Shown: positions 1 through 64,000 of the stretch, piece after piece
Layout of the letters: each line of letters begins with the position of its first letter
Position numbering within the stretch: position 1 is the stretch's first letter
NCBI GenBank assembly: GCA_038087875.1
Contig: CM075989.1
Coordinates: 12,216,001-12,280,000 of the forward strand
Origin: Malacoraja senta
Taxonomy: Eukaryota
DNA length: 64,000 nt
Direction: 5' to 3'
Notes under the pieces: generated by a model
The model's input: the letters and a program-made list of their open reading frames with translations, nothing else
Database searches by the model: none
What the model was told of the DNA's origin: nothing
Translations under genes and position numbers: made by a program

Positions 1-827
1 ATCAAACTTCTGTAAGTGTATGGTGGAAAGTACACCAATTGGTTGCATCAGGGCTTGTTTGGTCACTCAAACACCCAAGAATGAAGGAGGCTACAGAAAG
101 TGGTGAACACTGTTGTATTTTTCTATGTTCATCCCAGGTATTGACCTCACTACCATCAAAAGGATGCCACTGACGGCTGTGGAGGGCAAGTCAGTGGATT
201 GATTAGTAAGGGTGTCAGGGGTTATGGGGGGGAAGGCAGGAGAATGAGGTTGAGAGGGAAAGATAGATCAGCCACGATTGGATGTTGGAGTAGACGATGG
301 TCCAAATGGCCTATTTCTGCTCCTAGAACATATAAACATGATGCTCTGGATGCACTTCCTCAGGCAGCTGCAAATGTCATCAAAGATGTCACCAAACCAC
401 CCTGGCCAGGCTCGCTGCCAACTTGGGAAATGTAGTACAGGAGCCTGAGAACTGTTAACTCTAAGTACAAGAACAGCTTCTTCCCAGCAACCATTTAGCT
501 CTGCACACTGTACCTCAGCAACAACTATTATGGATTTTGTTTGGGTTGCGCCGTGTACTTTGGTTTGTGCTATTATGGTCTGGTTACATAGTATTACTGA
601 TTATTTATTCTATTATTGATTATTTTATATTTATTTGTTGTGTTAGTGTGTTAATGTGCCTGTAAAGCTGCAGCAAGTAAGAATGACATTGTTCCGTTCC
701 CAGTGCATATGACAATTAAATACTCTTGACTCTATCCAACATTAGTAAGTGGAATCTATGTATCACTATGCTCTCTTAATGGGAAAACCTAATCCACAGG
801 CAGCATCTGTCCCGCGGGAATACATAC

Positions 828-936
828 TTTCCCTCATTCTAGTCCAAAGCTGCTCCGCAAAATCAAGATCACCACGTTCAGGCGTAAATGACGAATGGAT
901 GGTTGATTCAACAGCAGCTGCATCACTTCTCAATTT
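828..936 (-). CDS. ZWILCH: ZWILCH exon 11 ([10 protein letters not shown]...[16 protein letters not shown])
   Basis: 109 nt, CAG acceptor, GTATGT donor. Confidence 0.92.
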
Positions 937-3900
937 CTGATGCAAAACAATCAAAAATTAATTAAAACAAAATCCTGGTCAAAAATCTATTGCTAGTACA
1001 GGTCCACTACTGATTTTCCAGCACCTTTGGTTCTAGACCTTTTCTGGATTATCCGTTTTGCCAGATCGACATACATCACGGCCTCTGAAAGGAGTCCAAC
1101 GTTACCAGAAAAGTCCATTCAGGCCGCCAAGGGGCCGAGATACGGGCCCACAGAGTTGGCCTCGGCTGGAGTTCCATAGCCCCGGTCGCAGGGGACAAAT
1201 CTGATCTGCCAATTAGCCGTGGAAGTTGGATATGGGAACGGAGTTCCAGAGCCCCAGCCGCACGGGGCAAATTTGACATTTCGATCAAGTGCCGATGACG
1301 TTGAGATTGGCTGCCTCACTCGGCCTAGGCACTACATTTTCAGAGGGATTTCAAGTTCTCTCGCAATTTTGTCCGGATTAAGAAGGTGTCAAACTACCAG
1401 TGGCCGGAAAATCAGTGGCGGACCTGTATCTTAGATTATTTGAATGATATATTGTATTCCATGGTGCTGCTATCGTATTATGATACTAAATGTTGCAAAC
1501 AGTTATTCACAGAAGAGATTTACCACAAAATCCTGTCAGCTCAAAACGGAAATTCCAAACATATATGAAAATAACTTACAAATTGACAAGTATCCAGAGT
1601 ATTTGCAGTACACAGAAACATGTTGAAAATATGTCTTACACTTTACATGACTTACACTAATTTTTTTCTAAACTTATTTAAAATTATTCTATTAAACCTT
1701 TTTAAATCTATGAAATGGATGGTTTAGATACTGAATTAAATAGTCTTTTGTAACTCATTTATATTGAACACCTTTAAACTAAGTACAATAGAAACATAAC
1801 ATAGATTTAACATTCTATCTCCTATTTTTAAACAACAAAACATCAATGAATATCCCCCAGCATGAACACCCCTCACTTTGTGGAGGACAAAGAAAAGGAA
1901 ACTCTGCTGCCATTTATAACCAAAATGTTTAGAAGGCATAAGCATGCTACTTCAGGCATGTTATTTGTAAAATAATATCCATTGACAAAAATAAATCAAA
2001 ACAGACTCAATCAATCAATCAATCAATTGTCGTCTTTTTTGGTGCTAGGGGTGATGAGATTAACAGGTGATGAGATTTTAATATTAACATATTAGAATAG
2101 CTCAGCCGTCATTCCTGAATTGTGCCTTGAGTTAGGGGAAGGGCTAAGGAATGTTAAAAGATGAGGCATTTGCCACAGGATACCACCAGGCCTTTCACCT
2201 ATTCTTAAGGACACATTTATGTGTCTGGTCCAGTTGAGTTTCAGGGCATTGTGACCATCAAAAATGTTGATAAAGCACACAAGAAAGATAATACCATTGG
2301 ATATCATGGTGAAGTGGTTAGACTCTCTATTCGATGCTGTCACAAATGTCACTGCCACTTTTCAGCCCATGGCTGAATATTGTCTAGGTCTTATTGCATG
2401 CAGGCATGGACTGATTTATTTACTGAGGAGATATAAATGAAATTGAACATTGTGTAAGTGAACATATCCACTTCTGAATGTATGGTGGAAGAAAGGCCAT
2501 TGATGAAGGAACTGAAAACGATTGTGCTTGGGAAAATTATCCTTGGAAACTCCTACAATTATGTCTTATGATCGATTTCCAACTACCAGAATTATATTTT
2601 GTTGTGGAAGATATAACTCCAATGACTGGAGTGATTGCATCTTGATGCCTGTTTGGTTATACCAGGGCACCTTCATGTAACACTCAGGAATTAAACCTTT
2701 GGTACACGTTGAACCAATGTCAGAAAGAAGTAAAACTATACAGCATGGAAACAGGCCTTTCTATCCAACTTGTCCATACTGACCTAATTACCGAACCAAG
2801 CTAGTTCCACTTCCCTGCACTTGGCCATATCCCTCCAAACCTTTCCTATCCTTGTACCTGTCTGTCTATGGGTCTTTTAACTGTTATAATCATACCTGCC
2901 TCTCCCACTTTCACTGGCAGTTTGCTCCATATAGAAATATATACCACCCTCTGTGTGAAAAACATAGAAACATAGAAACATAGAAATTAGGTGCAGGAGT
3001 AGGCCATTCGGCCCTTCGAGCCTGCACCGCCATTCAATATGATCATGGCTGATCATCCAACTCAGTATCCCGTACCTGCCTTCTCTCCATACCCTCTGAT
3101 CCCTTTAGCCACAAGGGCCACATCTAACTCCCTCTTAAATATAGCCAATGAACTGGCCTCGACTACCCTCTGTGGCAGAGAGTTCCAGAGATTCACCACT
3201 CACTGTGTGAAAAAAGTTCTTCTCATCTCGGTTTTAAAGGATTTCCCCCTTATCCTTAAGCTGTGACCCCTTGTCCTGGACTTCCCCAACATCGGGAGCA
3301 ATCTTCCTGCCTTAAAGGCCCTTTACGTGCCTTTTCAATTTCCCCTCACGTTAAACCTGTTCCCTCTAGTTTTAGAATCCCCTATCCTGAGAGAAAGACT
3401 GTGGTGATTCGCCTTACATGTGATTTTATAAATGTCTATGAGATCACCCTCAATCTCCAGGAATAAAATACCCAGCCTTTCCAACTTCACCTTACAATGC
3501 AAACATTCCAGACTGGGAAACAACCTTGGAAAACTTTTAAAGTACCTTTTTCAGTTTGATGACATAATTCCCAATAGCGGGATAACTGTACGCCAAACGT
3601 GGCCTCACCAACACTTTGTACCCTAACATGACATCCCAAGTCCTGTACTCAGTATACTACCCAAAGAGGGCAGGCATGCCTAATGCCTCGTTTACCATCC
3701 TGTCTACCTGTGGTGACACTTTCATGGAACTGTGTACATGCACCCCTGGGTCTCTTTGTTCTGCAACTCTCCCCAGGTCCATACCATTTTTATGCATGAA
3801 CTGCTGTGGTTTGTCTCACCAAAACACAACACATCACATTAATTCAAATTAAATTCAAACTGCAATTCCTCACTCTATTGGAACAGTCAATCGAGATCCT

Positions 3901-6900
3901 GTTGTAATGATAGACAACCTTCTTCACTGTCCACTTTACAATCAGGTACATGGATAGGAAAGGTTTAGAGAGATGTAGGCCAAACGCTGGCAGGTGGGAT
4001 TAGTATAGATGGAGCACTTTGGCCAGCATGGGCAAGCTGGGTCAAGGGGCTTGTTTCTGTGTTGTATGATTCTAAGACTAACAATTTTGCTGTAATTCAC
4101 AAATTCACTAAACGTGTTACCTACATTCACATCTACATCATTATTATAAATAACAGTGGACTCAGAACAAATTCCTATTCCACTTATTATAGGCCAACAG
4201 TGTGAAAACAACCCTCTACAACCATGCTGTGTCTCCTACCTTCAATCAGTTTTGTGTCAAATTGGTTAGCTTGGCCTGGATCCCATGTGACTTAACGTTC
4301 CAGACCAGTCAAATTTGTGAAGCACGATATCCCATGCACTAAGCCATGCTGACTATCACTAATCAGTCCTTGCTTTTCCAATTGCATATTGATCCTGTCT
4401 CTGAGAATCCTCTCCAAAAACTTACCCATCATTGATGCAGAGCTCAATGGTCTGAGTTCTCAGGGTTTTCTTTGCAGCCTTTCTTACCTATAGGAACAAC
4501 ATTAGCTATCCTCCAGTCTTCTGGCTCCTCACCCTTGGCTATCAATGATAGAAATATCTCTGCCGGTGGCCTCATAATTTCTTGCTTAGCATTTCATAAT
4601 GTACTAGGATACACTTGATCAGGTCCCTAGGGTTTATCCATGTGTTCTTAAACCTCCAGCACATCCTCTTCTGTAATATGGACTCTCTTTGACATGATCA
4701 TTAAATTCCCCGAGTTCCCTAAAATCCATATCCTTCACCACGGTAAAGAGGGTAGCACAGTGGCACAGAGATAGAGTTGCTGTCTTACGGTGCCAGAGGA
4801 CCGGGTTCGATCCTGACTATGAGTGCTGTCTGTTGGAGTTTGCATGTTTCCCTGTGATCACGTGGGTTTTCTCCATGTGCTCCAGTTTCCTCCAACATTC
4901 CAAAGACGTGCAGGTTTGTAGGTTAATTGGCTTCTGTAAATTGTCCACAGAGTGTAGGATAGAACTAATGCAAGGGTGATCATTGGTTGGCACAGACTCA
5001 GTGGGCCTGTTCCCACACTGTATCTCTAAACTAAACTAAAAAATGAGATGAGAAATATTCATTTAATACCTTGCCCAGCTCCTATGGCTCCATGTACAGA
5101 TGGCCTTGTTGATCATTGTGGCCCTATTCTCTCCCTAGAATACACTTTAGAGCCTCTATCTCATGTCCCCTTTTTGCCCTCCTGATTTCCCTCTTAAATG
5201 TATTATTATACCCCCTCCCCATTTTCCTTAAGGGATACATTTGATCCCAGCTGCCTCTACATGACATACAGCTCCTTTTTCTTGACCAGAGCCTCAACTC
5301 TTGTCATCCGTTTCCTACTCCTGCCAGCCTTGACCTTTACTCTAACAGGGACATGTATGCCTTGAACTTTCACTATTACACTTTTAAAAGCTTCCCGCTA
5401 ACTAGAGAACCTTTTGCCAGCAAACAGCCTCCCCCACTAAACTTGTTGAAGTTCCTGTCTAATACAGATGCTGCGATGAGATCCAAAGCCATGATCCAGG
5501 CAAAATTGAAACTGCAAATCCAATTTTAAGATTTTGTTTTGTTTTTTTAATTGCATCGCACCAAAGAGGAAGTATTGAAATGAATAATTAATGTGGTCCT
5601 GAAATAGCATCTGTACATTTATGAAAATGGTAGATCCGGAGAAGATTGAACTAACAGGATTCACTCGTACAAGATCAGGGACAATGTACTCCGTATTAGT
5701 CCTCAGGTAACCATAATCAGACACGCAGGCCTGAGATATTATTGTGCTACATGGGGAATGTGGTTAAACATACGGAGGGAGTAGCAGAGGTATTCCCATG
5801 ATGATCCAGAGGCCTCGTCTGCAGCAGAGGAATACACAAATTATGAGACCACCAAAATGGCCAATAAGGCATAAAGTTTTACCTAGCACTAGCCCACTCA
5901 AGAATGATATTCTATACAAAACATAAAAGACTTATGAAGGTCCATTTTTATCTCACTACAGTAACTGCAACTGTGCGGATAAGGGAAAAAAAACAAATTA
6001 TTATTACTAGAGATATCTTCATCATTAAATGATGGTGCGAGTCTGTGCAGCGTCTGTGTTATTTTACTTAAAGCTAGCTCTGGAGTGTATTCCTTAGCAA
6101 CAGAGATATTGCCAGAAAACTCCCCAAGGATGTTCCCATGGTAATCAAGTGAATAATTAGAACGACGACAAAGCCTGTTCATGCGACCATCAGAAAAGTG
6201 GCTCTTCTTGATGAGCAGATTAAGTAGGATTAATTATGTTAGCAGCAACTGATCATGTACTTATCTGCTTTTGAGTGTCACATCGCCAATAACTAGATGT
6301 CTGTGCAATAAATAAAGATGCTGCAACTGATCTCCAAATGTGTATATTAATTGGGGAGAGTGTGTGGACGACTCCTGCTGAGGTACAAGATTGATTGAAA
6401 TAAATATGCTTCTGCTTGATCTAAGAGCTGATATTCTGTAAGTGATACTTTGCTCTATAACAACACAATCAGTTTTGCTTTTCCACAGAGCACTTTTAAA
6501 ATAAAATTCAAAGTTACATTTACTATGCCTAACCCCAGCAAAAGATTTCCTTTATCCAAATATCATACCTCTGTGTCAATTCTCTTTGGCTGATGTTGAG
6601 AAGCAGTGATTTGGTTCTTCAGGTCTGCGTCAGACATGAAATGTAAAAAAGAATGATACCATGCTAAGATAAGCAAGACAACACAAAAGTCTATTCATGG
6701 AGGAAGGCAATGTTTCCATGTTACACCACTGGCGTGCTGAAAGCTTCAGAAAGATTTTGACAATTATTCAAGTACTTATTGAAAAGGAGAAATGGCAGAT
6801 CATTTTGAGAAAAAAAGTCTCTGGAGCTTTCTAAGCCATTTTACAAAGGGGACAGCTCTACTTTCATTCTCAACTTCCAAACTCAAGCCTTTGCTGGGAG

Positions 6901-9900
6901 AATGAAACCGGCATACTGTACCATTTAAAAAATCATGGAAGAGTGTTTCATTCCTCATCATCAATACCACACCGCTGTGTACATCGAAGATTAAGTTTTT
7001 ATTCCAATTGCAATGGAATGTTTTGAAATTTAAAGTACGCCAGTTGAGGGGATTTTTGAAATCACGAGGTAAATTTCTACCGGAATATGTAAAAATGTCA
7101 CCGTTTCGGCGTTGGGTGTTCGAGGAGAGTTTTAATAAGTACTAGACTAAGTGGGACCTGTTGGGTCCAAGCATATCACGGGAGGGCTGGTCCCCCAACG
7201 CAATATTCCACCTCTCCACCAATTCCAATATTGGTGGCCAGTGGGGAGGGGGGAGCTTTCTGGAGCGGTAGTATGGGTGTTGTGCGCTGAAGGGACTGGT
7301 TTCCAGAGGGCTAGTATGGACAAGACTAGGCTTGTATTCATTGGAGTTTAGTAGGATGAGGGGGATCTTATAAAAACATATAAAATTATAAAAGGACTGG
7401 ATAAGCTAGATGCAGGAAAAATGTTCCCAATGTTGGGCGAGTCCAGAACCAGGGACCACAGTCTTAGAATAAAGGGGAGGTCATTTAAGACTGAGGTGAG
7501 AAAAAACTTTTTCACCCAGAGAGTTGTGAATTTATGGAATTCCCTGCCACAGAGGGCAGTGGAGGCCAAGTCACTGGATGGATTTAAGAGAGAGTTAGAT
7601 AGAGCTCTAGTGGCTAGTGGAGTCAAGGGATATGGGGTGAAGGCAGGCACGGGTTATTGATAGGGGACGATCAGCCATGATCACAATGAAATGGCGGTGC
7701 TGGCTCGAAGGGCCGAATGGCCTCCTCCTGCACCTATTTTTAATGTTTCTATGACATTGTGGGCTGATTCTTGGGCTGGCGGCTCAGTCACTCAAGTCTG
7801 TTGTGTTGGCAGCTCACTCACTCACGACTGGTGGGCTGGCAGTTAACTCACGGCTATTCCTTGAAATTCCATTTCAAACAGGGTGCAAGGCCACCAAATT
7901 CAAGTGCAGTTTCATACCATTTCAAGCAGGGTGCAAGGCCACTATAGACAGTGAGTCGTGACCTCTCCCTCCCCCATCTTGCAGAGACTGAGCCACGCCC
8001 ACACTTCCGGGTTTTACAGTCCCTCCCCCCTCCCACCAGAAGGGACGTGGCCTTCATGGCGTGATTGACAGGAGAGAGAATCTCAACATTTTTTAAACAC
8101 TAATAACTTTTTTTATTTTTCATCGATGGGAAAAATCCTCGTCCTGCGCAGTGGAGGGGGACTCTGAGCACGATGGCCAAAAATCACAGCCGTAAGTGGC
8201 AGCGTTTTTTCTAAAATCAATATACAGCACAACAGGAAGTGGTCAAGATGAGACTTTTAGTAATATAGATATGATATAGAGATCTCCATACCATATCTAC
8301 ATTACTAAAAGTCTCATCTTGACCAGGGGAGTAGAGAGGGAGGGGAGGAGAGGGGGTAGTGAGGGAGGGGAGGGGAGTAGAGAGGGAGCCACCCTACCAC
8401 CTCCTCTCCCTATCCCCTCCTCTCCCTCAATCTCCCACACTCCCTCCTCACCTCCCCAGGACCTTTCCCCTCTCCACCGCACTCCCCACTCCATCTCCCT
8501 CCTCCAGCCCTCCCCATCTCCCTCCTCAACATCCCCCTCCCCATCTCCTTCTACCACCCCACTCCCCACCCCATCTCCCTCATCCTCCTCCCCACCCCCA
8601 TTCCCTGCCCCAGCACCTACCCAGGTCGTAGAGCAGTGCCAGGGATTCAGCCTGGTTCACATACTCAGCCCAGCCCTGGCTGTGGACTCCAGCCGTCAGG
8701 TCGGCCGCCGACTGGGCTCCAGTCCAGGTCCCGACTTCACCTCCGGGCTTGTCCCTAACCCCGGACCTTGGTTCCAGCAGCGGCTTCTTTCTCGGCCCCA
8801 GTCACGGCTCCATCCCAAGCCCCGAGTTCGGCCCTCATTCCAGCTACTGCACCAGGCTCAGCTCTAACCCAGGCCCAGTCCCTGGGCTCGGCCCACTCCA
8901 CCACCCTCTCCACCAGGTACTGGGCGGCCGTCGGGCGCCGCCACTCCTCGTTCACCACGAGCACTGGAAAGCCCCTCCCGTCCCACCTGGCGAGTGCATT
9001 TTTTCCGAAATGGGTACGTTTTTGGGGCTGTTTTTTTAATTTAAAGGATTGATAACTTCGGAAATATAGGTGGGAATGCGACGGGAATATGTTTATCGCC
9101 ACAACGAGAAAAATGTGAGTAGGATGTGTGAAAATGGGAAGGCTGTGGCCTAGCGTTTGGAAGTAGATAGGAAAACCAGATTGACACATCGTGGGCACAA
9201 ACAAGACGAAGACTTTTAGGTATATAGAGATATCTCAACTGATGTATTTTAAATTAATATTATAGCTACAGAGAATAAACCAAATCAGCAGCTTTCATTA
9301 GTATTATTAATACTATGTGGCGGAGTAAATTGCCAAATCATCCATGGGCTTAATCACATAAATACTTCTGTTAAGATCTATTTGATTATACATTCAAATC
9401 ATTTCACCAAATTAAAGCAGATATTGCTCAAATATGAAAACTTTGTACCTTCGATTAATTCTTTCACAACTTCAACTGCAGATTTTTCTTCCAGAACCTC
9501 TGGCCAGCCAGTTTCACCTGTTTTCAGTCCTTCAGCTAAAACCTGTTACAAAGCACATGGGAAACAAGTTCAAGTTACATTCATTGTCACATGCATCAAT
9601 TGGTACAGCGAGATTTGAGTTACCATACAGCCATACAATAAAAATAACACAATACAAATAACACAAGTGGCTGTCCCACTTGGGCGACCTAATCTGCGAG
9701 TCCAGAAGAGTGTCTTCGACCTTCAAGCTCGAGGGCACTCGCCTGGAAAGCCTCGAGCTGGATCGACCGTCCGCGTTGAAACCGTGAGCTGGATCGACCG
9801 ACCGCACACACACACACAAACACATCGCAAAGGCGGGGGCCAGGGAAAGCGGGGGAGCGCTCTGAAAATCACACCCGCGATGAAGAAGAAGGTAAAACGG

Positions 9901-12900
9901 CTGCACAGTGTAAGGCAAGTCCTTTAGAGAGCGCGGGGGGGGGGGAGGAAGAGAGGGGGGAGAGAAGGGGGAGGAGAAGGGGGGAGAAGGGGGGGAGAAG
10001 GGGGGGAGAAGGGGGGGAGAAGGGGGGGAGAAGGGGGGGGAGAAGGGGGGGGAGAAGGGAGGGGGGGAGAAGGAGTGGAGACACTTTTAAGAAGTATAAT
10101 AATGTTTAGTGGGCATTTTGCCTACTGGTAGGTCTTCCTTGGTCCTTGAAATTCCAATGAGCCAATCAAATTGTCCGGTCAGCAAAGGAGATTGCCTACG
10201 ACTGCCCTCGACTGCCTGTAAGTAAATAGCAACCCCATTCCACTGCACTACAAGTTAAAAAGACCCATGCCGACCAAATTTTACTCGCGGAAAAATTTTC
10301 AACATGCTGAGGCCACGAGTATTCGGGAACTTCCCTCGAGCATGAAGGAGAGTTCCAGCAACCTCATAGGACCTCCTAGGACCACGTGTCGACCATGCTG
10401 CGAGTTTGAAGGTCGAAGACACTCTTCTAAACTCGCAGATTAGGTCGCCCAAGTGGGACAGCCCCTTTAACATAAACATACCCACACAGCGGAATCAACG
10501 TTCCCAATGTGAGGGAAGGCAATAAAGTTCAGTCATCTTCCTTTTTGTTCACTCATGGTTGGGGCCTTTGAACCCTTCGCAGTCGCCGCTACGGGCGGCC
10601 CGATGTTCAGGCCCTCTCGCCGGGATGATGGAACTCCAACGTCAGAACGGAAGAACCCTCTCAGCGGCTTGGAGTTTCCAAATCGGCCGCTTCCTACCGG
10701 AAACCGCAGCTCCCGAAGTCCACAGGCCGAGCTGGACGGAGCTCCAACACTGGCGATCCCAGGACTCCGCGATATTAAAGTCAGCGCCGCCCGCGGCTGG
10801 AAGCTCCGCAAACCACAGCTCCACGTCAGCTGGCCAAACACTCCGGATCTCCTCATGGTGATCCCGGTAAGGCATCACCCGCTCTGCGATGGTAATTCAG
10901 TGCTGCACCGCCGCTGAAGCTCTGGCATCCGGCAGGAAAGGCCATGCCAATCCAGATGGTAGGCCACGAGGGGCGAAGATGCGACTCGGAGAAGACGCAT
11001 CCCGACTAGGAAGTGGCTGGGAAACGGTTTCCCCCTTCCCCTTCCCACCTCCCCCACATAAAAAGACTAAGAAACCTCCAGGAACATACTTTTAAACAGA
11101 CTAAAAATAACAAAAAGGGTGAAAGGACGGACAGACCTCTGGCGAGGCTGTCGCTCGCGCCGCTACCCGATGACATGAGCTTTTCATATGGTTGAATACA
11201 ATGTTTTCAAAGCAATATTTATCTTTTGCAATCCACCCATTGTCTAGCTTTATTTTTTTTTAAGCACAATATTTTTTCTAAAGTTTCTCCCCATTTATTT
11301 TTAACTAATTTATGTGTTTGACTGCAGCCACATTGACTTTGTTCAAGTGCTGGCGCATGAAGTATCTAGGCATGAAAATACAAGCAATTACATGCAGAGA
11401 AACACCTGGGAAAGCTGTGCCTAACCCAGTCTTCATTAACATGCACACCCTTTCACCAGAGGAGTGATTGGATAAAGATCAGAACCAGGAAAAATAGTTG
11501 ATTTTTTTTCTCTATTGTTCCGACAAGGTATCCCACAGTTTCTCAAGAGAATTCAGTCCAATGTCTCATTGTGTGTTCTGCTGTATCTTGTATGAGATCT
11601 GAACCCAGAACCTTCCCTTTGGCATAAAAGCACTACCTACTTTTCCACACTGGCATACTGGTCACGGTGGAAAGTTCAAGAATACAAGTTTGTTAGGCAG
11701 GGGATTCAACGTAGCTAAATTATTCCCTTTGTGAACAATATACGCTGTGTATAAACACAAACTACCGAGCCTTACCAACATGAATATATTGGTATACATT
11801 TTTTAAGTTTTAATTCCAATATTAAATTCCACTGATTTTCTCTTACTACTTGCAGCATTCAGAGCAACAACACTGCCAGATATTAACACATGCTGATGAT
11901 ACAAAAGTGAGTGGTTTTGCAGATAGTGAAGATGGTTGTGAAAGATTATAGCAGGATCTGGATCGATTGGCCAGGTGGGCAGAGAAATGGTTGACGGAAT
12001 ATAATACAGAGAAGTGTGAGGTGTTGCATTTTTGGGACGTCAAACAACGGCAGAACCTACGCAGTAAACGGTGGTCCTCTGGGGAGTGTTGTAGAGCAGA
12101 GGGATCTAGGAGTGCATGTGCATGGTTCCTTGAAGGTCGAGTCGCAGGTAGATAATGTGGTCAAAAAGGCTTTTGGCCCATTGGCCTTCATCAGTCAGAG
12201 TATTGAGTACAGAGGTTGGGAGGTCATGTTGCAGTTGTATACCGCATTTAGAATATTGTGTTCAGTTCTGGGCACCATGTTATAGGAAAGATATTGTCAA
12301 GCTTGAAAGGGTTCAGAAAAGATTTACGAGGGTGTTGCCAGGACTAGAGGGTGTGAGCTATTGGGAGAGGTTGAGTAGGCTGGGTCTCTATTCCTTGGAG
12401 CATAGGAGGATGAGAGGTGATCTTATAGAGGTGTACAAAATCATGAAAGCAATAGATCGGGTAGATGCACAGAGTCACTTGCCCAGAGTAGGGGAATCGA
12501 GGACCAGAGGACATGGGTTCAAGGTGATGGGGAAAAGATTTAATAGGAATCCGAGGGGTAATTATTTCACACTGGGTGGGTGTATGGAACAAGCTGCCAG
12601 AGGAGGTAGTTGAGGCTAGGACTATCCCATCGTTTAAGAAATAGTTAGACAGGTACATGGATAGGACAGGTTTGGAGGGATATGGACCAAGCGCAGGCAG
12701 GTGGAACTAGTATAGCTGGGACGTGTTGGGCCGAAGGGCCTGTTTCCACACCATATCACTCTATGACATCCTAGAACTATGCTGCTGGTACATAGTTTGT
12801 CAGGTACAGGCTAAGGACGGAAACAGGTGTAGTTTATTCAACCAGTCTCCATCCCTCCATGCACCATGCCATCACCAACCACATTATATAATTGTGCTGC

Positions 12901-15900
12901 CACTGATAGTAAGAGGGCTATTGATACAGCTAACCACGAATTTCTGATAAGGTAGGAAATAATGAATTTAACAAATGCAAAATTGCCAATTTTATAATTA
13001 ACATACACCATCAATTAACTTTGCTCTAACTTTTTTGTTCACAAAAACATTAAAAAAAAATAGCAAAGTCAAATTTTGGTTCAACCAAATGAATAGCTTA
13101 AATTACTCATTATTGTTGTAGCCTTAAAAATAGAAGATTTTGTGCCAAAATCCACACACTCTCAAACTCAACCCTCCTCAATATGCAAGATAATCATGTG
13201 TTGCTTCATAAAGTGAGAGTGTACAACATTGTTAAATGCAGCACATCAAGTCAATTTTGATAACGTTTGCTAAAAACAAGAAATGTATTCAGGCTACAAT
13301 TTGTTAGAACATGACAATTCAAATCTGCTCTTAAAAATCACACAAGAACATTAAAGAACACAAATGATTCTAATAGCTATTTGAAATACTCACAAGGAGA
13401 AATTCTAGTTCCTTATATATTTGATAAACGGGACTTCTCTGGTCTCCAGGTTCCATTTTGATATTCTAAATAAATCAGATACAAGGAAAGAGAAACTGTA
13501 ACTGATGAGACTTTTTTTTTTATGGCGGTTAGTTTTGAGTGAGAATACAATAACTCATTTAAAGTGCTCTTGGAAACTGATCATCACAATCTTACAGAAG
13601 ACATTATGTATGGATATTAAAAAATCAACAAGACATTGCCAAACAATTTGTAGTAAAGGGAAAGGAGGTTCCAGGACGAAGCTTCCACAAATCAATGTTC
13701 ATTTTATAGGATTTCATTATGCGAGATAATACTATAAAAATCAAATTTTGAAAGTCGATCCCAGATGGAAATCACAACCATCTTAACCTAACCTACAATT
13801 GGACAATGCATTTGGTGAAATGTGGTACTATTACAAATGTTTCCAAAGACACCATTATAAATATTGTGTGCCGTTTTGGTCTCCAAATTTGAGGAAGGAC
13901 ATTCTTGCTATTGAGGGAGCGCAGCATAGGTTTACAAGGTTAATTCCAGGGATAGCGGGATTGTCATATGTTGATAGAATGGAGCAGCTGGGCTTGTATA
14001 CTCTGGAATTTAGAAGAATGAGAGGGAATCTTATTGAAACATATAAGATTATTAAGGGGTTGGACATGCTAGAGACAGGAAACATGTTCCCGATGTTGGG
14101 GGAGTCCAGAACCAGGAGGGGCCACAGTTTCAGAATAAGGGGTTAGCCATTTAGAACGGAGATGAGGAAAAACTTTTTCACACAGAGAGTTGTGAATTTG
14201 TGGAATTCTCTGCCTCAGAAGGCGGTGGAGGCCAGTTCTCTGGATGCTTTCAAGAGAGAGTTAGATAGAACTCTTAAAGATAGCGGAGTCAGGGGATATG
14301 GGGAGAAGGCAGGAACAGGGTACTGACTGTGGATGATCAGCCATGATCACATTGAATGGCGGTGCTGGCTCGAAGGGCCGAATGGCCTGCTCCTGCACCT
14401 ATTGTCTATTGTTTATTGTCTTATTTTCCTCAGGATGGATCCTAACTGCCAAACCTCTGATCATGACTTTTTCCATCTTATCCTCTAAGAATACAAAGGG
14501 GTAGGTCGGATCAGGTCTGACCACCCCAATCCTTGCAAGAAACACAGAGCAGAGATGCTCAAACCTTGGATCAATGGATCATGTGATCTAAAGTAACTGG
14601 TTTGGGATAATCCACCACAAAGAAAGACACAATGTTGTCCAAAGTTGGATTTCATGTACAAAATCATCAAAAGTACAAATAATGGAGATCACTGAGTTAG
14701 CATTAGGGAGTGAAATGTGGTGCTGGAAACCGAAAGCCCAGGAGTCGGGTAGAGATAATTGGATTCAGATCAGGGTTCGAGGGAAGGCTGGGGGCAGCAG
14801 TAATGGAGGATGTGGAGAAAAAGGAAATGAGTTAAACATACCTTCCAGACATAAACCCAGTGGCCCAGTAACATCAGAATTGAACTAAAGCTGAAGCAGG
14901 TCACAAACCTCTCGTCAACATTTTATTTCAGCACAAAGTATGGAAATCTGACCGTTTGCAAATTCTCTCATAAATGTTTCAAGAATTTTTCAAGAAGGAA
15001 AGCTAGTTAGAGCAATGCAAAAATCTTCAGGAGTTATGGAACAGGGTAGCAGCTTGTTAAATTAAAATCAAAAGTCTTCAAAACAAAACATCTGTTCATA
15101 TACAAGTTCCCCCCTGTAATTAAACAGACACTATTGTCTTTTAGAACTCAGCTTAGGTTCACATCAGGATGTCCTAAAAGGAATTTGATTTGGAAATTGA
15201 CACCGTAATCTCGCTATTGACATTTGTAATATGCTTTAGCAAACAATGATACTTTACGGCCATCAAAACTCATTGCTGGATGCGTGATATTCTGATTTTG
15301 TATCATTGTAACGACACGGGAAGACAATAAATAAATGTTCATATTAATCAGCCTACATTGAAATTGTTTGTTTCCGTATTATGTAAAAATCAGTTTATGG
15401 AAAGTCTCATGAACCTTTACGTGATCTGGAGATCTGCCTCTATGCAGGTACAAGTGCAAGGCAGATATTTGTGCATGGAATGCCAAACTAATTTGTACAC
15501 ACTCAGACATTGGTGCACGTGGCCAGCACTTGCCCGTCATGCATATGGATATTTCCCCAGCTATAACTTTCAGATGCAATCTTCAGATCCAACTTGAAAG
15601 CTATTCTCCAAGGACAAAATTTTGGCTACCCTAAAATAGACTTCTGCTAATCTTTAGCCAGGCATAATGAAAATGAGTGTAAGAGAACAATGTATGCATT
15701 TTACACTGAAAAGCCAATGCTCCGCAGCAGTACACAGAGCAAAATTGAAGTTGATTGTCAGGATCAACAATTCCCTAATGGCTGAATACATTGCACTACA
15801 GATGTGGCAGAGTCAGCAATTTGGCATCCACAGCAAATTAAAAGTGCGGAAAAGGGATAGAACTTCCCAAATGCAAAATAAATGGTTTCTCTCCCTCACA

Positions 15901-18900
15901 CATTCATCCTCATGCCATTTGTGATAACCCTATTAGTGGTAATCATTGTGGGGGGATGATTTTTGTCTGTAAATGATATTTTATTTTGTGTCCAAGATGG
16001 CTGCCGGAGGGGAGAGTGGACGCTGGCGCGCTTTAGCAGCCGCTGCTCTCTCTTCCATATTGTGTTTTTGATTTTTGTTTTTGGATTGAATTCTGGCTTT
16101 AATTTGTGTACTCGTGATGTCTTTACTATTTATTTCATTCCGCTTACATGTTTCTACACGTTGTTAAACTTTGTAAGGTGTCCTTGAGACTTTTGAAAGG
16201 CGCCCATAAATAAAATTTATTATTATTATTATTATTATTAATTTATTTCATAACATATTGTACCAAATTAATACTTTAATAATACACATTTGCTTACCAG
16301 GGTGGCAACCGATGAAAGTGAGGGAGCTTCTAGGATATTCACCACGTCGTTCCAAGCTAAATCCACCATAATATTACTCTGTGAATCCATGATTGTATTA
16401 TCCAAAATGGAGGCACCAAACAAATCATACTGTGCATAGCCTTTGGTCGATATCTGCATCATGACAATAAACCATAACTCTGGGTACTGAAATATTAGTA
16501 CATTGAAAAAATAATTTTCAGTCAAATCCTATCTGTCGCAACCTCAGCAAAATATAAAGCTATTTATAGGTAATGAGATATTTGACAAGGTACTGCATCT
16601 GGAAGATTAGATTGCATGGGACCCAAGGCAATATAACCAGTTGGATACAAAAATGGCGTGAAGGTAGGAAACAGAGGGTGGTACCAGATTATTGTTTTTC
16701 AGACTGTAACAAGTGGTGCACCACAAGGATCAGTACTGGGTCCACCGTTGCTCTTTATTAATATTAATGATTTGGATGGGAATGTATTTGCCATAGCTGG
16801 TAAATTTGTGTCTGACAGTAAAATTGGTAGTGTAGTGGGCAGAGAAGGTGGTCTATGATTACAATAGGATCCTAATCCTGATCAACTGAGCGAAAGAATG
16901 GCAGATGGAGTTTAATTCAGATAAATGGCAGCAGCATTTGGCATGCTTCGCAGTTTGGCACATAGGTCAGGGTTTTGTGTAGAGTTGGCATGTTATGTTT
17001 TAGCTGAACTGGACGTTGACAAGACCGCATAAAGCAAATCTGGATAGGTTGGATCGTTTTCCTTTCAAACTAGCGGGAGATCTTACAAAGCTACATAACA
17101 TTATGAGGGACATATATAAGATGACTCGCCACAGTCTTTATCTCCATAGTGTAGGTGAGTCTAAAACTAGAGGTATAGGTTTAAGGTGACTTTTAAGGAG
17201 CAACTTTTTCCACACATAGCCTGGTGTATACAGATGAGGAGGAAATGGAGAAGTGGGGAAGACTTATTGCATATAAAAGTGCTTAGACGGGTACATGGAT
17301 AGGAAAGGAATATGGGACAAACGCAGGCAAGTGGGGCTACCTTGGTTAGGCAACTTGGGCAGCATGGACAAAGTGGGTTAAAGGGCCTGTTTCTGTGCTG
17401 TATAGGTCAGTGACTCCATGGGTCTCTGCTATTCAACAGTCATTTTGCACACAGAAATATTGTAGATGGAGACAGCATTCTGCATGCATATTAGCTGCTC
17501 AGTTTTCCGTAATCCAACTATCACTGAACTGTAAAAATGATTTAATTGACCATAAAAAATGTTAGCACATCCTGAGTTTGTGACAGTAATGTAATTTATA
17601 AATCACTACAACATCTAAATATATGTTTGCACACTTCTAAACTCCTAAAAAAAAAATCTATACAAAATTTAATAAATACTGGTAAAATACTACACTCTGG
17701 AAATAAGAATTTAAAACCCCCCAGAAAATTCTGGAAAGCTGAGGAGGTCAGCTGCATGTGTAGGGAGGGATAAAGAGTTAGTGTTTCAGGTTATGACCTC
17801 AATTTATGATTACAGGAGCGGTGGATCCAAGCAACCAGACCAAGGAATTACGTACATAATCTTGATTAAAATTGAAAAGAGTTTAACAACAAAACCAGAG
17901 GCTTAACCTTCTCAACATCTTCAACATATTTTAAAATTTGAAGCTTTATCAAAGTCATTTATAATTGAAAAGGGGCAAGAATACCTACAGCAGAACAAAG
18001 ATGTCTGTCCTTGTGTGTAGTTTTCAAACTTTCTAAGGTTGTGAAACTGTTTTTGTCAACAATTGGTCCTAAAAGAATGAGGAATTACAGTCAAACACAA
18101 AATGGTCTTTGTGCGTTCTATAAACTATAAACTTAAAGATTAAAAGAATCAGCATATTTATGATAATTTCACAATCTAATCTGCTGACAAAATAAACTAT
18201 ATTTTATATTTTTTATACTTAAATTTACCACCAAACTATTCCATTAAGTTTTATATACTATATATTAAATGGTGGGCCAAATGGCTTCCTTCACTGCCTT
18301 AACAAGTCTAATACTCTACTCACCAAGATCAAATGTAATGCTTTAGTGAATGGTAACTGAAGATTAAGAGGCAATTGACATGTGTGTTGATGTGGGAAGA
18401 AAGAATATTGCAGCATCTGTGGTAGTTCAAAAGAGTCTCAAACAAAGTTAATTCCTGGGTTGAGAGGATTGCCTTATCAAGAGGCTAAAGCAGATGAGAT
18501 CTGTACTACATGGAGTTCGTGGAGCTGTGATCTTATTGAAATTTATAAGATCCTGAAGGGGCAGGACAGGGTAAAGGGTTGAGATGTTTTTCCTTGTTGA
18601 ATGAGGGACATATTTTAAAGATAAGGGTGATAGTAGTCATTTAAAACCATCTTCTGTGACTAGTGACTCATTGGAATTCTCTGCCCCAAAGAGTTGATGA
18701 GGTTACTCATTAGAAATATTTTTTAGTGCAGGTTGATACATTTTTGAAAGATTGAGGGATCTGGCACTGATAAGAAAGTTAGGCCAAGGATTGGTCAGCC
18801 AGGATCATATTGAATGGAGGGGCAGGTTTGAACGGCCAATTATTTTTAAAAGGGCTATGATGACATCTCACCAGTGCACGTGACAATATGAAAAATCATT

Positions 18901-21900
18901 GGCATAACCTCTTTCCAGGCTTTAACAATTTCAGCTCTTCAAACTGCCTTCAGTGTCAGAGCCATCACATCTCACCCACAGTAGACACGCTGTGACGTGC
19001 AGATTATGGGCCAGGGTGGACCAGAAAACCAACTGCACTTATTCTCTTCTATTCTTCTAGTGCAGGGGTCGGCAGCCTACGGCCCCTGGGCCGAATGCGG
19101 CCAGTAACCCGAAATCATCCGGCCCGCAGGCGGATTTTGTTTCCTGTATTCATCCGGCCCACCAATCACCTGCCCTGAGCGCGGCCGAGCTCTGGCTGTA
19201 CCGCATCCTGTGCAAAGCCGCCGGCACAGCCGCGCACCTTCTGCAAACACGTTTAAGAAAGAACTGCAGATGCTGGAAAAATCAAAGGTAGACAATAATG
19301 CTGGAGAAACTCAGCGGGTGAGACATGCAAGGATGCCTCACCCGCTGAGTTTTTCCAGCATTTTTGTCTACCTTCTGTGAACACGTGATTTGATGCCTGC
19401 CATCCGGGGAAGGATCCATGTGTACACGTGATAGATGTGACCCGCCATCCGCTCACAGACATGCGTCCCGGCCCCTGTGCAGAACAAGGTTGCCGAACCC
19501 TGTTCTAGTGGTTGCATTTTTATGATGTGTATTCAACCCATATTTGAATGGAACGTATTGATTTTAACTTGTTAGGCTGCAATTACACCTCCTAGTGAAA
19601 ACGGACTCAGCTAATATTTAATGCAATTATTTTAAAAAGGGCTATCATGCCATCTTACCAGAACATGTGACTATGTGGAAAATCATTGAAGCAATCTCTT
19701 TCCCAGTTTTAATGGGTTCCGCTCCAAACCAAACAGTGCCTTCAGAGTCAGAGGCATCACATCTAACCCACAGCGAAGGAAACGTAGTAGGCACGATGCA
19801 GCTGGTCATTTGTGACATGTGCGGATTATGGGCCAAGGTATACCAGGAAACTAGTTGTCTGTGAGGAGGAAAAATAAATAGATAAACATTGTAGATGAGA
19901 AAGTAATACAAGAAGTAAACTTAGATTTAAGTCAAGTGTGTCATAGATACTAGCCTCAAGAAACTTCCAATCTGGCTTATTTAAAAATACCACAGTGCTA
20001 GAGTAATCCAAGGGGTCAGACAGCATCTATGGAGAACATGGATAGGCCAAGTATTGGCTCAGGATCTTTCTTCAGACCAATTGTGATTGTGAGGGAGGGA
20101 GAAAATGCTGGAAGAGAGGTGGATGTGGGACAGGTGCAGGGTCTAGAGAATATTGCTTTGCATCATGGCCTGGTTCGACAATTTGAATTTCCAGAAACAA
20201 AGCAGTTTACAAAAAGTAATACATGCTGTCCAGTCCATCATAGGTAATGGTCTCCCCACCATCAAAGGGGTGCTCAAAAAGGCAGCTAGCATCATCAAGG
20301 ACCACACTATCCTGGCCACATTCTCATTTCACTCAATACTGGGAAGAGGATATAGGAATCTGAAAATCATGACCTCCAGGTTCAGGAAGGGGAAAGGGAG
20401 AAATCGGTCCACATCTAGTCAAGGCACAGGGAACAGATGAGGAGAGGAGGGGGAGGGTGGAAGGGATTTGTTTGGAGATTAGTTACCGCTAATTGGAGAA
20501 TTCAATGTTAAACCTAATTCAACGTTAAATGTGTGGCAGAACAATCACTGAACATTGAATTCACTAGATTTAGGCAATTAACCTACAGAGGGGTGGAAGA
20601 TTGCAACATTCAGGTGGTCCGCCCTGTTTCGTCGAATGCAATCAACCCGGCGTGCACAATCAAATAAGATCAAATAGAACAAGTTGTCCTACAACCTTAG
20701 GCTGTGCACGCCATACACAAGAAGAACCTACAATCCCACCTATCCCCCCTCACCCCCCCCCATCTGCACCCATTTCTCCCTCCCCCCCCCCCCTCCATCT
20801 ATATTCCTTCCTCCGGCTTCACATTTCACATCTCCTCTATCCTTATCTCATACTTTTTTATCTCTAGCCTTTGTCCAACCATCTACCAAACATCTCCTAT
20901 CCGTGTTTTGTAGAGAAGCTGCCTGATCCTCTGAATTACTCCAACACTATGCGTCTTCTTTTTGTGTCATAGTTACTGATATTTTGATTACCGATGACAT
21001 CTGCTATCTTTGAATATTTTCATTTTGTTTTAAAGTATTTTGAAATAGCCGGACTATTTTGCAGGGGTTCAATCCTGAATCTTCAATTTCTGCTTACACC
21101 AGGTATAGCTTCCTAAAAGTCCCGCAGGACTACGGAATTGTATCATTTGTACAAAATACCCAAAAGGCCGATCGCCCAACCTAACTCATTGCAGCCCTTG
21201 CACTTTAAAACAAAAAATTTATTTTGTTTTAATTGATTAAAAATTGTTATTTTTCTCTTTGCTACCTAATGTACTTGCATATGGCTTGAATGGACCCTTG
21301 CATGGTATGATTAGACTGGGTAGGATGCAAAACAAAAATGTTCACTGTATCTCAGTACACATGACAATAATACACCAACATCAATATAGCATTTTCTTTA
21401 TAGTTGTGTTCAATCTGTGTACGTGTACCCCTTTCAGTGACTTTATTTGCTCTATACGCCCCTTGCTTGCCCTTTATTATGATTTTGAGCAAATGTAGTT
21501 AGATTGCTTGAAGATTAAATTATTAGGCTAATACCTAGCCGTTGCCCTAACAACAGATATTAATATTTTGTATGTGACAGGTACTTTTAAGGAAAATTTC
21601 TGTGTCTATCACAAAAACAAAGGCGATCAATTCCTACAAATTAGTCCTACAAACCTAACTAGCACAGAAAATTGCTAACATTTTAATTCCAATAAGACTT
21701 CCAATTATCTTTCTGCTATTAACCTTCAATATGATCAGCACCATATATCAATGATCAAATTATCCACCTTTGATATATAGATACATAGAAAATAGGTGCA
21801 GGAGTAGGCCATTCGGCCCTTCGAGCCTGCACCGCCATTCAATATGATCATGGCTGATCATCCAACTCAGTATCCCGTACCTGCCTTCTCTCCATACCCC

Positions 21901-24900
21901 CTGATCCCTTTAGCCACAAGGGCCACATCTAACTCCCTCTTAAATATAGCCAATGAACTGGCCTCAACTACCCTCTGTGGCAGAGAGTTCCAGAGATTCA
22001 CCACTCTCTGTGTGAAAAAGTTTTTTCTCATCTCGGTCTTAAAGGACTTCCCCCTTATCCTTAAGCTGTGACCCCTTGTCCTGGACTTCCCCAACATCGG
22101 GAACAATCTTCCTGCATCTAGCCTGTCCAACCCCATAAGAATTTTGTACGTTTCTATAAGATCCCCTCTCAATCTCCTAAATTCTAGCGAGTATAAGCCA
22201 AGTCTATCCAGTCTTTCTTCATATGAAAGTCCTGACATCCCAGGAATCAGTCTGGTGAACCTTCTCTGCACTCCCTCTATGGCTATAATGTCCTTCCTCA
22301 GATTTGGAGACCAAAACTGTATGCAATACTCCAGCTGTGGTCTCACCAAGACCCTGTACAACTGCAGTAGAACCTCCCTGCTCCTATACTCAAATCCTTT
22401 TGCTATGAAAGCTAACATACCATTCGCTTTCTTCACTGCCTGCTGCACCTGCATGCCTACTTTCAATGACTGGTGTACCATGACACCCAGGTCTCGCTGC
22501 ATCTCCCCTTTTCCTAATCAGCCACCATTTAGATAATAGTCTGCTTTCCTGTTTTTGCCACCAAATGGATAACCTCACATTTATCCACATTATACTGCAT
22601 CTGCCAAACATTTGCCCACTCACCCAGCCTATCCAAGTCACCTTGCAGTCTCCTAGCATCCTCCTCACAGCTAACACTGCCCCCCAGCTTAGTGTCATCC
22701 GCAAACTTGGAGATATTGCCTTCAATTCCCTCATCCAGTTCATTAATATAAATTCTAAATAGCTGGCGTCCCAGCACTGAGCCTTGCGGTACCCCACTAG
22801 TCACTGCCTGCCATTGTGAAAAGGACCCGTTTACTCCTACTCTTTGCTTCCTGTTTGCCAGCCAATTCTCTATCCACATCAATACTGAACGCCCAATACC
22901 GTGTGCTTTAAGTTTGTATAGTAATCTCTTATGTGGGACCTTGTCGAAAGCCTTCTGAAAGTCCAGATACATCACATCCACTGGTTCTCCCCTATCCATT
23001 CTACTAGTTACATCCTCGAAAAATTCTATAAGATTCGTCAGACATGATTTACCTTTCGTAAATCCATGCTGACTTTGTCCAATGATTTCACCACTTTCCA
23101 AATGTGCTGCTATCCCATCTTTAATAACTGACTCTAGCAGTTTCCCCACTACCGATGTTAGACTAACTGGTCTGTAATTCCCTGTTTTCTCTCTCCCTCC
23201 CTTCTTAAAAAGTGGGGTTACGTTTGCTACCCTCCAGTCCTCAGGAACTACTCCAGAATCTAAAGAGTTTTGAAAAATTATCACTAATGCATCCACTAAT
23301 TCTGGAGCTACTTCCTTAAGTACTCTGGGATGCAGCCTATCTGGCCCTGGTGATTTATAGGCCTTTAATCCATTCAATTTACCCAACACCACTTCCTGAC
23401 TAACCTGAATTTCACTCAGTTCCTCCATCTCCTTTGACCCGCGGTCCCTTTCTATTTCCGGCAGATTATTTATGTCTTCCTTAGTGAAGACGGAACCAAA
23501 GTAGTTATTCAATTGGTCCGCCATATCCTTGTTCCCCATGATCAATTCACCTGTTTCTGACTGCAAGCGACCTACATTTGTTTTAACTAATCTCTTTCTC
23601 TTCACATATCTATAAAAACTTTTGCAGTCAGTTTTTATGTTCCCTGCCAGTTTTCTTTCATAATCTATTTTCCCTTTCCTAATTAAGCCCTTTGTCCTCC
23701 TCTGCTGGTCTCTGAATTTCTCCCAGTCCTCTGGTATGCTGCTTTTCCTGGCTAATTTGTACGCACCATCTTTTGCTTTGATACTATCCCTAATTTCCCT
23801 TGTTATCCACGGATGCACTACCTTCCCTGATTTATTCTTTTGCCAAACTGGGATGAACAATTTTTGTAGTTCATCCATGCAGTCTTTAAATGCCTTCCAT
23901 TGCATATCCACCGTCAACCCTTTTAGAACTAATTGCCAGTCAATCTTGGCCAATTCACGTCTCATACCCTCAAAGTTACCTTTCTTTAAGTTCAGAACCG
24001 TTGTTTCTGAATTAACAATGTCACTCTCCATCCTAATGAAGAACTCAACCATATTATGGTCACTCTTGCCCAAGGGGGCACGCACAACAAGACTGCTAAC
24101 TAACCCTTCCTCATTACTCAATACCCAGTCTAGAATAGCCTGCTCTCTCGTTGGTTCCTCTACATGTTGGTTTAGATAACTATCCCGCATACATTCCAAG
24201 AAATCCTCTTCCTCAGCACCCCTGCCAATTTGATTCACCCAATGTATATGTAGATTGAAGTCACCCATTATAACTGTTTTGCCTTTGTTGCACGCATTTC
24301 TAATTTCCTGTTTGATGCCATCCCCAACTTCACTACTATTGCTAGGTGGCCTGTACACAACACCCACCAGCGTTTTCTGCCCCTTAGTGTTTCGCAGCTC
24401 TACCCATACCGATTCCACATCCTCCAAGCTAATGTCCTTCCTTTCCACTGCGTTAATCTCCTCTCTAACCAGCAACGCTACCCCACCTCCTTTTCCTTTC
24501 TCTCTATCCCTCCTGAATATTAAATATCCCTGGATGTTCAGCTCCCAGCCTTGGTCACCCTGGAGCCATGTCTCCGTGATCCCAACTATATCATAATCAT
24601 TAATAGCTATCTGCACGTTCAACTCATCCACCTTATTACGAATGCTCCTTGCATTGAGACACAAAGCCTTCAGGCTTGTTTTTACAACGCTCTTACCCCT
24701 TATAAAATTATGTTGAAAAGTGGCCCTTTTTGATTTTTGCCCTGGATTTGTCTGCCTGCCACTTTTACTTTTCACCTTGCTACCTATTGCTTCCGCCCGC
24801 ATTTTACACCCCTCTGTTTCTCTGCTCACCCATTTAAGAACCCCACCATCTCTTATTCTCTGTTTATTATTGTTTTCTTCTTTCCCCCCTACATGTTGGG

Positions 24901-27900
24901 TCTGAGTGCTTTCCTTCACTGCTTCCTGCCTCACACACTGTCTAATAGCTTTCTCTATTTGAGTCCCTCCCCCCAACCATTCTAGTTTAAAGTCTCCGCA
25001 GTAGCCTTTGCAGATCTCCCCGCCAGGATATCGGTCCCCCTCAGGTTCAAGTGCAACCCATCCTTTTTGTACAGGTCGCACCTACCACAAAAGAGGTCCC
25101 AATGATCCAGAAATTTGAATCCCTGCCCTCTGCACCAGTCCTTCAGCCACGCATTTATCCTCCACCTCGCTCCATTCCTACTCTCACTGTCGCGTGGCAC
25201 AGGCAGTAATCCCGAGATTGTTACCTTTGCTGTCCTACTCTTTAACTCCCCTCCTAACTCCCTAAATTCTCCTTTCAGGACCTGCAGATATGACCTTGAC
25301 CATTGATCAGACATACTTAAATCATCACATACAAATTAATTCTCATTACCTGACAGAGGGAATCAGTTCCATGTTTGAGTGCCAAGAATTGCAATCATTC
25401 CAAAGATAAAAGACGGGTTAATTACCATGAATAATACAATTCAGCAAGAGAGCCTTCCGAATTGAAGAATCATATCATTTTCAATGTGAATCTGAGAAAT
25501 GAACAGCATTTCTCCAAACTTTGCAAAGCATGTGTCCAAAATTCAATGTATGGTATATATGACACTGCTATTATTTTGCTTTTACCTTGCTTTCATGACC
25601 GATAGAGGCAATGGACCCACATCCTCTAAATTACTAGATGTTACCTTCCGGGTTTCATTATCATTATTAAAAGTGTCTTCCAAGTCGTCTTCATTCTCTT
25701 TAGGTGACTATGGGGAAAAGGGGAATCTGTAGTCAGCCCAAGCAACTGAAGAAAATAAAAAATTATAGCTATGCTGTCTGTGTATGACAAAAGCATTGTG
25801 CATTTGAAGCAATGCTTTATCTAAAGACTCAAAATTTCCAAACTAATTCATCAAGTGTGATCATAAATATTAAGTATTGCAGATAATCAACTGTAGGAAA
25901 CAAATCAGAGCCTAGCCCAATTCAAAAGCAGTTTTCAGACACCTACCACAACTTGTAACACATTTTTTTAAACTCTAGAATAAAGCTAAAACTGGGTCAA
26001 ATTCTACTGTCCCAGTTTTCCCCAACAATTGAACTTGCAGCTCATAATTAAGTTAGGGATTTTCTAAGGATCTATATCACACAATGGATATGATCCACTA
26101 ATCAACACACAATACAATTTTAAATGCATGGAAAATAAAAATGAAAGAATCTCTTAGATTTTAATGTGTAGGAAAGAACTGCAGATGCTGGTTAAAAACA
26201 AAGGTAGTCACAAAATGCTGGAGTAACTCAGCAGGACAGGCAGCATCTCTGGAGAGAAGAAATGGGTGACGTTTCGGGTCAGGACCCTTCTTCAGACTCC
26301 AGCATTTTATGTCTACCCTCTCTTGGATTTAAAAATGTGTAAGTTCTTTAAAAATGTGTTTGTAAATACATATTGTGATTTGATTTCTCCCCACGAATAG
26401 TCAGAAGGAATCATAATGAAAACAAAAGGTTCTTTCACTGTTCTCAAAAACATCAAATTTTAATAAACCAGCACTTCAATCCGAAAGATGACAAGGATCA
26501 GTAATAGAAAGCATTATGTCTGAATGACAGAAAAAACTCAAAAGTAAATACAGAAAATGAATATAAAAGGTTATGGAGTCATTATGCAGTTTACTGCTGT
26601 TATGATTTTGATATGTGGAAATTTGGAAAAGTCAACATCCTTTTACTTGGAGTGACAAGAAGTCAAAGCACAAAGTCACAAAATAAAGTTTTGCCTTTGT
26701 GTTAAGACTTAATTCATCATTAAGTATATTAGCCTCAAATTATGTTGCTGGAAACATCTTTCAGCAAGCTTGAGTAATTTAACATAGAATTATAATTTAC
26801 ATACTTACTGCCATTTCTGCTATGAACACCGATGCATTCTCCTTCCAGAATGCACGCAAGGGACTTTTATTCACTTCATCTACAATGTATACTTGGACAT
26901 CATCCTGTGAGACAAATAAAGATAAATACATTTTTACCCAATCTTTGAACATCCCAAAGCACTTTATAACCATAAATTACTTAAAACCTGCAAGCGCAGT
27001 TATAAAGTAGAAAACACAAATAAAGATGATAAAGATCTAACCTACCACATAAACAATTGAAAACATAATAATGATATTGGTGGGTGTAGTGGGGGTAAGA
27101 TAAAGAGTACAATTTCACACCTTGTTGGTACTAATTTGATGTGTCACTGAGTTGTAGAACAGGATATGTGCATGAATAATTCTCGGCAATGATGTGATCT
27201 TTATTTCAACCACAACATTTCAACCACTAGGTAAATTTGAGAAATGTTTAATACAGGCAGATCCCACTTGTGTGAACTCAAGCCTGGTAAGAAAAACTAT
27301 AGGTGTTTTGAAGGAAATGTCACGTCCTCAATATAAAATATATCTATATCACACAATGGATATGATCCACTAATCAACACACAATACAATTTTAAATGCA
27401 TGGAAAATAAAAATGAAAGAATCTCTTGGATTTTAATGTGCAGGAAAGAACTGCAGATGCTGGTTAAAAACAAAGGTAGTCACAAAATGCTGGAGTAACC
27501 TAAAATTGTTGATAAAATTAATTATCAACAATTTTAGCTGTGACCCAGCAAATTAAAATATAAAAAATGCTATTCATATTCTTTACACAAATTATTTCTG
27601 TTGGCATACCTAAGAATTTTCAAAATATAAAAGCACAATATACTGAGCACGTGGTACTGAAATCTACCCAGCAAATCATGAGAAATAGCAGGCGTTGGCC
27701 CTTTGAGCTTGCTTTGCCATTCAACATTTTTTTTTAAGAAATACAGAATGGAAACAGGATCTTTGGCCCACCAAGCCCATGCTGACTATCAATTCCCCCA
27801 TTCACACTAGTTCTGTTATCCCACTTTCTCACCCACATCCAATACATTAGGGACCATTTTACACAGGCCAATTAACCTACAAACCCGCAGGCCTTTGGGG

Positions 27901-30900
27901 CATGAGAGGAAACCAGAGCACTCAGAGGAAACACACGTGGTCACAGGGAGAACAAGCAAACTCCACATAGATAGAACACAACATCATCATCATGATTGAT
28001 CCTAGGTTTCTGTCGCTATGAGGCAACAGCTCTGCCAGTTGCACCATCTCAAATATAACCATACAGACCAACATACCATGTGAGACGTTGTATAAAGTCT
28101 TGTTAAAGTCCATGTTGACAATATCTATTGCCCTGCCCTCGTAAATCCACTTGGTTACCTCTTCGAAAAATGTAATCACATTTTTTAGACATGATTTCAT
28201 ACACACAAAGCTGCAATCTTCTGAAAAACTCCAAATGACCCTCAGCAGTCTCATTTAACTACGTATCCATTCATCAATCAAGAAATGTCCTTTCCAATAT
28301 GCAGGCCAGTAACAGGATTTATGGAAAGTTGGTAATGCACTCTATTATTATGGTTTTCTACCTAATTGTGTTACTAGATTTTCTGTATAAAGAAAAATTT
28401 CATATTGTTAGAGGTGTTCTTGCTGGTGTTTTTTTTTTAACCACTTCAGTACCACTTTTTACAGAACATAATATTGACAGTAAAACACTTAAACTTGTGA
28501 ACAAACTGGTCTATCCATGGATTCCATGGCTGTAACTCAACCGTAAGTTGTGGATTGTCTCTTGTAACTTTTATTTGGCTGTTTATTAAATGCTTTTTGA
28601 AACTCCACTTTTTCACATTCTCCAGATTACTTTGAACAAGTTTATCATAAATCCACATGGACACCACCAATTCTATTCTGAACATGACCCTGCTGTTGGC
28701 ATTTAGCAGCTGTTCTGACAAATGGTCGAGAGTTCCCTGTTTTCTCTTCCTTCTTTCCAGAATGGCAAGATCCATAGCACTGATCCTTTGCTAAATATTT
28801 TAGGCTTCAGTCTATTATGAACTGCTTATTTCAAGAACTGACAATTTTCAGAATGCTCATCACGTTTAAACTCACACTTTGAAAAGAAATGGTCAAGGAC
28901 AGATTAAAAAATAATTGTGCTTAACATTCCATTTCCAAAGCAGCTCATACGATCCAAGAGAGGATGTGAAGTTAGAAATGAGTATCATTACATGCTGAAG
29001 CTGAACCAACTTCCACGCATGAAATCATCAAGCAGCAATATGTCTATGAGAAACAGCAGTGGCTGAAAATTATCATCAAGAGAAAGTGCTGGACTGGGAA
29101 TACAAAGCATTAAAGAACAGGCAGAAAAAATATGACCTTGTATTGCAATTTCAGGGATGTGTTCAATGGAAGAAAGACAACAAAGAAAGTAGCTTTTCAG
29201 GCACATTACCTCAAACAGCACGGGGTCCTTTAGTGTTCCTTTCTTTCCTTGGTCACAAAGCCTGAGAAGAAAAAAATTTATACTGAAAGACAAAATCAGA
29301 CTGCAGCTATGTTTATACATATGGGTATTAAGTTTTGTTTATATTGTTTTACGGAAGAAGTTCTTGCCATTCTAAAATGGAGATATAAATCACATTTCTA
29401 GAATAAAGAAATATGGAGACAGAAGAAAATAAAACATGTATCCAAAATAACAAATTACTTAAAATTTTAATGTAAATAACATTAAGAATCTTTAAAAAAT
29501 GGAAGCCAAGCACAGCCCAGGTGAGAGCACCATACATCATTACTTTGGTATTTCAACACAGTTGACCTGGTAACATTATCTGATATTCTTATAATTTGCT
29601 TATTGCACTAGTTAAACATAAAGCACTTCCCTAAAATGTTTTCCATGCTGATCAACTTACTCTTAAAGATTAGTCCTTCAAACAACTTTGCTGCCAATGA
29701 GCCAGTAGCACAGATGGTATGTCTTCATAGCGAGAGCATTTGAGTATAGGAGCAAGGAGGTCCTACTGCAGTTGTACAGGGCCCTGGTGAGACCGCACCT
29801 GGAGTATTGTGTGCAGTTTTGGTCTCCTAGTTTTGAGGAAGGACATTCTTGCTATTGAGGGAGTGCAGCGTTAACCAGGTTAATTCCCGGGATGGCGGGA
29901 CTGACATATGATGAAAGAATGGATCGACTGGGCTTATAGTCACTGGAATGTAGAAGGATGAGAGGGGATCTTATAGAAACATATAGTGTTATAACGTAGG
30001 CCATTTTGGGCTGGGAAGAGGATAAACTTTTTCACCCAGAGAGTTGTGAATCTGTGAAATTCTCTGCCACAGAAGGCAGTGGAGGCCAATTCACTGGATG
30101 TATTCAAGAGAGAGTTGGATATAGCTCTTAGGGCTAATGGAATCAAGGGATTATGGGGAGAAAGCAGGAACGGGGTACTGATTCTGGATGAACAGCTATG
30201 ATCATATTGAATGGCGGTGCTGGCTTGAAGGGCCGAATGACCTACTCCTGCACCTATTCTCTATGTTTCTATGTCTTGTCAGGATTCTGATAAGCACCTG
30301 AACAGGTTGATCAATGAGAGATCTGTAGATTTTATCTTTCATTTTGTTGTTGGCGCTATTATATGGATTTGAAAGATTTAATTACATAGGATCCAGCACG
30401 AGCTAACCAATTGGATACAAAAGTGGCTTGAAGATGAGACAGAGGTTGTAAATAATTGTGTTTCAGACTAGAGGCCTGTAACCAGTGGTGTGCCACAAGG
30501 GTTGGTCCTTGGTCCATTGTTGTTCGCTATTTATATTAACAATTTGAATGTGAATGGATAGCAAGTTTGAGGGTGACTTCAACATTGGTGGTGTAGTGAC
30601 CCTTCTTCAGACTGAAGGGGGGGGTGTTTGGACCCTTCATCAGACTGATATGGGGGGAGCAATCTGGAAGAAAGCTGGGGGCAGAACAAAGTCTGCCAAG
30701 GCAAAAGTCGATACGAATGAGAAGAGCGCTTTTTGATCGCAGATGGTTGAACAAAAGCCACAAATGAAAAGACAAGGAGTATAAGATAAGGATAGAATAT
30801 GAGATAAGGGAGGATATACCTCATCCCTGAATGGATGGATGTGAGGGAGGAGGTATATGGCATTACTTCTCTTGCAGTTGCATGGAAAATACCTGGGAAG

Positions 30901-32889
30901 GGGGTGATTTAGATGGTGAAGGGATGTTAATTGGGCTTCTCCATTGCCAGAGTGAGGCCACACGCAAACTGCTTGGGTGGCTTACAACCTAACAGATTGA
31001 ACATTGATTTGTCCAATTTAAAGTAACTAACCTACAACCAACCCACCTTCCCTTCTTTCACTTCAATGGGGAAACCAGGATGTTCTCTAAATGATGTGTT
31101 TGCAGCTAGAAATAAATATTTCACTTTAAAATTCTCATCCTTGTTTTCAAATACCTCAATGATTTCATTAAAAAAAAATTAAGTGCTGGAGTAACTCAGC
31201 AGATCAGGCAGCATCACTGCTGAACATGGATAGGTGACATTTTGGGTTGGGACCCTTCTTCAGACTGATTGTACATGGGGAAAATACAGCTGGCGGAAAG
31301 GAGGGGCAGGACAAAGCCTGACAACTAATGGGTTGATACTGGTGAATGGGATTTCTCCACCTATATTCCTTCCTCTAGCTTCACAATTTGCAACTCTTCA
31401 ATTGTTTTGAATTTTCAGCTCTGGCCTTCGTCCAACCATCTGCCTATCAAAACCCCTCCGCACCTGTATTAACTTATAACCTGCCAGGCTTCGTCCTGCC
31501 CTTTCTCCACCCTCATCATCCCATAAATCTGAAGAACAGTTCCAACTCAAAATGAGTTGCTTAAATCAGCTGAGTTACTTCAGTACTTTCTTTCTTCTCT
31601 TTTTTGGGGGGACTCTTTCTTTTTTGTGTGTAAACTAGCATCTGCAGTTCCTTGTTTTGTTTCTACGTCTCAATGATTTCAGTGCTGAGCTCTACCCCCA
31701 ATTTTAATTCTGAGCTCATTTCAGTTATCAAAGCCCTAAGGTCTAACTCTAAATCTACCTACGTTCAATAAGATGATCTTTAAGACACATTTATTGACCA
31801 AATTTAGTCATCCACGTGGTGCTTTGTAACTGGTTGAGGTTTCCTCTAGTTGCTACATTTTACTCCCACATTAAAAAGACTGTTAACTGGCCACTGTAAA
31901 TTGCCCCCAGTATGTAGGCGAGTGGTAGAATCAAGGGGAATGGATGGGAGGAGGGGAATAGATTTGGATTAGTGTAGGATGGATGTAATTGGGTGATCAA
32001 TGATTGGCAGACTCAGTAGGTCAATGACCCATTTTCGTGTTGTATATCTCTACTTGTTGTGCCTTATTTTCTCAATATCAGTATCAAATGTTTTGAAATT
32101 ATTCCTTTGAATCACTTTCAGAAAATGTACTTCAAAAATACTGTATGAATAAAAGTTATTGTTGTGGTGGGGTTGGTGACAGCTCTGATTTGCCAAAATA
32201 GCAACTGTTTTCTTAAAGCAAGATTTCTGGCCATGATCTCACATATTGTACGCGATCAGTTAATGCTGCCCTGTACATGACACAGCCTCGACACAAGTAT
32301 CATGCACATAGAATCACAATCCTCTAAACCGGGGACATAAAAAGGTCTACCATTACAATTTGATGTTTTCAAATAATCAATCACGAACAACATTGCACTG
32401 AAAGCTGTCGGTCTACTGTCAAATAACAATTGAATTTCACCAAGTGTTGGGGGGATCTCAGCAAATTGGCAGTGCATGTGCAGGGCTATGGACAGCAACG
32501 ATACTCTTCTATGATCTTTGATGGACAGTCTGAAGACGCTACCTGATCCGCCGAGTTATTCCAGTATTTCGTTTTTACTCAAGATTCCAGCATCTCCAGG
32601 CTCTTGTGACTCCAACTATTGATTTAATCTCGCGTTTCTTCAAATATTAATCTATATCCTTCTTTGAATTATACTACTTAATCTTTCCCTCCATCCTTTC
32701 ATAAAATACATTGCAGACCATAGTAACTGCGCTACACCCCCCCAAGGAGTTCTGCTGCCGATGGTGTTAAAGTTGCGCATTCACTGATTCAGATGATAAA
32801 CACCCATCACTGGAACTGGCAAGCGTCAACACTCACCCAAGGAGAAAGGAGTGAAAGCTTCGCACCGACTGTAGAACAGCTGAGCCCAT
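828..32889 (-). CDS. ZWILCH: Zwilch kinetochore protein (RZZ complex), coding exons 1-11; 3' part lies outside the window
   Basis: complement(join 32837-32889, 29210-29261, 26809-26904, 25586-25707, 19659-19858, 17989-18068, 16298-16453, 13394-13465, 9449-9542, 6569-6624, 828-936). All GT-AG with consistent phases, 1090 nt. Motifs [31 protein letters not shown] and DLDFAEQLW match vertebrate ZWILCH; head-to-head with RPL4 as in human. Confidence 0.93.
999..1426. mobile_element. Non-autonomous Tc1/mariner-superfamily MITE
   Basis: ~21-bp TIRs (CAGGTCCACTACTGATTTTCC / GGAAAATCAGTGGCGGACCTG) flanked by TA on both sides. Confidence 0.8.
2961..3310 (-). mobile_element. Young CR1 LINE 3' fragment nested in older CR1 remnants (approx. 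2730-5520)
   Basis: (ACATAGAA)n tail; near-identical to the 3' end of the 21780-25285 element. Confidence 0.85.
4750..5040 (+). mobile_element. tRNA-derived SINE (HE1/V-SINE-like)
   Basis: A/B-box head (GGTTCGATCC), GTGGGTTTTCTCC...TTTCCTCC core, (AAACT)n tail. Confidence 0.8.
6569..6624 (-). CDS. ZWILCH: ZWILCH exon 10 ([19 protein letters not shown])
   Basis: 56 nt, CAG acceptor, GTATGA donor; phases 1/0 bridge exons 9 and 11. Confidence 0.8.
7142..8269 (-). mobile_element. Non-autonomous Helitron with a nested CR1 3' fragment
   Basis: On minus: 5' TC (A|TCTATATTACTAAAAG), subterminal hairpin GGACCCAACAGGTCC, 3' CTAG|T; no TSD. Confidence 0.78.
7328..7752 (+). mobile_element. CR1 LINE 3' fragment
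   Basis: RT C-terminus ([14 protein letters not shown]) plus CR1 3' tail. Confidence 0.88.
8296..9230. mobile_element. Probable further Helitron-related fragments with low-complexity C-rich interior
   Basis: Copy of the Helitron 5' end on plus at 8296; related 5' end (TCTATATACCTAAAAGTCTTCG) on minus at ~9228. Confidence 0.5.
9449..9542 (-). CDS. ZWILCH: ZWILCH exon 9 ([31 protein letters not shown])
   Basis: 94 nt, CAG acceptor, GTACAA donor. Confidence 0.92.
9666..10467. mobile_element. TIR MITE, probably PIF/Harbinger-like, with internal (GGGGGGGAGAA)n tract
   Basis: ~63-bp near-perfect TIRs GGCTGTCCCACTTGGGCGACCTAATCTGCGAGT...; inserted inside another repeat (approx. 9567-11170). Confidence 0.8.
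11882..12765 (+). mobile_element. CR1 LINE 3' portion, degraded
   Basis: [28 protein letters not shown] motifs with frameshifts; CR1 tail. Confidence 0.9.
13394..13465 (-). CDS. ZWILCH: ZWILCH exon 8 ([24 protein letters not shown])
   Basis: 72 nt, TAG acceptor, GTGAGT donor. Confidence 0.92.
13861..14420 (+). mobile_element. CR1 LINE 3' fragment
   Basis: [19 protein letters not shown]...; (ATTGTCT)n tail. Confidence 0.9.
15989..16240 (+). mobile_element. Short retroposon with L2-like 3' end and (TTA)n tail
   Basis: TGTAAGGTGTCCTTGAG...GAAAGGCGCCCATAAATAAA followed by (TTA)7. Confidence 0.6.
16298..16453 (-). CDS. ZWILCH: ZWILCH exon 7 ([12 protein letters not shown]...PSLSSVATL)
   Basis: 156 nt, CAG acceptor, GTAAGC donor. 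Confidence 0.93.
16590..17420 (+). mobile_element. Old degraded CR1 LINE fragment
   Basis: [13 protein letters not shown] motif; CR1 tail. Confidence 0.8.
17989..18068 (-). CDS. ZWILCH: ZWILCH exon 6 ([26 protein letters not shown])
   Basis: 80 nt, TAG acceptor, GTAGGT donor, phases fit. Confidence 0.87.
18838..19035 (-). pseudogene. Decayed tandem duplicate (pseudo-exon) of ZWILCH exon 5
   Basis: Aligns to 19625-19858 including downstream intron; translates [13 protein letters not shown]...[12 protein letters not shown] then frameshift/stop; GTGAG donor retained. Confidence 0.85.
19063..19502. mobile_element. hAT-family (Charlie-like) MITE with a nested fold-back element at ~19253-19374
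   Basis: TIRs CAGGGGTCGGCAGCCT / AGGTTGCCGAACCCTG; perfect 8-bp TSD TTCTAGTG at 19055-19062 and 19503-19510. Confidence 0.9.
19659..19858 (-). CDS. ZWILCH: ZWILCH exon 5 ([12 protein letters not shown]...LWVRCD...IVTCS)
   Basis: 200 nt, CAG acceptor, GTAAGA donor. Confidence 0.93.
21780..25285 (-). mobile_element. 5'-truncated, young CR1 LINE: ORF1 SGNH-esterase C-terminus plus near-intact ORF2 (APE endonuclease + RT)
   Basis: ORF1 ...KDGLHLN; ORF2 [47 protein letters not shown]. One frameshift near 22563 and one TGA near 22519; CR1 3' tail. Confidence 0.96.
25586..25707 (-). CDS. ZWILCH: ZWILCH exon 4 (SPKENEDD...[12 protein letters not shown])
   Basis: 122 nt, TAG acceptor, GTAAAA donor; VGPLxLxVxKAR motif. 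Confidence 0.88.
26170..26317 (-). mobile_element. Penelope-derived fold-back element with minimal hammerhead ribozyme motif
   Basis: GAACTGCAGATGCTGG...AATGCTGGAGTAACTCAGC arm, inverted partial arm, ~20-bp flanking duplication; minus strand reads CTGAAGAAGGGTCCTGACCCGAAACGTC. Confidence 0.75.
26264..26299 (-). ncRNA. Candidate minimal type I hammerhead ribozyme
   Basis: GT-CTGAAGA-A-GGGT(CCTG)ACCC-GAAACGTC-AC: catalytic core boxes, stem II, palindromic ACGT stem III, GUC cleavage triplet. Confidence 0.65.
26809..26904 (-). CDS. ZWILCH: ZWILCH exon 3 (DDVQVYIV...VFIAEMA)
   Basis: 96 nt, CAG acceptor, GTAAGT donor. Confidence 0.88.
27738..28045 (-). mobile_element. tRNA-derived SINE (HE1/V-SINE-like)
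   Basis: Reverse complement of the SINE core seen at 4750. Confidence 0.7.
29210..29261 (-). CDS. ZWILCH: ZWILCH exon 2 ([17 protein letters not shown])
   Basis: 52 nt, pyrimidine tract + AG, GTAATG donor; resembles human KKGIRKDPFLYE. Confidence 0.88.
29722..30273 (+). mobile_element. CR1 LINE 3' fragment with internal deletion
   Basis: [21 protein letters not shown] sequence and CR1 tail. Confidence 0.88.
30597..31060. mobile_element. Penelope-like element relic, rearranged/inverted
   Basis: Minus: [16 protein letters not shown] Cys-linker-like motif. Plus: [29 protein letters not shown]-terminus-like. Reverse hammerhead cores at 30599-30647. Confidence 0.7.
31168..31668. mobile_element. 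Penelope-derived fold-back element
   Basis: Inverted arms; perfect 13-bp TSD CTCAATGATTTCA at 31155-31167 and 31669-31681. Confidence 0.8.
32837..32889 (-). CDS. ZWILCH: ZWILCH coding exon 1 ([18 protein letters not shown])
   Basis: ATG at 32889, 53 nt, GTGAGT donor, phase fits exon 2. Confidence 0.8.
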
Positions 32890-33427
32890 TCTATACAAGT
32901 ATTTATCTCAAACTCGTACTTTCATGGACGATAATAGTTTGATTGCCAAAGAAAATTTCAAATCGCAACCGATCAGCGCGCGCATTCCTCAGTAGCCCAA
33001 CGTCACGTCCGACATAAGAATCGTCTTGTTTTAACGACTATTTTAACGGAGTTTTATTTATAAAAATGTTTCTGAACAAAACAAATAACCGCAAAACAAA
33101 ACTTAAACATTAATGAATAACTTATCTATTCTGTCGTGTATTTTGGAAATGTATACCTGCGCGTAAAGATAGTGCCGACATTGAAAGGAAATAGTGCGAG
33201 ACATTTTATTCATTTTGCGGAGAAGCTCGAGTAGTCACGCCATTTTCGATTGACATTTTGTCTGAACTGTTAATTTGAAGCATACTCGTTGCAGTTATAC
33301 AACTATTAATGGTTACTGCTAAAGAAAACTCGGCGGCGGTCTCCATTTAGCGGCACGACGGTGTGGCGTTCTTCCTTTTCCTGCCGAGGTCGCCATCCCG
33401 CGCGTGTGGCGCCGAGGAGTTGCGACA
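32890..33427. promoter_or_regulatory. Bidirectional ZWILCH/RPL4 promoter region with RPL4 5'TOP/TCT initiator
   Basis: Divergent ATGs 539 bp apart; locally CpG-rich. TOP tract CTTCCTTTTCC at 33371-33381; YY1-type CGCCATTTT at 33238 (another at 33583 in intron 1); CHR-like TTTGAA on minus at 32957-32962. Confidence 0.8.
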
Positions 33428-43376
<9,949 letters not shown>

Positions 43377-43434
43377 ATGCAAATCCTCTGCTTTACAGGC
43401 ATGCGTTCTTACATCACTGTATGGTATCCATCAA

Positions 43435-43440
43435 AATAAA
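43435..43440 (+). terminator. RPL4 polyadenylation signal AATAAA (second candidate at 43510-43515)
   Basis: Canonical hexamer 58 nt after the stop codon, followed by U/GU-rich sequence. Confidence 0.7.
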
Positions 43441-46400
43441 TCTATTTAAAAATGATTTTCTGCATTGTCCTGTTTAATTAATCTTGTTTACTCTACACTT
43501 GGACTATTTAATAAATCTATCCTCATTTTACTCAACAGCAATAGTGAAAATTCAGAATTTCACATGGGGGGGGGGAGGGGAAGACAATGCTTGATAATTC
43601 TGCACCATGTCAATGTAAAACAAAGTTGTAATGTATTTGTAGCCAAACAATGAGCGTAAGATATTTTAAAATCAGTTTGCATATTGCCCCCTCTAGTGCG
43701 TTGCCAGCATCCATTCTTAAAACGGATACCAGGGGGTGGTCATTTAAAACTGATGAACAATAATTTCCTACAGCAGGTGGTGAATCTGGCATTACCTACC
43801 CAGGTGGGTTGTGGAAACTATCGATGGAGGTATTTAGAAGATAGATAACGTATTCAAAATATCAGGGACTTGATGGCTATGGGAACTGGCACAGAAAAGT
43901 TGAGATTTTCACATCCTGATTGATTTGTTTCTTTGTCTTTCAATCTCTGGCCTTTTTCTAACCATCTGCTAATCAAACGCACCCCCATTACGTGCCAGGC
44001 TTTCTGTCCCTCCTCTCTTCTAGCTTTCTTTCTTCTTTCCAGTGCCCATTTCACAAAAAAGAAATCACTGTTTACTGAAGGGAACCAACCCAAAACATCA
44101 TCAATCCATGTTCTCCAGTGACACTACATAACTTTTTTACAGGAAAGTTGCAGCATGAGGTAGTGGCCATGATATTTAATGGTGATAAATGTGGAGCCAG
44201 GTTTTCCTATTTCATTAACACCACACTGATTTGCTTTCTCCATTTTGAGTTGTTGAGGCCAGAAATTCCTATGAACTGGTGGGGTATTTACACATTATTG
44301 AATTTCTTTGAAGCGTGCCCACTGGGTAATCTCATACTGTAACAAAACCTCCACTGTGTATTTTAGTTGACACTTAAAAAATAAAGCAGACACTGAAAAT
44401 TCACAATTCTGGAATGAGTAAGCAAATATTTTGGATCAGCAACTTATCAACAAACACAGAAAAGTTTGTTTTCCCAAACTAGCTTTCAAAAGCAGCAACA
44501 TCTAGATATGGAAAGAAATGTAAAAATACTAAGAACACTTAATTGCAACAATAGACTTTAATGGTGAAAACTTTAGCAAGAACACAGGTTGAGGGTTTGA
44601 ATTGCACACTTGATTCACATCATTTTAGCAGTCAATATTTTCTCACTGATTACACGTGGTCTAAAAGAAAGATTGTCTGATTTAATGTACTGCACATTTG
44701 ATCCCCAGGGAGCTTCCAATGGGTTATACTGATTTTTTTTTTAAACATCAGTACTAAAGCTCTTTAAAATACATTTAAGATTCATAGCAAAGGAGTGGCA
44801 GGGGCCTCAGCAATGTAGAGCAGTTGAGTTGTACCAAATGCACTTGCTTCCTAATGCCAATATCAAAATAAAGATGGAATAATAATCTGGAGCATTACTT
44901 TACCCCATGCACCTTTACACCACTAATGGCTAGTTGTGCACCAGATAAATAACTGGGCAAGAACCTATAGCTATTGAGTGAAGGATGGCCATCTTATGGC
45001 TATAGCAGCTGAATTAATCAATGTACCAGATATCTGCTCACCGACTACAAATGTGCTGTGAGGGCTATAATAGGAATGTATATTTCTACAATGTTTTGCT
45101 TTGCAAATTAATGATTGTTAATTGGTTAAAGTACTAACGACTTTGAAATTCACATAGAGATCCTATTTGCTCCACGGTTGGTACACTTGGGATGCTTTAG
45201 ATGTCATTGGTGAGAACAGTATTCTATGAATGTAAAACTGGCAGCGTTGAAGTCAGCTTTAACTGTCAATCCAGACTAATCAAAAGTTTGCCCTCAAGCA
45301 CTACCAATTTTATTGAAATTACTTCATGTGATACTCAATTGATATTGCAAGCCCACGTAACTACATTCCATAATGTAGTAACTTTATATGAATCTGTTTC
45401 ACAAGTGGGGTAATTGAACAACTTGGAGCTATGGAATTAGAGGCTGTGCTAGATGCACCAGCTATTCTAGAAAGATTAATCTCTGGCTTTAACTCAACCG
45501 AGAAATTAATGAGCAAAAACAATCAACTGTGGGAATGGAAATCAATGTTCTTCGATTTTACAATCCAGCTCAAGTTGCAAGCTCAATTTGTTCCATCAAC
45601 TTCATGGATAGTACAAAATTCACTGCATAGGTACATAACTTGAGGCACACAGCAGGTTATGCCAAAGAAAAGTTAATACCCAAAACTTAGTGCCTTTGAC
45701 CAAATGTAAAAGTGACTGAGCCCATCTCTTCCTTATTCCAACGTGGTACAGCAGGCAGTGCCATCCTTTAATTCTAATCACTGCCTCTTATCATATGTTA
45801 ATAAACTCAAGGAAAACATTTGTATGTTTTGATAGAATCCTACAGCCTTCCGTACTCAATAAATTACCAGTTTCTGGCCTTAGTTATTGATATGGATTCA
45901 ATTACTGCCATTTATGGTCCACTAGATTCACTCATACATAATTATCTCATTCATGCACTGTGCCATAATTCCTTTCTCATCCTTTTAACACTGCGCGTGC
46001 TTAAAATTTGGTACATACCTCCCAGTGCTAGTCACAAGTATTTCCGACATTGTCTCAATCCAGAATGTTTTGCCTTTTGCACTGTTCTGCTCCTGATACG
46101 AGCAGAATTGAAGCCAGACTTAGTTCTTTGCTGCAATCGAGTTTGTCTAAAGTACCTTTAGGGCATTGTAGCAATAATTGGGCCAGGCCTCATCTTGAAC
46201 AGAATAAGCTAATTGACCCCACAATGAGAGAAAGGAAGACAGCAGCAAGAGCATGCAATCGCCCTTCTGAACTGGGCTTTTCTCGAGCATGTGTACAGGC
46301 TTTGGATCAATTCCTTTTGCTAAATAATCAGACAAGAGCAATCATGCCTTAAGCTGTCAGGCAGAAATCCTACCTGTTCTACCTTTGCAGGAAAGCCACT

Positions 46401-47171
46401 GAACTAGAGGTTGGTTGCACCATTTGGTCTCAAATGCTGCAGTACTATCACACTCCTCCACCTCCCCAGTTTGTACTGAAAACCCAAAAGGCAAGTGTGG
46501 AGGAATTGCAGCTCAATTCAACCCTCTTAGTAACAGGCTCTCATGGAATTCCTAAGCTTATAGTCAGTCTGGCCGATTTGAAGCAAATGTTGAGATAAGA
46601 ATTCTAATTTCAGTTCCCTCCACCCGTCCATCTCCTGTCTTTAGAGTTACACTAGTGAGCAGATAACCTGCCACACCTTTGGGAACATGTTGAGGCTTGC
46701 AGTGGAAATAAATTAGAATGTGTCACTGAACTCAAGATTCCAGTTTCACTACATGTAGTGCAGTGTATATATTAGTAAGTATTCAGAGCGTTCTATAAGT
46801 GCCACATAGGGACCAGCAGACCCTCTTTAAAATGATCAGTTATGGGTCTGCAAGTAGCAAGGCGTTTCCATAATTATCCACAAAGTTTGTGTACAATAGT
46901 TTAGTACCATCCCTTTAAAAAGTCAGCTTCCCTCCACTCATTCCCTCATGGCACTGACCCCAAAATAAGACCAACTTGCTATCTATTCCCATTAGCAAAT
47001 ACTAAAATTTAAGAAGGGCAGTTAAATTTTAACAGACATCATTCCTTTAAAAATGTAAATACATCTCTTTAAATATATAATGGGATAAAGGGTTATTGAT
47101 GAGGTAACATCAGCAGAAACATCCATCAGTTTGCTGCACAAAGACAACAGTGGTTTAGCGGCACAAGTGAT

Positions 47172-61036
<13,865 letters not shown>

Positions 61037-61508
61037 TTACCCCTCCCCGCTAGAACTCAAAACATACCTTTGTTCATTAAAATCTGGGCCACAAAATGTT
61101 TAAGAACATTTACCACAGTAAAATAATGAGGCAGGGAGCAGAGAATAAAAAAAGACTAAGAAATTAAAGAGAGATTTGACCTGATGAAAACAGACAGATC
61201 AATAAACTGACAGATAAACCGCTTCAGGGGCTATTGATCTGTGTCAGACTGAATCTGTCCAGCTCAATGAGCCGAGATAAAGCAGCTTCCACTGGAAATC
61301 ATCTCCCTTCGGTCCTCCATCACTAACTGGGACTTTTTCTAATTCAAAGAAAGAACGTTTCATAAAATAAAACAAGGAAACAAACAAAAAGAAAAACACA
61401 AGTGAAAGTGGCAGGCAGCGGCCAAACAAAGAGAAGAATTAGTTTGTGACAATGAGGTAGAAGAGGCAAAAGAAGTTGAAGAAAAAAAATTGTAGGCTGA
61501 AAGAGAAA

Positions 61509-61793
61509 GGGGCAGCACAGTGGTAGAGATGCTGCCTTACAGCACCAGAGCCCCCAGTTCTATCCTGACTACAGGTGTCGTCCGTATGGAGTTTGTACGT
61601 TCTTCCCGTGACTGCGAGGGTTTTCTCCAGGGTCTGCGATTTCCTCCCAAACTCCAAAGCTGTACAGGTTTGTAGCTTCTGTAAATTGTCCCCAATGTGT
61701 AGGATAGTGTTCATGTGTGGGATGATGGCTGGTCGGCGCCAACTCTGTGGGTCGAAGGGTCTATTTCCATGTTGTGTCTCTGAAGTCTAAAGT
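61509..61793 (+). mobile_element. tRNA-derived SINE (HE1/V-SINE-like)
   Basis: Same head and core as 4750-5040. Confidence 0.8.
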
Positions 61794-64000
61794 TGTCTTG
61801 GGAGACCTCAAGTGGCCGAGAGTTGAGATTAGGACTACTTTGCCAGGTGGTGATTCAATCCGAACACAGATTGGATAAACAGCAGAAAAAGATGAACTCC
61901 CAGGGCTGCAGACTTGTTGGAAGAGGTGGATGGGATTGACAAGAGATATTGCAACAACAAAAAAAGCTTAAATCTAATGTGCCTAGTTGCCTCCTGCTGT
62001 ACCATTTAATTGACAAAAGAAACAAGTACACTCATGCAGCACCCTTCATCACTGTGGAATGGCCCAAACATCAACCACCGAGATTCTTCCAGTGCAGGAG
62101 TTCAGCCACGAAACCCGGGGTCTTAAAGGCAAGGGTTGGGAAAGTGGAGGGTTAAGGTGCAGACTGAGACTGGGAGAGTTCCACACTCTCTGGAGACAAA
62201 ATGGTTCCCTACTACTCGATTTCAGAACAGAGAGAAGTGGACCGGGGACAGCCAGCAGCATCAGAGCTGTAGGTAACCTAGCCAAGAAATGGAGATTTGA
62301 GGACAGTTCCAAACACGGCACGGCTCGAGGGAGGCAGACACGCACGAACAGACAAGAAAATAGGAACACAAGGCCATTTGGCCCCTCAAACCTATGATTG
62401 TGCTCCAAGCCCCCAACTCCTCTTCCAGTTCCCTGATCTTTCTAAAGTGGAACTGGAGTATTTAATGGGGAAGCTGATGTCAAGGTTGAGTGTTTGACGT
62501 GACAATGAACAGGCATTGCTGCCTCAATGCCACACACCCAGGCTTTCAGGAGATGGAGTGAGGGCATCAGTTTTACTATCATCATCGACACATTTCATAG
62601 GAACAGCAGGTGGCAGTGTTTCCAATACCATCCAACAATACCCAGGATTCCCATTGCAAAGCCCTCTGAAAACCAAATCCATTTATTATTTTGTTGAATC
62701 TTTAAACAAGAGGTCTGGGGTTGAGAGCGGCTCCCCGGATACGATCGAGTGCTTTCAATTAAAACAGCAGCCACACTAATCCAAGCTGCATCCCAGAGGA
62801 AATTACTCATTCATTTCTCCACAAGCCCTTGACTCAGATTTATCACTCACACTGTTACTCAACTTCAACATATATTCCACTGCCAAATTTCCTAACCCTC
62901 TCTCCTGAAAACACCCTCCCAGAGGAAACAACCGACTACGTAGAGGATCTTTCCTGACGTTGGGGTTACTGACAGTGATCACATCCATTCCTCCAGTTAC
63001 TGTGGTAACCACCCCCAGATATTGTGGCATGTAGCAAGCCGAGAATACTTGCACAACAATAGTTAGCGCACTTTCGAAATATTTGTTGCACTAAACCTTC
63101 TTGGGATTTTCCAGCCATCAAAGTACCAGAGTTACCACATATAAGTGTTGGACAGAGGACTGAAGCTTATACACAAGCATGCACTGCACCACCGTGGAAT
63201 ACCCAGGGTTTTCCCCCATGTGTGGGCGGTGTGTTGAACAGATATTGGTTTCATTGATAATCAGTAACTGGGATTAAAAGGGCTCCAACATTGGCCTCTC
63301 GTGGTGCAGAGGCCAGCTCAACTCCCCCGAGGGATGAAGAATTTAAGCGTCACCCACAGAGCCAAGCACAGAACAATGCAGGCCGGTGCTCTGGTGACAT
63401 ACAGACCTGACACAGCTTCCAGGCAAACGTTAAACCACTTCTCTGATGGACAGAGGGTTCTCATGGTTCAATTTGGTAGGGGAGGTATCTCCATATTCCT
63501 CAAAACAGATTACACACTCGTTATTACTGTACCATTTATGGGAGTTTGCTGGACAAATAACTACCTTGTTTCTGACATCTTACAGGCATTACACATCAGA
63601 TATGTTTCATATTCTGTAAAGCATTCAGGGGCAACCAGCAAGGGTCAAAGAAGATTCTACAAAAATGCAACTTCTTTTAGCAAATGGACATTGAGGGGAC
63701 ATCTGCCAGAGTCCCAAGGATTACTGTTCCCTGAAGGTTTAAGACCCACCAACAGACTCAGTCTATAGAGGGAGAGCTGCATTCACTTCTGCATCAAGAG
63801 AGGGAACCCTGGAGCATGGGTTGTACCTGATCAGATGCCACACCTTCGGAAAGGAGAACAAATGACAAAGTAAAGGCAGGCCCCGGGGAATGTAATGAAC
63901 AGAAGTTCATGCAGTTGTCATCAATTCCAAAAGATTTTAAAAAGTGAAAGCTAAACAACTCAAGATGGCATCTGAACCTTCCCCCATCCACACCAACGAG

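Follow-up and report, generated by a model that had tools for sequence, protein, structure and literature searches.

A minimal hammerhead motif at the head of a likely Neptune-type Penelope-like element insertion in ZWILCH intron 3, predicted to be folded off

A complete minimal hammerhead motif is present in intron 3 of ZWILCH, in the sense orientation, within the window (the whole 64-kb stretch of DNA analysed here). It is very probable that this is a real minimal hammerhead ribozyme (min-HHR) motif heading the 3′-end insertion of a likely Neptune-type Penelope-like element (PLE), that it would be folded off as predicted and that it is likely inert. The motif is a further example of the class described in 2014; it has the sequence features of PLE min-HHRs and would work like them.

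The hammerhead motif and its host intron

The focal motif, the gene structure around it and the strands are as follows.

26268..26295 (−), minimal type I hammerhead core, C3 at 26295 and C17 at 26268
26295-26289 (−), CUGANGA box of the focal core
26264..26267 (−), 3′ strand of the residual helix I, also part of the predicted competing inactive helix
26809..26904 (−), ZWILCH exon 3 (homologue mapping and run X4 contig)
25586..25707 (−), ZWILCH exon 4 (homologue mapping and run X4 contig)

The minus strand from 26299 to 26264 carries the full conserved set of core elements, namely CUGANGA, an unpaired A, helix II, GAAA, a loop-less ACGU palindrome and GUC, with the predicted cut between 26268 and 26267. 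The boxes, the GUC triplet, the loop-less palindrome and a short imperfect stem I read in the minus-strand letters just as the initial annotation had given them. Stem II, proposed there as 4–5 bp, comprises 4 bp and a 4-nt loop; a fifth pair is unrealistic because it would leave a loop of 2 nt. Helix I consists of two contiguous pairs, or of four with one A bulged, the bulged form being supplied by an inverted fragment of the same insertion. With regard to the sequence tests for PLE min-HHRs, the motif has both boxes and a UH triplet, and its palindromic positions 15.2-16.2 come without a helix III stem.

A strict descriptor (core, helix II of at least 4 bp, palindromic helix III and UH) was applied to both strands of the 64 kb and matched a single site, the focal one, so that no second intact core was detected in the window and the annotated status of best-preserved copy is borne out within it. 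At least one such site occurred in 4 of 300 dinucleotide shuffles, and in 1 of 300 if a helix I of 2 bp was added. Against a plain family assignment, the Rfam hammerhead covariance models yielded no match, neither in the whole window at E ≤1 nor in 26230-26330 at E ≤10. Bare CUGANGA...GAAA boxes were not above chance in the window (8 vs. 6.1 expected).

The host gene was identified from the exon at 19660-19860 (−), which matches Pfam Zwilch (E 1.4e-15) and has its best named homologue in sawfish (87%), followed by sharks and other rays (72–79%); one further protein reaches 94%. These matches make a batoid the likely host. By tblastn, this 94% homologue mapped to 11 minus-strand exons from 32889 to 817 with 367 of 600 residues placed, and ZWILCH runs past the window edge. 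Intron 3 extends from 26808 to 25708 with GT..AG ends and the acceptor at 25708. These bounds are confirmed by one contig of X4, a run of uncertain type from organism A, in which exon 3 is followed directly by exon 4; the same run has zero cover on the unique parts of intron 3 and is silent on the insertion in organism A. The sense placement within the ZWILCH pre-mRNA that had been claimed is thus supported by the Pfam match, the exon map and the intron ends. From the focal motif to the 3′ splice site of intron 3 there are 560 nt.

Several other features were observed in the window. A nearly intact LINE ORF2 lies in sense orientation in ZWILCH intron 4 at 21867-25081 (−); it encodes 850 aa with endonuclease and RVT_1 domains and then continues through a frameshift into 216 aa. 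A degraded second ZWILCH exon 5, with 68% over 22 aa, follows the genuine one some 800 nt downstream (18870-19040, −), and the final residues of the ZWILCH exon ending near 9441 (9441-9542 and 6569-6625, −) do not match the 94% homologue. On the strand opposite ZWILCH, two SNORD16 and four SNORD18 snoRNAs above the Rfam cut-off are located at 38487-42325 (+) in a host gene that is likely RPL4, to judge by synteny. A Tc1/mariner-type transposase ORF with HTH_Tnp_Tc3_2 and DDE_3 above cut-off resides in an intron of the kinase gene (55348-56202, +).

The insertion, its sister copies and the link to Penelope-like elements

The focal insertion comprises 154 nt (26165-26318) with the hammerhead at its head. 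On the transcribed strand a 15-nt AT-rich repeat is followed by a 23-nt inverted fragment, the core, the body, a 38-nt tail and a second direct repeat.

26319..26333, likely target-site duplication, upstream copy, AT-rich, 15 nt
26296..26318 (+), inverted, 5′-truncated, tail-less fragment of the same element, joined with a 3-nt overlap
26165..26298 (−), repeat in forward orientation, probably a PLE 3′ end / pLTR piece, 5′-truncated 3 nt before C3
26203..26224 (−), 22-nt arm in the forward copy with 91% complementarity to the inverted fragment; the two are predicted to enclose the core in a long hairpin
26165..26202 (−), 38-nt 3′ extension, in the forward copy only, which fits the 30–40 bp PLE tail
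26150..26164, likely target-site duplication, downstream copy, 13/15 identical to the upstream copy

Two of the insertion signatures of PLEs were found at the focal site: 5′ truncation with an adjacent inverted truncated copy, and a one-sided tail. The former was also seen in the copies at 57.5 kb, 36.8 kb and 19.3 kb. Upstream, the sisters at 31.2 kb and 52.3 kb share a flank unlike that of the focal copy, and this shared flank also predominates among the loose ends that lie behind 26298 in each of the four runs. Because sisters and runs agree on this different flank, the focal copy can be said to retain just 3 nt of its native 5′ side; the inverted fragment stands in for the upstream flank and has taken the place of the native 5′ strand of helix I. 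In three DNA runs (X14, X16, X18), loose ends and joints cluster at 26209-26210 and at 26162-26167 among the ends listed, which fits two 3′ ends of the element, and inversion joints recur next to 26296-26298, again among the ends listed. One contig from organism E (26271-27331; 31 other letters, 10 gaps) spans the 5′ boundary of the insertion with more than 31 letters per side, and therefore the insertion predates the split from this organism. A contig from organism F includes just 23 letters of the insertion, too few to count as bridging.

The repeat is very abundant. At a likeness of at least 88%, 133,966 (X14), 127,925 (X16) and 147,782 (X18) contigs mapped on it, figures which are not a copy number, and the summed depth in these three runs exceeded 2e7 on the repeat vs. 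mostly 20–190 on the flanks. In the window, 14 copies were aligned, i.e. the focal copy and 13 decayed sisters on both strands that extend into the core region; fragments lacking the core, at 27.4, 19.3, 20.9, 57.5 and 59.5 kb, were left out. The following three relatives of the focal copy deserve a separate entry.

57584..57722 (+), sister most similar to the focal copy (86% identical), with a broken palindrome (G16.2 → A), antisense to kinase gene exons
31181..31266 (−), sister copy in ZWILCH intron 1, sense, with native upstream flank, G12 and C15.2 changed
27342..27499 (−), 158-nt, 99% identical duplicate of the element 3′ half and flank, in intron 2, without hammerhead core

The last of these duplicates 26070-26227 and lies beside a perfect 16-bp inverted repeat (27500-27537), resembling a templated insertion. 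Run X14 supports both the original and the duplicate. In organisms E and F, the contig matches break off at 27331, which suggests a recent lineage-specific duplication event. As a dimer partner for the focal motif the duplicate was ruled out, since it carries no core.

The core pattern with a free loop was then used for a metagenome search, in which 28 loci matched, forming one family with some redundancy; no match was obtained in viral contigs. This family and the batoid repeat have only about 29 nt in common. The same ORF was present in 18 of the 28 loci at E <1e-5, with Pfam GIY-YIG above cut-off (E 5.1e-5) and RVT_1 just below cut-off in locus L015, and in locus L008 it stops about 100 nt before the hammerhead core. 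The linked ORFs have a Neptune-type cysteine linker between reverse transcriptase (RT) and GIY-YIG; its CX2-5CxxC motif is found in L015 and in the shark protein P0040 and is degenerate in the window remnant. Named homologues of the metagenome PLE protein come from corals and sharks. At least three bases pair in helix I of 22 of the 26 distinct metagenome copies. L008:746-1928 and related loci represent an invertebrate-like Neptune-type PLE family whose core equals the batoid core except for the loop; this family has a different helix I of 3 bp, and its protein is about 45% identical to the shark proteins.

PLE proteins were also compared with the window itself. With invertebrate PLE proteins tblastn returned nothing significant (best E 0.069). 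Two shark homologues matched decayed pieces, weakly (whole-window E values from 9e-5 to 1e-3), and a profile of 83/85 homologues gave one match (E 0.00038).

36015..36287 (−), decayed PLE reverse-transcriptase remnant (shark homologue matching 36275-36015, E 8.9e-5)
30927-31023 (+), inverted C-terminal PLE piece (E 0.001, whole window)
30909-30834 (−), PLE linker-region piece (E 0.001–0.012, region picked afterwards)

The linker piece lies about 190 nt upstream of the truncated sister cores at 30646 and 30613, in the same orientation. The region 35393-36448 (−) appears as a decayed and rearranged PLE ORF remnant with an RT motif and a C-terminal piece, and an inverted pair of repeat copies (36770-36940) adjoins it. 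An RT/GIY-YIG ORF is absent from the focal site, and no full-length parent element of the batoid repeat was seen in the window.

The insertion signatures, the metagenome ORFs and the window remnants together uphold the earlier view of the motif as a PLE-type minimal type I hammerhead that would need a dimer, and argue strongly for a PLE origin of the repeat. Its relatives and the remnants make the Neptune clade likely. In the literature searched, mostly papers available without subscription, no description of this repeat family from sharks or skates was found, and it may have been annotated before.

The repeat could also be a short non-autonomous, SINE-like or retrozyme-like unit mobilised by PLE proteins, in which case the focal copy would still be an inert monomer. 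Many copies do begin at the core (the focal copy, 57584, and the inversion joints at 26296-26298), and non-LTR retrozymes, proposed to be derived from pLTRs, have been found in one chondrichthyan (bioRxiv 10.64898/2026.07.22.740005). We nevertheless consider this origin improbable: there is no tandem array at the focal locus, other copies reach upstream to various lengths, one of them into ORF remnants, and no copy starts at the cut site among the ends listed. A tandem retrozyme at the focal locus was rejected, as 25700-28200 contains no tandem unit.

Insertion of a PLE 3′ end remains our preferred explanation. At an AT-rich site of ZWILCH intron 3, a PLE RT/GIY-YIG protein would have copied in no more than the final ~135 nt of its RNA, and a short inverted copy would have been added in front during insertion.

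Predicted folding and activity

The focal motif was folded in six contexts (51–401 nt), and the probability of helix II was ≤0.01 in all of them. In the predicted off fold, sequence beyond the cut site base-pairs with the core as well as with the 5′ strand of helix II. When folding of the growing chain was modelled, helix II never rose above 0.12, the off helix stood at 0.82 once the chain extended 20 nt beyond the cut, and the duplex of the inverted arms had a probability of 1.0 by 65 nt. With matched flanks, the helix II probability was 0.003 for the focal copy vs. at least 0.5 for 21 of the 26 distinct metagenome copies (29 matches less 3 duplicates). For the sister at 57537-57722 (+), whose core sits at the apex of a long near-perfect helix I restored by its long inverted 5′ arm, a helix II probability of 0.80 was predicted. 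Forcing an active tandem dimer in context cost 30–37 kcal/mol for the focal copy vs. 17–19 kcal/mol for L008 in a tethered folding model; nearest-neighbour folding omits tertiary contacts and proteins, and penalises even this PLE-linked copy by the latter amount. For the excised focal core of 40–46 nt the dimer penalty was about 12 kcal/mol, the smallest modelled and better than that of the L008 core; once excised, the focal core may thus be capable of cleavage in vitro when dimeric.

Judging from these models, the stretch just past the cut site would engage the core and the helix II 5′ strand in the pre-mRNA, and the inverted fragment would then zip with its partner 45–65 nt downstream, so that helices I and II would fail to form. 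Helix III would need a second hammerhead. Most likely, intron 3 is spliced out and then broken down without having been cut.

The initial annotation had proposed that the motif self-cleaves in trans with another copy and severs the intron. Pairing through the ACGU palindrome with another transcribed copy would then cut intron 3 and affect splicing. The letters of the core are all intact and sense-oriented, the inversion yields the bulged helix I of 4 bp, the isolated core has the lowest dimer penalty of those modelled, and the genome offers a great many possible partners. Fast intronic ribozymes can moreover block splicing, while slow ones leave it unaffected (PMC10919898, citing Fong 2009). 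The core is, however, predicted to be sequestered in every folded context of at least 51 nt, the window contains no intact partner (ZWILCH extends beyond it and may have one in cis further downstream), and a trans dimer would depend on 4 bp plus two helices of 2–4 bp. Published min-HHR activity is low: monomers were inactive and dimers weak (Cervera and De la Pena 2014, PMC4209133; for dimer cleavage see also Lunse et al. 2017, as cited in PMC6765202), and for the Anolis PLE hammerhead cleavage required PLE protein, its cut site showing no RNA-seq read ends (Frangieh et al. 2024, PMC11167929). The distance to the 3′ splice site would correspond to roughly 8–10 s at the mammalian elongation rate given in PMC10919898. 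Severing of the intron by the focal motif is accordingly unsupported by what the window, the folding models and the cited papers offer; it is unlikely, and an effect on splicing through trans pairing has in our judgement a very small probability. We place as little weight on a wider reading, in which the batoid population of intronic min-HHRs would be cut in trans or with PLE protein and would lower host gene output genome-wide. On this view, 5′ inversions made at insertion sometimes rebuild helix I, which is long and perfect in the 57.5 kb copy and bulged with 4 bp in the focal copy, and intact sense copies could then sever host introns during transcription.

The decay of the sister copies bears on whether the focal motif has been selected. 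The CpG of the palindrome (C15.2-G16.2) is kept in none of the nine sisters with letters there, seven of which read TG or CA, and the C11.1-G12 CpG is kept in 4 of 12. In the focal copy both core CpGs are intact, and three non-core CpGs known from the sisters read TG. This pattern leans slightly towards selection; the copy was picked for its intact core. Across the 14 window copies helix II is 75% paired, and the two contiguous helix I pairs hold in all seven copies with letters. The covariation score of helix II, a test named in the initial annotation, was 0.081 and not above shuffles, 94 of 500 of which scored as high, in a small sample of 14 mostly decayed rows. Two double-sided changes in helix II were rejected as covariation, as they probably come from rows with an inversion junction as their 5′ half.

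A domesticated, selected intronic hammerhead that regulates ZWILCH in the manner of amniote RECK would account for the two kept core CpGs beside three decayed non-core ones and for an insertion common to the related organism E. Such a role is highly improbable. Picking one intact copy among 14 is expected to produce this pattern by ascertainment, the focal motif has no helix III stem, no stable helix I and a predicted off fold, and the amniote motifs are of a highly conserved type I across all amniotes analysed (PMC6155905). Survival of the core is most likely a chance escape from CpG decay at two sites and not a result of selection. A chance match without ribozyme ancestry, for which the Rfam result and the chance level of the bare boxes might speak, has next to no probability given the rarity of strict-descriptor sites in shuffles, and was rejected as contradicted by the same core standing behind PLE ORFs, with a different helix I, in the metagenome loci.

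Known systems and significance

Compared with the PLE min-HHRs of PMC4209133, the focal motif has a shorter helix II (4 bp vs. 7–8 bp in Schistosoma families) and a shorter helix I (2 contiguous bp vs. 4–5 bp), its native 5′ flank being lost. Two supplementary files of that paper contain no shark or skate min-HHR entry. Neptune PLEs (Craig et al. 2021, PMC8557442) resemble the focal insertion in 5′ truncation, an inverted truncated copy, a tail of 30–40 bp at one end and a hammerhead near the 3′ end, and the linked ORFs in the cysteine linker; the focal copy differs from them in having only 154 nt and no ORF. Alike in the Anolis Poseidon PLE (PMC11167929) are an AT-rich target, two 3′ ends that define the tail and a minimal hammerhead. 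AT-rich targets are described in that work, and the tail was traced to two starts of reverse transcription. The Anolis element belongs to another clade, and in it the ORF of a tandem copy begins within the hammerhead. Cleavage with PLE protein was demonstrated there, whereas the focal copy is known from sequence and predicted folding.

Non-LTR retrozymes (PMC7229834; bioRxiv 10.64898/2026.07.22.740005) are likewise high-copy, non-coding, PLE-linked repeats with a type I hammerhead. They form tandem units with mostly canonical hammerheads and circular RNAs, unlike the solitary minimal copy described here. The RECK-type amniote hammerheads (PMC6155905) also lie sense within an intron; they are few and deeply conserved, whereas the focal motif is one among very many decaying copies.

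As a compact example of the PLE signature of inverted copy and tail, the focal copy is of minor value. Trans cleavage of host introns, if true, would be an in vivo effect new for these motifs relative to the cited papers. Batoids provide a very large set of copies in which it can be asked whether introns are depleted of intact sense-strand cores.
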